NCBI GenBank assembly: GCA_045601465.1
Contig: JAZRZU010000071.1
Coordinates: 1-52,311, forward strand
DNA length: 52,311 nucleotides
Source: Acutalibacteraceae bacterium
GTDB taxonomy: Bacteria; Bacillota; Clostridia; Oscillospirales; Acutalibacteraceae
Direction of reading: 5' to 3'
A program made the position numbers and the translations under genes. Of this stretch, positions 1-52,311 are shown one piece after another (positions within the stretch are counted from its first letter, which is position 1; each line of letters begins with the position of its first letter). The notes under the pieces are model-generated. The model made no database searches. It was given only the letters and a program-made list of their open reading frames with translations, and was not told the DNA's origin.

Positions 1-481
1 TCGGCACAAGGAACGACAACCCCAGCAGCAACGCATACAAGACAATCAGCAAGCATGAGAGGGGGATTTTGAATTTCACACGAACAATGGCAAGCGCCAA
101 AAACACGCCCACACCAACAGCCACCGTTAAAATGAGCGTCAGATTCGGCACCGACGGTACCTGCTGGGCCAGCACCTGCAAATCGGGCTCCGAAACGGTG
201 ATCATCACACCCATTACAAATCCGATCAACAACACCAATATCAATCGTTTGCTTTTGGTCAGTTGAACACCGATGCCCTCACCGATGGGGGTCATAAACA
301 TTTCAGCGCCCAGTTGGAACAAGCCCATACCAAAAATCAACATTGCCGCACCGGTCAGGAACATAACCAACATTCCCAATTCCAACGGCACAAGCAACAC
401 ACCGATAAGCAACATAATGCCGGTGATGGGCAACACCGCATAAACGGACTCTAATAATTTTTCTCGTAATTTGGGGTTCAT
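1..481 (-). CDS. Multi-pass membrane protein, DUF1538-like; N-terminal part only, the CDS runs off the left edge
   Basis: ATG at 481 (minus) follows AAAGGTGGTGAGGGC. The frame stays open to position 2 and reads MNPKLREKLLESVYAVLPITGIMLLIGVLL...SEPDLQVLAQQVP..., which is strongly hydrophobic. It is missing from the ORF track because no stop lies in the window. The plus-strand ORFs at 69-454 are antisense shadows of it. Confidence 0.6.
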   Translation of the reverse strand, partial: MNPKLREKLLESVYAVLPITGIMLLIGVLLVPLELGMLVMFLTGAAMLIFGMGLFQLGAEMFMTPIGEGIGVQLTKSKRLILVLLIGFVMGVMITVSEPDLQVLAQQVPSVPNLTLILTVAVGVGVFLALAIVRVKFKIPLSCLLIVLYALLLGLSFLVP

Positions 482-583
482 GCCCTCACCACCTTTCACA
501 TCAATCATCGGTATTGTACCAAACAAAACCACCTGCGTCAACGGCTTTGCGTAACACTTATGCATAAAAATCACCGCCGCCTC

Positions 584-612
584 TTGATTATTACGATTAT
601 ATTCGTTATACT
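584..612 (+). promoter_or_regulatory. Sigma-A type promoter upstream of alr
   Basis: TTGATT (584-589), a 17 nt spacer, then TATACT (607-612), about 40 nt upstream of the alr start. Confidence 0.4.
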
Positions 613-650
613 GGAACTGTATGTTTGAACGACAAAAGGAGGAGACTTGC

Positions 651-1820
651 ATGACGGATATCTTACGCCGCACTTGGGCGGAAATTGATTTAGATGCCAT
701 ACGGCAGAATTACAAAACCGTACGCCGGCAACTCTCGCCCGGTTGTCGTTGTATGGCAGTGGTGAAAGCCGAGGCATATGGTCACGGTGCCGTTCCGGTT
801 GCCACCACTCTTTCAGCTGCCGGCGTGGATTGGTTTGGCGTTTCCAACTTGGAAGAAGCTTTGCATCTGCGTAATCACGGGGTTACAAATCCCATTTTGA
901 TTTTTTCCTATACACCACCGTCAGAGGCAGCACAGCTTGCCAAATATCATATCACCCAGGCTGTCATCAGCCACGACTATGCCGAGCGTTTGGAAGCTGC
1001 GGCAGCCGCCGCAGGGGTGACCATCAATGTTCACATTAAATTGGACACCGGCATGTCCCGTGTCGGCTTTCTCTGTCAAGACAGCAAAATGGCTCCCTTG
1101 GATGCCATCGCAACAGCCTGTGCAATGCCTCACCTGAACGCCGAAGGGATCTTTACGCATTTTGCCACCGCTGACGATTCGGAATGTGATACCGTCACCC
1201 ATCGCCAGTTTTCGCTTTTCACCGATATGTTGGCGCAGTTGCAGGACCGTGGCATCACCTTTTCGATTCGCCATTGTTGCAACAGCGCAGCCGCTTTGCG
1301 GTTCCCCGAAATGCACCTGGATATGGTGCGTGCCGGCATCGTGTTATACGGAGCGGCGCCGTCTGCCGAGCTCAAAGACCGCACACCGCCCCATGCCGCC
1401 ATGTCGCTCAAAACGGTGGTGTCGCAGGTAAAGACGGTGCCAACCGGCACCTATATCAGTTACGGGCACACGTACCGTACCACCCGCACTACCGTTCTCG
1501 CTACACTGCCCATCGGCTATGCTGACGGATTGGTGCGTGCCGCTTACGGTTCGTTCAAAGTATCGGTCAACGGACAGTTAGCCCCGCTGGTCGGGAGGGT
1601 GTGTATGGACCAGTGCATGATCGACGTAACCGACATCCCGAACGTCGAGGAAGGTACAACCGTTACCATCTTCGGTGCCGACGGCGTATCGGTAGAAGAT
1701 TATGCCGCCGGTTGTGATACCATTCCGTATGAATCGCTGTGCTTGGTCAGCAAACGGGTGTCCCGTTTATTCTATGAACACGGTAAAATCGTGAAAACCT
1801 ACCACTCGTTGAGCCTATAA
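651..1820 (+). CDS. alr: Alanine racemase
   Basis: The ORF is 621-1820. The internal ATG at 651 follows AAAGGAGGAG. It has the PLP-lysine motif AVVKAEAYGHG and a conserved C-terminal barrel region (VCMDQCMIDV). Confidence 0.9.
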   Translation: MTDILRRTWAEIDLDAIRQNYKTVRRQLSPGCRCMAVVKAEAYGHGAVPVATTLSAAGVDWFGVSNLEEALHLRNHGVTNPILIFSYTPPSEAAQLAKYHITQAVISHDYAERLEAAAAAAGVTINVHIKLDTGMSRVGFLCQDSKMAPLDAIATACAMPHLNAEGIFTHFATADDSECDTVTHRQFSLFTDMLAQLQDRGITFSIRHCCNSAAALRFPEMHLDMVRAGIVLYGAAPSAELKDRTPPHAAMSLKTVVSQVKTVPTGTYISYGHTYRTTRTTVLATLPIGYADGLVRAAYGSFKVSVNGQLAPLVGRVCMDQCMIDVTDIPNVEEGTTVTIFGADGVSVEDYAAGCDTIPYESLCLVSKRVSRLFYEHGKIVKTYHSLSL

Positions 1821-1843
1821 ATTCCGAAAAAGGAGGTATTCCC

Positions 1844-2728
1844 GTGCCGGACTATATCCCAACTGTCATGCGCCGTGACATCGTGGTTGATTCGATCGTG
1901 ACGGTCCACTACTTTGAACATGCGAAAAACTATGTTTATGAAGGCGAAAAACACGATTTTTGGGAGCTGGTCTATGTCGACAAAGGCCGCTTAGAGGTCG
2001 TGGCAGATGACCAGGGTTATGAACTGCAACAAGGACAGGTCATTTTTCACAAGCCGAACGAGTTTCATAACCTGTATGCCGACGGTACGGTTGCGCCCAA
2101 CGTTGTCATTCTCTCATTTGTGAGCCATTCTCCCGCCATGGCGGAGTTTGAAAACAAGATCACACCCATCACGGCTCGGCAACGGGAATTGCTTGCCCGC
2201 ATCATTGAAGAAGGCCGTCGTGCATTCAGCGGCCCGCTGGGCGACCCCTACACCGTCCAAATGGTACGTGATCCCGAAGCCCCGTTCGGAAGCGAGCAAC
2301 TGATTGTTTTGTATCTGGAAACGCTGTTGATCGACATGATTCGCAACGAAACGCCCGCAGACGAGCGTCCCAAACCGTCCTCGTCCATTAAAACACGGTC
2401 GAATAACGACTTGGTCAACCGTATCATCCATCACATGGAAACACATTTGAGTGACAATCTTTCCTTCTCGTCGATCTGTCATTTTTCGGCGCAGAGTGCC
2501 ACCAACCTCAAAATGATCTTCAAATCGGTGACAGGACAAGGTGTCATGGAATACTACCGCCATTTAAAGATCGAACAAGCAAAAATCTTGCTGCGTGAAA
2601 GCAACGGAAATATTACCCAGATCGCCGATGCGCTCGGCTATACGTCGGTACAATATTTTTCCCGCCACTTCAAGCAAGCGACCGGTATGACCCCACGGGA
2701 ATATACCCTGTCGATTCATGCAAATTGA
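1844..2728 (+). CDS. AraC family transcriptional regulator (cupin N-terminus plus AraC HTH)
   Basis: GTG start follows AAAAGGAGG. The C-terminus has the typical AraC double HTH (IADALGYTSVQYFSRHFKQATGMTPREY). Confidence 0.85.
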   Translation: MPDYIPTVMRRDIVVDSIVTVHYFEHAKNYVYEGEKHDFWELVYVDKGRLEVVADDQGYELQQGQVIFHKPNEFHNLYADGTVAPNVVILSFVSHSPAMAEFENKITPITARQRELLARIIEEGRRAFSGPLGDPYTVQMVRDPEAPFGSEQLIVLYLETLLIDMIRNETPADERPKPSSSIKTRSNNDLVNRIIHHMETHLSDNLSFSSICHFSAQSATNLKMIFKSVTGQGVMEYYRHLKIEQAKILLRESNGNITQIADALGYTSVQYFSRHFKQATGMTPREYTLSIHAN

Positions 2729-2738
2729 GTAATTACTA

Positions 2739-2775
2739 TCCCTCCTACACATACTGGTGTGGGAGGGATTTTTTT
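2739..2775 (+). terminator. Hairpin plus T-run after the AraC gene; its 3' arm contains the ldh RBS
   Basis: TCCCTCCTACAC...GTGTGGGAGGGA stem followed by TTTTTTT. Confidence 0.5.
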
Positions 2776-3727
2776 GTATCGAGATAACCGTAAAATTGTA
2801 TTGGTCGGCACGGGTATGGTGGGCATGAGTTATGCGTATGCGCTGCTCAACCAAGGCGTGTGCGACGAACTGGTACTCATTGATAAAAATCGAGAACGGG
2901 CAGAAGGCGAAGCCATGGACCTAAACCACGGGCTGGCATTTGCGCCTACCCCCATGAAAATCTATGCCGGCAACTACGACGCCTGCCAAAATGCGGATAT
3001 TGTGGTCATCTGCGCCGGTGTTGCGCAACAGCCGGGAGAATCCCGGCTGGATCTGTTGCAGCGAAATGCCGACGTATTTGAATCCATTATCGGTCGGGTG
3101 GTGCATACCGGCTTCAACGGCATCTTTTTAGTCGCTACCAACCCGGTGGATATCATGACCCGCATCACCTGCACCCTGTCGGGATTTAACCCTCGCCGTG
3201 TGGTGGGAAGCGGCACCGTGTTGGACACCGCTAGGCTACGCTATCTGCTGGGTGATCTGCTGGTGGTCGATCCCCGTAACGTGCATGCCTACGTCATCGG
3301 TGAACACGGCGACAGCGAATTTGTCCCCTGGTCATGCGCTACGATTGCCACCCGCCCCTTATCCGACATCTGCGCTGAACCGCCGCACGGGTATTGCTCC
3401 TGGGATCAGCTGCACACGGTCGAGCATGAGGTACGCAGCGCCGCCCAAAAAATCATCAGCGCCAAAAATGCCACCTATTATGGCATCGGCATGTCGTTGG
3501 CCCGCATCACCAAAGCCATCCTGGGGGACGAAAACAGCGTGCTGACCGTTTCCACCAAACTGCTCGGTGAATACGGCGAGCAGGACGTGTTTGTCGGTGT
3601 ACCCTGTATCGTATGCCGAAACGGCGTGCGTCGTATCCATCAAATGGATCTGAATGAAGACGAGCAAGCGCTATTCCCCCCTTCTTGCAATACGCTTCGC
3701 CCTTCGTACGATGAACTGACGTTATAA
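2774..3727 (+). CDS. ldh: L-lactate dehydrogenase
   Basis: The ORF is 2759-3727. The likely start is TTG at 2774, after GGGAGGG. It has the Rossmann motif KIVLVGTGMVGMSYAY and the catalytic region IGEHGDSE. Confidence 0.88.
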   Translation: MYRDNRKIVLVGTGMVGMSYAYALLNQGVCDELVLIDKNRERAEGEAMDLNHGLAFAPTPMKIYAGNYDACQNADIVVICAGVAQQPGESRLDLLQRNADVFESIIGRVVHTGFNGIFLVATNPVDIMTRITCTLSGFNPRRVVGSGTVLDTARLRYLLGDLLVVDPRNVHAYVIGEHGDSEFVPWSCATIATRPLSDICAEPPHGYCSWDQLHTVEHEVRSAAQKIISAKNATYYGIGMSLARITKAILGDENSVLTVSTKLLGEYGEQDVFVGVPCIVCRNGVRRIHQMDLNEDEQALFPPSCNTLRPSYDELTL

Positions 3728-3733
3728 AGTAAA

Positions 3734-3766
3734 AGTCCCCGACGGTATAAAATACCGTCGGGGACT
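3734..3766. terminator. Bidirectional rho-independent terminator between convergent genes
   Basis: Perfect 15 bp stem AGTCCCCGACGGTAT / ATACCGTCGGGGACT flanked by A and T runs. Confidence 0.7.
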
Positions 3767-3770
3767 GCGG

Positions 3771-3989
3771 TTATATAACCGAAAAACCCGCCTGTTCAAG
3801 CGCTTTCGTCATGGCGGAAACGGTGGTTTTTTCCGGATAAAACGACACCGCCGCTATCGCATTGCGTCGATTCACCGACACCGTCCGTACACCGTCTACA
3901 CGCTTTAATGCCTGTGCCGCCGCACGTTGTGTCGCCAGATCCTGTACACCTGACAGCTGCATGGTAATGGATTCCGCTTTCGAAAACAT
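3771..3989 (-). CDS. Small HMA (heavy-metal-associated) fold-like protein lacking the CxxC metal site
   Basis: 72 aa. A beta-alpha-beta-beta-alpha-beta pattern fits the sequence (VDGVRTVSVN...AAVSF...TKALEQAGFSV), but SGVQDLA sits where GMTCxxC is expected. It is the last gene of the cysE-cysS operon. Confidence 0.5.
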   Translation of the reverse strand: MFSKAESITMQLSGVQDLATQRAAAQALKRVDGVRTVSVNRRNAIAAVSFYPEKTTVSAMTKALEQAGFSVI

Positions 3990-3999
3990 ATCCTATCCC

Positions 4000-4530
4000 C
4001 TAGTACTCGGTTTCGGTATAGGCCGCCTCATCATACGCAACAAGACGGGTACCGGTTCCGGTAATGATCAGGCACACCATAGCAACCGCTAACATTACAC
4101 AAAGCAATCCCGCTACCATCCGTTTCCCGGCGCTTGCCCGACGCAACTGCGTTGCTACGACGACACACCGTACAAAACAGGCGATCGCCGCCCCGTCGAG
4201 TACCAGCATTTGGGCATTCGCTGCGGCATATCCGGCGGCATCAAACGCACCGGACAAACCACCGAATGACAAAAACAATACCAGAAACGCTGTCAGCAGC
4301 GCACTACCCAGCACCGATAAAAACCAAGCATCCGCCAAAACTGCTTTGCGCAGCGAAAGTCCCACGCCGAGCAACCCTGCGCCGGCAAATAGTACGATCC
4401 GCTGTGCCTGGAAATAGGATACATCAATCGTGTCAATTTTATTCATTCCACGATAATACACGGCAATAAAAATCAAAAACAAAACGGTCAGCGCCGCATA
4501 TCCCCATACCTGTATAAACCGTTTTCTCAT
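4000..4530 (-). CDS. Hypothetical integral membrane protein
   Basis: The ORF is 4000-4542. The ATG at 4530 forms an ATGA overlap with the cysS stop. About 5 hydrophobic helices and no recognisable family. Confidence 0.55.
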   Translation of the reverse strand: MRKRFIQVWGYAALTVLFLIFIAVYYRGMNKIDTIDVSYFQAQRIVLFAGAGLLGVGLSLRKAVLADAWFLSVLGSALLTAFLVLFLSFGGLSGAFDAAGYAAANAQMLVLDGAAIACFVRCVVVATQLRRASAGKRMVAGLLCVMLAVAMVCLIITGTGTRLVAYDEAAYTETEY

Positions 4531-5921
4531 ACACGATGCCACTTCATGCCTTGCGGCGTATCTTCCACCACAATGCCCATCGCCTTCAACTCGTCACGAA
4601 TACGATCGGATTCCGCCCAGTTTTTCTCGGCACGTGCCACCCGCCGTTTTTCCACCAACGCCTCGATTTCAGCCGTATCGCCATCCTCTTGACGAGCATA
4701 CAAAAGTCCCAGCACGTCGGTCAACTCTCGAAACAAGGACAACGCTACCTCACAAGAACCCTTGGTCGGCTGACCGCCGGCAATCATCAGGTTGCAGTCT
4801 TTTACCAACTCAAACACCGCCGAAATGCCGTCGGCTGTATTCAGGTCATCGTCCATTGCTTCAATAAACTGTGCCCGACGCTTGTCGCAAAATGCCAAAA
4901 CGGTGGCATCCGCCTCGCCCTCGGGCGCATTTTGCAAAGCAAATTCTAAGCCGTTGCGGCAATTATACAACCGTTCCAACGCCGCCTTTGCCGACTCAAT
5001 GCTCTCATTATTGTAGTTGATCGGGCTGCGATAGGACGAAGAAATGAGGAAAAACCGAATGGGTTCATATCCGAATTTTTCCGCCACATCCCGCACGGTG
5101 AAGAAATTACCGAGTGATTTGGACATTTTTTTGTTGTCCACGTTGATATACCCGTTGTGCATCCAATACCGTGCAAACGGCGCATCATTGCAGCACTCAC
5201 TCTGCGCAACCTCATTTTCGTGGTGCGGGAAGATTAAATCCTGACCGCCGCAATGAATGTCGATGGACTCACCAAGATAGCGCCGAGCCATCGCCGAACA
5301 CTCGATATGCCAGCCGGGACGACCGTCACTCCACGGCGATTCCCAAAACGGCTCGCCGGGTTTTGCTGCTTTCCACAACGCAAAATCCAAAGCATCCTCT
5401 TTTTCCTCGCCGATACCGATGCGTGCGCCCGATTCCAGATCATCGATGGGCTGATGGGACAGCTTACCGTACGATGCATCTTTACGGGTACGGAAATACA
5501 CGTCCCCGTTTGCCGCTTTATAGGCATATCCCTTTTCTTCCAATTTACGGATAATATCCAAAATCTCATTCATGTTTTCGGTCGCACGAGGATGTACCGT
5601 CGCCTGGCGCACACCGAGTCCTTTGGCATCGGTCCAGAATTCCTCAATATACCGTTCGGCAATCACGTCATACGTTACGTTTTCCTCATTCGCACGACGA
5701 ATGATCTTGTCGTCAATGTCGGTGAAATTCTGCACAAATTTCACCGTGTACCCCCGCCATTCCAAATAACGGCGCAGCACGTCGAATACACACAACGGAC
5801 GAGCGTTACCGATATGAATATAGTTATACACCGTCGGACCGCACGCATAAATGCGCACTACGTTCGGCTCGATCGTCACGAGTTCTTGTTTCTCACGGGC
5901 CATGGTATTGTAAATTTTCAT
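4527..5921 (-). CDS. cysS: Cysteine--tRNA ligase
   Basis: 464 aa with the class I signatures HIGNARP and KMSKSLGN. The start overlaps the cysE stop. Confidence 0.95.
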   Translation of the reverse strand: MKIYNTMAREKQELVTIEPNVVRIYACGPTVYNYIHIGNARPLCVFDVLRRYLEWRGYTVKFVQNFTDIDDKIIRRANEENVTYDVIAERYIEEFWTDAKGLGVRQATVHPRATENMNEILDIIRKLEEKGYAYKAANGDVYFRTRKDASYGKLSHQPIDDLESGARIGIGEEKEDALDFALWKAAKPGEPFWESPWSDGRPGWHIECSAMARRYLGESIDIHCGGQDLIFPHHENEVAQSECCNDAPFARYWMHNGYINVDNKKMSKSLGNFFTVRDVAEKFGYEPIRFFLISSSYRSPINYNNESIESAKAALERLYNCRNGLEFALQNAPEGEADATVLAFCDKRRAQFIEAMDDDLNTADGISAVFELVKDCNLMIAGGQPTKGSCEVALSLFRELTDVLGLLYARQEDGDTAEIEALVEKRRVARAEKNWAESDRIRDELKAMGIVVEDTPQGMKWHRV

Positions 5922-6553
5922 CTGTCTGTTCCCTCCGTTTTGATTGCCGTTAACGCATCAATGCGTTGCTCTAACCGCTGAATTTCTTGTGCAACCGGGT
6001 CCGGAATATGGACCTGGTCAAGCGGCGCTACCTTTTCGCCTTTGCGCCGTACCACCCGTGCCGGCACACCCACCGCCGTGGATTCCGACGGAATATCCTG
6101 CAACACCACCGCACCGGCGGCAATACGTGCTCCGTCGCCGATTTCAATGGGACCCAGCACCTTGGCACCGGCGCCCACCATCACCTGATTACCGAGTGTG
6201 GGATGCCGTTTCCCTTTTTCCTTACCGGTACCGCCGAGCGTAACCCCTTGGTAGATGGTACAATCATCGCCGATGATGGTCGTCTCACCGATCACCACCC
6301 CCGTACCATGGTCGATAAACAACCGCCGCCCGATAGTAGCCGCCGGGTGGATCTCAATACCGGTACGCCACAAGGCGTGTTGCGAAATAAACCGAGCCAA
6401 AAACTTAAAGCCGTGATGATAACACCAATACGCACGCCGATGCGCTCGCACGGCTTTGAGCCCGTTATACAACAATAATATCTCCAACGTTGAACGAGCC
6501 GCCGGGTCTTTCTCCCGCACCACCGCAATATCCTCTTTCAGCCGACTAAACAT
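5918..6553 (-). CDS. cysE: Serine O-acetyltransferase
   Basis: The ORF extends to 6637, but the ATG at 6553 follows TAGGAGGAAC and gives the typical MFSRLKEDIAVVREKDPAA N-terminus. The C-terminal half has hexapeptide repeats. Confidence 0.9.
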   Translation of the reverse strand: MFSRLKEDIAVVREKDPAARSTLEILLLYNGLKAVRAHRRAYWCYHHGFKFLARFISQHALWRTGIEIHPAATIGRRLFIDHGTGVVIGETTIIGDDCTIYQGVTLGGTGKEKGKRHPTLGNQVMVGAGAKVLGPIEIGDGARIAAGAVVLQDIPSESTAVGVPARVVRRKGEKVAPLDQVHIPDPVAQEIQRLEQRIDALTAIKTEGTDR

Positions 6554-6555
6554 AG

Positions 6556-6800
6556 CGTTCCTCCTAACAAAAAACACCCTCATCGCAATCACTGCGACGA
6601 AGGTGCTATGCACGGTTCCACTTCGTATTTCACTCAAAACCCGATAACGGCGGTTACCCGAGCAAGGATACTGACAACTGCGTTCCCCTTGCCGCTCGTG
6701 GGTGCATTTCGCCGCTTGTTCGCCTGAGAATGCTTCCAGCCGCCGACATTCTCTCTCTGTTACGAAACGATACGGGTACTTCTCCCACTCAACGCTTTAC
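6556..6800 (-). promoter_or_regulatory. T-box leader (probably Cys-specific) controlling cysE-cysS
   Basis: On the minus strand: the T-box motif AAGTGGAACCGTG (6611-6623), a terminator CACCTTCGTCGCA...TGCGATGAGGGTG plus TTTTTT (6569-6605), AGAGAGA and GA motifs in stem I, and a candidate specifier GAAA-UGC-A (UGC at 6704-6706). Confidence 0.75.
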
Positions 6801-6835
6801 TGTTATTATAGCAGAAAATCCCAAAAAGTCTACCC

Positions 6836-7426
6836 TTATTTTTCACCGGCAAAATAATGGCGATTGCCCCACACGTATTCCACACCGGAAAGGGCAGTCA
6901 ACACCACCGATACCCAAATAAGCACCTGACCGACCACCAACGGTACCGTAAACACCGCCGACGGCAGATCAAGTCCCGCAAGTAGACCCGTCTGCCAAGA
7001 CGAGACCTCCAAGGCGAGCAACGTATAAATAATCGCAATGAACTGCGCCACCGTTTTGGTTTTTCCCCAAAGGTTAGCAGCAATCACCGTTCCGTCCTTT
7101 GCGGCAAGCAACCGTACGGAGGTGACCATGAATTCCCGTGTTAAAACGATCATCAGCGCCCACACGTCCATTTGACCGGTCACCAAAAACACCAAAAAAG
7201 CAGCGGTTGTGAGCATCTTGTCCGCTAAGGGGTCTAAGAATTTACCCAAATTGGTAATCAGTCCTCTTGAACGGGCAATTTTGCCGTCCATCATATCGGT
7301 CAGCGCCGCTGCGACAAACACAACAAGTGCCGCCGCATAGTGAAACGGAAACTCCCATACCGCCAACAATAAAAACAGCGGCGACAAAATAATGCGCAGA
7401 ATGGTCAATTTATTCGGTAAATTCAT
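6836..7426 (-). CDS. pgsA: CDP-diacylglycerol--glycerol-3-phosphate 3-phosphatidyltransferase
   Basis: CDP-alcohol phosphatidyltransferase motif DMMDGKIAR...GKFLDPLADK. The start overlaps the rimO stop. Confidence 0.9.
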   Translation of the reverse strand: MNLPNKLTILRIILSPLFLLLAVWEFPFHYAAALVVFVAAALTDMMDGKIARSRGLITNLGKFLDPLADKMLTTAAFLVFLVTGQMDVWALMIVLTREFMVTSVRLLAAKDGTVIAANLWGKTKTVAQFIAIIYTLLALEVSSWQTGLLAGLDLPSAVFTVPLVVGQVLIWVSVVLTALSGVEYVWGNRHYFAGEK

Positions 7427-8745
7427 ATGCGTTCACCCACCAAATCCCAATCCATATAATCGGTGATCTGTACCTGTACCAGATCACCGGGCACAACACG
7501 CTCACGTGTCGTAAAAAACACTTTTCCGTCGATATCCGGCGCATCACCGTAGGTGCGTCCAAACCAACATTCCGCATAGCGGTCAAACGATTCCACCAAC
7601 ACCTCGACGGTTTTCCCGATCTGCTGTTCCTGGTAGTCCTGCATGATGCGGTTTTGGAGTTCCATGACAATATCCTGCCGCTTTGCCCGTACCTTTTCCG
7701 GGACCATTGGTGTCATGGTCGCCGCTACCGTTCCCTCTTCTGCCGAGAACGCAAAACAACCAAGCCGTTCGAACCGCACCTCTTTAATAAATTCACACAG
7801 CTGTTCAAAATCCGCTTCGCTCTCAGTAGGGAATCCCGTCATAACGGTGGTACGTAAAACGATTCCCGGCACACGCTGACGAATGTGGGCAATCAAAGCG
7901 GTCAACGATTCCCGATCACCGGGACGGTTCATCGCTTTAAGCACCCGACCCGAAACGTGCTGGATCGGCATATCCAAGTACTTGGCTACCTTCTCTTGCC
8001 GTGCCATCACGTCCAGCAATTCCTCGGTGATGTGTTCGGGATAACAATATAATAACCGAATCCAATGCAATCCGTCAATCTCACACAAACGGTCAAGCAA
8101 CGTCGGCAGCTTGGACACGCCATCGAGTTCTGCACCGTACGAGGTGGGGTCTTGCGCTACCACCACCAACTGCTTGGCGCCGTTTTCCACCAAGGTACGT
8201 GCCTCTTTCAAAACCGCCTCCATATCCCGACTGCGCAATCCGCCCCGAATTTTGGGAATGGCACAATAGGTACAACAATTATTGCACCCATCGCCGATAC
8301 GCAGATACGCAAAAAAGTCGGGCGTCGTTAACAAGCGGTCACCCTCCAACGACCAACAGGACAGATCGGGGAACCGTTTAACGGTATCATCCGCCAACAC
8401 CTGTTGCACGACCTCGACAATATCACCGTTTGCGCCGAGGCCCAGTACCGCATCGCACTCCGGCAGCTCTTGGCACAGTTCCTCTTGATACCGCTGCGCT
8501 AAACAACCGGTCACGATGATTTTTTGAATCTGCCCCTCTTTTTTCAGTTGAGCAAACTCCAATATATTTTCAATCGCTTCACGCTTGGCATCCTCTATGA
8601 AGCCGCAGGTATTCACAATTACCACATCTGCCAGACCACTTTCGGACGTAAGCTCAAACCCGGCATCCCGCAACTTTGCCAGCATCAATTCGGCATCCAT
8701 TTGATTTTTCGGACACCCCAATGATACCATTCCTACTTTACTCAA
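7423..8745 (-). CDS. rimO: Ribosomal protein S12 methylthiotransferase RimO
   Basis: MTTase N-terminus VSLGCPKNQMDAE, radical-SAM CNNCCTYC and a C-terminal TRAM domain. The ORF track start at 8835 would overlap recX. TTG at 8745 (after GGAGG) or ATG at 8730 is more likely. Confidence 0.85.
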   Translation of the reverse strand: MSKVGMVSLGCPKNQMDAELMLAKLRDAGFELTSESGLADVVIVNTCGFIEDAKREAIENILEFAQLKKEGQIQKIIVTGCLAQRYQEELCQELPECDAVLGLGANGDIVEVVQQVLADDTVKRFPDLSCWSLEGDRLLTTPDFFAYLRIGDGCNNCCTYCAIPKIRGGLRSRDMEAVLKEARTLVENGAKQLVVVAQDPTSYGAELDGVSKLPTLLDRLCEIDGLHWIRLLYCYPEHITEELLDVMARQEKVAKYLDMPIQHVSGRVLKAMNRPGDRESLTALIAHIRQRVPGIVLRTTVMTGFPTESEADFEQLCEFIKEVRFERLGCFAFSAEEGTVAATMTPMVPEKVRAKRQDIVMELQNRIMQDYQEQQIGKTVEVLVESFDRYAECWFGRTYGDAPDIDGKVFFTTRERVVPGDLVQVQITDYMDWDLVGERI

Positions 8746-9373
8746 AATCCGTTTCCTCCATCCACCGACGCATGGCACGGCGGATATCCTCGCCGGTAAA
8801 CCCATATCGTGCCATCGCCGCAGCGATTCGGTCAAATTCTTTTGATTCCTTCGGAACAGTATACCGCTTTTTCCTCAAAAATTCAAGTGCTAACTTACCA
8901 TCATCGGCGCAAACATCCCGAACCGCCTGCTCAGCGATGTCACGGTCTATCCCTTTTTGCAGTAACGCTTGCACGACCCTCCGTTTCGGATAAAGGCGTG
9001 TATACGTATATTGCTCTGCCAAACGAGCCGCATAGGCAGCATCGTTAATGTACCCGCACGCTTGCATTTTGGCGGCGGTTTCGGCTGCCAGTTCACGTTT
9101 TTCGGGTTGATACCGTCCTTTTTCACGGCAAAGTTTCTGCTCCAATTCCCGACGGGAAAGATCCCGCTTAGACAACAAATACACCGCCCTGCTGGTCGCA
9201 CGGCGGTGATCGGAAGCGGTTATCAACGCTTCCAGCTGCTCATCCGACAAGGAGGAGTCCTGCCCGTAAGGGGACTCCTCCCACGTCGTCTTATCGATCA
9301 ACACTTTGTTCCCCGTATCCAAGGTCAACTGCATATAGTGCCCTCGGGCGGGACGCACACCCACGATGATCAT
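8738..9373 (-). CDS. recX: RecX family regulator
   Basis: 211 aa helical-repeat protein immediately downstream of recA, with a 4 nt overlap. Position and size are typical of recX. Confidence 0.7.
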
Positions 9374-10524
9374 TCGTCATCCACCATAATATCAATGCTG
9401 GAACGTGCGCTGGCAGCCGTGTACTGTGCCGCTGCCTGAATCGGGATTTCAACAGGCGGAGCCGTCACAGCATCAGCCGTATCATCGGCTTTACCGCTTT
9501 GAATCGCCGCCAACACCGCTTGCTCGATCTCCTCGCTGATAGCCGGATTGGCAAGCAATAAATCTTTAATGTTGTCACGGCCTTGTCCCAGTCGCTCCTC
9601 CTTGTAAGAGAACCAAGACCCCGATTTTTGAATAATATCAAATTTAATGGCAAGATCCAAAAGCTCACCCATGCGAGAAATGCCTTTACCATAGATCACG
9701 TCAAACTCCGCCTCTTTAAACGGCGGCGCCACTTTGTTTTTCACCACACGCACACGGGTATGCGAGCCGATCGGCTCACCGCCCGCTTTCAGCGTTTCGG
9801 TACGGCGCACATCCAACCGAACCGAGGCATAGTATTTCAGCGCATTACCACCGGCGGTCACTTCGGGATTTCCGTACATCACGCCGACTTTCATACGCAA
9901 CTGGTTAATAAACACCGCCACACACCCGGCTTTACCCACAGCCGCCGCCAGTTTACGCATCGCCTGTGACATCAACCGAGCCTGTAACCCAACGTGGGAA
10001 TCGCCCATCTCGCCCTCGATCTCCTGACGAGGCACCAGTGCGGCAACCGAGTCGATAACCACCATATCGATCGCACCCGACCGAATCAGGGCTTCGGCGA
10101 TCTCCAATGCCTGTTCGCCGGTATCCGGCTGGGACACCAGCAAGGAATCCACGTCCACACCCAACGCTTTGGCATACACCGGATCCAGCGCATGTTCCAC
10201 GTCGATATAGGCCGCTTCGCCGCCTTGCTTTTGTGCTTGCGCCACCGCATGCAAAGCCAGCGTCGTTTTACCCGACGCTTCCGGTCCGTATATCTCAATA
10301 ATACGGCCACGAGGTAATCCGCCTACACCAAGCGCTACGTCCAGCGTCAAGGAACCGGTGGGGATAACCTCCACGTTCATGTTCGCATTCTCACCCAACC
10401 GCATGACCGCACCTCGGCCGTACGCTTTTTCAATCTGGGATAATGCCGCTTCTAACGCCTTTTGCTTGCTTGCCGTTGTGGAGGCAACCGGTTTGTCCGC
10501 CGCCTTCCGTTTAACCTCAGCCAT
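9370..10524 (-). CDS. recA: Recombinase RecA
   Basis: Walker [10 protein letters not shown] and the classic RecA core. ATG at 10524 follows GAGAGGAAAC. N- and C-terminal tails are longer than usual. Confidence 0.97.
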
Positions 10525-10633
10525 ACTCGTTTCCTCTCTTTCAATATACCACATATATTCTATGTTACCTATTATACTGCATCATCCGACAAAATGTCAA
10601 GAGGAAAATCGAACAAATGTTTTATATTTTGCA

Positions 10634-11293
10634 TTATCCAATCAATTGCTCACGCAGCTGTTGTAAAATGACTCGTTCTCGCCTGGATACTTGTACCTGT
10701 GTCATGCCCAATGCCTCGGCGGTTGCCTGCTGTGTCTGGCGACGAAAATAGCGATACACAATAAGCGAACGGTCGTGAGGCGGTAGATTTTCCAGTAGCT
10801 GGCGCAAAGCCAGACGGTCGGTGATCAAGGATTCCGGCGATTCCACCGGAATATCAAACTCATCCCCCTCATCCTCCTCGCCGCTACGAGTAAGGGACAG
10901 CGGCGGCAAGGATGCACCCAAAGCCTCTGCCGCCTGTTCACGCTCGATACCCAACTTTTCGGCGAGTTCGATCACACTCGGTTCACGACCTTCTTGCAGA
11001 CAAAACGCGTCTCGCTGTTGCGAAACGCGCATCGCTAACTCCTTCAACGAACGACTGACCTTGACCGTTCCGCCGTCACGGAACAGCCGCCGTATTTCTC
11101 CCAAAATGACCGGCACCGCATAGGTGGAAAATTTCAGTCCTCGGCTTTCGTCAAAACCGTCCACCGCTTTAACCAACCCCATGCTTCCCGCCTGTACCAA
11201 ATCATCGTACTCGATCCCTCGCCCGATAAACCGACGGGCGCAAGCATGGACTAACCCCATGTTCCCGCAGATCTTTTCTTCTCGCTCTTTCAC
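10634..11293 (-). CDS. sigF: Sporulation sigma factor SigF
   Basis: Sigma-70 regions 2-4, and third gene of the spoIIAA-spoIIAB-sigF operon. ATGA overlap with spoIIAB. Confidence 0.85.
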   Translation of the reverse strand: MKEREEKICGNMGLVHACARRFIGRGIEYDDLVQAGSMGLVKAVDGFDESRGLKFSTYAVPVILGEIRRLFRDGGTVKVSRSLKELAMRVSQQRDAFCLQEGREPSVIELAEKLGIEREQAAEALGASLPPLSLTRSGEEDEGDEFDIPVESPESLITDRLALRQLLENLPPHDRSLIVYRYFRRQTQQATAEALGMTQVQVSRRERVILQQLREQLIG

Positions 11294-11742
11294 AACGGCT
11301 TCGCCATCCGTTCTTTCACCATTATGTATTTTTCCATCGTCACAACAGTACCCCGTCCCGGTTTGGAGGATACCCGCAATTTATCGGTAAAGCTTTCCAT
11401 CACCGAAAAGCCCAGTCCCGACCGATCATCCCCACCGGTGGTAAACAACGGCTCCATCGCCTGCTCAACGTCGGGGATACCGCACCCTTTATCTCGAATC
11501 TTTATCACGGTGCGCCCATCGGCATACAATTTCATCTGAATGGTAATTGTGCCGATCGTGTCGCCGTAGGCGTGCACGATACAGTTGGTCACCGCTTCGG
11601 ATACCGCCGTGCGCAGATCCGCCAGCTCATCCACCGCCGGATCTAATTGCGACAAAAAAGATGCCACCGCCGATCGTGCAAACCCCTCGTTTGCCGACCG
11701 ACTGGGAAAGGTAATTTTCATCTCGTTCATTGGTTTTCTCAT
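11290..11742 (-). CDS. spoIIAB: Anti-sigma F factor (serine kinase) SpoIIAB
   Basis: HATPase-type N and G boxes (EAVTNCIVHAY, DKGCGI, GLGFSV). Overlaps the spoIIAA stop. Confidence 0.9.
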   Translation of the reverse strand: MRKPMNEMKITFPSRSANEGFARSAVASFLSQLDPAVDELADLRTAVSEAVTNCIVHAYGDTIGTITIQMKLYADGRTVIKIRDKGCGIPDVEQAMEPLFTTGGDDRSGLGFSVMESFTDKLRVSSKPGRGTVVTMEKYIMVKERMAKPL

Positions 11743-12095
11743 CGTTTATATGCCCCCTGCTTTTTTTCGTTTCGTGCCGCTTCCTCCCAGACCGGTAACC
11801 GTTCCAAGCCGGCAAGCTTCATCACCCTTTTTAATCGTTCGGATACACCGACCACCAAAAGCCGTCCCCCCCGTGACAACATCAACCGATACCGCCCCAT
11901 GATCAGCCCGATACCCGAGCTGTCCATAAACCCAACACCGGAAAAATCCAACCGCACCGTTTTCACCGTTGAACGAGCGATGGCATTGTCGATCTGTTCA
12001 CGCATCAGCCGTGCCGCATGGTGGTCCAACTCCCCCGACAACCACACCGTCATCTCGGTCGCCGTTTCCTCGGTCCGTACTCCCATCTGCTTCAT
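11739..12095 (-). CDS. spoIIAA: Anti-sigma F factor antagonist SpoIIAA (STAS)
   Basis: STAS domain with the phosphorylatable Ser motif FMDSSGIGLI. Confidence 0.88.
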   Translation of the reverse strand: MKQMGVRTEETATEMTVWLSGELDHHAARLMREQIDNAIARSTVKTVRLDFSGVGFMDSSGIGLIMGRYRLMLSRGGRLLVVGVSERLKRVMKLAGLERLPVWEEAARNEKKQGAYKR

Positions 12096-12232
12096 CTCCT
12101 TTTTTCCTATTATAAGAGCTTGTCCGTAAAGATTTGCAAGAATTCCGCCGTCTTATCCTTGCTGTTTGTGTCGTTTTTCGCCTTGTATAATTTCCCACTC
12201 CACTCAAAATATGGAAAACTATAAAAATAAAA

Positions 12233-12284
12233 ACACAATATCTTGTGTTTTGTAGTTGACAACCCTTTGTCGGTATAGTATGAT
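12233..12284 (+). promoter_or_regulatory. NrdR box plus sigma-A promoter of nrdG
   Basis: ACACAATATCTTGTGT (12233-12248) matches the NrdR box palindrome. It is followed by TTGACA (12256-12261), a 17 nt spacer and TATGAT (12279-12284). Confidence 0.65.
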
Positions 12285-12305
12285 AGAGCGGTACGAATTC
12301 GGGAG

Positions 12306-13028
12306 GTGAACATTTTGGATATCGCAGGACTCCAAAAGATGACGTTGTTGGATTTCCCCGGCAAGGTGGCATGCACGGTGTTTTTGCCGGGCTGTAACTT
12401 CCGCTGTCCGTTTTGCCATAACAGCGGACTGCTGGACAGCACAGCACCTGACGCCATGACCACTACCGAACTCTTGTCGTTTTTACAAAAACGACAGGGC
12501 TTGTTAGACGGTGTTTGCTTAACCGGCGGCGAACCGACACTTCACCCGGGCTTGGAAGACTTGATACGGGACATCAAAGCGCTGGGATTTTCGGTGAAAT
12601 TAGACACCAACGGCACCCGTCCGCTTGTTCTGCAACGCCTTATATCCGAACAGCTGGTGGACTACGTTGCGATGGACGTCAAAAACAGCCCAACTTTGTA
12701 CAGCGACACCGTCGGACAAACCGACTGTGCATTGGACGACATCGAACAAAGCTTAAAACTGCTGTTATCAGATGTAGTAGACTATGAGCTTCGCACCACC
12801 GTCGTGGACGAACTGCATAACGAGCAAGCGTTTTGGGAGATTGGCGAATGGCTGACCCGTCTGTCCCCGCGGAAAAAAGCGACTCGCTTTTTTCTGCAAT
12901 CGTACGTCGACCGTGATAACGTGCTGTGCAGCGGCTTGCACGCTCCCTCTGTGGATGCATTGCAACGCTATGCTGCCCGTCTTGCCCCGTATGTGGAAAC
13001 GGTTTCTCTGCGTGGCGTTGACATATAA
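12306..13028 (+). CDS. nrdG: Anaerobic ribonucleoside-triphosphate reductase activating protein
   Basis: Radical-SAM cluster motif CNFRCPFCHN and the typical N-terminus GLQKMTLLDFPGKVA. Confidence 0.9.
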   Translation: MNILDIAGLQKMTLLDFPGKVACTVFLPGCNFRCPFCHNSGLLDSTAPDAMTTTELLSFLQKRQGLLDGVCLTGGEPTLHPGLEDLIRDIKALGFSVKLDTNGTRPLVLQRLISEQLVDYVAMDVKNSPTLYSDTVGQTDCALDDIEQSLKLLLSDVVDYELRTTVVDELHNEQAFWEIGEWLTRLSPRKKATRFFLQSYVDRDNVLCSGLHAPSVDALQRYAARLAPYVETVSLRGVDI

Positions 13029-13100
13029 ACACAATATCTTGTGCAATTCAAAAAATATTTGCCACAATATCTTGACTTTTCGCACAATATGTGGTATAGT
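13029..13100 (+). promoter_or_regulatory. Three NrdR boxes overlapping the nrdD sigma-A promoter
   Basis: Boxes are ACACAATATCTTGTGC (13029-13044), CCACAATATCTTGACT (13062-13077) and GCACAATATGTGGTAT (13082-13097). The promoter is TTGACT (13072-13077), 17 nt, then TATAGT (13095-13100). Confidence 0.7.
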
Positions 13101-13176
13101 GTGGACACTCGCCCTTTTGGGCACCTATCTTTTTTCTTGTGTTGTGTAATAACGAATATTATGAGGAGGTTTCGGT

Positions 13177-15567
13177 ATGTATCAAGTAGCAAAACGTGAC
13201 GGCGGTACCGTGGAATTTGACATTTCCAAAATCAGCGCCGCCATGACCAAAGCGTTCGACGCATTGGAGAAAAATTATCATCCCAGCGTAATCAATATGC
13301 TGGCTTTGCAGGTGACTTCCACCTTTGAGCCGAAAATCAAAGACGGCATCATTTCGGTGGAAGATATTCAAGACTGTGTGGAACAGGTATTGTCGGATGC
13401 GGGTTATGCCGACGTTGCCAAAGCATACATCTTGTATCGTAAACAGCGTGAAAAGATCCGCAACGTCAATTCTGCGTTGCTCAACTATAAAGATTTGGTA
13501 GACAACTACTTAAAAATTAACGACTGGCGTGTAAAGGAAAACTCCACCGTCACCTACTCGGTCGGCGGATTGATCTTGTCCAACTCAGGCGCTATTACCG
13601 CCAACTATTGGTTGAGTGAAATTTACGACGAAGAGATTGCGGAAGCGCATCGCAGCGCCGCAATCCATCTGCACGACCTGTCCATGCTCACCGGCTACTG
13701 CGCCGGATGGAGCTTAAAGCAGCTCATTCAAGAAGGCCTCGGCGGTGTACCGGGTAAGATCACTTCCTCCCCCGCCAGCCACCTGTCCACCTTGTGTAAT
13801 CAGATGGTCAACTTCCTGGGCATCATGCAAAACGAATGGGCGGGCGCACAGGCTTTCTCCTCCTTTGATACCTACCTTGCCCCGTTTGTTAAGGTGGACA
13901 ACCTCACCCAGAAGGAAGTCAAACAATGCATCCAATCCTTCGTGTACGGTGTCAACACCCCCTCTCGCTGGGGTACGCAAGCGCCGTTCTCCAACATCAC
14001 GTTGGACTGGACCGTACCGGCAGACCTCAAAGACCTGCCCGCTATCGTAGGCGGCAAAGAAATGGACTTCACCTACGGGGATTGCAAAAAAGAAATGGAT
14101 ATGGTGAACAAAGCGTTCATCGAGATCATGATCGAAGGCGATGCCAACGGCCGTGGTTTCCAATATCCCATCCCCACCTACTCCATCACCCGTGATTTTG
14201 ATTGGAGTGAAACCGAGAACAACAAGCTGTTATTTGAAATGACCGCCAAATACGGCACGCCGTATTTCTCCAACTACATCAACTCCGACATGGAGCCCTC
14301 CGACGTGCGCAGTATGTGCTGCCGTCTGCGTCTGGATCTGCGTGAACTGCGTAAAAAATCCGGCGGCTTCTTTGGTTCGGGCGAATCGACCGGTTCCATC
14401 GGTGTTGTCACCATCAACCTGCCCCGCATCGCTTACCTTGCGGAAAACGAAGCTGACTTCTACGCACGGTTGGATAAACTGATGGACATCTCGGCTCGCA
14501 GCTTGCATACCAAACGCACGGTTATTACCCAGCTCATGGAAAACGGCTTGTATCCGTATACCAAACGGTACCTCGGCACCTTTGCCAACCACTTCTCCAC
14601 CATCGGCTTGATCGGTATGAACGAAGTGGGCTTAAATGCCAAATGGTTGAAAGCCGATCTCACCGACGAGCGAGTACAAACCTTTGCAAAAGAAGTGCTT
14701 GACCACATGCGTGAAAGACTCAGTGACTACCAGGAAAAATACGGTGACCTGTATAACCTGGAAGCAACTCCGGCCGAGTCCACCACCTATCGTTTTGCCA
14801 AACATGACAAATCCCAATTCCCGGATATCATCACCGCAAACGAGAACGGCACGCCTTACTACACCAACTCCTCCCATCTGCCGGTAGGCTACACCGAGGA
14901 TATTTTCTCGGCATTGGAGATTCAGGACGAATTGCAGACCCGCTACACCTCCGGCACCGTATTCCATGCCTTCTTAGGCGAGAAACTGCCCGACTGGAAA
15001 GCGGCGGCAACGTTGGTTCGTAAAATTGCAGAAAACCACAAACTTCCGTACTACACCATGTCCCCGACCTATTCGGTCTGCCCCGATCACGGTTACTTGA
15101 CCGGCGAGCATTATAACTGCCCGCATTGCGGCGGCAAAGCAGAGGTGTACAGCCGTATCACCGGTTACTATCGCCCGGTTCAAAACTGGAACGACGGTAA
15201 AGCGCAGGAGTACAAGGACCGCAAAGTCTACAATATCGCCAACTCCACCCCTCGTAACCGTGTCGTAGCGGACACCGCTGTCCAAGCAGAAGTGGTTACT
15301 TGTAGCTGTACGGCGCAGATGCAACCCCGCCCGACCGAAACCAAAGCGATTTTGATCTCTCGTGTCACCTGCCCCAACTGTCGTGTAGCGGAAAGCTTGC
15401 TTGCCAAAGCCGGTGTGGCATACGAAAAACGCATCGCAGATGAAAATCTGGATTTGTGCCGCCAATACGGCATCAAGGGCGCGCCCACGCTGGTCATCAC
15501 CGACGGTGAACAGTTCCAAACCTATTACAGCGTACCGGAAATCAAAAAATATCTGGCAACCCTGTAA
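13177..15567 (+). CDS. nrdD: Anaerobic (class III) ribonucleoside-triphosphate reductase with a fused C-terminal glutaredoxin/NrdH-like domain
   Basis: N-terminal ATP-cone, a CCRL active-site region, a Zn ribbon (CPDHG...CPHCGG) and the glycyl-radical motif SRITGYYRPV (Gly near 15163). An extra ~112 aa tail ends in a thioredoxin-fold domain with CPNC (15343-15567). Confidence 0.93.
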   Translation: MYQVAKRDGGTVEFDISKISAAMTKAFDALEKNYHPSVINMLALQVTSTFEPKIKDGIISVEDIQDCVEQVLSDAGYADVAKAYILYRKQREKIRNVNSALLNYKDLVDNYLKINDWRVKENSTVTYSVGGLILSNSGAITANYWLSEIYDEEIAEAHRSAAIHLHDLSMLTGYCAGWSLKQLIQEGLGGVPGKITSSPASHLSTLCNQMVNFLGIMQNEWAGAQAFSSFDTYLAPFVKVDNLTQKEVKQCIQSFVYGVNTPSRWGTQAPFSNITLDWTVPADLKDLPAIVGGKEMDFTYGDCKKEMDMVNKAFIEIMIEGDANGRGFQYPIPTYSITRDFDWSETENNKLLFEMTAKYGTPYFSNYINSDMEPSDVRSMCCRLRLDLRELRKKSGGFFGSGESTGSIGVVTINLPRIAYLAENEADFYARLDKLMDISARSLHTKRTVITQLMENGLYPYTKRYLGTFANHFSTIGLIGMNEVGLNAKWLKADLTDERVQTFAKEVLDHMRERLSDYQEKYGDLYNLEATPAESTTYRFAKHDKSQFPDIITANENGTPYYTNSSHLPVGYTEDIFSALEIQDELQTRYTSGTVFHAFLGEKLPDWKAAATLVRKIAENHKLPYYTMSPTYSVCPDHGYLTGEHYNCPHCGGKAEVYSRITGYYRPVQNWNDGKAQEYKDRKVYNIANSTPRNRVVADTAVQAEVVTCSCTAQMQPRPTETKAILISRVTCPNCRVAESLLAKAGVAYEKRIADENLDLCRQYGIKGAPTLVITDGEQFQTYYSVPEIKKYLATL

Positions 15568-15583
15568 ATCGTTTTACAATCCA

Positions 15584-15612
15584 AAAGGGTCGGGCGGCGC
15601 CCGACCCTTTTT
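15584..15612 (+). terminator. Hairpin plus T-run after nrdD
   Basis: AAAGGGTCGGG / CCCGACCCTTT followed by TT. trxB follows 18 nt later, so some read-through is likely. Confidence 0.6.
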
Positions 15613-15629
15613 CACGGAGGAATGTCAAT

Positions 15630-16541
15630 ATGTATGATATACTCGTAATCGGCGGCGGTCCCGCTGGCCTGACCGCTGCCATCTATGCACTGCGTGCGGG
15701 AAAATCGGTTTTGATAATTGAAAAAGGCGGATTTGGCGGCCAGATCGCCTTTTCTCCCAAGGTGGAAAATATCCCCGGCTTTAAGCAGATCAGCGGTAGC
15801 GCGTTTGCGGAACAACTGGTAGACCAAGCACTATCGCTCGGTGCCGATGCCGAACTGGAAACCGTCATCTCGCTGGATAAAAAAGACAACGTTTTTGTCG
15901 CCACCACCGAGGAAGGCAACACCTTTGAGGGACGCTCTGTCATCCTGGCTGTCGGTGTCAAGCACCGCACGTTAGGCCTGCCGGGTGAACAAGAGTTAAT
16001 CGGTAACGGTATCTCGTTCTGTGCTGTGTGCGACGGCGCTTTTTATGCCGGACAGGATACCGCCATGATCGGCGGCGGCAACTCCGCTTTGCAAGAAGCC
16101 TTGCTGTTGTCAGAAGTCTGCCGTAAGGTAACGCTGGTGCAAAATCTCGCCACCTTTACCGGCGAAGCGAAGCTTGCCGAAGCCTTGCTTGCCAAGGATA
16201 ACGTGGAAGTGCTGTTTAATACGGTCGTCACCGCCTATCACACCAACAACGGTGCGCTTTGCGGCTTGCAGGTGCGCAATGAGCAAAGCGGTGAAACCGC
16301 TGACCTTACGATAGACGGCGCTTTTCTGGCAGTCGGTTTAGTGCCGGAAAACGAAGCGTTTTCGCATCTCGCATCGCTGGATACCCGTGGCTATTTTGCC
16401 GCTGACGAACGGTGTCTGGGTGATACCGAGGGGGTCTTTGTAGCGGGTGACTGCCGTCAAAAACACATCCGTCAGGTCGTGACCGCAGCCTCCGATGGCG
16501 CCATCGCCGCTATGTCCGCTTGCCGTTACCTGGACAAATAA
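15630..16541 (+). CDS. trxB: Thioredoxin-disulfide reductase family flavoprotein with an atypical pyridine-nucleotide site
   Basis: FAD motif VIGGGPAG, redox CAVCDG and GGGNSA are present. QNLATFT sits where HRRDGFR (HRRxxxR) is expected. Confidence 0.85.
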   Translation: MYDILVIGGGPAGLTAAIYALRAGKSVLIIEKGGFGGQIAFSPKVENIPGFKQISGSAFAEQLVDQALSLGADAELETVISLDKKDNVFVATTEEGNTFEGRSVILAVGVKHRTLGLPGEQELIGNGISFCAVCDGAFYAGQDTAMIGGGNSALQEALLLSEVCRKVTLVQNLATFTGEAKLAEALLAKDNVEVLFNTVVTAYHTNNGALCGLQVRNEQSGETADLTIDGAFLAVGLVPENEAFSHLASLDTRGYFAADERCLGDTEGVFVAGDCRQKHIRQVVTAASDGAIAAMSACRYLDK

Positions 16542-16553
16542 CTCCCCACATCA

Positions 16554-16590
16554 AAAAATCTGTGAGAGAATTGTCTCTCACAGATTTTTT
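16554..16590. terminator. Bidirectional terminator between trxB and spoIIR
   Basis: AAAAAATCTGTGAGAGA / TCTCTCACAGATTTTTT. Confidence 0.75.
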
Positions 16591-17191
16591 ATTTGACCGA
16601 AAACCATTCAACCAATTCCTGTACCCATTCCAACACCTTAAATCGTATCACAAAACGTGAACCATCCTCCACAACCGTACACGCCTCACCGGGCAGTACG
16701 TCTCGTAAGGAATTTTTATCCGTTGCCGCCGACACACACAGCGGTGGGTACATCACGCACCACCAATTTTTCCCCTTCGCCTCACCGAGCGAAAGACGGA
16801 CAGCATGATACCGCCCCGCCGGGAACGTACCGTTCTCATATATGCGGGTCGTAAAATACATTTCGGTCAATTCCGCTTTGACAGGATAGGAAAATCCCGC
16901 CTTTTGAACGCACTCCTGCGCCACCGCTGTCAAACGGGGAAGCGCCTCTTGTAACCGCTGCTCCGCCTCGGCACGGGAGGTAACACCATCCAACAACCCG
17001 GCGCCGGCGGCTGTCACGGCATCCCGTACCTGCATCTTAACCGCCTGGTCTGCCTCACTGTCCGAATTTGCCAAAATATGCATTCTCACCACCGATTCCC
17101 GTACGGTCGTGCAAGTACCGACAAATCCGCACACCCATAAGACCAGCCCTACCAATATGGCACCCGCCGCTGCTTTTACCCATTTCATCAT
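16589..17191 (-). CDS. spoIIR: Stage II sporulation protein R
   Basis: Contains VRMHILANSDSEADQ...NWWCVMYPPLC, which is characteristic of SpoIIR. ATG at 17191 follows AAAGGGAGGAC. Confidence 0.85.
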   Translation of the reverse strand: MMKWVKAAAGAILVGLVLWVCGFVGTCTTVRESVVRMHILANSDSEADQAVKMQVRDAVTAAGAGLLDGVTSRAEAEQRLQEALPRLTAVAQECVQKAGFSYPVKAELTEMYFTTRIYENGTFPAGRYHAVRLSLGEAKGKNWWCVMYPPLCVSAATDKNSLRDVLPGEACTVVEDGSRFVIRFKVLEWVQELVEWFSVK

Positions 17192-17247
17192 AAAAATCCG
17201 TCCTCCCTTTATGTTCTTGACATAAAGCATGGACGGATTTCTTTCAC

Positions 17248-18096
17248 TTATTCAACGATAACGCCACCGCACGGCCGACACACCCGAACCGTTTCCACCT
17301 GTAACTGCTCAGCGCATTGTTCAGCAGGCACCTTTTCGTAAAACAACCCAAATACCGCCGACCCGCTTCCACTCATACAGGCAGCGGCGGCGCCATGTTG
17401 CAATAGCTGTTCTTTGAGTGACAGACACGACGGAATTGCCAGCGCCGTTTCAAACACGTTGCCCACCGAACAGGCTAACGCTTCCCGGTTCCCGCTTTCA
17501 ATCGCCTTACAGCAAGCATCCGCCGAAGGGTGTGGTAGATTCTGTGCGGCATCCAACCGCCGATACGCCTCGGGGGTGGATACGCCGTCGGTCGGTTTTG
17601 CAATCACCACATACCCTTGTGTCCAAGGCGGCAACGACCGCAACTGTTCCCCGATACCGGTTGCCAGCACTGTTCCGCCTACCACACAAAACGGTACGTC
17701 CGCACCGATCTTGGCGCCGATCTCGCACAGCTCGGCAACGGATAACGGCTCGCCACGTAAGCGATTAAGCGCCACCAACACCCCTGCCGCATCCGCACTT
17801 CCACCCGCAAGCCCCGCTTGCATGGGAATCTGCTTATCAACCGTAATGTGATAAGCGTCCGTACACCCGATACGCTCATTAAACAGCACCGCCGCACGGT
17901 AAGCCGTATTGCGTTCATCCTGCGGCGCACTGCCACTACACAAAAACCGCATCTGCTCTGCGGATTCCACCGTAATGCGATCGTACCAATCCACCGCCTG
18001 AAACACTGTTTCAAGCAGATGATAGCCGTCGGCTCGCCGCCCTACAACGTCCAGCACCAAATTGATTTTGGCAGGCGCTTTGACCGTTATCTTCAC
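17248..18096 (-). CDS. ispE: 4-(cytidine 5'-diphospho)-2-C-methyl-D-erythritol kinase
   Basis: APAKINLVLDV N-terminus and GHMP motif GLAGGSADAAG. GTG start at 18096 forms a GTGA overlap with the upstream stop. The 336 aa ORF-track call is over-extended. Confidence 0.88.
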   Translation of the reverse strand: MKITVKAPAKINLVLDVVGRRADGYHLLETVFQAVDWYDRITVESAEQMRFLCSGSAPQDERNTAYRAAVLFNERIGCTDAYHITVDKQIPMQAGLAGGSADAAGVLVALNRLRGEPLSVAELCEIGAKIGADVPFCVVGGTVLATGIGEQLRSLPPWTQGYVVIAKPTDGVSTPEAYRRLDAAQNLPHPSADACCKAIESGNREALACSVGNVFETALAIPSCLSLKEQLLQHGAAAACMSGSGSAVFGLFYEKVPAEQCAEQLQVETVRVCRPCGGVIVE

Positions 18097-19268
18097 AATA
18101 AATTCCGGCTTTCTAAAAAGGCTCGCATCCGCTTCATCGCCTCGGTAATATGACCAATGGAATAACAATAGGAAATGCGAACAAACCCTTCCCCGCACGC
18201 ACCAAAAGCAGAGCCGGGCACCACCGCCACGTGTTTTTCCATCAACAAGGCCGTGCAAAATTCCTCGGAGGTCATGCCGGTTTTTTGGATGGACGGGAAC
18301 ACGTAAAAAGCGCCCTCAGGGTCAAAACATTGTAACCCCATTTTGTTCAGCTCACCCACAATAAACCGCCGACGGGAATCGTAATCCGCCCGCATCTCCT
18401 CCACGTCCGCATCCCCGTTTTCCATCGCTTCAATAGCAGCATGTTGGGACACCGTAGGTGCGCACATTAAGGCATATTGATGGAGTTTGAGCATCTGTTT
18501 CATGACAGGGGCGGGTGCACACGCATAGCCCAACCGCCATCCGGTCATGGCAAACGCCTTGGAAAAGCCGGCAACGTACACCGTACGTTCTTTCATGCCC
18601 GGTATGGACGTGATGCTGACGTGCCGACCATCGCCGTAAGTCAGCTCGCCGTAAATCTCATCCGACAGCACCAAAATATCGGTTCCCCGCAGCACCTCTG
18701 CGATCTCCTCCAAATGCTCACGGCGCATGACGGCACCGGTCGGGTTGCTGGGGAACGGGAAGACTAACAACTTGGTTTTGGGAGTAATGGCAGCACGTAA
18801 TGCCTCAGCCGTCAATCGAAATCCATCCTCTGCACGGGTCACAATGGGTACCGGTACACCGCCGGCAATCGTGGTTAACGGTTCGTAACACACAAAACTC
18901 GGCTGGGGAATCAACACCTCGTCACCCGGTTCAATGACGGCACGCAAGCACAGGTCGATTCCTTCGCTGCCGCCTACCGTTACCAACACTTCAGTGGCGG
19001 GGTCATACACCGTACCGAAATGCCGCTCGACATAGCGACTGATCGCCGACCGCAACTGCGGCATACCTGCATTGGAGGTATACCACGTCTTTCCCTTTTC
19101 CAAAGATTCAATGCCTTTTTCCCGAATATGGAACGGCGTGGAAAAATCCGGCTCGCCGATGGACAGCGAGATCACGTCTTCCATATCGTTGGCAATATCA
19201 AAGAACCGCCGAATACCGGAGGGTTGTAACCCTACTACGGTGCGATTCATCAACTGTTCGTAGTTCAT
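18093..19268 (-). CDS. PLP-dependent aminotransferase (class I/II, aspartate/aromatic type)
   Basis: 391 aa with the PLP-lysine region GFSKAFAMTGWRLGY and a typical fold-type I layout. Confidence 0.85.
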   Translation of the reverse strand: MNYEQLMNRTVVGLQPSGIRRFFDIANDMEDVISLSIGEPDFSTPFHIREKGIESLEKGKTWYTSNAGMPQLRSAISRYVERHFGTVYDPATEVLVTVGGSEGIDLCLRAVIEPGDEVLIPQPSFVCYEPLTTIAGGVPVPIVTRAEDGFRLTAEALRAAITPKTKLLVFPFPSNPTGAVMRREHLEEIAEVLRGTDILVLSDEIYGELTYGDGRHVSITSIPGMKERTVYVAGFSKAFAMTGWRLGYACAPAPVMKQMLKLHQYALMCAPTVSQHAAIEAMENGDADVEEMRADYDSRRRFIVGELNKMGLQCFDPEGAFYVFPSIQKTGMTSEEFCTALLMEKHVAVVPGSAFGACGEGFVRISYCYSIGHITEAMKRMRAFLESRNLL

Positions 19269-19272
19269 GAAA

Positions 19273-19746
19273 TTACATATATCCTCTCTCGTCTTGGTTT
19301 TCCCCTAAAAACATCACGTTGCTCTCTTTGTATCGACGCAACACAAAATGCGTAGAGGTGGACAGCACCGAATCCAGCGGCGCCAGCCGTTTTGCCACAA
19401 AGGCTGCGATCTCCTGAAAACTGTGACCCGTAACACGTACCGACAGATCATAACCGCCGGACATGAGATAGACACTCTCCACCTCTTCAAATGCCATGAT
19501 CTGCTCAGCGATGCCCTCAAAGCCAACGTCACGGCGGGGTGTGACTTTCAATTCAATAATGGCAGTCACACATGTCCGATCGGTCTTATCCCAATCCACA
19601 ATGGCTTTGTATGCACGGATTGCGCCCTCTTTTTCCAGCTTTGCGATCTGGGTGCGCACCTCCGTCTCCGATATATCCAGTATCGTTGCCAACTGTTCAT
19701 CCGTTAAACGAGCGTTGGAATCCAACAATTTCAGCAATTTATCCAT
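19273..19746 (-). CDS. Lrp/AsnC family transcriptional regulator
   Basis: ATG at 19746 follows CAGGAGGAA. N-terminal HTH (LDSNARLTDEQLATILDISETEV) plus a RAM/AsnC C-terminal domain. It forms an operon with the aminotransferase. Confidence 0.85.
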   Translation of the reverse strand: MDKLLKLLDSNARLTDEQLATILDISETEVRTQIAKLEKEGAIRAYKAIVDWDKTDRTCVTAIIELKVTPRRDVGFEGIAEQIMAFEEVESVYLMSGGYDLSVRVTGHSFQEIAAFVAKRLAPLDSVLSTSTHFVLRRYKESNVMFLGENQDERGYM

Positions 19747-19892
19747 GAACATTTCCTCCTGCCATACACTGTTTTTTTCATTGTACCACAAATTTCCGTA
19801 TATGCAAATAAAATGTTTGATTTTACACCGAAATAGGTGTATGATAAGAACAACGATTCCAGATTGAATCTACTACAAAGGAGAACTGTTGT

Positions 19893-20162
19893 ATGCGTGC
19901 TATTATTACCGTCATTGGAAAAGATATGGTCGGAATCCTCGCCAAGGTATCCACCATCTGCGCCGACCATCAAGTCAACGTATTGGAGGTAACCCAATCC
20001 ATCTTGCAGGATATGTTTGCGATGATCATGATGGTAGACATTGAAAAATGCGATACAGCGTTCCCGTTACTGGCAGACGAGCTGTCTGAGCTCGGTAAAA
20101 CGATGGGACTGTCCATTCATACGATGCACGAAGACATTTTCAACTCCATGCATCAGATTTAA
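19893..20162 (+). CDS. ACT domain protein (UPF0237 family)
   Basis: 89 aa reading MRAIITVIGKDMVGILAKVS.... It forms the conserved pair with the following UPF0210 gene. Confidence 0.85.
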   Translation: MRAIITVIGKDMVGILAKVSTICADHQVNVLEVTQSILQDMFAMIMMVDIEKCDTAFPLLADELSELGKTMGLSIHTMHEDIFNSMHQI

Positions 20163-20174
20163 GGAGAACCGTTT

Positions 20175-21533
20175 ATGCTAAACGCACGTGATATATTAGA
20201 AACCATCACCATGATCCAGGAAGAGAACCTGGACATTCGTACCATCACCATGGGCATTTCGTTGCTCGATTGCTGCGATAGCGATATTGACGTTGTCTGC
20301 CAACGTGTATACGACAAGATCACCACCCGTGCCAAACATTTGGTGGAGGTCGGCGAGCAAATTGAAAAAGAATACGGCATTCCGATCATCAATAAACGGA
20401 TTTCGGTCACACCCATTGCCATGATACTCGCCCCCTGTGCCAAAAAAGAACCGCTGAAACTCGCCTTGGCATTGGAAAAAGCCGCCCTTGCTTGCGGTGT
20501 CAACTTCATCGGCGGGTATTCGGCTCTGGTGCAAAAAGGCTTTGCTGCGGGAGATCGCGAACTCATTGAAAGCATCCCCGAAGCATTGGCTGCCACCGAC
20601 CACGTCTGTTCCTCGGTCAACATCGGTTCCACCAAATCCGGCATCAATATGGATGCCGTGGGTGAAATGGGACGTGTCGTGCGTCGTGCGGCAGAACTGA
20701 CCGCCGACCGCAACTGTATCGGTCCTGCCAAGCTGGTCGTTTTTTGTAATGCGCCGGAGGACAACCCCTTCATGGCAGGCGCTTTCCACGGCGTCGGCGA
20801 ACCGGATTGCGTCATCAACGTCGGTGTATCCGGTCCCGGTGTGGTGCGTGCGGCGCTCGCCAAAGCCGGCGACTGCGATCTGACCGCCGTTGCCGATCTC
20901 ATCAAACGCACCGCTTTTAAGATCACCCGTATGGGACAACTGGTTGCAAAAGAAGCCTCCCGCCGTTTAGGCGTACCGTTTGGTATTGTTGACTTATCGC
21001 TGGCGCCGACACCCGCCGTCGGTGACTCGGTCGCCTACATTTTAGAGGAAATGGGCTTGGAGTGTTGCGGTGCTCACGGTACCACCGCTGCGCTGGCATT
21101 GCTCAACGATGCGGTAAAAAAAGGCGGTGTTATGGCATCCTCCCACGTCGGGGGCTTATCCGGTGCCTTTATTCCGGTTACCGAAGATGCGGGCATGATC
21201 CATGCCGCCCGTACCGGTTGTCTGCGCATTGAAAAATTAGAAGCCATGACAGCCGTCTGCTCGGTCGGACTGGATATGATCAACATTCCGGGCGATACCC
21301 CCGCCGAAGTCATCTCGGCGATTATCGCAGACGAAGCCGCCATCGGTATGATCAACAATAAAGCCACCGCCGTGCGTGTGATTCCCGCCATTGGAAAATC
21401 GGTTGGTGACGAACTATCCTTCGGCGGTTTGTTGGGTTCCGGTCCGGTTATGCCGGTCAATGCTGCCTCACCCGCCCGTTTTATTCACCGTGGCGGCCGC
21501 ATTCCCGCCCCCCTGCAAGCCCTTCGCAATTAA
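20175..21533 (+). CDS. UPF0210 / DUF711 family protein (PFL-like)
   Basis: 452 aa with the N-terminus [27 protein letters not shown], typical of UPF0210. Confidence 0.85.
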
Positions 21534-21636
21534 TAGACCAGACCGCCCAGCACCCGCTGTGGGGTTTTTATTTGCTTTTTGGGTAGTTTTACGCTATACT
21601 TGAAAAAACGGATGTCTCGGGAAAGGTTGGATCTGG

Positions 21637-23166
21637 ATGTTTTCACAAATACATAGTTTAGGAGTGCTCGGTATCGACGGTTACACCGTCGAAGTAGAAG
21701 CGGACATCTCGCAAGGATTACCCGGTTTTGATGTTGTCGGCTTACCCGGTGCGGCTGTCAAGGAATCCCGTGACCGTGTACGAGCCGCTATGAAAAACTG
21801 CGGATTTTCCTTCCCTGTCAGCCATATCACGGTCAACCTCGCCCCCGCTGACGTTAAAAAAGAGGGCGCCGTATACGATCTGCCGTTGTTGTTGGCATTG
21901 TTGCGTGCCACCGAACAGCTCTCCTTCGACCCATCGGGTATCGCCTTCATCGGCGAACTGTCGTTGGCGGGTGATATCCGTCCCGTACATGGTGTATTGC
22001 CCATGGTGCTGGCCGCCCGCAAAGCAGGTATCCACACCGTTATCATTCCCAAACAAAATGCCGCCGAGGGTGCGGTGGTTGACGGCATCACCGTGTATGC
22101 CGTGGATCATATAAAACCTCTCCTCGCCCATTTAAGTGATGAGCAACCGCTGACCCCGCTTTCCAAAACGGAGTTTACACCTCATGCGGATACCGGTGTT
22201 GCGGATTTTTCCGAAGTCATGGGTCAAGAGGTTCCCCGTCGAGCGATGGAGATCGCCGCAGCGGGCAATCATAATATTTTGTTGGTCGGCCCTCCCGGAT
22301 CAGGCAAAAGCATGCTGGCAAAGCGCCTACCCTCCATCCTACCGGACATGACCCGTGAAGAAGCGCTGGAATCCACCTCGGTTCACTCCATTGTCGGCAC
22401 GTTGCCGGACAACGTTGGATTGCTGTCATGCCGTCCGTTTCGCTCGCCTCATCACACGGTATCGCCTGTTGGCCTGTCGGGCGGCGGCACGATACCTCGC
22501 CCGGGTGAGGTATCGTTGGCACATAACGGCGTTCTGTTTTTAGACGAACTCCCCGAATTTTCTCGTCGGGCAACCGAAGGCTTACGGCAACCACTCGAAG
22601 ACCATCGGGTCACCATTTCCCGTGCCAGCGGTTCCTTGACCTATCCCTGTTCGTTTATGTTGGTAGCGGCAATGAATCCTTGCGCTTGCGGTTACTACGG
22701 TCACCCAACTCGTGCGTGCACCTGTCCGCCAAAGGACGTCACACGCTACCTGTCCCGTATTTCGGGTCCGTTGCTTGACCGCTTTGACCTGCACGTTGAA
22801 GTACCGCCGGTGGGATATCAGGACCTCACCGCCACCAAGCCGGCGGAATCCTCCGCCGTCATCCGTGAACGTGTCAACGCCGCCCGCCGTATTCAATTAG
22901 AACGCTATGCCGACACACCCATCCACACCAATGCTGAGCTTACCCCCGCCTTGATCCGTCAGCATTGCGCACTGTCGGAGGCTGCGCAACTGGTCATGCA
23001 AAACGCTTTTGATCGGCTGGGATTATCGGCACGTGCTTACGACCGTCTATTAAAAGTCGCACGCACCATTGCGGACTTAGACGGTAGCGAAATATTAAAG
23101 ATCGAGCACCTGTCCGAAGCCATCCAATACCGCAGTTTAGACCGAAAATATTGGCAATCACGATAA
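21637..23166 (+). CDS. comM: YifB/ComM family Mg-chelatase-like AAA+ ATPase
   Basis: Lon-protease-like N-terminus, Walker A GPPGSGKS, Walker B VLFLDELPEF and a C-terminal Mg-chelatase domain. Confidence 0.9.
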   Translation: MFSQIHSLGVLGIDGYTVEVEADISQGLPGFDVVGLPGAAVKESRDRVRAAMKNCGFSFPVSHITVNLAPADVKKEGAVYDLPLLLALLRATEQLSFDPSGIAFIGELSLAGDIRPVHGVLPMVLAARKAGIHTVIIPKQNAAEGAVVDGITVYAVDHIKPLLAHLSDEQPLTPLSKTEFTPHADTGVADFSEVMGQEVPRRAMEIAAAGNHNILLVGPPGSGKSMLAKRLPSILPDMTREEALESTSVHSIVGTLPDNVGLLSCRPFRSPHHTVSPVGLSGGGTIPRPGEVSLAHNGVLFLDELPEFSRRATEGLRQPLEDHRVTISRASGSLTYPCSFMLVAAMNPCACGYYGHPTRACTCPPKDVTRYLSRISGPLLDRFDLHVEVPPVGYQDLTATKPAESSAVIRERVNAARRIQLERYADTPIHTNAELTPALIRQHCALSEAAQLVMQNAFDRLGLSARAYDRLLKVARTIADLDGSEILKIEHLSEAIQYRSLDRKYWQSR

Positions 23167-23200
23167 AAAAGCCCGTTTGGAAACTTCCAAACGGGCTTTC
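23165..23200. terminator. Bidirectional terminator between comM and uppP
   Basis: AAAAAAGCCCGTTTGGAA / TTCCAAACGGGCTTT. Confidence 0.75.
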
Positions 23201-23208
23201 CCTTTGCC

Positions 23209-24072
23209 TTATCTGCCGGCTAACGTAACACCGGCGGCGGTCAAAGCGATCAGCACAATTCCCAGCACAATGCGGTACCAGCCAAACACCTTGAAATCAT
23301 GTTTTTTAATAAAATCCATTAAGAACCGAATGACAACCACCGAAACCAAGAAAGAGACCACAAACCCAACTGCTAAGCAAACCCAATCGATTGCCTCAAA
23401 CAAGGACAGCGTCCCTTCCATGGCGGCTTTCAACAATTTTAAGCCACTGGCACCCAACATCACGGGGATTGCCATGAAAAAGGAAAATTCAGCAGCAACC
23501 GTACGGGAAGCGCCAAGTGCAGTGGCGCCTAAAATCGTAGAACCGGATCGGGAGGTTCCGGGAATCAGCGCCAACATTTGGAAAGCACCGATCGCAAGTG
23601 CCGTTTTCGGACGGAGGTCAGACAAACTCTTGACCTTTTCGGTACGTACCATACTTTCCATAATCAAAAACGCAATGCCGTACACGATAAGCGCTGCTGC
23701 AATAATGTACAAAAACGTACCTTTATGTTCCGCCTCCATAGCATCCAGCCAATCGTCAATCAACAAACCGGCAACGGCGGCGGGGATGCTGGCAATCAAC
23801 ACCTTTCCCCATAACGACCAGGTAGATTTTCTTTGGTCGGCATCTTTGCCGGGTGAAAACGGATTGAGCTTCTCAAAATAGAGCACCACTACCGCTAAAA
23901 TAGAACCCAGCTGGATCAATACCGAAAACAGATCAAAAAACTCCTGTGAACGAGTAAAGGGAACAAACGCATCTACAATAATTAAATGTCCGGTACTACT
24001 AATGGGCAACCATTCGGTAACACCCTGCACAATACCTTGGAAAACGGCTTTGAGAATTTCAAAAAATTCCAC
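23209..24072 (-). CDS. uppP: Undecaprenyl-diphosphate phosphatase (BacA/UppP)
   Basis: 287 aa BacA family membrane protein (GVTEWLPISSTGHL, GTSRSGSTI). Confidence 0.92.
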   Translation of the reverse strand: MEFFEILKAVFQGIVQGVTEWLPISSTGHLIIVDAFVPFTRSQEFFDLFSVLIQLGSILAVVVLYFEKLNPFSPGKDADQRKSTWSLWGKVLIASIPAAVAGLLIDDWLDAMEAEHKGTFLYIIAAALIVYGIAFLIMESMVRTEKVKSLSDLRPKTALAIGAFQMLALIPGTSRSGSTILGATALGASRTVAAEFSFFMAIPVMLGASGLKLLKAAMEGTLSLFEAIDWVCLAVGFVVSFLVSVVVIRFLMDFIKKHDFKVFGWYRIVLGIVLIALTAAGVTLAGR

Positions 24073-24085
24073 GCCAACTCACTCC

Positions 24086-24307
24086 TTAAATGTCCATTTC
24101 ACCCAACAGATCACGCAGAAGCAATACTTCGTCCGGTGTCAACGTAACACCTTTGCCCATCTTCGCATGATCGGGCGCCCAATCTCGAATATCGTATTTG
24201 GGGTCACGGTCATTCCAGCTAATCAAATTGATTTCCTTGCGCCATCCCGTAGGTGACTCGGACAGTACCCCACACTCTTTTACAATATCATACTTCAACT
24301 CTGCCAT
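24086..24307 (-). CDS. YdbC-like PC4-type single-stranded nucleic-acid-binding protein
   Basis: ATG at 24307 follows AAAGGAG. Contains GWRKEINLISWNDRDPKYDIRDWAPDHAKMGKGVTL, as recalled for the YdbC/PC4-like family. Confidence 0.6.
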   Translation of the reverse strand: MAELKYDIVKECGVLSESPTGWRKEINLISWNDRDPKYDIRDWAPDHAKMGKGVTLTPDEVLLLRDLLGEMDI

Positions 24308-24391
24308 GTTCATTACTCCTTTATATACTGAAATATCGAATCTCCGTACGTTTTTCACACAAGCGGAAATTCGTAAATCCCGTTTTAGGTA

Positions 24392-24898
24392 TCATTCGGA
24401 CGGTTGGCTGACGATTGTTTCGTCCTCCGATAACAAGGCCGTCATCTTCTCACCAAACGACTCACTCAGTGAACGCAGCTCAAAAAGCAACGCATCCTTT
24501 TGGGCAAGCTGCGCCTCCAATGTCGCTTTTTGCTCTTGCAACTGTGCAATCGTTCCATCTCGCTGCTCGATTTGCTGCGTAAAATCGGTATTCTGCTGTT
24601 CAACAGACGAAAGCTCCTGACGCATCTGCTCCATTTGCAAGGAAACTTCACTCACCTGCGACTCCAACAAATCGCCCCGTTGCTTCTGATCAGCAAGCTC
24701 TGCTGTCAACCGTTCGTTTTCAGCAACCGCCTCTGCCGCAACTTGCGCCTCAGCAAGCTGCGTGCGCAGTTCCGCAAGCTGCTTTTCAAGCACATTCTCT
24801 TGTGCGGAATGTTCTTCCAGCATCGCATCGATGTATTGCAAGACGTCCTCTTTGCGGAATCCGCGCATCACCGTCTTAAACATGCCCTGTTCAGCCAT
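24392..24898 (-). CDS. DivIVA-domain coiled-coil protein
   Basis: The N-terminal FKTVMRGFRKEDVLQYID resembles the DivIVA N-domain. The rest is a Q/E/L-rich coiled coil. ATG at 24898 follows AAAGGAAG. Confidence 0.6.
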   Translation of the reverse strand: MAEQGMFKTVMRGFRKEDVLQYIDAMLEEHSAQENVLEKQLAELRTQLAEAQVAAEAVAENERLTAELADQKQRGDLLESQVSEVSLQMEQMRQELSSVEQQNTDFTQQIEQRDGTIAQLQEQKATLEAQLAQKDALLFELRSLSESFGEKMTALLSEDETIVSQPSE

Positions 24899-24970
24899 TG
24901 GCCCACTTCCTTTCAGCACATCGTTTTATCATTGTACCATACCCTTTTTTAAAACGCAAGCACCAATATC

Positions 24971-25002
24971 AAAAGCACCGCCAGCAATCTGACGGTGCTT
25001 TT
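24971..25002. terminator. Hairpin terminator downstream of the Q/N micro-ORF
   Basis: AAAAGCACCG / CGGTGCTTTT with a 12 nt loop. Confidence 0.6.
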
Positions 25003-25015
25003 GATAAAAAATTAC

Positions 25016-25141
25016 TTAGAACTGATTCTGTTTGTTCTGCTGGTTCTGTTTGTTCTGCTGATTTTGCTGATTCTGTTTATTCTGCTGGTTCTGCTGATTC
25101 TGTTTATTCTGCTGATTCTGCTTTTGCTGTTCGTTCTGCAT
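25016..25141 (-). CDS. 41 aa Gln/Asn-repeat peptide (MQNEQQKQN-(QQNKQNQQN)x3-KQNQF), possibly a small spore protein
   Basis: ATG at 25141 follows GGGAGGATATCTTCA, and the stop is TAA at 25016-25018. The three 27 nt repeats differ only at synonymous positions. It is below the ORF-track size cutoff. Confidence 0.55.
   Translation of the reverse strand: MQNEQQKQNQQNKQNQQNQQNKQNQQNQQNKQNQQNKQNQF
25034..25114 (-). repeat. 3 x 27 nt tandem repeat inside the micro-ORF
   Basis: The units are CAGCAGAATAAACAGAATCAGCAGAAC, ...CAAAAT and CAGCAGAACAAACAGAACCAGCAGAAC. Confidence 0.85.
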
Positions 25142-25187
25142 TGAAGATATCCTCCCTATTTGTGATTTGATACCGTCGTACCACAAA

Positions 25188-25217
25188 TAGTATGGACAAA
25201 ACAGCTGTCACTTATTC
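25188..25217 (-). promoter_or_regulatory. Forespore sigma-G-type promoter for the micro-ORF
   Basis: On the minus strand: GAATA (25213-25217), an 18 nt spacer, then CATACTA (25188-25194). This matches GHATR-N18-CATXHTA. Confidence 0.45.
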
Positions 25218-25931
25218 AGCGTTCGCCTGTATAAACGCTTTTAACAATGCCACGTGCGCCTGTTGCTCGTCCCGTTCTTTCTCAGACATGTTTTCCCATG
25301 GAGCACGCACACCGAAATACAATTCCTCAGGAGCCGCTTTTAGGCTTCCCACCGCTTGCATTTCTTTTTCTTTCAGCAACGGGCTGCCCTTCCAATTCCA
25401 ATAACGGCCATCCTCGCTTATGCCGTTCGCTGTTACCCCAATTTTATCAAAGAAGTAAACGTCGTCGTGCATGATCGGCACTAACACGTCTTGGTAGTAT
25501 GCGGGAGCCAACGCAAACATGTAAACGTTGCGTGCAGCAACGTGTGCAACCGCTAGCCGTTGATCGGTTTCTGCTCTGCGCCCGGCGGTCTCAACCGACA
25601 CGTTTAAAAACTGTATATTTACCACAACCTGCCCGTCGCCATTGCGGTCTTCTCCAAGATTTTCCAGTTGCGTTTTCAATCGTTGTTGGGCCGGCGTCGA
25701 TAAATCCTGTTCCAAGACAAACGTTACCGTGTAATCGGGTTTTACTTTGTTGATGACCTGTCCCAACAACAAGATACCGGCAACCACCGCAAAAACTACA
25801 CCGATGGTGACCCACTTGTAATGGTACCAAAAATTTTCCCATTTTCCTTTGGGCGTATTTGGTGGCGGCAGCGATTCCGATTTCACCAGCTCCTCAGGGC
25901 TAACACCCACTAAGTATCGTTCTCTTGCCAT
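25212..25931 (-). CDS. Hypothetical membrane-anchored protein (one N-terminal TM helix plus an extracytoplasmic domain)
   Basis: ATG at 25931 follows AGGGAGGGAATAGC. A TM helix (WVTIGVVFAVVAGILLLG) is present. TTTACA-17-TATACT lies upstream. No family recognised. Confidence 0.6.
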   Translation of the reverse strand: MARERYLVGVSPEELVKSESLPPPNTPKGKWENFWYHYKWVTIGVVFAVVAGILLLGQVINKVKPDYTVTFVLEQDLSTPAQQRLKTQLENLGEDRNGDGQVVVNIQFLNVSVETAGRRAETDQRLAVAHVAARNVYMFALAPAYYQDVLVPIMHDDVYFFDKIGVTANGISEDGRYWNWKGSPLLKEKEMQAVGSLKAAPEELYFGVRAPWENMSEKERDEQQAHVALLKAFIQANAE

Positions 25932-25985
25932 GCTATTCCCTCCCTGATTGTTACGGATAGTATACCATAACACACAGCTTTTGTA

Positions 25986-26019
25986 AAGAAGCCGCATCGC
26001 CAAAAGGCGATGCGGCTTT
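25986..26019 (-). terminator. Terminator after nagA
   Basis: AAGCCGCATCGCC / GGCGATGCGGCTT hairpin followed by a T-rich tail on the minus strand. Confidence 0.6.
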
Positions 26020-26027
26020 GTCCACGC

Positions 26028-27173
26028 TTATCGGTTATCCACCTTAATCTCACCACGCACCATGACCAACACGATACGAAAATTCTCATCGACGACCAAT
26101 AAATCGGCAAGCTTGCCTTTTGCAATCGAGCCGGTTTCATCATCCACACGAATAGCACGTGCAGGGTTGATGGTAGCGGATTTGATGGCCTGTTTTACCG
26201 GCACACCGAACCGCAGGACATTACAAAGCTCCTCGTATACGTTCGAGGTAGAGGCAGCAATGGTGCCGTCAGCAAGCAACGCTTTTCCGTCTTTCACATA
26301 TACCGTTTGTCCACCCAAATCGTATTCGCCATCCACGTGGCCGGCAGCACACATGGAATCACTCACAATGATGGAATTATCCTCGCCGAGTTGCGAAAAG
26401 GCAATTCGTAATGCCGCCGGATGAATATGAAACCCGTCGCAAATCATCTCGGCACGTACGCCGTACTCACGGGTTTTGTCGAACACGGCACCCACGACAC
26501 CGGGGCTGCGGTGTGTAAGCCCGCTTTGCGCATTGTACAGATGCGTGACGTGCTGTACGCCCCACTCGATTGCCGTACAAGCTTCATCGTAATCCGCTGC
26601 GGTGTGAGCGATCGACACCGTACAGATCGGCTGAATTTCCTTCACAAATCGTTCGGCGCCATCGCATTCAGGAGCAATATCCACCAACTTGATGATACCG
26701 CCGCAACCCTCATACAACCGTTTAAACTCGTCTGCATCGGGGTTGCGAACATACGCTCCGTTCTGTGCGCCTTTTTTGGACATAGCGATATACGGACCTT
26801 CCATATTGATCCCTTGAATATAAGCACCGGTCACGGTACGACGGCATTGCGCCACATTCGAAAAAATCCGTTGCAATTCTTCGAAGGATAAGGTCATGGA
26901 GGTCGGGCAGAAAGACGTAACGCCACGTTTGACCAAACAATCAGACATCGCTTGTAACGCTTCCTCTGTTGCCTCACCGGTATCATGTCCTGCACAGCCG
27001 TGAATATGTATGTCAATCAAGCCGGGCAACACGGTATATCCTTCCAGATCCAACACAGTATCGCCGTCGGTACGCATATCAATTGCCGCAATACGTTCGC
27101 CTTCAACCGTGATATTCTGCTTAACCGGTTCAAATTCATCGTTATAAATTGTTGCATTTTTTAAAACTATCAT
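26028..27173 (-). CDS. nagA: N-acetylglucosamine-6-phosphate deacetylase
   Basis: ATG at 27173 follows AAGAGGAGGAA. Amidohydrolase motifs are present (GLIDIHIHGCAG and downstream His/Asp residues). Confidence 0.9.
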   Translation of the reverse strand: MIVLKNATIYNDEFEPVKQNITVEGERIAAIDMRTDGDTVLDLEGYTVLPGLIDIHIHGCAGHDTGEATEEALQAMSDCLVKRGVTSFCPTSMTLSFEELQRIFSNVAQCRRTVTGAYIQGINMEGPYIAMSKKGAQNGAYVRNPDADEFKRLYEGCGGIIKLVDIAPECDGAERFVKEIQPICTVSIAHTAADYDEACTAIEWGVQHVTHLYNAQSGLTHRSPGVVGAVFDKTREYGVRAEMICDGFHIHPAALRIAFSQLGEDNSIIVSDSMCAAGHVDGEYDLGGQTVYVKDGKALLADGTIAASTSNVYEELCNVLRFGVPVKQAIKSATINPARAIRVDDETGSIAKGKLADLLVVDENFRIVLVMVRGEIKVDNR

Positions 27174-27206
27174 AGGTATTCCTCCTCTTATCCAAACTGC
27201 CAAATT

Positions 27207-28817
27207 TTACTGTGTGACGTCGCTGACATACAATGTTACCGTATCGCCCGGTAAAATGGTTTCTCCTGCTTTAGGCGAAGTACTTTCCACAAGCCCCTTT
27301 TCCAGCGTAGACACCTGCAAAAGCAAGCTATCGGTTACGGTATATCCCAATGCCTCTAAGTACAACTTGGCATGTTCTTCTTCCCATCCCGTCATGTCCG
27401 GCATAACGTTGTTTAACGGACCGGCGCTGATGACAACCTGAATCGTCGTACCCCGTTCGACCTTCTCGTTCGGAGCAGGTGTTTGGGATATAATGGCGCC
27501 TTTCGGCACCGTTGCACTGTATTCATATCCTTTGAGCGCTACCGTCATATCGCCAGACAAAACCGATTTTCTTACCACGGCATACATCCGCCCACACACA
27601 TCCTCGGTCCCAAACAACAACGGTCCGGTTTGGACGGGAACGGTGGTGGTAGGTGTGGTTGTCGTGGTCATAGAATCCTGTGTTGTAGTCGAATTGGCAG
27701 GCAAAGGAAGCTCAATGACGCCCAAGCCGTTGAGCGCAACCGCCACAACCACCGCAAGTACCGCAAAAACCGCTGTGAACACGACCCACAAATAGTGTTT
27801 CTTGCCTTTTTTGGATTCCACAGACGGCTGGTCATCCTCGTGAATCAAGGCGGCAACCGCCGATGTAGCAGTCAACTCATCCAATAACTGCTGGATGGTT
27901 TGTGTCCGTCGTTGCGGATGCACCCGCAACGCACGAATTAAACTTTCTTTGACGTGCGTCGGAGTCTTGTCGGCAATCTGAGCCGGCATGAGCAACTCCT
28001 CCGCCTTTTTGCCACGCTTGTCAGCATCCGTCGGACGACGACCCGTCAGCGCAAAGAAAAGGGTAGCCGCCACACCGTAAACGTCCGAAGCCGGTGTACA
28101 CACCGCACCCGCCTCATACTGCTCCGGCGCTGCATATCCGGAAATCATGCTCGGCTGGCATTTACTGTTTGCCGTTCTCGTTTCCTCGATTGCAAAATTT
28201 TTAATACGCAACCGCCCCGCATTGTCCACTAAAACATTTTTCGGGCTGATACCGAGATGCAACATCCCGGTCGCATGAATGGACGATAAAGCCGACAGCA
28301 ACGGTAAAAACAATCGCCGTGCTTCTTCAAAAGAAAGATACCCGCCTTTTTCGGCGACGTATTTTTCCAAACTGCGCCCCTCACAAAATTCCATCACGCT
28401 GTATGCGGTACCGTTTTCTTCAAAAATATCATAGGCGGGTACTACCACCAACAGATCCCGCAGCCGTGCAACCGACCGTGCCACGCTCAAAAATTTCGAA
28501 CGATAGGCTAAAAACGTCTCCGCACACTCCGGTAACGCGGTGACTTCGCCGTTATTTTGCCGTGTGCACAACGTGGACGGAAAAAACTCACGTAGGGTAA
28601 TGGTACAATTTTCTTGTTGATCAAATCCGATATATACAGCGCTGTCACCGCCGATTTCCAGCACACGTCCCACTAAATAGCGACCGGAAAGCAACGTGCG
28701 GACAGGCAAATATTCCGGCGGATTGATCCCGCTTACAGGGTATCCGCAACAAGAACACGTTGTCCCTTCCGATTGCAGAGGCTTCATACAACCCATACAT
28801 CGCATATCGGTTGCCAT
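27207..28817 (-). CDS. Ser/Thr protein kinase-like protein with degenerate catalytic motifs (Zn-ribbon, kinase fold, TM, two PASTA-like repeats)
   Basis: ATG at 28817 follows GGGAGGAGAATAAGC. Parts seen: N-terminal CMGC...CSCCG, a kinase fold retaining GYAAPEQ and DVYGVAATLFFALTG, one TM helix, and C-terminal PASTA-like repeats. Confidence 0.8.
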   Translation of the reverse strand: MATDMRCMGCMKPLQSEGTTCSCCGYPVSGINPPEYLPVRTLLSGRYLVGRVLEIGGDSAVYIGFDQQENCTITLREFFPSTLCTRQNNGEVTALPECAETFLAYRSKFLSVARSVARLRDLLVVVPAYDIFEENGTAYSVMEFCEGRSLEKYVAEKGGYLSFEEARRLFLPLLSALSSIHATGMLHLGISPKNVLVDNAGRLRIKNFAIEETRTANSKCQPSMISGYAAPEQYEAGAVCTPASDVYGVAATLFFALTGRRPTDADKRGKKAEELLMPAQIADKTPTHVKESLIRALRVHPQRRTQTIQQLLDELTATSAVAALIHEDDQPSVESKKGKKHYLWVVFTAVFAVLAVVVAVALNGLGVIELPLPANSTTTQDSMTTTTTPTTTVPVQTGPLLFGTEDVCGRMYAVVRKSVLSGDMTVALKGYEYSATVPKGAIISQTPAPNEKVERGTTIQVVISAGPLNNVMPDMTGWEEEHAKLYLEALGYTVTDSLLLQVSTLEKGLVESTSPKAGETILPGDTVTLYVSDVTQ

Positions 28818-28819
28818 GC

Positions 28820-29821
28820 TTATTCTCCTCCCAACGATTGTTTGAGCTTCTGTTGCCGAATGTCTTTGCCCACACATACCAGCGGCACAAACAAGCCCGT
28901 GATACGGGAGGCGATCTGTTCACCGTAGCGGTCAATCAATTCCTTTTGATTGAGGTTTGTGCTGATGATGGTGGGCTTTTCCGCCATCAACCGCCCGTTG
29001 ATGATGTTATACAATGCCGATGTGTAAAAGGAACTGGAAAATTCCGTTCCCACATCATCTAAAACCAGCAGATCGCATGCAATCAACACATCTTCTGTGT
29101 TGCCGTCGGTTCTGCCGAAATGCTCCCGTTCCATACGATGCAAAAGCTGCTGAATCGGTCCATACACCACCGAATAGCCTTTGGCAAGCACCTCGTTAGC
29201 GATCGCCAACGACAAATGTGTTTTACCAACCCCGGTCGGGCCCCGCAGTAACAAGCTGTCATCCCGTCCGTCGAAATTCTGGGCATACGCCTGACAATAT
29301 TCAAAAACCTTGCGCATCTGCGCACGGGGCGCAATGCCGGTACGGGTATCAGCCTTTGCGGAATAAAAATCCAACGATAATTCTTTAAATTTCGTCGGAC
29401 GCATCGCCGACAATTCGGACAATTCCATGCAAGAATATTCCCGCATCAACTGCTCCAAACAGACACACGGCTTGCCGTTTGCAAACCCGGTATCTTCACA
29501 ATGCGGACAGGTATACTGCGGTTCAAAATTCGTCACAGTCGTCCCATGCTTTTGCAGCAACATGGATAACTCGATTTGTAATGCCAGATTTTCGGTTTTG
29601 ATCCGTTCCACCTGTTTTTCCACGTCCTGCTTATTGAGAATGGCGGCAACCACCTTTTGAGAGGACATCGCCATCAGCTGTTCAATTTCCCGAACACGAG
29701 GCTCCTCTTCCCGCATCCGTTCACGGAACGCTGCCGCTTGCGCCGTTGCCGTTGCACGTCGTTCCTTTAAAGTCGCCATCGCTTTTTCATATAGTTCTTT
29801 TTTATACATTCGACGGCTCAC
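28820..29821 (-). CDS. DnaC/DnaI-like helicase loader ATPase
   Basis: Walker A GPTGVGKTH and Walker B LLVLDDVGTE. An N-terminal Cys cluster (CPHCEDTG...CVC) resembles the DnaI Zn domain. Confidence 0.8.
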   Translation of the reverse strand: MSRRMYKKELYEKAMATLKERRATATAQAAAFRERMREEEPRVREIEQLMAMSSQKVVAAILNKQDVEKQVERIKTENLALQIELSMLLQKHGTTVTNFEPQYTCPHCEDTGFANGKPCVCLEQLMREYSCMELSELSAMRPTKFKELSLDFYSAKADTRTGIAPRAQMRKVFEYCQAYAQNFDGRDDSLLLRGPTGVGKTHLSLAIANEVLAKGYSVVYGPIQQLLHRMEREHFGRTDGNTEDVLIACDLLVLDDVGTEFSSSFYTSALYNIINGRLMAEKPTIISTNLNQKELIDRYGEQIASRITGLFVPLVCVGKDIRQQKLKQSLGGE

Positions 29822-30789
29822 CTCGTTTTCTTCTTATAAATCGGCACGTACTGTTCCACCATGTTTTCGTATTCGGTGTTTTCAGCCGTGGGTTGTTTAC
29901 CCGCTTTTGGTTTTCCGGATAAAGCCGAAACCTTTTCGACCGTGTCCGCCCCTTGGTTGTGCCAATTTTCCAATATGCGGTCCATATACCGCACGTCAAA
30001 TTTACCGATTTTTTCTACGCAAATCGTATAAGCTTGCGCTAATAGCTCATCGGTGACCTGCCATTGACAGAGCCATTTTTCCACCGTTCGCATCGTCGCC
30101 GCACCGGTCAAGGGCTTTGGAAGCTGACACACCGCCTGTACCCGTAACACCGCTTGTTCACAGCGCTCCAAATAACACAAATGCTGCTCGGCGGCTTGCA
30201 TCGTCATAATGCCGCGTTCCGACCAATCCAGTGCCACTTTCTCTATGTATCGCATGGTAAGATGGTCCGCCTGTGCCGCATATCCCACCACCATCAGAAT
30301 GACCGCTGCCGGCATCCCGACCGTTTCATATAAATACAGAAGCGTTTCAGCATCTCCGTTGGAGAGTGGCCGCCCGATACGAGCGCCCACCTCGGTCAAC
30401 AACCCACCGAACTCCTCGTCCTTTTTCTGCCGCCGAATCACCTGTGTCATCTGCGGTTTTTCCACTTTTGGCCGTTTTAGCTTGGGCGGTTCCACAGCCT
30501 CTGTTTTCGTCGGCATAGCTTTCGTATCGGATACAACTGCCGCCGATTCCTCGCTGGGATGGAGCACCTTGACCGCCACCCAATACTGCAACGCATCTTG
30601 ACAATCCGGCACCGATTCGCCGATTGCCTTCGCACAGGCTTCGACGTCAAATACACCGCTGTTACGGGACACCCACAACAGCACTTTGAGCTGGATAAAA
30701 CTACATAGCCGCAAATGCCGATCCGCAATTTCCTTGGGCAATACAAACACGCGGCGCATCAATGACGCTTTCCACAAATAATCTGCCAT
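29818..30789 (-). CDS. DnaD-domain replication initiation protein (DnaB/DnaD-like)
   Basis: ATG at 30789 follows AAAGGAGGGAC. Two DnaD/DnaB_2-type repeats are visible (MRYIEKVALDWSERGI, VRYMDRILENWHNQG). It is upstream of, and overlaps, the loader gene. Confidence 0.72.
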   Translation of the reverse strand: MADYLWKASLMRRVFVLPKEIADRHLRLCSFIQLKVLLWVSRNSGVFDVEACAKAIGESVPDCQDALQYWVAVKVLHPSEESAAVVSDTKAMPTKTEAVEPPKLKRPKVEKPQMTQVIRRQKKDEEFGGLLTEVGARIGRPLSNGDAETLLYLYETVGMPAAVILMVVGYAAQADHLTMRYIEKVALDWSERGIMTMQAAEQHLCYLERCEQAVLRVQAVCQLPKPLTGAATMRTVEKWLCQWQVTDELLAQAYTICVEKIGKFDVRYMDRILENWHNQGADTVEKVSALSGKPKAGKQPTAENTEYENMVEQYVPIYKKKTR

Positions 30790-30962
30790 AAAGTGTCCCT
30801 CCTTTCGGTTCTGTTTTACGAAGAATACCCATAATATTATATACATCTTTCGACCCGAAACGCAAGAGTTTTTTCGTTTTTCAAGTCAAAGGATAAAAAA
30901 TTCAGTTGATTTTTTTTGAAATATGTGCTATGTTGATAATGAAAAAAAGGAGGTGCTAAAAC

Positions 30963-31133
30963 ATGGCTTACATCATTAACGACGATTGCATCAGCTGCGG
31001 CGCTTGCGCCGAGGGTTGCCCTACCAGCGCAATCACGGAGGGCGACGGCAAATATGTCATCGATGCGGAGACTTGCATCGATTGCGGTGCTTGTGCTGAA
31101 GCGTGCCCCGTGAGCGCTCCTCAGGCGGAATGA
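30963..31133 (+). CDS. Clostridial-type 2x[4Fe-4S] ferredoxin (56 aa)
   Basis: MAYIINDDCISCGACAEGCP...CIDCGACAEACP has two CxxCxxCxxxCP motifs. The RBS is AAAAAGGAGG. It is not in the ORF track because it is under 60 aa. Confidence 0.88.
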   Translation: MAYIINDDCISCGACAEGCPTSAITEGDGKYVIDAETCIDCGACAEACPVSAPQAE

Positions 31134-31146
31134 TTTCGATTTGTTG

Positions 31147-31180
31147 AAGGCTGCCGTACAGAACCGTACGGCAGCCTTTC
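31147..31180 (+). terminator. Terminator after ferredoxin
   Basis: GAAGGCTGCCGTAC / GTACGGCAGCCTTTC. Confidence 0.65.
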
Positions 31181-31200
31181 ATCTTGAAAGGGATGTTATC

Positions 31201-31860
31201 GTGACACGAACCGAACCCTTAAAAAACGGCCGTTTTGTGCAGGTGGATGACACCTGTACCTTCGGTATTGATGCGGTGTTACTCAGTGAATTTGCCAAAA
31301 CACGTCCATCCGACCGTGCGTGTGACCTGGGAACCGGTTGCGGGATCATCCCGCTTTTGTGGTACACCGCCGAACAAGGTCCTTTGGTAGACGCTGTGGA
31401 TTGCTCACGCCACGCTGTCACGCTTTGCCGTGATTCGGTTGAAAAGAACCGCCTTTCCCACCGCATCACCGTATGGGAACAGGATTGGTGTGCGCTGTCT
31501 TTGCCAACCGCTTCGTATGACTTGGTGACCTGTAACCCGCCATACTTCCCCTTGGGAAGCGGAAAGGTCAGCGAGCAGGCGGACCGTCGTCTGGCACGGC
31601 ACGAAACCGCCACCACACTGACAGACGTTATCGCCGCTGCCCACCGTTTGCTCAAAGTTGGCGGACACTTTTGTTTGTGTCACCGTCCGGAACGTTTAGC
31701 AGACGTATTCCAAACATTGCGTGCGCAGGGCTTGGAACCCAAACGTTTACAATTCGTTCACGCCCGTCCCGACACTCCCCCTTTTCTATTCCTGTGCGAT
31801 GCCGCCAAAGGCGGCGGTGTACAGTTAACGGTTCTCCCCCCACACTTTCTTGAAAGGTAG
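31201..31860 (+). CDS. SAM-dependent methyltransferase, tRNA (adenine-N6) TrmN6/YabB-like
   Basis: GTG at 31201 follows GAAAGGGA. Contains SAM motif DLGTGCG and NPPYF. It precedes rsmI, as yabB does in Bacillus. Confidence 0.75.
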   Translation: MTRTEPLKNGRFVQVDDTCTFGIDAVLLSEFAKTRPSDRACDLGTGCGIIPLLWYTAEQGPLVDAVDCSRHAVTLCRDSVEKNRLSHRITVWEQDWCALSLPTASYDLVTCNPPYFPLGSGKVSEQADRRLARHETATTLTDVIAAAHRLLKVGGHFCLCHRPERLADVFQTLRAQGLEPKRLQFVHARPDTPPFLFLCDAAKGGGVQLTVLPPHFLER

Positions 31861-31869
31861 GCGGCCGAT

Positions 31870-32700
31870 ATGCCCGGAACTCTTATTTTAGTTGGTACCC
31901 CCATCGGTAATTTGTCGGATTTTTCACCCCGTGCGATCGAAGCATTGCGTTCATGTGATTGTATTGCCGCCGAGGATACCCGTGTCTCTTTGACGCTGCT
32001 CAACCACTTTGGTATCCGCAAACCGCTGATCAGTTATTTCGAACATAATAAACAAGAGCGAGGTGCCGTCATCTGCCGTAAATTAGAAGAAGGCGAAACC
32101 GTCGCTTTGGTAACCGATGCGGGTATGCCCGCTATCTCCGACCCCGGCGAAGATTTGGTAGCCTTGTGTCATGAACGTGGCATTCCCGTCACCGTCATCC
32201 CCGGCCCCAGCGCCGCGGTTGCGGCACTCGCCGTATCGGGTCTTCCCAGCGGCCGCTTTACGTTTGAAGGGTTTTTGTCGGTTAACCGCCGAGAACGCCT
32301 TGCACGGTTGGACTCACTGAAAGACGAACAACGCACCATGATCTTTTATGAAGCGCCTCATAAACTGGTGGGCACGCTGGATGACCTTTACGCAGCCTTC
32401 GGCGAACGCCGTGTGTGCTTGGCACGAGAACTGACCAAACTGCACGAAGAGATTCTGCGCACCACCCTGTCGGCTGCTCAGGAGCGCTATCACGAAACCC
32501 CGCCCCGTGGGGAATTCGTGCTCATCGTCGAAGGTGCTCTGCCTGCCGAAACAACACCCGCCTCCCCCGAACAAGCCGCTGCGCTCGCTCGTCTGTTTAT
32601 ACAGGAAGGCTTGTCCGCCTCCAACGCTGCAAAAAAAGCTGCGGCGGAAACCGGTGTCAAAAAAGGGGATATCTATCGTCTTCTCATCCAGGAGGAATAA
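31870..32700 (+). CDS. rsmI: 16S rRNA (cytidine1402-2'-O)-methyltransferase
   Basis: LILVGTPIGNLSD N-terminus and a tetrapyrrole-methylase fold typical of RsmI. Confidence 0.92.
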   Translation: MPGTLILVGTPIGNLSDFSPRAIEALRSCDCIAAEDTRVSLTLLNHFGIRKPLISYFEHNKQERGAVICRKLEEGETVALVTDAGMPAISDPGEDLVALCHERGIPVTVIPGPSAAVAALAVSGLPSGRFTFEGFLSVNRRERLARLDSLKDEQRTMIFYEAPHKLVGTLDDLYAAFGERRVCLARELTKLHEEILRTTLSAAQERYHETPPRGEFVLIVEGALPAETTPASPEQAAALARLFIQEGLSASNAAKKAAAETGVKKGDIYRLLIQEE

Positions 32701-32703
32701 CCA

Positions 32704-33246
32704 ATGTTTGAAAATTTTGGGGTTGGCACCCTCCTTATGATCGGATTGGCGGCGGTGATCGGCTTCTATCTGCACAAATTGGAGAAAAAAGAAAAGAGCG
32801 ACACATCAGCCGCCCTTTCTGAATCGTATAAACATTTGTCAGCCGAGATGCTCTGCTCTTTATCAGATGTAGACATTGTGCGTGCCGTTGCCGCCAATCT
32901 GCTGGCAAAGACCGACCGCCGCCACCCGGATGTGTACCATCTGTTTCCGATGCTCTCTCACGGCAGAATGGCGGTGTACAGCGTGTGGCTCATCTGCCAA
33001 GAGCTTGCGACCACCGACCTGCCCACCCTGCTCACCACCCCCACCACTCGATTTATCGAATCGGCGGCGGAGGGCTTTGCATGGATTGGGGCAGACGCTT
33101 GTGCCACTGCGCTGCTCGCCGCTGTAAATGCACCCGAGGATGAAGCGTGCTGTACCGCACTTTACGCAGCAATTGCCGATGAGCAACCGCTCATACTTTG
33201 CGCCACCTATATCCGTGAGCATCTCTCGGAGTTTACCGATACCTGA
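32704..33246 (+). CDS. Hypothetical protein with an N-terminal TM helix
   Basis: 180 aa starting 4 nt after rsmI. No recognised motif. Confidence 0.5.
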   Translation: MFENFGVGTLLMIGLAAVIGFYLHKLEKKEKSDTSAALSESYKHLSAEMLCSLSDVDIVRAVAANLLAKTDRRHPDVYHLFPMLSHGRMAVYSVWLICQELATTDLPTLLTTPTTRFIESAAEGFAWIGADACATALLAAVNAPEDEACCTALYAAIADEQPLILCATYIREHLSEFTDT

Positions 33247-33249
33247 TTT

Positions 33250-33639
33250 TTATAATGCAATATACAATAATACCAACAACAATTCAGCGGGTGCGCCGTT
33301 TTTACCGAGCATGAGAATGAGCAGTAATAACAGCACCCGCTCGGTATCTCCCGTCAAAAAAGACAGCAGACCCCGATCACAGGAATTGTGCGCCGCCATC
33401 TCGGATTCACAGCAAACCGTCGGCTGGTCGCATACCGTCTGTTCACACGGCTGTGGGCCACAGGGTTGTTCACACACCGAAGGCTGACACGGCGGCTCGT
33501 GCGACGGTTGCGGTGTCAGCGTCGTCCCCCGATAGATGGTCACCGGATGCTCCCGCACCAGCCGTCGGGACTGTTCTGCCATCCGCTGCACACGCTGTGC
33601 CGCTTGTTTTTGCAACTGCATCACTTGTGGGTCGTTCAT
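33250..33639 (-). CDS. Hypothetical Cys/Pro/Gln-rich protein with a hydrophobic C-terminus
   Basis: 129 aa with a central PPCQPSVCEQPCGPQPCEQTVCDQPTVCC. The start overlaps the upstream stop (ATGA-type). Confidence 0.5.
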   Translation of the reverse strand: MNDPQVMQLQKQAAQRVQRMAEQSRRLVREHPVTIYRGTTLTPQPSHEPPCQPSVCEQPCGPQPCEQTVCDQPTVCCESEMAAHNSCDRGLLSFLTGDTERVLLLLLILMLGKNGAPAELLLVLLYIAL

Positions 33640-33989
33640 TCAAATTTCCCTCCCTTTTGCAGAAGCGGTAGAAATTTCAGCAACTGCATCATCCGAACCG
33701 AATCGTCCAGTCGTTTTTCACGATCCCCATGCAGATACGGACGGAGCGCTTTAAGCAAGGTGGTATTTTGGTCATCCTGTCCCATCTGCGATAACAGCGG
33801 CATCAATTTGAGGATTCCGTCCAACTCCGGCATAGCCGGCATGGACGGTGCCGGCGCCGCTTCGGCTTTCGGCATTTCCGTCGGCGGGGTATCGCCACCG
33901 CCGAGTGCCGCCATCATACTCTGAATTTTGGCCAAACCATCCGGTGAATTTAACAGCGAATCGATCTTTTTGGAAAGCTCATCTTCCAT
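33636..33989 (-). CDS. Hypothetical protein
   Basis: 117 aa, middle gene of a three-gene overlapping operon, with a Pro/Ala-rich linker. Confidence 0.5.
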   Translation of the reverse strand: MEDELSKKIDSLLNSPDGLAKIQSMMAALGGGDTPPTEMPKAEAAPAPSMPAMPELDGILKLMPLLSQMGQDDQNTTLLKALRPYLHGDREKRLDDSVRMMQLLKFLPLLQKGGKFE

Positions 33990-34239
33990 CCGGCTTCCCG
34001 CCTTCCGTCAGCTTGGATAAAAACTTTTGTACCTCCGCTGACCCCAGTAGTTTTTGCAACTGCTCAGGATTGCCGGCAAGCTGACTGATTTTTTGCATAT
34101 TTTCGGTTCCCGCCCGCCCGCTTAATGCGGATAACCCGCCGTTTTGGACGGTGTTCACCAGCTGATCGGGTGTCATCCCGATCTTCTTGGCGGCATACCC
34201 CAATAACGCTTGCAATTGTTCCGGTGTAAGTTGATTCAT
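33979..34239 (-). CDS. Hypothetical small helical protein
   Basis: ATG at 34239 follows CAAGGAGGGAATACC. 86 aa with an internal repeat (PEQLQALLG / PEQLQKLLG). Confidence 0.5.
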   Translation of the reverse strand: MNQLTPEQLQALLGYAAKKIGMTPDQLVNTVQNGGLSALSGRAGTENMQKISQLAGNPEQLQKLLGSAEVQKFLSKLTEGGKPDGR

Positions 34240-34302
34240 GGTATTCCCTCCTTGTTGCACTATATGAGTCATCCTCCCAAAATATCAATCAAAGGAGAAT
34301 GT

Positions 34303-34770
34303 ATGCTTCGATTATTACTCGTTTCGGACACGCACGGCGACGCACGTGCTTTACAAGCCGCAATCGATGCCCAGCCGACCGCTTCGCTTCTCGTACACGT
34401 CGGAGACGGCGCCAATGACCTGACCAAAATTTCCGAGTTTTGTCCCATTCGTGCGATACAAGTTGCCGGGAACTGCGATCTTGCGAGCGCGTTGCCCGAT
34501 ACGGAAGAATTTGTATTCGCCAACCACCGTTTTTTTGCTACGCACGGCCACCGTTACGGTGTGAAAGCCGACCTCTATCGTCTGTCGTGCGCCGCACGCT
34601 CCCGTGCCGTACACGCAGTCTTGTTTGGGCATACCCACCGTCCCCTCGCCCTGTTTGACGACGGCATCTATCTGATAAATCCGGGCTCGTTGCGTGACGG
34701 TAATTATGCAACCATTGACATCGACCCCTCAGGCGGTATGGTGCCAAATCTTATCAAACTGCGCTACTAA
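34303..34770 (+). CDS. YfcE/MJ0936 family metallophosphoesterase
   Basis: ATG at 34303 follows AAAGGAGAATGT. Motifs VSDTHGD, HVGDG, GNCD, ATHGH and GHTH are present. Confidence 0.85.
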   Translation: MLRLLLVSDTHGDARALQAAIDAQPTASLLVHVGDGANDLTKISEFCPIRAIQVAGNCDLASALPDTEEFVFANHRFFATHGHRYGVKADLYRLSCAARSRAVHAVLFGHTHRPLALFDDGIYLINPGSLRDGNYATIDIDPSGGMVPNLIKLRY

Positions 34771-34799
34771 TACCATATGCATCTTTCGGTATAAACGTG

Positions 34800-34847
34800 A
34801 AAAAGAGCAGACCGTTGGGGCACCCTCCGTAAGGAAGGTGCCCCAAC
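34800..34847. repeat. Left copy of an inverted repeat pair bracketing the island (hairpin element)
   Basis: AAAAAGAGCAGACC + GTTGGGGCACC-CTCCGTAAGGAAG-GTGCCCCAAC. The partner lies at 37832-37877 in inverted orientation. Confidence 0.7.
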
Positions 34848-35083
34848 GGGTGTCTCTTGTATCAAAATTAAATAATTGATTTGGGTAAGCGGTGTAGTTA
34901 TTGGCTATGCCGTTCTTTGTTACACACCTTTTCAAAGTGTGTAACCCACTATGACACTTTCACGCTGTACAAAGATGTCAGTGGGTTCAAAAATGCAACT
35001 TGTATAAAATATTATCCATAGTCGCATTTTGAAATATCCCATTATTAACATTGCGCTATACTTTGCTAAGACCTGATACTCGA

Positions 35084-35121
35084 CGAAAAGAAAACACGGC
35101 AGAGAACAAACCCCTGCCGTG
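35084..35121 (-). terminator. Terminator of the island operon
   Basis: On the minus strand: CACGGCAG...CTGCCGTG followed by TTTTCTTTTCG. Confidence 0.65.
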
Positions 35122-35128
35122 AAACAAA

Positions 35129-35503
35129 TTACACCTTTTCGGTTTTTACATTTACACCTTGTTTGATTGCTTCTTCAAGGAAAGAAACCATAAGGTTAAA
35201 TACTTCGGTTGTTTCTTCAAACTCAAAGGTCTTTTCCTTGTAGAGCATCAAATCTTCAAGGTATTCGGAAGGATCAATTTCAGTAATACCGCCGTCCTCC
35301 GAAAAAACGCCCTCAAACTGATGATAGTCACGTGTAAAACCTTTCCACCCGTTTCCGTCAAGCGTAGGTGTATCGTAAATATCATCAAAGTAGCCTTCCC
35401 AAATGTGAATGGCTTGGTCGGCTTCGATACAAAGAACAATTTTACCCTCGTCCTCGTACCCCTCGTAGTAGGTGTAATTATTTTTTAGGTTTCCAATGTC
35501 CAT
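35129..35503 (-). CDS. Acidic 124 aa protein, immunity-protein-like
   Basis: Rich in D/E/Y. Its start lies 26 nt inside the preceding ORF. It is the last gene of the operon. No family recognised. Confidence 0.5.
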   Translation of the reverse strand: MDIGNLKNNYTYYEGYEDEGKIVLCIEADQAIHIWEGYFDDIYDTPTLDGNGWKGFTRDYHQFEGVFSEDGGITEIDPSEYLEDLMLYKEKTFEFEETTEVFNLMVSFLEEAIKQGVNVKTEKV

Positions 35504-35918
35504 TATCTAACATCTCCTTTTGTTCTTTTGTCGCAGTTCCGTTTTTCCTTGCACGGATAGCCGCCTGCCACTCCTTTTTTGATACCCACTTGTTTTTGCC
35601 AACAAGTATCTCGTGCTTGGCAGGACGTGCATTTTTACCGTAACCAATACCTGCTTTATCACGCTGAACAACCCAACTATCGCCTTGCTCTTTCGGAGCG
35701 TTAGGGGTGCGGGTGTGCCAACGGCTTGTATAAGAATAATCACCCTTTTCCCAAGTATATTTAACTTGGTCGTATCCGTTTTTCTGTTCTTCTTTTACTG
35801 TGGCAGAGGATGGAATTTTAATAGGTGAACTCTTGGGCAGAGTATTTTCAATGTAATCTTTGCGGTTTTCGCCTGCACCGTGAGTGCCGCCAAAACCACC
35901 GTGAAAGCCTGCACCCAT
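35478..35918 (-). CDS. Basic 146 aa protein with a Gly-rich N-terminus, toxin-domain-like
   Basis: MGAGFHGGFGGTHGAGE... followed by a K/R/W-rich domain (SRWHTRTPNAP..AKHEILVGKNKW..DNGHWKPKK). Its ATG overlaps the DUF4417 stop (TAATG). Confidence 0.45.
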   Translation of the reverse strand: MGAGFHGGFGGTHGAGENRKDYIENTLPKSSPIKIPSSATVKEEQKNGYDQVKYTWEKGDYSYTSRWHTRTPNAPKEQGDSWVVQRDKAGIGYGKNARPAKHEILVGKNKWVSKKEWQAAIRARKNGTATKEQKEMLDNGHWKPKK

Positions 35919-36583
35919 TAAGCACTCACCGCCTTTCGACTTTGCATAAAGTCGCTGTCGAATTGCAGTATTTCAATCCCCATTTCTTTATACTGTGCGA
36001 AAACTTCGTCCGGTGTAGCACCATATACAACAATGGTTTTTGGCTCTAATGTGTTAACTACATATTTTAAGCCTTTTATAAAATACTTGCGTTCGCTCAG
36101 TAGTCTTATGCAACCGTGAGAGCCTACTGCGATTACCCCGTGCTTGTTTATACCCGCACAAGATAATTCAAATGTACGATCATCGCCAAAGCGTATATTT
36201 GGGATGACGGGTATTCCGTTTTCTTGCAACCAATGACCGATTGCACGGCTACGATAAATATTCCATTGTTGCATTACCAACGGCATATCTCGATAGACAC
36301 TAAAATCGGGAGATATAACCCCTTTGAATTTCTTTAGGATAGGGAGATAGGTGTTAGGTCTATTCCATAATCTTTCAAAAGCGGTATCGTCCTCGTAAAA
36401 ATGCACCCAAGCATCATATTCGGTACTGTGTACCGCCTTTGAAAACGCAATGAGCTTGTTGGGCTTTCGCATTTCTGTTTTTAAGCACGGGATTTCAAGT
36501 GGACTATCGTAGGTTGCATTTTTTACTAAAAATGCGTGAAAAACATCTTTGCACCCACTTCGAGTGCCATTTTTTCTTGACAT
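35918..36583 (-). CDS. DUF4417-like protein
   Basis: 221 aa. Contains ISPDFSVYRDMPLVMQQWNIYRSRAIGHWLQENGIPVIPNIRFG, recalled as the DUF4417 core. The RBS is GAGGAGGGCATAATAT. Confidence 0.6.
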   Translation of the reverse strand: MSRKNGTRSGCKDVFHAFLVKNATYDSPLEIPCLKTEMRKPNKLIAFSKAVHSTEYDAWVHFYEDDTAFERLWNRPNTYLPILKKFKGVISPDFSVYRDMPLVMQQWNIYRSRAIGHWLQENGIPVIPNIRFGDDRTFELSCAGINKHGVIAVGSHGCIRLLSERKYFIKGLKYVVNTLEPKTIVVYGATPDEVFAQYKEMGIEILQFDSDFMQSRKAVSA

Positions 36584-36586
36584 ATA

Positions 36587-36787
36587 TTATGCCCTCCTCA
36601 TCTGTTCTTTGCAGAAAATCGCAAATTTTTTTCGTAAAAACATCAATAGTTCTTGCAATTTTTCTTCAGATGTGGCATAATACTTGTAGCAGAATATCGG
36701 ATGCTCGCATCCAAAGAGAACGCACTTTGTAAATTGTTGCCGCAATTTACTGAGTGCTTTTTCTATTTGTACGACCTTTACAATCAT
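36587..36787 (-). CDS. Hypothetical 66 aa protein
   Basis: RBS AAAGGACGGTGATGTTAT, tightly packed between ImmA and DUF4417. Cys-containing (CVLFGCEHPIFC). Confidence 0.45.
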   Translation of the reverse strand: MIVKVVQIEKALSKLRQQFTKCVLFGCEHPIFCYKYYATSEEKLQELLMFLRKKFAIFCKEQMRRA

Positions 36788-36819
36788 ATAACATCACCGT
36801 CCTTTCTCTTAATTTTCTA

Positions 36820-37368
36820 TTACACAGCTTCTTTGAAAAGCTGGAGTAATCGTATTTCGTAATTGGTATAATCCTTATTGCCGTAAGTCAACCATTTACG
36901 ATAGTACGAGAAGGCGTAGCCTGCTGCTTCAAGGCTGATGTCAAAATGCTCGTAAACCTCGTAGGCATCCTTTAACTCTAATTTGTGAATGAGGACGGGC
37001 GGTGCGAGAGCATACTTTGCAAAAAACTTCGCTTCGGCTTCTGCCAATTCGCTTTCTTCCGTGTGATCCAACACTATATGTCCACACTCGTGGGTGAGAG
37101 TGTTGTTGACACGTCCGTAGCCTTTTGCATCGTTATAAAAAATGTACCACACGCCATCTTTCTTGATAGTAAATCCATCCTCGCTTCTTTCCATCATAAG
37201 CTGACGTGTTTCTTCGGATTTTGAGGAATAAGGGACTACCACCGCACCGAGTTTTGTAGCCATTTCAAAGGCACTTATCGGAATACATCGGATGTTAAGT
37301 TCCTCGAAAGTGTTGACGACAATCTCCTTAATTTCCTCACAACGCTTATCAGATAATCTAAATGCCAA
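36820..37368 (-). CDS. ImmA/IrrE family metallopeptidase
   Basis: HEXXH as THECGHIVLDH. Its size and its position right after an XRE gene are typical of the family. Confidence 0.85.
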   Translation of the reverse strand: MAFRLSDKRCEEIKEIVVNTFEELNIRCIPISAFEMATKLGAVVVPYSSKSEETRQLMMERSEDGFTIKKDGVWYIFYNDAKGYGRVNNTLTHECGHIVLDHTEESELAEAEAKFFAKYALAPPVLIHKLELKDAYEVYEHFDISLEAAGYAFSYYRKWLTYGNKDYTNYEIRLLQLFKEAV

Positions 37369-37370
37369 TA

Positions 37371-37682
37371 TTAGTCCTCCCCGAACAAAGCAGAAATAAG
37401 TGCTCGTTTTTGTTTTTCCGACATTGTTGCGGAGTTTCTTGCCAACAAACGCTCTACCTTCGGAAAATCAAAATCATCAGACTCTATACCGAGCAGATAA
37501 TCAGAAGTGGTATGCAGGGCGGTAGCGATGTTTGCAAGCATATCCGCTTTTGGCTCTCTGTCGCCGGAAACGTAACGAGAGAGCGTGGCTTCAGTAGTGT
37601 TAATTCTATCAGCAAGCTCCTTTTGTGTTATACCTTGTTTTTGTAATAGGTTTAATAACCTCTGTCCAAATGCTTTACTCAT
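37371..37682 (-). CDS. XRE family HTH transcriptional regulator
   Basis: ITQKELADRINTTEATLSRYVSGDREP helix-turn-helix. The RBS is AAGGAGGAAATACT. Confidence 0.9.
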   Translation of the reverse strand: MSKAFGQRLLNLLQKQGITQKELADRINTTEATLSRYVSGDREPKADMLANIATALHTTSDYLLGIESDDFDFPKVERLLARNSATMSEKQKRALISALFGED

Positions 37683-37730
37683 AGTATTTCCTCCTTATTT
37701 GCAGAGTAACCTCTATTCAGACTTACCAAA

Positions 37731-37759
37731 AGTATAATACATCTTACCGAAAATGTCAA
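37731..37759 (-). promoter_or_regulatory. Consensus sigma-A promoter of the island operon
   Basis: On the minus strand: TTGACA (37754-37759), 17 nt, then TATACT (37731-37736). GGTAAG direct repeats flank the -10 and may be an operator. Confidence 0.65.
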
Positions 37760-37831
37760 GTCTTTTTCATAATAAACACTATATTTTGTTTTGAATTTGA
37801 AGGACAGACACAAAATAAGACGAAAATAATA

Positions 37832-37877
37832 GGGAGACAACTTCCTTACGGAGTGTCTCCCTTGGTCTGCTCTTTTT
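37832..37877. repeat. Right copy of the inverted repeat pair; it also serves as the ribF terminator
   Basis: The reverse complement reads AAAAAGAGCAGACC + AAGGGAGACA-CTCCGTAAGGAAG-TTGTCTCCC followed by TATTATTTTCG. It overlaps the ribF stop codon. Confidence 0.7.
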
Positions 37878-39453
37878 ATAATTTTTCCAAAATATCCGCT
37901 AACCGCTTGATTTCACACACACCATCGGGATACTCGTCCAAATTTCGTGTGTTCAAATAAACAGCCCGCATACCGGCATCCAATGCCCCTTGTATATCAT
38001 TCACGGGATGGTCGCCGACAAATACACAATCCTGCGGTGCCACACACAACCTTTCTGCCAACCGTCGGAAGATCTCCGGATTCGGCTTGCCCACACCCTC
38101 GTCTGCGGATACAGCGACCCCGTCAAGATACGGCCGAATACCCGCCTTGTCAAGTTTTCGGTTTTGTAACAACGTGTGGCCGTTGGTAATCAGGCCCAAC
38201 CGATATCCCCGCCGTCTGAGCGTTTTTAACACCTGCTCGGTTTCATCGTACAACTGCGTACATAGCGGAAAAATCCGTAAATATTCTTCATACAACGCAC
38301 GACCCGTCACACCGTTTTCCGACGGAATAGCAGCGGCAAACTCCTCAAAAAATGCGTCATAATCCACGTATCCGCCGTTATTCTTAACCAACAAATCCTG
38401 CGCCATTTCTTGCCGTTTTGCCTCGTCAGCCTGCGGAAAATGGCGTTCTATCAACTGTTCCATCGCCGCTTTAAAAGCCATCGTGCGGTCTTGTAACGTA
38501 TCGTCAAAATCAAACAATACCGCTTGTGTTCCGTCACCGCAAAGCACTATATTTGCCTGCTTTGCGTCCTGTGCGATTTGGGCTTTTAATGCCTCAACCG
38601 TCGCAAATTGCCGTTCCTCTCGTAAAAAGCGAACCAGTAAAACCTGTACCGTCTGTCCGTACAAATCACCGTCAAAATCTTGAATCCACGTTTCCGCTTG
38701 CGGCAATTTTACACCACCCACCGTCGGATGTATGCCGATATTGGTCACCGCACGGTATTGCTTTTTACCCAGCACCACGAGCGACGCATACACCCCGTAA
38801 CGGGGAACGGCATAAGCCGTGTCAAATACCTGATTGATGGTGGGGGTTCCCCATTGTCGGCCCCGTTTTGCGCCGCTTTGCACGGGCAACTCTACCGAAA
38901 ACGGCCGTCCCAATAAGCGAGCCGCTTTGGTCATATCCCCCGCTGCGATCGCCTGCCGCACATTGGTGCTGCTCACCGCTTCCCCCTCGCACTGCACCAT
39001 GTCCTCCACGACCACACGAATGTCGTATTGAGCACAAAGCTGCCGCAACGTGTCAACGTTTCCGGCGCCATTCTTACCAAACCGATAATTGTGCCCGCAA
39101 CACACCACACCGGTGTTGAGCGTATCCTTTAAAATCGTCTTGACAAACGTAGCCGGCGACAAATCGCGTATAGCGGCAAACGGCAGGTCGATCCATTCGT
39201 CTACCCCCAGCGTATCCAACAACTGATCTTCCCGTTTTGGGGTCAGTAATCGCCCCGTTTCGCCTTTCGGCACACCGGTTATGGACAGTACCGTTGCCGT
39301 CAACAAGCGACCATCGGTATCCTCTGCCCCGCACGCATTCGCCATTACCAGACGATGGCCGATATGCAGTCCGTCGAATACGCCCAGCGCAACCGCCCGC
39401 CGTACCGTCGGCAATACGTGCCGCTTATCGAGTGTATACCGCATAACCGCCAT
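37876..39453 (-). CDS. ribF: Bifunctional riboflavin kinase/FAD synthetase fused to a C-terminal HAD-family phosphatase domain
   Basis: The FAD synthetase N-terminus (GVFDGLHIGH) and riboflavin kinase domain cover roughly aa 1-305. HAD motifs follow: DFDDTL, ITNG, GKPNP and GDHPVNDI. The likely start is the ATG at 39453. Confidence 0.85.
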   Translation of the reverse strand: MAVMRYTLDKRHVLPTVRRAVALGVFDGLHIGHRLVMANACGAEDTDGRLLTATVLSITGVPKGETGRLLTPKREDQLLDTLGVDEWIDLPFAAIRDLSPATFVKTILKDTLNTGVVCCGHNYRFGKNGAGNVDTLRQLCAQYDIRVVVEDMVQCEGEAVSSTNVRQAIAAGDMTKAARLLGRPFSVELPVQSGAKRGRQWGTPTINQVFDTAYAVPRYGVYASLVVLGKKQYRAVTNIGIHPTVGGVKLPQAETWIQDFDGDLYGQTVQVLLVRFLREERQFATVEALKAQIAQDAKQANIVLCGDGTQAVLFDFDDTLQDRTMAFKAAMEQLIERHFPQADEAKRQEMAQDLLVKNNGGYVDYDAFFEEFAAAIPSENGVTGRALYEEYLRIFPLCTQLYDETEQVLKTLRRRGYRLGLITNGHTLLQNRKLDKAGIRPYLDGVAVSADEGVGKPNPEIFRRLAERLCVAPQDCVFVGDHPVNDIQGALDAGMRAVYLNTRNLDEYPDGVCEIKRLADILEKL

Positions 39454-39606
39454 GTGCATCCCTCTTTCCTGTTACTTGTTCCCCCAGTATAGCATATTTT
39501 CCTTAAAAAGCAAAACTGTTTTAAGAAAATACACAGAAAATACACAAATTTCTTTTATAGTATAGGGTAACGATTTATACTCGAAATAAAGGAGGCAACC
39601 TCTGTT

Positions 39607-40575
39607 ATGATCAACGTGCAAAACCTGTCGAAGCGGTATGGCTCCCACCTGGCGGTGGATAACATCAGCTTTCAGGTAAATGAGGGTGAGATTCTAGGGT
39701 TTCTCGGGCCGAACGGTGCGGGCAAATCCACGACCATGAACATCCTCACCGGTTATCTGTCGTCCACTGAGGGGACGGTCACCATCGACGGACATGATAT
39801 TTTGGAAGAACCCAATGAAGCAAAAGCCAGCATCGGCTATCTGCCGGAACAACCCCCGCTGTACCTGGATATGACGGTACGGGAATATCTGGACTTCGTT
39901 TTTGACCTGAAACACTGCACCTTTAATCGCCAAAAACATATTGCCGAGATATGCCGTCTGATAAAAATCGAAAATGTGTACGATCGGCTAATTAAAAACC
40001 TGTCCAAAGGCTACCGTCAACGTGTCGGGTTTGCGCAAGCACTGATCGGCAACCCGCCGGTGTTGATTCTGGACGAACCCACCGTTGGTTTGGACCCTAA
40101 TCAAATTATTGAAATTCGTACGTTGATAAAGAATCTCGGCAAACACCACACCGTCATTCTTTCGTCGCATATCCTGCAAGAGATCGAAGCGGTGTGCGAC
40201 CGCATCGTCATCATCAACGATGGCAAGATTGTAGCGGATGATACCGCCGCTGCGCTGTCGCAGAAATACTCATCCGATCGCCGTGTACTGGTGCGTGTCG
40301 GCGGCGACGAAAAACGGATAACCGATATTCTTGCCCACGTCGACGGTGTAGCCGAAGTCATCGGTTACGGCGAACGGGAACCGGGCGTGTACGAATATGC
40401 GCTGGAACCGCAAGACGGCGCCGACTTCCGCCGGGCTTTGTTTACGGCTTTGGCAAAAGAAGGCTACCCCTTACTCGGGTTACGTTCAATGGAAATGTCG
40501 CTGGAAGAGATCTTTATCTCCCTCACCCGTGAACAATTACCCCAATCCACCCGCAAAGGAGGTCATCGGAAATGA
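39607..40575 (+). CDS. ABC transporter ATP-binding protein
   Basis: Walker A GPNGAGKST, signature LSKGYRQR and Walker B LILDEPT. Confidence 0.92.
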   Translation: MINVQNLSKRYGSHLAVDNISFQVNEGEILGFLGPNGAGKSTTMNILTGYLSSTEGTVTIDGHDILEEPNEAKASIGYLPEQPPLYLDMTVREYLDFVFDLKHCTFNRQKHIAEICRLIKIENVYDRLIKNLSKGYRQRVGFAQALIGNPPVLILDEPTVGLDPNQIIEIRTLIKNLGKHHTVILSSHILQEIEAVCDRIVIINDGKIVADDTAAALSQKYSSDRRVLVRVGGDEKRITDILAHVDGVAEVIGYGEREPGVYEYALEPQDGADFRRALFTALAKEGYPLLGLRSMEMSLEEIFISLTREQLPQSTRKGGHRK

Positions 40576-41282
40576 GCGCCATTTTCAGACGTGAATTCAA
40601 AACCTATTTCACCACCCCTATTGGGTATATCGTACTGGCAATGATCTTCGGACTCAGCGGATACGACTTCTTCCGATACAATTTAGCCAGCGGCTACACC
40701 GATCTGTCCTATGTATTCAGTTCGGTGCTGTCTTATCTTTTGTTGTTGGTATTACCGGTACTGACCATGCGCTTAATGAGTGATGACAAACGTCAAAAAA
40801 CAGACCAAGCTTTGCTCACCGCCCCGGTCAGCCTGACAGACATCGTCCTCGGCAAATTTTTAGCCGCTTTCTTGCTGTTCACCATCGGCATTTCGATCCT
40901 GTTGGTATTCGCCATCATCATCGCCGCCAAGATCACCCCCGATTGGCTGGTCATAGCGGGCAACTTCTTTGGACTTTTACTGTTGGGCGGTATGATCATC
41001 GCCGTCGGTTTACTCATTTCCTGTCTGACCGAAAGTCAGTTTGTGGCGGCGCTGGGTACCTTCTTAGCTTCGTTCGCCCTGCTGATGATCGATAGTGTCG
41101 GCTCGCTGTTTTCCGGCAGCAAATGGGTCGTATCGGTAACCGATTTTCTTTCGATCACCAAACGATACAGCAACTTTGTACAAGGGCTGATGCAATACGA
41201 CGATATCATCTTTTTTGTCAGCATGATTGCGCTGCTCTTGTTCTTAACCGTGCGTATACTTGACCGTAAACGCTGGAATTGA
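40572..41282 (+). CDS. ABC-2 type transporter permease
   Basis: 236 aa with six hydrophobic helices and an ATGA overlap with the ATPase gene. Confidence 0.8.
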   Translation: MSAIFRREFKTYFTTPIGYIVLAMIFGLSGYDFFRYNLASGYTDLSYVFSSVLSYLLLLVLPVLTMRLMSDDKRQKTDQALLTAPVSLTDIVLGKFLAAFLLFTIGISILLVFAIIIAAKITPDWLVIAGNFFGLLLLGGMIIAVGLLISCLTESQFVAALGTFLASFALLMIDSVGSLFSGSKWVVSVTDFLSITKRYSNFVQGLMQYDDIIFFVSMIALLLFLTVRILDRKRWN

Positions 41283-41301
41283 TGAAAGGAGGCATTTTGA
41301 C

Positions 41302-42951
41302 ATGAACACGTTTGACGAAAACAAAAAGATCCCTGCCGAATCCAAAGACCTCCCCTCGGAGATTCCGGTTGATGCAACCGAAACCGTAGAAGCAGTTGTC
41401 GAGAAACCCAAAAAGAAATTCGCATTGCCGAAACTCAACCTGCGGTCCAACCGCAAACTACGGCTCGGTGCTACCGCTACCGCCTTCACCGTGATTATCA
41501 CCGCTGTTATCTTGCTGTTTAACGTGGTATGCGGCGTATTGGCAGACCGTTATCCTTGGACGTTAGACTTAACAGCCGATAAAACCTATTCACTTTCCGA
41601 AGAAAGCGAAGCGGTGGCAAAAGCGGTGAAAAACGATATTAAGATCATCGTGCTTGCAAGTGAATCGCATTTTGAAAGCCCCAACTTCGGCTCTGATTCG
41701 TATAATACCATCTTCCGCCAATTCCACCATTTTGCCAAGCAATACGAGGAGCTGAGTGGCGGAAAAATCTCGGTATCCTATGTAGACTTGGAAAAAAATC
41801 CGACGCTGTCGTCTACCTACGAACAGAACTACGGCGCCGAAAGCGGTAATATCCTGTTTACCTGTGGCGACCAATATCGCAAGATTGCCTTAACCGACCT
41901 ATTCGAGGAGCAAATGGACTATACCACCTACACCTCCTCCATCACGTCCTTCGTGGAACAAAAGCTCGCCACCAACATCAGTAGTGTCAGCGGCGGAAAA
42001 ACGGTCACGGTCACCTTCTTAACCGGCCACGAAGAGGATCAAAATGCGATTACCGCCCTGAAAAAGCTGTACGAGCTGAACGGCTATTTAACACAAACGG
42101 TGGACTTCACCACCGCCGCCACCATCACTGACACCACGGGTGCTCTTGCCATCGTCGGACCGGTCAAAGACTACTCGCTGGACGAAATTAAACGGTTGCG
42201 TGATTGGATGGATAACGACGGCAAAAAAGGCCGCAACCTCTTTGTATTTGCCAACTATGCCGGCACCTGCCCCAACCTGTACGATTTTCTGTCGGTGGAC
42301 TATGGTATCACGGTTACCTCCAACATCATTATGGAAACCGATGCCAATAACTATCCGATGGATTATATGGGTAGCTACCCGTATATGCCGTTCACCGAGA
42401 TCCTCTCCACCGATCTGACCGGTACCAACGTAGCGGGCAAAAAAGTGATCATGCCGCTGACGTTGCAACTGCTTACCGCAAAAGGCACAGACGATAAAGA
42501 GGACGTGTTGACCAATCACTCGCTCATCACCTTCTCCGAAAGCTGTCGCTTGACCCCCATAGCCGACCTTCTCACCGAAAAAGAAGAGGACGACTTTATT
42601 AAGATCGAAGCAGACAAATATCCGGTCGTCGGTATGGCGTATGCACGGGATTACGATGTGGTGAACAACGAAGAGGTGGCAAACCATGTCGTGGTCAGCG
42701 GCAGTTACAACCTAACCGCCTTTACCACCGCCGCACAATACGAAAACGAAGGATTGATACTCGAACCGCTGCGTACCCTGTGCAGCTTGGGTGATACCGT
42801 GGTCATATCCGGTAAATATCTCTCCGCCGAAACGCTCTCCTTCTCCTCGTTGACCGCCACGGTTCTGGGACTCGGTGTATTCACCATCGGTATCCCGTTA
42901 ATACTCATCATCATTTGCTTAGTCGTGTTCTTTAAGAGGAGGCACTTATGA
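41302..42951 (+). CDS. GldG-like ABC transport auxiliary protein (ABC-type uncharacterised transport system)
   Basis: ATG at 41302 follows GAAAGGAGG. It has N- and C-terminal TM anchors around a large extracytoplasmic domain. The operon context (ABC, ABC-2, GldG-like, DUF4340) is conserved. Confidence 0.6.
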   Translation: MNTFDENKKIPAESKDLPSEIPVDATETVEAVVEKPKKKFALPKLNLRSNRKLRLGATATAFTVIITAVILLFNVVCGVLADRYPWTLDLTADKTYSLSEESEAVAKAVKNDIKIIVLASESHFESPNFGSDSYNTIFRQFHHFAKQYEELSGGKISVSYVDLEKNPTLSSTYEQNYGAESGNILFTCGDQYRKIALTDLFEEQMDYTTYTSSITSFVEQKLATNISSVSGGKTVTVTFLTGHEEDQNAITALKKLYELNGYLTQTVDFTTAATITDTTGALAIVGPVKDYSLDEIKRLRDWMDNDGKKGRNLFVFANYAGTCPNLYDFLSVDYGITVTSNIIMETDANNYPMDYMGSYPYMPFTEILSTDLTGTNVAGKKVIMPLTLQLLTAKGTDDKEDVLTNHSLITFSESCRLTPIADLLTEKEEDDFIKIEADKYPVVGMAYARDYDVVNNEEVANHVVVSGSYNLTAFTTAAQYENEGLILEPLRTLCSLGDTVVISGKYLSAETLSFSSLTATVLGLGVFTIGIPLILIIICLVVFFKRRHL

Positions 42952-44489
42952 GAAAGCGCTTGACAAAACGAGCTCGTTCCTTGTGGTTTTCTCTGCTCGC
43001 TCTTGTGATAGTCGGGGCATTGTTAGCCGCCCTTCTCTTGCTTCTCCCCCCGGCGGACACCCAAGAGGATAATCCGCCCGCACCGAGCGAAACCGTCGCC
43101 CTGTTCAACAAAGCCGCAGAAGACAAGGTCACCCTCACATCCGCTGTCATATCGCTTGCCAAGACACAGCACACGCTTTCCGTCACAGCGGATAAGCTTT
43201 ACACTCTATTGGGATATGAGGATTTGCCGTTTGACCAAACCTTACTTTCCAACACGGCTGACACCCTCTTGTCAATCAATGCCACTCGTTTGGTAACCGA
43301 ATCCCCGCAAGACCCAACCGAATTCGGCTTTGACACCAAAAACAACGGCGTGTCTGTTTTGGCAACCTATTCCGACAACTCCACCTTCGCCTTTGAGATT
43401 GGAAACCTGACACCGGCGAAAGACAGCTACTATCTGAGAGTCAGCGGAAAGCCCGCCATATACACCATGGACTCCGCTTTTTGCGAAACTGTCAGCACCG
43501 ACTTGATCGGGTATTTGAACCTGTCCCCCATTGTTTCACCGCAATCCACCGAAACAACCGACACCGTCGTGGTGCGTGACGTCACATTGGATGGTACGGT
43601 ACGTCCTTCTCCTATCTTCTTCCAAATAGCAAAAAAACCGGAGAACGACACCTCTTCCCTTATCATTTCCAGTCACATGATTCAACGTCCGTATTTTCAT
43701 GCAGCGGATGCCGAAAGTCCTTTGTTAACCTACACCACTTACTCCATGATAAGTGCAAGCGGTGTTGAGAAGATTCGGCCCACAAAAGCTGACTTGAAAT
43801 CCTACGGTTTATCCAACCCGTATTCCACCTGCACCGTCAATCTTTCGCTGGAACGTACCACCACAACCAAAGATGCCGAGGGAAAGGAAACCAAAACGGT
43901 GTCCTATCACTCTACCCTCTCATATACCATTGAATTAAGTAAACCGAATAAAGACGGCAACTATTACGGTGTCGTATACACCGAAAAAACCATGCTTCCG
44001 ATTCTTTATCAGTTTTCAGCCGATTCGGTAAAATCATGGGTAACGGCGCAATATGACGATGTTGCGGATAAACTGTTGTACTTTAATTACATTCAGGACA
44101 TGGATGCGGTAACCATTACCGCTAACGGAAAGACCCATGTATTTGAGTTAACGCACATTCCGGATGAAACGGACACGGACAAAAACCTCATCGTCAAAGC
44201 GGATGGCAAGACCTATCCGGTCAGCGGCTTCCGCACGCTGTACTCCTCCATCCTTTGTTTGTTGAGGACGGGCACAGCAAAAGAAAAACCATCCGGCGCC
44301 CCGCTTCTTTCGGTCACTTTCAAACCCCATAACGGCGATATTACCAAGATTGATATCTACGCTCACACCGCCGGTCACGGCATCGCCGTTCACAGTACCG
44401 GTGAGCGCCACTTGGTAGACATGAAAGCGGTTCAATCCTTGATAAAAACCTACGAGAAGTATTTAGCAGGCGAGGATATTCGCTCTTAA
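42948..44489 (+). CDS. DUF4340-like extracytoplasmic protein
   Basis: 513 aa with an N-terminal anchor. It is the last gene of the ABC operon and overlaps the previous gene. Confidence 0.5.
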   Translation: MRKRLTKRARSLWFSLLALVIVGALLAALLLLLPPADTQEDNPPAPSETVALFNKAAEDKVTLTSAVISLAKTQHTLSVTADKLYTLLGYEDLPFDQTLLSNTADTLLSINATRLVTESPQDPTEFGFDTKNNGVSVLATYSDNSTFAFEIGNLTPAKDSYYLRVSGKPAIYTMDSAFCETVSTDLIGYLNLSPIVSPQSTETTDTVVVRDVTLDGTVRPSPIFFQIAKKPENDTSSLIISSHMIQRPYFHAADAESPLLTYTTYSMISASGVEKIRPTKADLKSYGLSNPYSTCTVNLSLERTTTTKDAEGKETKTVSYHSTLSYTIELSKPNKDGNYYGVVYTEKTMLPILYQFSADSVKSWVTAQYDDVADKLLYFNYIQDMDAVTITANGKTHVFELTHIPDETDTDKNLIVKADGKTYPVSGFRTLYSSILCLLRTGTAKEKPSGAPLLSVTFKPHNGDITKIDIYAHTAGHGIAVHSTGERHLVDMKAVQSLIKTYEKYLAGEDIRS

Positions 44490-44529
44490 CACAAAGGGCA
44501 TCCCTTCACGGGATGCCCTTTGTGTTTTT
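44489..44529. terminator. Bidirectional terminator between convergent operons
   Basis: ACACAAAGGGCATCCC / GGGATGCCCTTTGTGT followed by TTTT. Confidence 0.7.
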
Positions 44530-45906
44530 ACCCAGCATCTGCTCAACCTCAGCCAAAGCGGTATTATAAGACATTCCCCACACCCGATGCCGTCGCTTTT
44601 TCTCTCCGAAGCACCGCACGGTCACGGTACACGTACCGGTACGCCGTTGCCAAATTCCTTGTGTTACCGCCACCTCATCTACCGCCTCCCGTGGCAGATG
44701 CACCTGGTATAACGCAAGCCCTCGTGGATAGCGTATGGTCACCGCCTTGCTGTCAGCGCCGAATCCGGCTCCCCGCCAGCCTAACAACCGCACCCAAAAC
44801 CACCAACCACCAAACACAAGACAAGCAAAAGCCGGCACCTGCCAAAACCCGCCGCCCCACCAAAACGGAGTGCTGAACACCATGACTGCCAGCGGCGCTG
44901 CCACGTATCGCCACCAACCCTTGCGTTTAACCGCATGATATGCGGTTCGCATCGGATACTGCGGTAACAACCGCCCTAACTCCTCTCTCAGTGTTCTGGG
45001 ATCAGCGGCGGGGATCAATACCGGCCGAAGCCCCCAATCCCTGCCATAACCGGCTGCGGTTAATACCGCTGTGTGCAGCCCCAATAACCGCATGAATACG
45101 GTCTGTCGCAACTCGACCGCCGTAATTTTATCACAATCAATCAACACGTCCCGTCGTGTGAATAAACCGGATACCAAATGCAAACACTCACCCTGTACCA
45201 CGGCATAAAAGCCGATATACCTTAAAAAATTACGTAGTGCCGCTACCGCCCATCCAAGAAACAACAAATTCCCCGCCAGTCGAATGATAGCAGGCACTTG
45301 TGTGGCCATGAGTCGCTGCAAAACACCAACAGCGTCCGGAATCGGGCTGTCTCCCAAAATCCTACCGATCTGTCGCAAAATCGGAACGGCGGTCAACAAC
45401 CCAACTGCCGCATTGGACCCCGAAACAGCCGTCACAAAAATCGGGAAAAGACGAGTGCGCCTCAGACGAGGTCTGTCCCGCAAACAAAACAACGTCTCTA
45501 CCTGCGTCGACGGAAGATACAACACCATATCCGAATGTCGCCGCAACCCTTCGGTGTTGACCCGTACCCGCCGCCCTCCGCATAAAGCAAGGAACGGTGT
45601 ACGCTCTACCTCGATGGACACCGCATGCTGTGCATCAACATACAGCGACCGCCGTATTAAAATCCCCTGACGCACCGCCATACTGTAACACCAACCACGT
45701 TTTAATCGTGACACCCGATAGCGGCATGCCCACCAGGTGAAAAGACCATATAGCAACGGCAATGCGCACCACACCACGTCACGCACGACGGTGTGTAACA
45801 CCCCCTGCTGTATTGCTGTAAACAAGCGAAAAAGCGGCACAACCAACACCGGCCACCAACGCCCTGCCACATACAGCGCGTACACCCCGTAAGGTCGTCG
45901 TTCCAT
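44506..45906 (-). CDS. YdbT-like membrane protein with repeated bacterial PH (bPH_2/DUF304) domains
   Basis: ATG at 45906 overlaps the upstream stop (TGATG). TM hairpins alternate with repeated modules. It pairs with a ydbS-like gene. Confidence 0.6.
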   Translation of the reverse strand: MERRPYGVYALYVAGRWWPVLVVPLFRLFTAIQQGVLHTVVRDVVWCALPLLYGLFTWWACRYRVSRLKRGWCYSMAVRQGILIRRSLYVDAQHAVSIEVERTPFLALCGGRRVRVNTEGLRRHSDMVLYLPSTQVETLFCLRDRPRLRRTRLFPIFVTAVSGSNAAVGLLTAVPILRQIGRILGDSPIPDAVGVLQRLMATQVPAIIRLAGNLLFLGWAVAALRNFLRYIGFYAVVQGECLHLVSGLFTRRDVLIDCDKITAVELRQTVFMRLLGLHTAVLTAAGYGRDWGLRPVLIPAADPRTLREELGRLLPQYPMRTAYHAVKRKGWWRYVAAPLAVMVFSTPFWWGGGFWQVPAFACLVFGGWWFWVRLLGWRGAGFGADSKAVTIRYPRGLALYQVHLPREAVDEVAVTQGIWQRRTGTCTVTVRCFGEKKRRHRVWGMSYNTALAEVEQMLGKNTKGIP

Positions 45907-46313
45907 CACCCACCCTCCATCTGCGCCTTCAACCGATTGACCGTTCCCACATCCAACAGCGGCACCCAAACACTGCCGCCTGCAAATCTCAACACCACCG
46001 TACAACATCCAAAAATCCGATGTAACGGCGGAACCAAATATTCCATCGTGCGGAAGGCGACACGTGGCACCGTCAGTTCCCGCCGCCATATCACACCGAC
46101 TCGTAAATACAACCGTCTGTCATCCAACTCTCCGCATACGGAAGCAATCCAAAACGGCCAGTACGCCGTCCCCGCCAGCAGTACCAACAAACATAGTAAC
46201 AACCACCAGCCTCGACCAAGCCCCCACCACAGCAGTCCCGCCACCGTTGCCGTCCCCATCCACCATGCGGTTAACAGAACCGCCTTTGCACCGCTGCCGG
46301 TGGTAAAGGTCAT
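45906..46313 (-). CDS. YdbS-like bacterial PH domain membrane protein
   Basis: 135 aa with two TM helices plus a bPH-like domain (LYLRVGVIWRRELTVP). Confidence 0.6.
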   Translation of the reverse strand: MTFTTGSGAKAVLLTAWWMGTATVAGLLWWGLGRGWWLLLCLLVLLAGTAYWPFWIASVCGELDDRRLYLRVGVIWRRELTVPRVAFRTMEYLVPPLHRIFGCCTVVLRFAGGSVWVPLLDVGTVNRLKAQMEGG

Positions 46314-46403
46314 GGTTATCCCTCCCCCGTTTTATTTCCAGTATATTTATTCCCCATTATCCTCAAACTATGTTGTAACAACTGAAATTAAAAGGAGTAC
46401 TGC

Positions 46404-46799
46404 ATGGACCAACCCGATAAGCCATGGTTATCGTTGGCAGTAGCCGTCGTCATAACCCTCTGCCTGTTTTGGGGAAGCGACCGCCTAGCCGACCGCCTCG
46501 TGGAGCAAAACGAAACAAAAGCAACGTTTATAAAATGGTTTCCCTCCCGCAAAGCAGAAAGCGTACACACCGCTGACACCGCCCTTACCGTCTTACGTGC
46601 ACGGGATACAACCGGTAACGTATGCGGATATACCGTTATCATCACCGAAGAAACCTTCCGTCTTTGCGTAGCAATCGATGTCAACAAAACGATATACGGC
46701 ATATCCATTGACGCCGAAACTCCGCTGATTGCCTGCCAAGACAGGGTGGATAAAGCCCTCAAAAAAGCGTATACGTATATTGAAACGATATCTTTTTAA
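46404..46799 (+). CDS. Hypothetical membrane-anchored protein (weak FMN-bind-like pattern)
   Basis: 131 aa with an N-terminal TM helix. The family assignment is not secure. Confidence 0.4.
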
Positions 46800-46950
46800 A
46801 ATTTCCCTTTACTTTTTGAAAAAGATGTGGTATACTACCGAGGCACACATAAGTGCGATCCCTTATTCGGATTGCGGAGTATGCCCCATCGGGGAATCAC
46901 CGTTTCCCTTTCTGGATATGCGGAAATTTTTAAAAGAGGTGGAAAAACCA

Positions 46951-47217
46951 ATGTTGTTAGCAAACGAAAAAACCGAAATCATGAAGCAGTATGCCACTCA
47001 TGAAGGTGACACGGGTTCTCCCGAGGTCCAGATTGCGGTATTGACCCGCCGCATCAATGATTTGACCGAGCACCTGAAAGAGCATAAGAAAGACCATCAC
47101 TCCCGTCGTGGTCTGCTCAAAATGGTCGGTCATCGCCGTAATCTTCTCAACTACTTGATGAAGAAAGACATCAATCGCTATCGTGCGATCATCGAAAAAT
47201 TGGGTCTGCGTAAATAA
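46951..47217 (+). CDS. rpsO: 30S ribosomal protein S15
   Basis: ATG at 46951 follows AAAGAGGTGGAAAAACCA. Contains [38 protein letters not shown]. Confidence 0.95.
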
Positions 47218-47398
47218 GTGCTCAATGAGGCAGGTGAGTCAACGCTCTCCTGCCTCAACCTGCTTTTTAAACGGGGCGGTTCGGCGATTTTTTAGCAGTG
47301 AAACGGGTGCTTTTGAAAGAAAAAGCATCGGTTTTATTGCTAAAAATCTCATCCGCCGCCGTTTGGAAATAAAAATTTTTAAACGGAGGAATGTAACA

Positions 47399-49588
47399 AT
47401 GTTCGAAAACTATCGTGTATTCGAAACCACTCTTGCCGGCAGACCGCTCAAAGTCGAAACCGGCAAAATGGCGCAGTTGTCCAGCGGTTCTTGCATGGTT
47501 CGGTACGGTGATACCTCGATTCTATGCAACGTAACGGCTTCTGCTAAACCCCGTGAAGGCGTTGACTTTTTCCCGCTTTCGGTGGATTACGAAGAAAAAC
47601 TGTATGCCGTAGGCCATATCCCCGGCTCGTTCCAGCGCCGTGAAGGCCGTCCGACCGAGAAAGCCATTTTAACCTCTCGTGTCATCGACCGTCCCATTCG
47701 CCCTTTGTTCCCGAAAGATATGCGCAATGACGTGTCCATTGTGTGTACCGTCATGTCGGTTGACCCGGATTGCCCGCCGGAAACCACCGCAATGATCGGC
47801 GCTTCCATCGCCATCTCCATCTCGGATATTCCGTGGGCTGGCCCGATCTCGGGTGTTGTTGTCGGTTTGGTGGATGGCGAATACGTCATCAACCCCACCG
47901 CTGAGCAGGAAAAGAAATCCGATATGCACGTCACCGTCGCCTCCACTGCTGATTTGGTCGCCATGATTGAAGCCGGCGCCAACGAGGTGGACAACGATAC
48001 CATGTTCGGTGGTATCATGGCGGGTCACGAAGCCAACCAACAGATCGTGGAGTTTATCAAAGGGATCCAAGCAGAGATCGGCAAACCGAAATTTGCATTT
48101 GAATCCAACGATCCCGATCCGGAAATGTTCGAAGCCATCAAAGAATTTGCCATTGAAGATGTCCGCTATGCATTGGATACCGATGATAAGCTGGTACGTG
48201 ACGAGCGTTTGTTGCCCGTGTATGATAAAGTACACGCTAAATTTGACGAAGTGTATCCCGAACTCATCGCCAAAATTGATGAGTGCCTGTATAAATTGCA
48301 GAAATACGTTGTGCGCCGCTGGTTGCTGGACGACGGCAAACGTGTAGATGGCCGTGGTATTGACGAGATCCGTCCGCTTGCCGCTGAGGTCGACCTGCTC
48401 CCCCGTGTGCACGGTTCCGGTATGTTTACCCGTGGTCAGACCCAAGTTCTCACCACCGTCACCCTCGGAAACGCTGATGATGCGCAGCTTCTCGATGGTC
48501 TGGATGACGAAACCGAAAAACGGTATATGCACCACTACAACTTCCCGTCCTACTCGGTTGGCGAAACCAAACCCTCCCGTGGCCCCGGCCGTCGTGAGAT
48601 CGGTCACGGAGCCTTGGCAGAGCGTGCATTGGTGCCGGTCATCCCCAGCAAAGAAGAATTCCCCTATACCATGCGTTTGGTATCCGAAGTGTTATCCTCC
48701 AATGGTTCCACTTCGCAAGCTTCCATCTGTGGTTCTACCCTTGCCCTCATGGCAGCAGGTGTTCCGATCAAAGCGCCGGTTGCGGGTATCTCCTGCGGCT
48801 TGGTGTCCGAAGGCGATCGCTTTATGACCATGGTAGATATCCAAGGTCTGGAAGACTTCTTCGGCGATATGGACTTTAAAGTCGGCGGTACTCATAAAGG
48901 TATCACCGCGATCCAGATGGACCTCAAAGTACACGGTCTGACCCCGGCTATCATCAAAGAAGCGCTGGAAAAGACCTACAAAGCCCGTCTGTATATTCTG
49001 GACGAGATCATGCTCAAAGCCATCCCGGCTGTGCGTGAAGAGCTCTCCCCCTATGCACCGAAAATGCTCTCCACCAAGATTGATGTGGATAAGATCCGTG
49101 AAGTCATCGGTAAAGGCGGTTCGGTCATTCAGAAGATCCAAGCCGATTGCAACTGCGACATTTCGATTGAAGAAGATGGCTCGGTATTCATCTCAGCTAT
49201 CAACACCGAGAACGCCAAACAGGCGCTTGCCATTATTGAAACCATTGCCAAAGACCCCGAGATCGGTGCGATTTACAAAGGCCGTGTTACCCGCTTGATG
49301 GCCTTCGGCGCATTTGTTGAAATTGCTCCCGGCAAAGAAGGTCTGGTGCATATCAGCAAGCTCGATGTCAAGCGTGTTGAAAAAGTGGAGGACGTTGTCA
49401 CCGTCGGTGACGAGATCCTTGTCAAGGTTGTCGAGATTGATGAACAAGGTCGTATCAACCTCTCCCGCCGTGATGCGCTTGTACAGGTTGAAGGCCTAGC
49501 AGTCGAGGAATCGGCTGATGAGCCGCAACGTCCGACCTCCCGTCAAGGTGGTTTCCGTCGCCGTGACAACCGCCGTCGTGACGACTGA
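47399..49588 (+). CDS. pnp: Polyribonucleotide nucleotidyltransferase (PNPase)
   Basis: ATG at 47399 follows AAACGGAGGAATGTAAC. It has two RNase PH domains, KH and S1 domains, and an R-rich tail. The ORF-track start at 47183 is over-extended. Confidence 0.95.
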   Translation: MFENYRVFETTLAGRPLKVETGKMAQLSSGSCMVRYGDTSILCNVTASAKPREGVDFFPLSVDYEEKLYAVGHIPGSFQRREGRPTEKAILTSRVIDRPIRPLFPKDMRNDVSIVCTVMSVDPDCPPETTAMIGASIAISISDIPWAGPISGVVVGLVDGEYVINPTAEQEKKSDMHVTVASTADLVAMIEAGANEVDNDTMFGGIMAGHEANQQIVEFIKGIQAEIGKPKFAFESNDPDPEMFEAIKEFAIEDVRYALDTDDKLVRDERLLPVYDKVHAKFDEVYPELIAKIDECLYKLQKYVVRRWLLDDGKRVDGRGIDEIRPLAAEVDLLPRVHGSGMFTRGQTQVLTTVTLGNADDAQLLDGLDDETEKRYMHHYNFPSYSVGETKPSRGPGRREIGHGALAERALVPVIPSKEEFPYTMRLVSEVLSSNGSTSQASICGSTLALMAAGVPIKAPVAGISCGLVSEGDRFMTMVDIQGLEDFFGDMDFKVGGTHKGITAIQMDLKVHGLTPAIIKEALEKTYKARLYILDEIMLKAIPAVREELSPYAPKMLSTKIDVDKIREVIGKGGSVIQKIQADCNCDISIEEDGSVFISAINTENAKQALAIIETIAKDPEIGAIYKGRVTRLMAFGAFVEIAPGKEGLVHISKLDVKRVEKVEDVVTVGDEILVKVVEIDEQGRINLSRRDALVQVEGLAVEESADEPQRPTSRQGGFRRRDNRRRDD

Positions 49589-49599
49589 TAAACCCACAT

Positions 49600-49639
49600 A
49601 AAAAAAGGTTCGGTACCAACAGGTACCGAACCTTTTTTT
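49600..49639. terminator. Bidirectional terminator shared by pnp and the sigK 3' segment
   Basis: AAAAAAAGGTTCGGTACC / GGTACCGAACCTTTTTTT. Confidence 0.8.
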
Positions 49640-49652
49640 ATGTGCTTTTGTA

Positions 49653-50030
49653 TTACTTTGTCCGAAACCGCACATCCCCCTGTTCAAATCGCTTCCGCAG
49701 TTTTTCCAGCGCCTTTTTTTCAATGCGGGATACATAAGAACGGGAAATGTCCAGTTTTTTCGCTACTTCACGCTGTGTCATCGGTTCCCCCACCAATCCA
49801 TATCGCCATCCTATGATCTCCTTTTCTCGGTCGCTTAACGTCTCGTTCATATAGCGATATAACTTGGTAGCGTTTATTTTTAAATCCAGATCCTCTAAAA
49901 TAGTATCCTCCGCCGCAATCACATCCATCAACGTTAAGGAATTGCCCTCTTTGTCCGTTTCAATCGGCTCCATAATTGAAATATCCTGCGCTGTTTTGCG
50001 ATTAGCTCGAAAATACATCAGAATTTCATT
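49653..50030 (-). pseudogene. sigK: 3' segment of sigK (sigma-K regions 3-4 only), separated from its 5' half by inserted DNA
   Basis: NEILMYFRANRKT..PIETDKEGNSLTLMDV...DREKEII..RYGL...TQREVAKKLDISRSYVSRIEKKALEKL aligns to the SigK C-terminal half. Upstream of about 50030 the frame is antisense to an XRE gene and has no region 2. Confidence 0.8.
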
Positions 50031-50087
50031 TGCTATGGAGACCTCAATGACACATCTTTTGTGGTCTTTGATAAGAACGGAAAACCA

Positions 50088-50513
50088 ATGCTCCACTTTG
50101 TTTACCCATTGCGAACTATCAGCGACGATGCCACTGTCGGTGAGAAGATTGCTTTTTACCGCAAGAAAAGGAACTTGTTTGGCAACGACCTTGCAAACCT
50201 TATTGGCATTGACAGGGTAACAATGATACGATATGAGAACGACCAACTTGATTGCCCTTATGATGTGATTATTCGCATAGCGGAGGCGCTCAATGTGGAC
50301 AGGCATTTGTTAATGGACGAATACCTGCAGTTCATTGACTATCCCTACTCTGTATTCATTAAGCAACGACGAAAGGAGTTGCATTTGCGACAATGCGACC
50401 TCGGTGAGCAGGTCGGAGTTACAAGGCGACAGGTGGAAAAGTGGGAGCACGGAGTCTGTATGTTGCCGAAAGATAGGTATCATAAACTCAAAGAGATTCA
50501 CTTTATCCCATAA
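50088..50513 (+). CDS. Tandem-HTH XRE family regulator
   Basis: Two XRE HTH modules are present (GEKIAFYRKKRNLFGNDLANLIGIDRVTMIRYE and IKQRRKELHLRQCDLGEQVGVTRRQVEKWE). The start is uncertain (GTG 50061 or ATG 50088). Confidence 0.75.
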   Translation: MLHFVYPLRTISDDATVGEKIAFYRKKRNLFGNDLANLIGIDRVTMIRYENDQLDCPYDVIIRIAEALNVDRHLLMDEYLQFIDYPYSVFIKQRRKELHLRQCDLGEQVGVTRRQVEKWEHGVCMLPKDRYHKLKEIHFIP

Positions 50514-50515
50514 GA

Positions 50516-50550
50516 AAAATCGGTGGTGCAACAAAGCACCACCGATTTTC
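50516..50550. terminator. Bidirectional terminator
   Basis: AAAAATCGGTGGTGC / GCACCACCGATTTTC. Confidence 0.7.
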
Positions 50551-50722
50551 ATTGTTTTTCCTTAAGTAATTCATCAACAATCTTGATTTTGTTACCCGAA
50601 CTGGTTTCGAGTTTAGAGAGGTATTCGCGCATAATCATTATCCTGTAAATAGCCATGTCTTCTATCAACTTTGACCTATCTTCTTCGCTGTTCGGGTAAT
50701 GTATGACCGCTTTAAAAGCCAT
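50549..50722 (-). CDS. Hypothetical 57 aa protein
   Basis: MAFKAVIHYPNSEEDRSKLIEDMAIYRIMIMREYLSKLETSSGNKIKIVDELLKEKQ. ATG at 50722 follows CAGGGGGCTAATTT. It is below the ORF-track cutoff. Confidence 0.45.
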   Translation of the reverse strand: MAFKAVIHYPNSEEDRSKLIEDMAIYRIMIMREYLSKLETSSGNKIKIVDELLKEKQ

Positions 50723-51047
50723 AAATTAGCCCCCTGTGAAAAGATATTCAGTTGTAGAAAGTCTTATGCGTATATCTTTAATCTATTGAGGGTAAGTCGT
50801 TCTCCGTTTGAAGATTTCATACAAAAGTGTCCAAAGTATACGAGATTTTTTTCGTTTTGTCAATAGCAGACGGGGGTTATTTCGAACTTTTTTCAAAATT
50901 CATTGTTTGTATACTTCAATTATGCTATAATACAAACAGACAGATAAACTTGAATTTGACGCCACCATATCAAAATACGGGGTGGCTTGACAGTCCATTG
51001 ACGGCAAACTTTGCTTGCCATAGAATGATAGACGGAGGTGCGCCGAC

Positions 51048-52049
51048 ATGACTGATAAAAAAACATTCGGCTCGTTCATAAAAGCCAAACGAACTGAGAA
51101 AAATTACTCACAAAAAGATTTGGCAGAAATGCTATTTGTAACCGAGGGTGCGGTGAGCAAATGGGAGCGAGGTGTGTCATATCCCGACATTACGTTGATT
51201 TCCGATATTTGCCGTGTCCTTGACATAAGCGAACACGAATTGATTACCGCATCAACAGACACAGATACACGAAGGATGAAGCACGAAGCACAGAAATTCC
51301 GTGTGATTCGCGGCACGTGGTTTTGGATTCCTACTATCTCCTATGCCGTTGCGCTGCTGACTTGCTTTATTTGTAATCTTGCAGTCAACCACACTTTGTC
51401 TTGGTTCTTCATCGTGTTAACTGCGCTTCTTTGTGCTTACTCATTTATCCCGACCTTTACATCGTTTTTTAAGTCGAAGAAACTGCTTGTTTTTACTGTA
51501 ACAAGTTTCTCTTCAATTTGTTTGCTCTTATATACCTGTGCGGTGTATACAGACGGGCTATATTGGTTTCCCGTGGCCTGCATCGGCACGCTGATGGGGT
51601 ACATATTGGTTTTCGGAACAATTTTGCTATCCAGAACAAAGCTGTCCCGCTTTAAATTTGTTATAGCTTTTACGGCAGTTTTGGCGCTGACAATACTGCT
51701 TCTTTTGTGTATTTATAGTTGGCAGCCCTTTATGCTTGGGTCGGCAATTCTCATAACGATTTATGCGTACATTCCCGTGATTTTGTGCACCGTGATTTGT
51801 ATGTTTTCTTTTGACGGGTTCTTTAAGGCAGGCATTTGCACGGTTGTAGCGTCTTGCGAGTATTACTGTATGGGGCATATCACAAATGCGCTGTTCGGAC
51901 TGAATGAAAAACATTATGAAGTGGATTTTCACAACTGGGCGCAGTGCGTTACAGGAAATGTCCACTTGATTGTTATAACAGCAATGCTGTTTATCAGTGC
52001 TGTTTTGTTTGTAATCGGTTTTTTGAGAGTTCGCAAGTTAAGAAATTGA
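51048..52049 (+). CDS. XRE HTH domain fused to a multi-pass membrane domain
   Basis: N-terminal YSQKDLAEMLFVTEGAVSKWERG HTH followed by about 7 hydrophobic helices. The RBS is GACGGAGG, and TTGACG-17-TAGAAT lies upstream. Confidence 0.8.
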   Translation: MTDKKTFGSFIKAKRTEKNYSQKDLAEMLFVTEGAVSKWERGVSYPDITLISDICRVLDISEHELITASTDTDTRRMKHEAQKFRVIRGTWFWIPTISYAVALLTCFICNLAVNHTLSWFFIVLTALLCAYSFIPTFTSFFKSKKLLVFTVTSFSSICLLLYTCAVYTDGLYWFPVACIGTLMGYILVFGTILLSRTKLSRFKFVIAFTAVLALTILLLLCIYSWQPFMLGSAILITIYAYIPVILCTVICMFSFDGFFKAGICTVVASCEYYCMGHITNALFGLNEKHYEVDFHNWAQCVTGNVHLIVITAMLFISAVLFVIGFLRVRKLRN

Positions 52050-52060
52050 ATGGATATAGA

Positions 52061-52097
52061 ACAGCCGCTGACTATATGGTCAGCGGCTGTTATTTTC
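52061..52097 (+). terminator. Terminator
   Basis: ACAGCCGCTGAC / GTCAGCGGCTGT followed by TATTTTC. Confidence 0.65.
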
Positions 52098-52311
52098 GTC
52101 ATGTTGGAGCGAAATGTGGTTATTTTCAAAAGTAGTATGCTAGTAGTACAAATGGCATAAACCCGTTGCAAAGGGTGGTAAGCAAAAGCATAGCTTGGTA
52201 TGCCGCTGCTGGGTCAAATCTTGCCGTGGCAGATAAAAAGAATTTTGTACATAAAATGCCCTCGCTTTCGTGAGCGTATGATAGCACAAAAGAAGTCGGA
52301 TCGTAGCCATG

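Follow-up and report, generated by a model that had tools for sequence, protein, structure and literature searches.

Gene content and organisation of the locus

Within the window (the whole stretch of 52,311 nt that was analysed), domain searches identified a Metallophos_2 phosphoesterase (yfcE-like) and a RibF-HAD fusion as the converging neighbours of a region of about 34.8–37.9 kb, in which the GC content drops to 0.36–0.455 versus 0.48–0.57 in the flanks. This agrees with the first-pass annotation, which had placed an AT-rich island between these genes at ~34.86–37.83 kb. The six minus-strand ORFs that it listed were recovered with exactly the same coordinates, gaps and overlaps, among them the TAATG at 35918 and an overlap of 26 nt (35478–35503), and its domain names for the XRE, ImmA and DUF4417 products were borne out. 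Its six-gene order stood for XRE, ImmA, DUF4417 and the 146- and 124-aa proteins, but not for the 66-aa "protein", which corresponds to a structured leader; as this ORF is non-coding, the operon comprises five genes plus a structured leader. Third-codon-position excess is clear in all five genes (weakest in the fast-evolving 124-aa gene), and all of them (XRE, ImmA, DUF4417, toxin and immunity) are under purifying selection. The predicted hairpin and T-run, an intrinsic operon terminator, was located at 35095–35121 (minus strand) and is kept in the related locus L001.

Repressor, protease and structured leader

The promoter (37722–37759, minus strand) had been read as TTGACA-17-TATACT, and a consensus scan matched it at 11 of 12 positions (−35 TTGACA at 37759–37754; −10 TATACT at 37736–37731). 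Two YGGTAAG direct repeats (37749–37743 and 37728–37722), the presumed XRE operators, are kept in 10 loci and give way to TGGCAAG where XRE is divergent; the promoter is conserved, and its repeats switch along with the repressor family. The first gene (37371–37682, minus strand) encodes a 103-aa XRE-family HTH repressor (HTH_3, 9.6e-14; PADLOC capH, 1.8e-11) and displays strong third-codon-position bias. The second (36820–37368, minus strand), which starts with TTG and also shows this bias, encodes a 182-aa ImmA/IrrE-type M78 zinc metallopeptidase with the motif HECGH (Peptidase_M78, 2.1e-6; PADLOC capP, 5.2e-8; phrog_87 metallo-protease). The cassette comparison drew on 80 related loci, and in at least 54 of 75 loci the gene immediately 5' of DUF4417 encodes an M78 peptidase belonging to one of three divergent families, such that the proposed association of the XRE/ImmA pair with DUF4417 cargo represents a conserved partnership.

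An HTH repressor and an HExxH M78 zinc metallopeptidase upstream of a toxic cargo operon are likewise seen in CapH/CapP, ImmR/ImmA and DdrO/IrrE. However, CapH and CapP are mostly encoded divergently to the operon that they accompany (bioRxiv 10.1101/2022.04.27.489752); the XRE/ImmA pair runs in the same direction as its cargo and belongs to the same operon. Furthermore, this cargo is a polymorphic toxin module, while that of CapH/CapP-type switches consists of CBASS, DISARM or mobile-element transfer genes.

Downstream of the peptidase gene, the non-coding region 36584–36819 (minus strand) is, as judged from covariation, a conserved structured leader 5' of DUF4417. It contains hairpin 1 (about 36715–36764) and helices P2/P3 (about 36665–36715), and across 27 pairs 88.8% of cells are paired, with compensatory changes in 16 pairs, as against 28–44% in slid controls. 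A conserved leader box, ATTATGCC, is complementary to GGCATAAT, which sits between the ribosome-binding site and the DUF4417 start codon; no match to the leader was found in Rfam. The 66-aa ORF (36587–36787) was rejected as a gene because it lacks third-position bias (mismatches such as 6,3,4 and 20,20,19) and is truncated in close relatives.

Element ends and insertion site

The region is flanked by the two arms of a host terminator, AAAAAGAGCAGACC on the yfcE side (34800–34813) and GGTCTGCTCTTTTT on the ribF side (37864–37877, plus strand), which form a 14-nt inverted repeat of 100% complementarity. A relative with 65% RibF identity carries the unbroken terminator in the same place (AAAAAGGCAGAGCC-GACG-GGCTCTGCCTTTTTT), and the gap between its ribF and yfcE genes consists of just this 60-nt terminator. 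The search for an empty yfcE-ribF site in relatives, which had been suggested as a check, thus yielded an empty-site analogue.

End B (37831–37863, minus strand) is a hairpin, AAGGGAGACA-CTCCGTAAGGAAGT-TGTCTCCCT, which doubles as the ribF terminator; here homology to island copies in other species begins, while the flanks differ, and ends of this type also occur on Tn4451-like and cargo-only elements. End A (34814–34863, plus strand) consists of the hairpin GTTGGGGCACC-CTCCGTAAGGAA-GGTGCCCCAAC followed by GGGTGTCTCTTGTATC, and its hairpin pattern was found on at least 120 metagenome contigs; in autonomous elements the large serine recombinase gene terminates 62 nt inside this end. The adjoining sub-terminal region (34864–35094) is non-coding, holds extra hairpins at 34888–34914 and 34919–34945, and is kept in the island copies of other species. 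End A and the outer part of this region (to about 34925) display 77–91% identity to the ends of recombinase-bearing elements. Blastx of 34864–35094 against the recombinase gave no match, and the 52-kb window as a whole lacks a large serine recombinase. Elements with these ends carry Resolvase, Recombinase, Zn_ribbon_recom and DUF4368 domains, a MobA relaxase and TnpV, and they have cargo-only siblings, among them a 1.2-kb cassette for aminoglycoside phosphotransferase (APH).

Copies of the island with 92–98% identity are present in at least eight other species; in the five whose two junctions were both read, the island is flanked on each side by one arm of a host palindrome that differs from the one here. 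The cassette proteins are 96–99% identical in at least nine species representatives, indicating recent cross-species spread, and TnpV or recombinase genes adjoin DUF4417 cassettes in loci L021, L023, L026, L033, L041, L060 and L079. On the evidence of its sequence, the region is best explained as a non-autonomous mobile cassette of 3,050 bp (34814–37863) within the loop of the bidirectional ribF/yfcE terminator, and its ends A and B are inverted hairpins of the kind found on Tn4451-like elements with a large serine recombinase gene. The earlier statement that there are no mobility genes is therefore literally true, but 34800–37877 comprises a mobile element plus the split host terminator arms; similarly, the cassette stands alone in that it lacks integrase, capsid and conjugation genes, yet it possesses Tn4451-like cis-acting ends.

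Tn4451/Tn4453 are integrative mobilisable elements with the large serine recombinase TnpX (PMC3158075); the island's ends (hairpin and GGCTYTTGTAWTC) match those of elements with TnpX-type recombinases, and in both cases insertion leaves genes undisrupted. Conversely, recombinase, TnpV and Mob genes are absent from the island, which bears other cargo. Insertion at the apex of a terminator palindrome and the many recombinase-less cassettes with the same ends were observed here and were not found in the literature consulted.

The DUF4417 protein

The constant partner of the toxin cassette is the 221-aa DUF4417 protein (35918–36583, minus strand; PF14386, 3.2e-71). Its AF2 model (pLDDT 81) consists of alternating beta/alpha elements and gave weak, TIM-barrel-like fold matches (TM-score 0.34–0.43), with matches to R.HinP1I below threshold; these comparisons assigned no activity to the enzyme-like protein. 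In 71 of 79 unique cassettes its stop codon and the next start share one nucleotide (TAATG type).

Phages commonly carry DUF4417, either just 5' of the small terminase subunit or, in Mycobacterium cluster A phages, as gene 1 or 2 (PMC8066415). As XRE and ImmA also match phage PHROG families, these genes could be regarded as lysogeny remnants left by deletion of a prophage. However, 241 DUF4417 relatives were found among species genomes as against two in 2.9 million viral contigs, phage versions reach at most 39% identity, the 3.05-kb unit is intact with defined ends in many species, the ribF-yfcE gap of the relative holds the terminator alone, and purifying selection across the five genes is at odds with prophage decay. 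The decayed-prophage explanation is thus largely refuted, and we consider it most improbable.

A predicted polymorphic toxin with a dedicated immunity protein

The 146-aa basic protein (35478–35918, minus strand; pI 9.8) consists of the N-terminal tag MGAGFHGGFGGTHG (35877–35918, minus strand), whose start overlaps the DUF4417 stop in the TAATG at 35918, and a C-terminal domain designated T1. The tag, MGAGFHGGFGxTxG, opens 72 of 76 unique proteins downstream of DUF4417 and is followed by at least 14 unrelated toxin domains (T0–T13); between loci with different toxins, DNA homology breaks at about 35874–35890 of the window. Each of 12 of the 14 domains is paired with one second-gene family, the exceptions being T3, which occurs with two immunity families, and T8, which shares the DUF4926-family I0 with T0. 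Pfam families recognised among the domains include Ntox50 (1e-27), LHH-HNH (1e-30, with SUKH_5 immunity, 3e-29), DUF6883/DUF4926 and PBECR1(-like) (1e-5), with weak matches to CdiA_C, JAB and SprT. T1 itself matched no Pfam family, and its AF2 model (pLDDT 83) no fold in PDB or BFVD; its profile, however, located T1 at the very C-terminal end of 400–2478-aa proteins, two of them with RHS repeats (1650 and 2478 aa) and a third with weak LXG similarity, under the Pfam cutoff.

The acidic 124-aa protein (I1; 35129–35503, minus strand; pI 4.1) follows T1 in all 21 loci with a readable downstream gene, the 22nd T1 locus being a contig end, and evolves fast (46–57% identity where the toxin shows 76–93%). 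Across cassettes the toxins are basic (median pI 9.8) and the immunities acidic (median 4.25). In L026 and L063 the toxin has been replaced but I1 persists as an orphan; downstream, these loci hold orphaned toxin fragments and immunity genes. Since T1 also ends RHS-repeat and weakly LXG-like proteins, the pair represents a polymorphic toxin/immunity module. The toxin/immunity assignment made in the first-pass annotation is upheld by these strong comparative data (variable C-terminal domain, 1:1 partner switching, occurrence at RHS C-termini and orphan modules), and we hold the anatomy described above and this classification with high confidence, on sequence grounds.

Such a pair might alternatively serve addiction, the toxin penalising loss of the element, with XRE/ImmA as an inherited element regulator and DUF4417 as an accessory. 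The cassette indeed rides mobile elements (hairpin-ended here, with TnpV/recombinase neighbours in the seven loci named above), its near-identical proteins point to recent spread between species, and toxin-antitoxin cargo is known on Tn4451-like elements (PMC3158075). Against this, neither a constant tag followed by 14 exchangeable toxin domains nor a strictly conserved 221-aa upstream protein is needed for addiction, orphan immunity genes are atypical of addiction modules, and the immunity gene is downstream, its product acidic and stable-looking rather than a labile autoregulating antitoxin. Stabilisation of the element is accordingly regarded as a rather unlikely function.

Proposed function and relation to known systems

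The operon order is XRE, ImmA-type metalloprotease, structured leader, DUF4417, short polymorphic toxin and immunity protein. XRE bound to the two YGGTAAG repeats, which straddle the −10 element, would keep expression low until a stress signal activates the M78 protease and XRE is cleaved; by analogy with ImmR/ImmA, DdrO/IrrE and CapH/CapP, the trigger may be DNA damage or single-stranded DNA. Transcription would then pass through the leader, where read-through or translation is probably tuned, and the observed stop/start overlaps suggest coupled translation of DUF4417, toxin and immunity protein. DUF4417, the constant partner of the 14-residue Gly-rich tag, might bind, process, activate or release the toxin, the variable C-terminal domain of which would be the killing moiety, possibly an RNase, while the acidic immunity protein would neutralise it in the producer cell.

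It had been proposed that the island is an abortive-infection or defence cassette, in which case phage or DNA damage would lead ImmA to cleave XRE and a burst of toxin would outrun or escape immunity, killing or arresting the cell, with DUF4417 as sensor or activator. PADLOC, the suggested check, matched XRE/ImmA to capH/capP, regulators that accompany many immune operons (bioRxiv 10.1101/2022.04.27.489752), but none of the cargo proteins to any model. Two tandem DUF4417 cassettes adjoin PLD-helicase (DUF3427), Fic and type I restriction-modification genes on E. ruminantium-like contigs, an AAA_21 (AbiEii-like) ATPase or a Fic-wHTH protein lies upstream in other loci, and DUF4417 has phage relatives, all of which is consistent with defence. 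Conversely, toxin and immunity protein are co-translated from one transcript, so that induction alone would not obviously free the toxin, and the kept orphan immunity genes together with toxin domains common to exported RHS-repeat and weakly LXG-like proteins point to extracellular arrival. The signatures seen (RHS-type domains, SUKH immunity and orphan immunity genes) instead characterise polymorphic toxin systems, and a defence function is considered unlikely, if less so than addiction. These signatures also qualify the earlier claim that the island is not any named system: its cargo indeed lacks a PADLOC model, but the cassette would be a new type inside that class rather than unclassifiable.

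The classical use of polymorphic toxin systems is interbacterial antagonism; the systems in general were reportedly treated by Zhang et al. in 2012. A mobile cassette with a switch-controlled DUF4417/toxin/immunity operon for colicin-like antagonism is the best explanation overall, and one to which we lean, although the role taken by itself, namely inducible, colicin-like interbacterial antagonism and kin discrimination, is put forward tentatively. Colicin and pyocin operons are stress-inducible and encode a nuclease-type toxin, whose N-terminus is disordered and rich in Gly, together with an acidic immunity protein that binds it tightly; the likeness would be one of functional analogy, not homology, and the cassette differs in lacking a lysis gene, in its Gram-positive anaerobic host and in its toxin of just 146 aa.

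DUF4417, swappable toxin and antidote appear to form a three-part toxin system without earlier description. The three-component Gram-positive system S8-PTS (Li, Tan and Zhang 2022, PMC9424270) likewise has an accessory protein beside the toxin. As in S8-PTS and polymorphic toxins, a constant N-terminal part is joined to many C-terminal domains (BECR RNases, HNH and others), an immunity gene lies immediately 3' of each toxin and orphan modules occur; toxin domains are held in common with RHS-repeat toxins and a weakly LXG-like protein. In contrast to S8-PTS, the accessory is DUF4417 and not a subtilase, DUF4417 and toxin are translationally coupled, and the XRE/M78-protease switch and leader usually precede them. 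Moreover, the toxin has no secretion signal, signal peptide, trafficking or receptor-binding domain but just the 14-residue Gly-rich tag, the cassette has no lysis or export gene, and a secretion route is not evident.

MuF toxins of temperate phages (Jamet et al. 2017, PMC5576092) similarly combine a phage-related constant module with variable toxin domains in Firmicutes. In the cassette, however, a protein of its own takes the place of the fused MuF domain as the constant part, and the island type lies outside prophages, while phage DUF4417 versions have no obvious immunity gene. In phages, DUF4417 was seen in the packaging region, with small effector-like genes after it.

Gene content of the island and a structured leader upstream of DUF4417

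The island (34814-37863) is AT-rich, as first described, with a GC fraction of 0.36-0.455 at approximately 34.8-37.9 kb versus 0.48-0.57 in both flanks, and the six minus-strand open reading frames (ORFs) that the first-pass annotation had placed there were recovered with identical coordinates and junctions. Pfam searches assigned the 103-aa XRE protein to HTH_3 (9.6e-14), the 182-aa ImmA/IrrE-like protein, which carries an HECGH motif, to Peptidase_M78 (PF06114; 2.1e-6) and the 221-aa protein to DUF4417 (3.2e-71), in agreement with the initial calls, and identified the flanking genes as encoding a Metallophos_2 phosphoesterase and a RibF-HAD fusion; no Pfam family matched the 146-aa or the 124-aa protein. 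These two proteins were basic (pI 9.8) and acidic (pI 4.1), respectively, as had been noted, and a consensus scan recovered both the TTGACA-17-TATACT promoter (37759-37731) and the operon terminator (35121-35095).

The 66-aa ORF between ImmA and DUF4417 (36587-36787), which had been listed as a sixth gene, is not a gene. In a comparison of the island with ten of its homologues, third codon positions took most of the substitutions in XRE, ImmA, DUF4417 and the 146-aa gene (12, 7 and 50 at the successive positions of DUF4417, for example), while the pattern in the 66-aa ORF was flat (6, 3 and 4; 10, 17 and 14; 20, 20 and 19) and the ORF was truncated in close relatives. The 236-nt interval separating ImmA from DUF4417 holds a conserved structure, composed of a 15-bp hairpin (about 36715-36764, minus strand) and two further helices (about 36665-36715, minus strand). 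Among 21 sequences, 88.8% of pair cells were paired and 16 of the 27 pairs displayed changes on both sides; sliding the partners by one to three columns as a control reduced pairing to 28-44%. The frequency of G-U pairs favours an RNA on the sense strand, and the conserved ATTATGCC box of this leader, as read from the sequence, is complementary to GGCATAAT, a stretch that separates the ribosome-binding site from the start codon of DUF4417. This leader is also present ahead of DUF4417 in loci whose upstream regulators differ strongly. Based on its covarying structure, its non-coding substitution pattern and its presence under these different regulators, we interpret it as a cis-regulatory leader belonging to the DUF4417 module, and it may represent an attenuator or translational switch. 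Rfam contained no family matching the leader or the hairpins at the ends of the element.

A constant head followed by alternative toxin domains

Scanning of one genome per species identified 241 relatives of the DUF4417 protein, and 80 loci were compared. The relatives are almost all from Clostridia, mainly Oscillospiraceae, Acutalibacteraceae, Lachnospiraceae and Ruminococcus, with few elsewhere (e.g. Allobaculum and Phascolarctobacterium). In 71 of the 79 unique cassettes the stop codon of DUF4417 shares its last base with the next start (TAATG in 50, TGATG in 17 and TAGTG in four); the gene so joined encodes a product of 109-228 aa and is followed by a tightly coupled gene with a product of 59-189 aa. 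The first downstream protein carries the N-terminal tag MGAGFHGGFGxTxG in 72 of 76 unique sequences, while the regions behind this tag constitute 14 unrelated groups (T0-T13). Twelve of these 14 toxin clusters are each accompanied by a single immunity cluster, the exceptions being T3, which has two, and T8, which shares immunity family I0 with T0.

With respect to Pfam, T10 matched Ntox50 (1.2e-27) with a partner lacking any match, and T12 matched the LHH family of HNH nucleases (1.2e-30) with a SUKH_5 partner (2.9e-29). T0 corresponds to DUF6883, with a DUF4926 partner, and T2 matched PBECR1 at 1e-5, just under the cutoff, its partner again being without a match. Weak similarity was obtained for T7 (CdiA_C), T9 (Prok-JAB), T8 (SprT-like/HExxH) and T3 (Peptidase_C80), the partners of which gave weak sub-threshold or no Pfam matches. 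DUF6883 is reportedly listed among the BECR RNases in a preprint.

DNA homology between loci with different toxins extends through DUF4417 and always ends 30-45 nt into the toxin gene, which identifies the tag-coding stretch as the recombination junction. Locus L063 carries, behind a T2/I2 pair, a T1 fragment (residues 92-146) plus an intact I1 gene (together 8468-8975), and L026 an orphan I1 gene (8270-8626) behind a T0/I0 pair. An orphan T1/I1 remnant was also observed in L045 (2948-3112), behind a different intact toxin/immunity pair. These orphan T1 fragments and I1 genes indicate module displacement; the window itself carries no displaced orphan module.

The pair encoded in the window, T1/I1, is the second most common in the sample (22 loci). 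A T1 profile searched against 1.84 billion representative proteins retrieved 361 members, many of them proteins of 400-2478 aa in which the domain makes up the C-terminal 115-130 residues. Among the T1-ended proteins checked, P0392 and P0493 are RHS-repeat proteins, one of them with SpvB/TcdB domains, and P0407 has a weak LXG-like character. Polymorphic toxin systems are defined by this combination of signatures: alternative toxin domains behind a constant head, immunities matched to them, the sharing of domains with RHS-repeat toxins, and displaced orphan modules. This comparative evidence supports the cassette as a polymorphic toxin/immunity module, and with it the original guess that the 146-aa and 124-aa genes form a toxin/immunity pair.

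Type II toxin-antitoxin systems are two-gene operons autoregulated by a labile antitoxin, which is usually encoded upstream. Assignment of the cassette to this class was rejected, since its immunity gene lies downstream of the toxin, its regulation is by a separate XRE/ImmA pair and DUF4417 constitutes a third conserved gene.

We tentatively favour inducible interbacterial antagonism as the biological role, because the toxin domains are those of exported RHS-repeat toxins (with one match weakly LXG-like), because one partner is a SUKH immunity protein, and because orphan immunity genes are retained, which would be sensible if the toxins come from neighbouring cells. The main weakness of this reading is that the cassette has neither an export signal nor a lysis gene: the N-terminus of the toxin consists only of the 14-residue tag, with no hydrophobic signal and no Pfam domain.

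Predicted structures of the toxin and of DUF4417

Neither DUF4417 nor the toxin nor the immunity protein had a significant match among solved structures, whether searched as single sequences or as profiles. The AlphaFold model of T1 was confident (pLDDT 83) and displayed an N-terminal helix, a sheet of six strands and a pair of C-terminal helices, for which Foldseek found no match in the PDB or BFVD. Residues K46, Y49, Q51, K53, R66-W67-H68 and T71 are invariant and, together with the modelled helix and sheet layout, would suit a metal-independent RNase, an assignment made with low confidence. T1 is a domain new to Pfam and I1 a new immunity family; in the mechanism proposed, the toxin would be of the nuclease type and be neutralised by its acidic partner. 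Some T1 toxins (P0204, P0207, P0212, P0225 and P0240) contain an insert of approximately 70 residues between tag and T1 domain (LDALSN..IPGLDTFTNLASIPVDLARGDF..), which has no Pfam match and which we take to resemble the pre-toxin linker domains of polymorphic toxins.

The DUF4417 model (pLDDT 81) is composed of seven beta-alpha units, and Foldseek returned weak TIM-barrel-type matches only (best E 3e-3, TM-score 0.34-0.43). Its invariant residues are rich in His, Asp, Glu and Arg, a composition that suggests an enzyme; conserved positions include H61, E64-D66, D93, R98-D99, N129, R131 and H156. Recurrent matches to R.HinP1I were sub-threshold and the fold gives them no backing, and DUF4417 is thus not called a nuclease here. 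Disorder is predicted for the conserved N-terminal peptide CKDVFHAFLVKN, which might, speculatively, be an interaction motif. The protein would act on, or together with, the toxin tag. An exact-sequence look-up of the DUF4417 and RibF proteins of the window returned no identical record.

DUF4417 is carried by hundreds of phages and at least 241 bacterial species, its role so far being without description, and no paper linking it to toxins was found in the searchable literature; its position as fixed partner of a swappable toxin provides its first functional context. Phage versions are distant, at most 39% identical. DUF4417 is gene 1 or 2 in many Mycobacterium and Gordonia phages, while in Streptococcus phages it lies immediately upstream of the small terminase subunit gene, often as a ParB-like fusion (bioRxiv 10.1101/2025.10.10.680097; PMC8066415). 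In phages phiST1 (L099, 3408-4459) and MM1 (L100, 2946-4767), the next gene after DUF4417 is small, overlaps it and has toxin-like motifs, and the small terminase subunit gene comes directly behind. The MM1 protein is fused to a ParB-like domain, and ORF29, the small gene that follows it, encodes a JAB-like H-x-H-P...S-x-x-D motif. No immunity gene follows the toxin-like gene in these two Streptococcus phage loci.

The island is a mobile cassette with hairpin ends

Copies of the island with 92-98% DNA identity are present in at least eight other species representatives (L019, L020, L022, L024, L025, L027, L029 and L090). In the copies that cover both ends, homology sets in at window position about 37863-37885 on the XRE side and stops at about 34800-34815 on the opposite side. 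The element starts with AAGGGAGACA-CTCCGTAAGGAAGT-TGTCTCCCT and ends with GTTGGGGCACC-TTCCTTACGGAG-GGTGCCCCAAC, two hairpins (end A, 34814-34863, and end B, 37831-37863) whose loops are reverse complements of each other. Sequence outside these hairpins is different in every genome, and wherever both junctions could be read the host sides are complementary A-tract/stem/T-tract arms, as exemplified by AAAAAGAGCAGACC / GGTCTGCTCTTTTT in the window (34800-34813 and 37864-37877) and ATACGGCATAGCCAC / GTGGCTATGCCGTAT in L022. The empty site between yfcE and ribF expected in close relatives was not present in the collections; the nearest RibF there is 65% identical, such that the site is deduced from synteny and not from an alignable allele, and in this relative the ribF-yfcE synteny is kept, with a 60-nt gap containing a single terminator, AAAAAGGCAGAGCC-GACG-GGCTCTGCCTTTTTT. 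As judged from the complementary host arms and this single terminator, the island is located in the loop of what was a bidirectional terminator in the ancestor, and one of the element's hairpins now closes each of the two host genes. The junctions fall inside a palindrome, and the crossover is not readable as a 2-bp repeat from the sequences. The flanking AAAAAGAGCAGACC repeats were also considered, and rejected, as terminal inverted repeats of the element, since the arms of other copies differ and the relative has an intact terminator.

A decayed prophage or lysogeny remnant as the origin of the island is effectively excluded: the island is a clean 3.05-kb insertion between ribF and yfcE, no phage structural, integrase or replication genes lie nearby, the corresponding gap of the relative is just the 60-nt terminator, and the island genes display the excess of third-codon-position substitutions. 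Moreover, relatives in IMG/VR number only two versus the 241 in species genomes.

Scanning of metagenomes for the end hairpins identified at least 120 contigs (L105-L224), nearly none of which carry the island genes. The elements of this family are 1.2-9.2 kb in length and have the same inverted ends (loop CTCCGTAAGGAAG); where both ends could be seen, the element is nearly always framed by the arms of a host palindrome. The larger elements encode a large serine recombinase (domains Resolvase, Recombinase, Zn_ribbon_recom and DUF4368), the gene for which stops 62 nt inward of end A, and a MobA/VirD2 relaxase, while TnpV is found in related family members; this combination of recombinase, relaxase and TnpV genes is that of Tn4451/Tn4453-type integrative mobilisable elements (PMC3158075). 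Smaller elements are cargo-only, and carry, for example, an APH-family (aminoglycoside-phosphotransferase) gene in a 1.2-kb unit (L175 and L196), an AraC-like regulator (L132) or a surface protein (L154 and L178).

The outer ~60-110 nt of the island ends are 77-91% identical to the ends of recombinase-encoding members, and by this homology the island is classed as a recombinase-less member of the family. While Tn4451/Tn4453-like elements encode a TnpX-type large serine recombinase, the window island is without one, although its ends are homologous. The earlier statement that mobility genes are absent is literally correct: tblastn detected no recombinase, Mob or TnpV gene in the 52-kb window, yet the ends are those of recombinase-encoding Tn4451-like elements. 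In eight other loci, TnpV or recombinase fragments adjoin DUF4417 cassettes. A sub-terminal non-coding region of approximately 230 nt (34864-35094), with two hairpins (34888-34914 and 34919-34945), is conserved among the island copies; its interpretation as the remnant of a recombinase gene was dismissed as blastx yielded no match. An IS200/IS605-type passenger was rejected because the end hairpins are inverted rather than direct and autonomous relatives carry a serine recombinase, and an integron cassette in view of the inverted hairpins and the lack of an attC-type array. The mobile context would be in keeping with element addiction, whereby the toxin/immunity pair serves the element itself, a role that we regard as improbable.

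The hairpin GGGGCACC-CTCCGTAAGGAA-GGTGCCCC was also encountered alone inside ordinary terminators, with no element sequence beside it, in L141, L158, L151 and L109; a footprint, a preferred target and a miniature element are all conceivable. A second island lineage (L001-L005), 87.7% identical, is without the end hairpins. The copy in L001 is flanked by a 33-nt direct repeat (8614-8646 and 11657-11689, 3043 nt apart) corresponding to the 3' end of a pyruvate phosphate dikinase gene; the repeat pair is attL/attR-like, and no integrase lies between the repeats.

The putative XRE/M78 switch and the role of the module

The window XRE and ImmA proteins match the PADLOC models capH (1.8e-11) and capP (5.2e-8), respectively. 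In ImmR/ImmA, DdrO/IrrE and CapH/CapP, DNA damage or single-stranded DNA is known to stimulate a protease that cleaves the repressor (bioRxiv 10.1101/2022.04.27.489752). CapH/CapP are typically encoded upstream of, and on the opposite strand to, the operon they regulate, whereas the window pair is co-directional with its cargo and shares a single recognisable promoter, a layout closer to that of ImmR/ImmA. The conserved promoter contains two YGGTAAG repeats, one within the spacer and one directly after the -10 element; loci with a divergent XRE have TGGCAAG in their place, which fits an operator and repressor changing together. XRE would thus be expected to repress at these repeats, and by analogy its cleavage by the protease would derepress the operon.

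Co-occurrence, a check proposed at the outset, holds for DUF4417 and the toxin/immunity pair, whose arrangement is fixed across the loci compared, and in part for the switch. An M78-type peptidase gene is located directly upstream of leader and DUF4417 in at least 54 of 75 non-redundant loci; 31 of these 54 genes belong to the family of the window, 20 to a 212-aa HEIAH family and three to a 223-aa family (M78 at 2e-18). An HTH gene beside M78 was confirmed for the family of the window and, in the 212-aa family, for one sampled locus. A minority of loci (L070, L079, L085, L092 and L095; L041 and L080) have, just upstream of DUF4417, a gene for a Fic-wHTH protein (Fic at 4.7e-21) or an AAA_21 (AbiEii-like) ATPase instead of XRE/ImmA.

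The capH/capP-like switch and the defence-island neighbours present at some loci would accord with abortive infection, which we nonetheless consider unlikely: DUF4417 and the 146-aa and 124-aa proteins match no PADLOC-DB v2 model at E below 0.1, consistent with the initial view that the gene set belongs to no named system.

Within polymorphic toxins, the nearest described design is S8-PTS (PMC9424270), a three-component system. The accessory protein, the tag and the toxin domain with its immunity family are new here, and the regulatory front end and the vehicle are unusual. A possible, if somewhat doubtful, joint reading is that DUF4417 represents a new route by which Gram-positive gut anaerobes handle polymorphic toxins that lack a leader, in which a 221-aa barrel-like enzyme would recognise the tag and activate, process or release the toxin domain that follows. 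A protease switch of the DNA-damage type would set off the module, a new leader RNA would adjust its expression, and recombinase-less cassettes homing to terminator loops would carry it, while the phage DUF4417 beside terminase would be an ancestral, immunity-less form used against the host.

The module would represent a new type of polymorphic toxin system, with short, leaderless, tagged toxins, and ties such toxins to an XRE/M78 switch known from mobile elements and immune operons. Its setting is the gut and rumen Clostridia, whose strain competition is little understood, and it raises the questions of what the tag does, whether release depends on lysis, and whether the system is defensive or offensive. 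By-products of the analysis are a candidate cis-regulatory RNA and the terminator-loop hairpin cassettes related to large-serine-recombinase elements, some of which carry resistance genes.

In L012 (1694-8862), an Eubacterium ruminantium-like contig, two DUF4417/toxin/immunity cassettes are arranged in tandem, one behind an HTH gene and a gene for a 278-aa protein with a weak M78 match, the other behind a 360-aa M78 protein. These cassettes adjoin genes for a PLD-like protein, a PLD-helicase (DUF3427) and a Fic protein, and the sibling contig L013 carries type I restriction-modification genes.

Follow-up and report, generated by a model that had tools for sequence, protein, structure and literature searches.

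In Bacillus subtilis, Clostridioides difficile and other spore formers, sigK is interrupted by a skin-type element, and a recombinase encoded on the element excises it in the mother cell. The principle of a sigK-intervening element has been known since 1989. Skin elements measure 48 kb in B. subtilis, with SpoIVCA and Skr as the factors, and 14.6 kb in C. difficile, with CD1231 and CD1234; in the mother cell, a recombinase and a directionality factor cut the element out in circular form, after which sigma-K is available (PMC5025042, PMC6957869). A survey of 180 reference genomes described 15 skin elements of 2.6-48 kb, in which a SpoIVCA-like gene always lies at the edge, the orientation relative to sigK varies and the recombinase is the only gene in common (Galperin et al., 2022). 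A related case is gin, which interrupts gerE in Bacillus cereus; it is not a prophage, depends on GirC and GirX, and occurs as near-identical copies across hosts, which imply recent horizontal spread (PMC5595907).

Here, we compare a locus from an Acutalibacteraceae bacterium with these systems. The window, by which we mean the whole stretch of DNA analysed, is 52.3 kb long and is an entire contig that ends inside an insert. In our preferred reading, which we hold with good confidence, sigK is split by a large-serine-recombinase element at the AA dinucleotide of the CIE-NEILM motif, and one end of that element lies on the contig together with the sigK 3' half. Skin-type elements as such are already well known; the present one belongs to a small, non-phage and very widespread family in a lineage outside the Galperin survey.

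The sigK 3' part occupies positions 49653-50030 of the minus strand and comprises 125 codons (NEILMYFRAN...RFRTK) and a stop, covering sigma regions 3-4. It lies within a 217-aa minus-strand open reading frame (ORF; 49653-50306), residues 90-209 of which align with positions 110-230 of the 235-position NCBIfam SigK profile NF004471 (142.8 bits, E = 1e-41), while TIGR02846 is matched at positions 108-226 of 227 with 134 bits. The SigE profile gives 106 bits, about 37 below SigK, and SigF and SigG score far lower still; the SigK-specific profiles are thus the best match of the 3' part, which aligns with their C-terminal portion only. That it stays below the whole-protein cut-off of NF004471 (252) is due only to the missing half of SigK. 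Pfam finds Sigma70_r4 alone in the ORF, and region 2 is without a match. The NEILM stretch begins at residue 93, its Asn codon being window 50030-50028, and the SigK match ends directly ahead of the NEILM codons. An earlier reading of this DNA, made from its letters alone (hereafter the sequence-only reading), had proposed that sigK is split and that only its 3' half is present; the profile positions and the missing region 2 bear this out.

The 3' half itself is free of stops and frameshifts. It shares 83% identity with SigK residues 107-231 of a genus relative whose gene is intact (L132), and dN between the two genes is about 0.09, with dS saturated. The sigK and pnp genes converge, their stops lying at 49653-49655 and 49588, respectively, and a terminator scan places a bidirectional hairpin terminator between their 3' ends (49597-49642; 20-pair stem with flanking T and A runs). 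When the SigK N-terminal halves of B. subtilis and of the genus relative were used in tblastn searches, no sigK 5' half was found in the 52.3-kb window, and neither a serine nor a tyrosine recombinase was found there by tblastn; the sole other sigma gene in the window is sigF-like (10634-11293). Because the window is the whole contig, the 5' half and recombinase of the source genome itself are out of view, and their absence is expected.

Upstream of the NEILM codons, the open frame extends over residues 1-89 (MPVHIE...VIEVSIA; 50031-50306, minus strand). This extension has no family match and is most likely not a gene: the frame stays open 5' of NEILM only because it is antisense to a genuine double-HTH XRE gene. 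The sequence-only reading had also placed a change in base composition at the break, but this argument is weak. The GC fraction of pnp is 0.529, against 0.431 for the sigK 3' half, 0.398 for 50031-50960 and 0.427 for 50961-52311. The fall thus sets in near 49,600, where pnp and sigK meet, and just a small extra step lies at 50,030.

The break has a defined sequence. The window junction, ...CCATAGCA|AATGAAATT, is common to about 20 other split loci, and intact relatives read ...GTGGAA|AATGAAATT at the site. Written as codons, intact genes run ...GTG GAA | AAT GAA ATT, split 3' halves ...CC ATA GCA | AAT GAA ATT, and split 5' junctions ...GAA AAT | GCT ATC TAT ACC TGA. In the source genome, the 5' junction would be expected to read sigK ...GAAAAT followed by GCTATCTATACCTGA, and an empty site ...TGTGT(N)GAAAATGAAATTCTGATG. 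The rejoined sigK junction would contain ...GAAAATGAAATT..., and the circle junction (attP) ...CCATAGCAAATGCTATCTAT.... In the related loci, an AAATG core with a central AA is common to attB, attL, attR and the deduced attP, and in the last of these (...CATAGCA-AA-TGCTATC...) the AA is the centre of an inverted repeat. The 30-nt attP arms of L081 and L082 match each other as reverse complements at 22-23 of 30 positions, compared with just 7-9 of 30 for the attB arms. Symmetric attP arms combined with asymmetric attB arms are typical of large-serine-recombinase sites.

In the window, the element-side arm is an attP-type half-site, ...GATGTGTCATTGAGGTCTCCATAGCA (50031-50060, minus strand), which is identical to the attR arm of L081 at 29 of 30 positions, as counted by reading of the printed junctions. 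This match puts the deduced crossover dinucleotide, the AA at the centre of the shared AAATG core, at window 50030-50029 on the minus strand, where it forms the first two bases of the NEILM Asn codon. The break that the sequence-only reading had located around CIENEILM is therefore confirmed and narrowed to these two bases; the short repeat that it expected at both junctions is AAATG in the family members, the window having one junction only. The skin of B. subtilis presumably breaks sigK near the CIE-NEILM motif too.

Excision at the AA carried out in silico yields unbroken ...RC(V/I)ENEILM... ORFs in L081, L082, L080 and L020, and the rejoined SigK proteins of L081 and L082 score 281.5 and 277.6 bits, respectively, on NF004471 (cut-off 252). 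Inversion in place of excision was considered and ruled out, as the core is directly oriented at both junctions in L081 and L082. We also considered a target duplication as the source of the RCVIE residues that the element arm spells in the sigK frame. The element arm over this stretch and the host attB of L081 have AGATGTGT in common; the codons of other hosts differ there, and the resemblance is therefore a coincidence.

Next to the break lies the end module of the element, which is conserved (50031-50960). Over window 50005-50960, nucleotide identity to L047 and L081-L090 is 88-97%, each of these copies lying beside the sigK 3' half of a different host, and the similarity ceases at about 50958-50961 in six loci. 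Its first gene encodes an XRE/CI-like double-HTH regulator on the plus strand (50088-50513), of 141 aa from an ATG at 50088 or 150 aa from a GTG at 50061; gene callers report the 141-aa product in L084, L087, L088 and L090. The regulator matches Pfam HTH_19 (E = 7e-15) and HTH_3 as well as PHROG families of transcriptional regulators and repressors, so that the sequence-only reading was right to describe the frame upstream of sigK as running antisense through a plus-strand XRE gene. The regulator could plausibly correspond to SknR, the repressor of skin.

A hairpin terminator (50516-50549; terminator scan, 14-pair stem) separates the XRE gene from a converging gene for a 57-aa protein (50549-50722, minus strand), the hallmark of the element family. 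This protein has no match in Pfam, NCBIfam or PHROG. Its exact sequence occurs in 998 assembly-collection blocks, and among the matches listed its gene adjoins a split sigK in all ten of ten places, the flanking genes of the hosts differing widely. Two promoters are suggested by the sequence. The first lies 5' of the 57-aa gene and is sigma-70-like (TTGACA-17-TATACT; 50835-50863, minus strand), matching the consensus at 11 of 12 positions in a promoter scan, which is a consensus match only. The second is a putative outward promoter read from the sequence (TTGTTT-17-TGcTATAAT; 50903-50931, plus strand) and conserved in L081-L090. It would face the string of genes that leads from cargo to recombinase in related elements, and the downstream genes in L081, L082 and L088 all share its direction.

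The sigK gene of L047 is only 64% identical to that of the window. Judged by these sequence comparisons, the end module is a horizontally mobile unit that lands in sigK repeatedly. A blastn search with window 50036-52311 gave no match in 50,697 phage records, and plasmid records likewise gave none, so that neither a prophage nor a plasmid origin finds support in the visible stretch; the part of this copy beyond the contig may differ. Genes for type IV secretion, a coupling protein or a relaxase are absent from the visible 2.3 kb of the insert.

How such an element is built as a whole can be seen in relatives of the window's kind, which we call type B. In L081 and L082, both sigK halves are present, 5.8 and 4.3 kb apart, so that the whole element is spanned; L088 has the sigK 5' half and about 5.5 kb of element before its contig stops ahead of the sigK 3' half. 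Read in sigK orientation, the gene order drawn from these three loci begins with the sigK 5' half, an antisense serine recombinase and an ORF of 116-130 aa, and continues with a tyrosine-recombinase-like gene (293 aa) and cargo that varies; the 57-aa gene comes next, then the XRE gene, which is on the opposite strand, and last the sigK 3' half. In all three, the recombinase at the 5' junction has 617-724 aa with Resolvase, Recombinase and Zn_ribbon_recom domains; against PHROG, the type-B serine recombinase matches integrase phrog_95 (E = 2e-99). The tyrosine-recombinase-like gene is found at 7558-8439 in L081, 8783-9664 in L082, 74-955 in L086 and 7640-8521 in L088. Virion genes are absent from the complete members, in which the PHROG matches are integrases and regulators only, and a length of 4.3-5.8 kb leaves no room for a virion module. 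With a shared module, a recombinase at the 5' junction and a sigK restored in silico, the view of the sequence-only reading that this is a skin-type element is well founded.

The recombinase ORFs (4658-6628 in L081, 5966-8140 in L082 and 5144-6997 in L088) overrun the junction by about 34-140 codons. As the frame goes on through the sigK 5' half in antisense, the C-terminal tail of the enzyme is set by the host and by the integration state, and the read-through leaves the sigK 5' half uncalled by gene callers in some of these three contigs. Candidates for a directionality factor are the 57-aa protein and the small ORFs that adjoin the recombinase gene; none of them has a family match. Beyond the boundary of the end module, the cargo differs in every family member. 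Two contigs carry the end module with cargo of a quite different kind: in L083 (1-9671) it is accompanied by ParA, ParB and a 2621-aa methylase-helicase, and in L084 (1-9667) it is followed by the type IV secretion and coupling genes PrgI, TrbL, Maff2 and TraG/VirD4-like. Their gene content suggests conjugative-element-sized insertions in sigK.

The family and the known skin elements are similar in several respects. Both the family and the skins of B. subtilis and C. difficile interrupt sigK and have a large serine recombinase gene at the edge; they also share a short att core with inverted-repeat arms and a precise excision that restores the frame, features known for the present family from sequence alone. 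Furthermore, B. subtilis skin carries a CI-like repressor, SknR (PMC5025042, PMC6957869, bioRxiv 10.1101/2022.02.25.481979). Nevertheless, there are clear differences. Complete family members are just 4.3-5.8 kb long and are devoid of phage structural genes. Their recombinase gene is placed at the 5' junction of sigK and antisense to it, whereas CD1231 of C. difficile immediately precedes the 3' half. They have a tyrosine-recombinase-like gene, unlike skin, and nothing homologous to Skr or CD1234 could be recognised in them. The gin element resembles the family in being non-viral, in using a serine recombinase and in splitting the gene of a late mother-cell regulator, but its target is gerE, it is 28.6 kb long and it has three serine recombinases.

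On these grounds, the following course of events can be proposed. A large serine recombinase would have inserted a mobile element into sigK, at the AA with which the NEILM Asn codon starts. By analogy with the three loci described above, the rest of the element should extend rightward beyond the contig and hold variable cargo, followed by a tyrosine-recombinase-like gene, then a small ORF and last the serine recombinase gene, which probably adjoins the sigK 5' half and is encoded on the strand opposite to it; it is by this analogy that we infer the presence of the other sigK half and of a recombinase in the source genome. As long as the element is integrated, the cell would be unable to make sigma-K. 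When the cell sporulates, recombination between the two junctions would take place in the terminal mother cell, carried out by the recombinase and probably a directionality factor encoded on the element; the element would be released in circular form, and the two parts of sigK would come together in frame. The forespore would retain the element in its genome, and the element would thus be inherited. Excision as a developmental event of the mother cell is proposed here from the B. subtilis and C. difficile systems.

The principal alternative is that the locus is a dead remnant, in which a sigK 3' fragment is left beside a 0.93-kb element stub, and either an intact sigK lies elsewhere or sporulation has been lost. 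Much of what speaks for it concerns the gene that follows the end module. This gene, xreTM (51048-52049, plus strand; Pfam HTH_3), encodes a 333-aa protein with an XRE-HTH and a multi-pass membrane domain and is either cargo or adjoining DNA. Promoter and terminator scans give it a promoter-like site (50998-51026) and a terminator (52060-52091) of its own. Copies of the xreTM module (about 50945-52218) with 82-92% nucleotide identity lie in L091, L092, L064 and L079, where ordinary chromosomal genes surround them and they are never tied to the end module. In a metagenome scan, none of 39 homologous loci was linked to sigK, a recombinase or the end module, which means that xreTM is not element-specific and that the insert in the window could be rearranged or truncated. 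Therefore, of the approximately 2.3 kb that the sequence-only reading took to be visible element, 50031 to about 50960 is demonstrably element, and the xreTM part occurs elsewhere. Furthermore, the contig holds neither a sigK 5' half nor a recombinase.

However, the contig simply stops, and an unusual gene past the boundary is to be expected where the cargo varies in every related element. The cargo of complete elements runs in the same direction as xreTM; since cargo also differs from member to member, we read xreTM as cargo. The 3' half is intact, the element arm equals that of a complete element at all but one of its positions, and a second sigK copy was seen in none of the related loci. 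The sporulation genes on the contig are intact as well: they include a spoIIAB and sigF-like pair (10634-11742) and spoIIR (16589-17230), with 181 bits for spoIIAB (cut-off 135), 153.5 bits for spoIIR (cut-off 151.9) and a score below the cut-off for the sigF-like gene. From these genes, the host looks like a spore-former. We therefore consider a dead remnant unlikely.

Some further observations concern xreTM. Together with its promoter and terminator, it behaves as a discrete module in unrelated chromosomal contexts; the L091 copy spans 165-1435. The 14-nt sequence AAACTTGAATTTGA (50946-50959) is common to the left boundary of xreTM and the end of the conserved element module, and this boundary may be a recombination joint. 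A conserved RNA leader 5' of xreTM was sought in Rfam, which returned nothing relevant, and the block holds the promoter-like site instead. No relatives of xreTM were found in IMG/VR. Identical copies of the xreTM protein, of the 217-aa ORF product, of PNPase and of the 141-aa XRE regulator were looked up as well, and none is recorded elsewhere. Window 52222-52287 is 79% identical to L109 1123-1188 over 66 nt, which is weak evidence; the L109 stretch lies 5' of the xreTM homologue and its counterpart in the window lies 3' of xreTM, which hints at a permuted or cassette-like arrangement around the gene.

An assembly or population artefact, that is, a mis-join or an element confined to a sub-population in which most cells have an intact sigK, is less probable still and would surprise us. 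The contig does end in the element, as do the related contigs L047 and L085-L090, a pattern typical of variable or multi-copy metagenome DNA; yet independent assemblies, made from a variety of hosts and samples, have the junction identical to the base, and it sits at a recombinase-type site, unlike chimeric joins. Finally, that the chimeric 217-aa ORF is a gene for a regulatory sigma fragment with regions 3-4 only can be dismissed for practical purposes, for although it is open for 89 codons 5' of the junction and equivalent ORFs of 208-221 aa are called in six related loci, those 89 residues match nothing and are antisense to a well-supported HTH gene, the related ORFs are copies of one 90-97% identical module and hence not independent evidence of conservation, and, according to the sequence-only reading, a ribosome-binding site is lacking.

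The frequency of such splits was determined among the 80 closest species-representative loci, drawn from Acutalibacteraceae and Oscillospiraceae metagenome-assembled genomes. The sigK gene is intact in 56 of these and split at the AA of NEILM in 22; in the other two (L028 and L066) it is split elsewhere. The family thus shares with the set of Galperin et al. (2022) the same definition and the size range, and differs from it in its uncultured gut hosts and in being far more frequent, all 22 splits falling at one dinucleotide.

The majority of the split loci carry what we call a type-A element, in which the recombinase lies beside the sigK 3' half on the sigK strand. Types A and B have in common the crossover AA, the inner arm CATAGCA/TGCTATG, a homologous end with the XRE and small genes, and a serine recombinase at the end opposite the XRE gene. 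In contrast to type B, however, type A is inserted in the opposite orientation, and its recombinase adjoins the 3' half. Type-A loci include L003, L020, L034, L044, L063, L065, L080, L130 and L131; the window stands with L081-L090 and with L008, L043 and L047, which also have its orientation. The recombinases of the two types are only 34-37% identical; given this and their different outer arms, we rejected a single recombinase lineage flipped at the central dinucleotide. These data suggest that one dinucleotide of sigK is a heavily used landing site for two recombinase lineages in opposite orientations.

A bolder extension, which we put forward only tentatively and think somewhat doubtful, is that the end module and recombinase constitute a spreading family of broad host range with the sigK NEILM codon as attachment site, ranging from mini-elements of 4-6 kb to insertions of conjugative-element size. 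The copy in the window would then be transferable, excision would serve transfer as well as sigK repair, and the family would compete with the recombinase lineage of opposite orientation.

For annotation, the contig's 'sigma-70 region 4' ORF is to be understood as the back half of sigK, not as a pseudogene or a small sigma factor, and the source organism should not be scored as sigK-less or as a non-sporulator. Uncultured gut Acutalibacteraceae and Oscillospiraceae join the lineages with skin-type elements, with a possible bearing on the control of sporulation timing in gut anaerobes. The loci also offer natural attB/attP pairs for serine-integrase engineering.

Genus-level relatives have PNPase proteins 96-97% identical to that of the window, with about 80-84% identity at the DNA level. 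Of these relatives, L132 represents the empty site: its sigK is intact, encodes 231 aa and converges on pnp. In L130 and L131, the same sigK codon is occupied by a type-A element. In the last two, a 207-aa extra gene with no family match lies between pnp and the sigK 3' end (7779-8402 in L130 and 4899-5522 in L131), where the window has the bidirectional terminator only. In the two loci split elsewhere, sigK is broken farther 5', at about residue 63-68 in B. subtilis numbering (L028, 4615-4818 and 9860-10012; L066, 9875-10012), so insertion into sigK is not confined to a single site in this clade.
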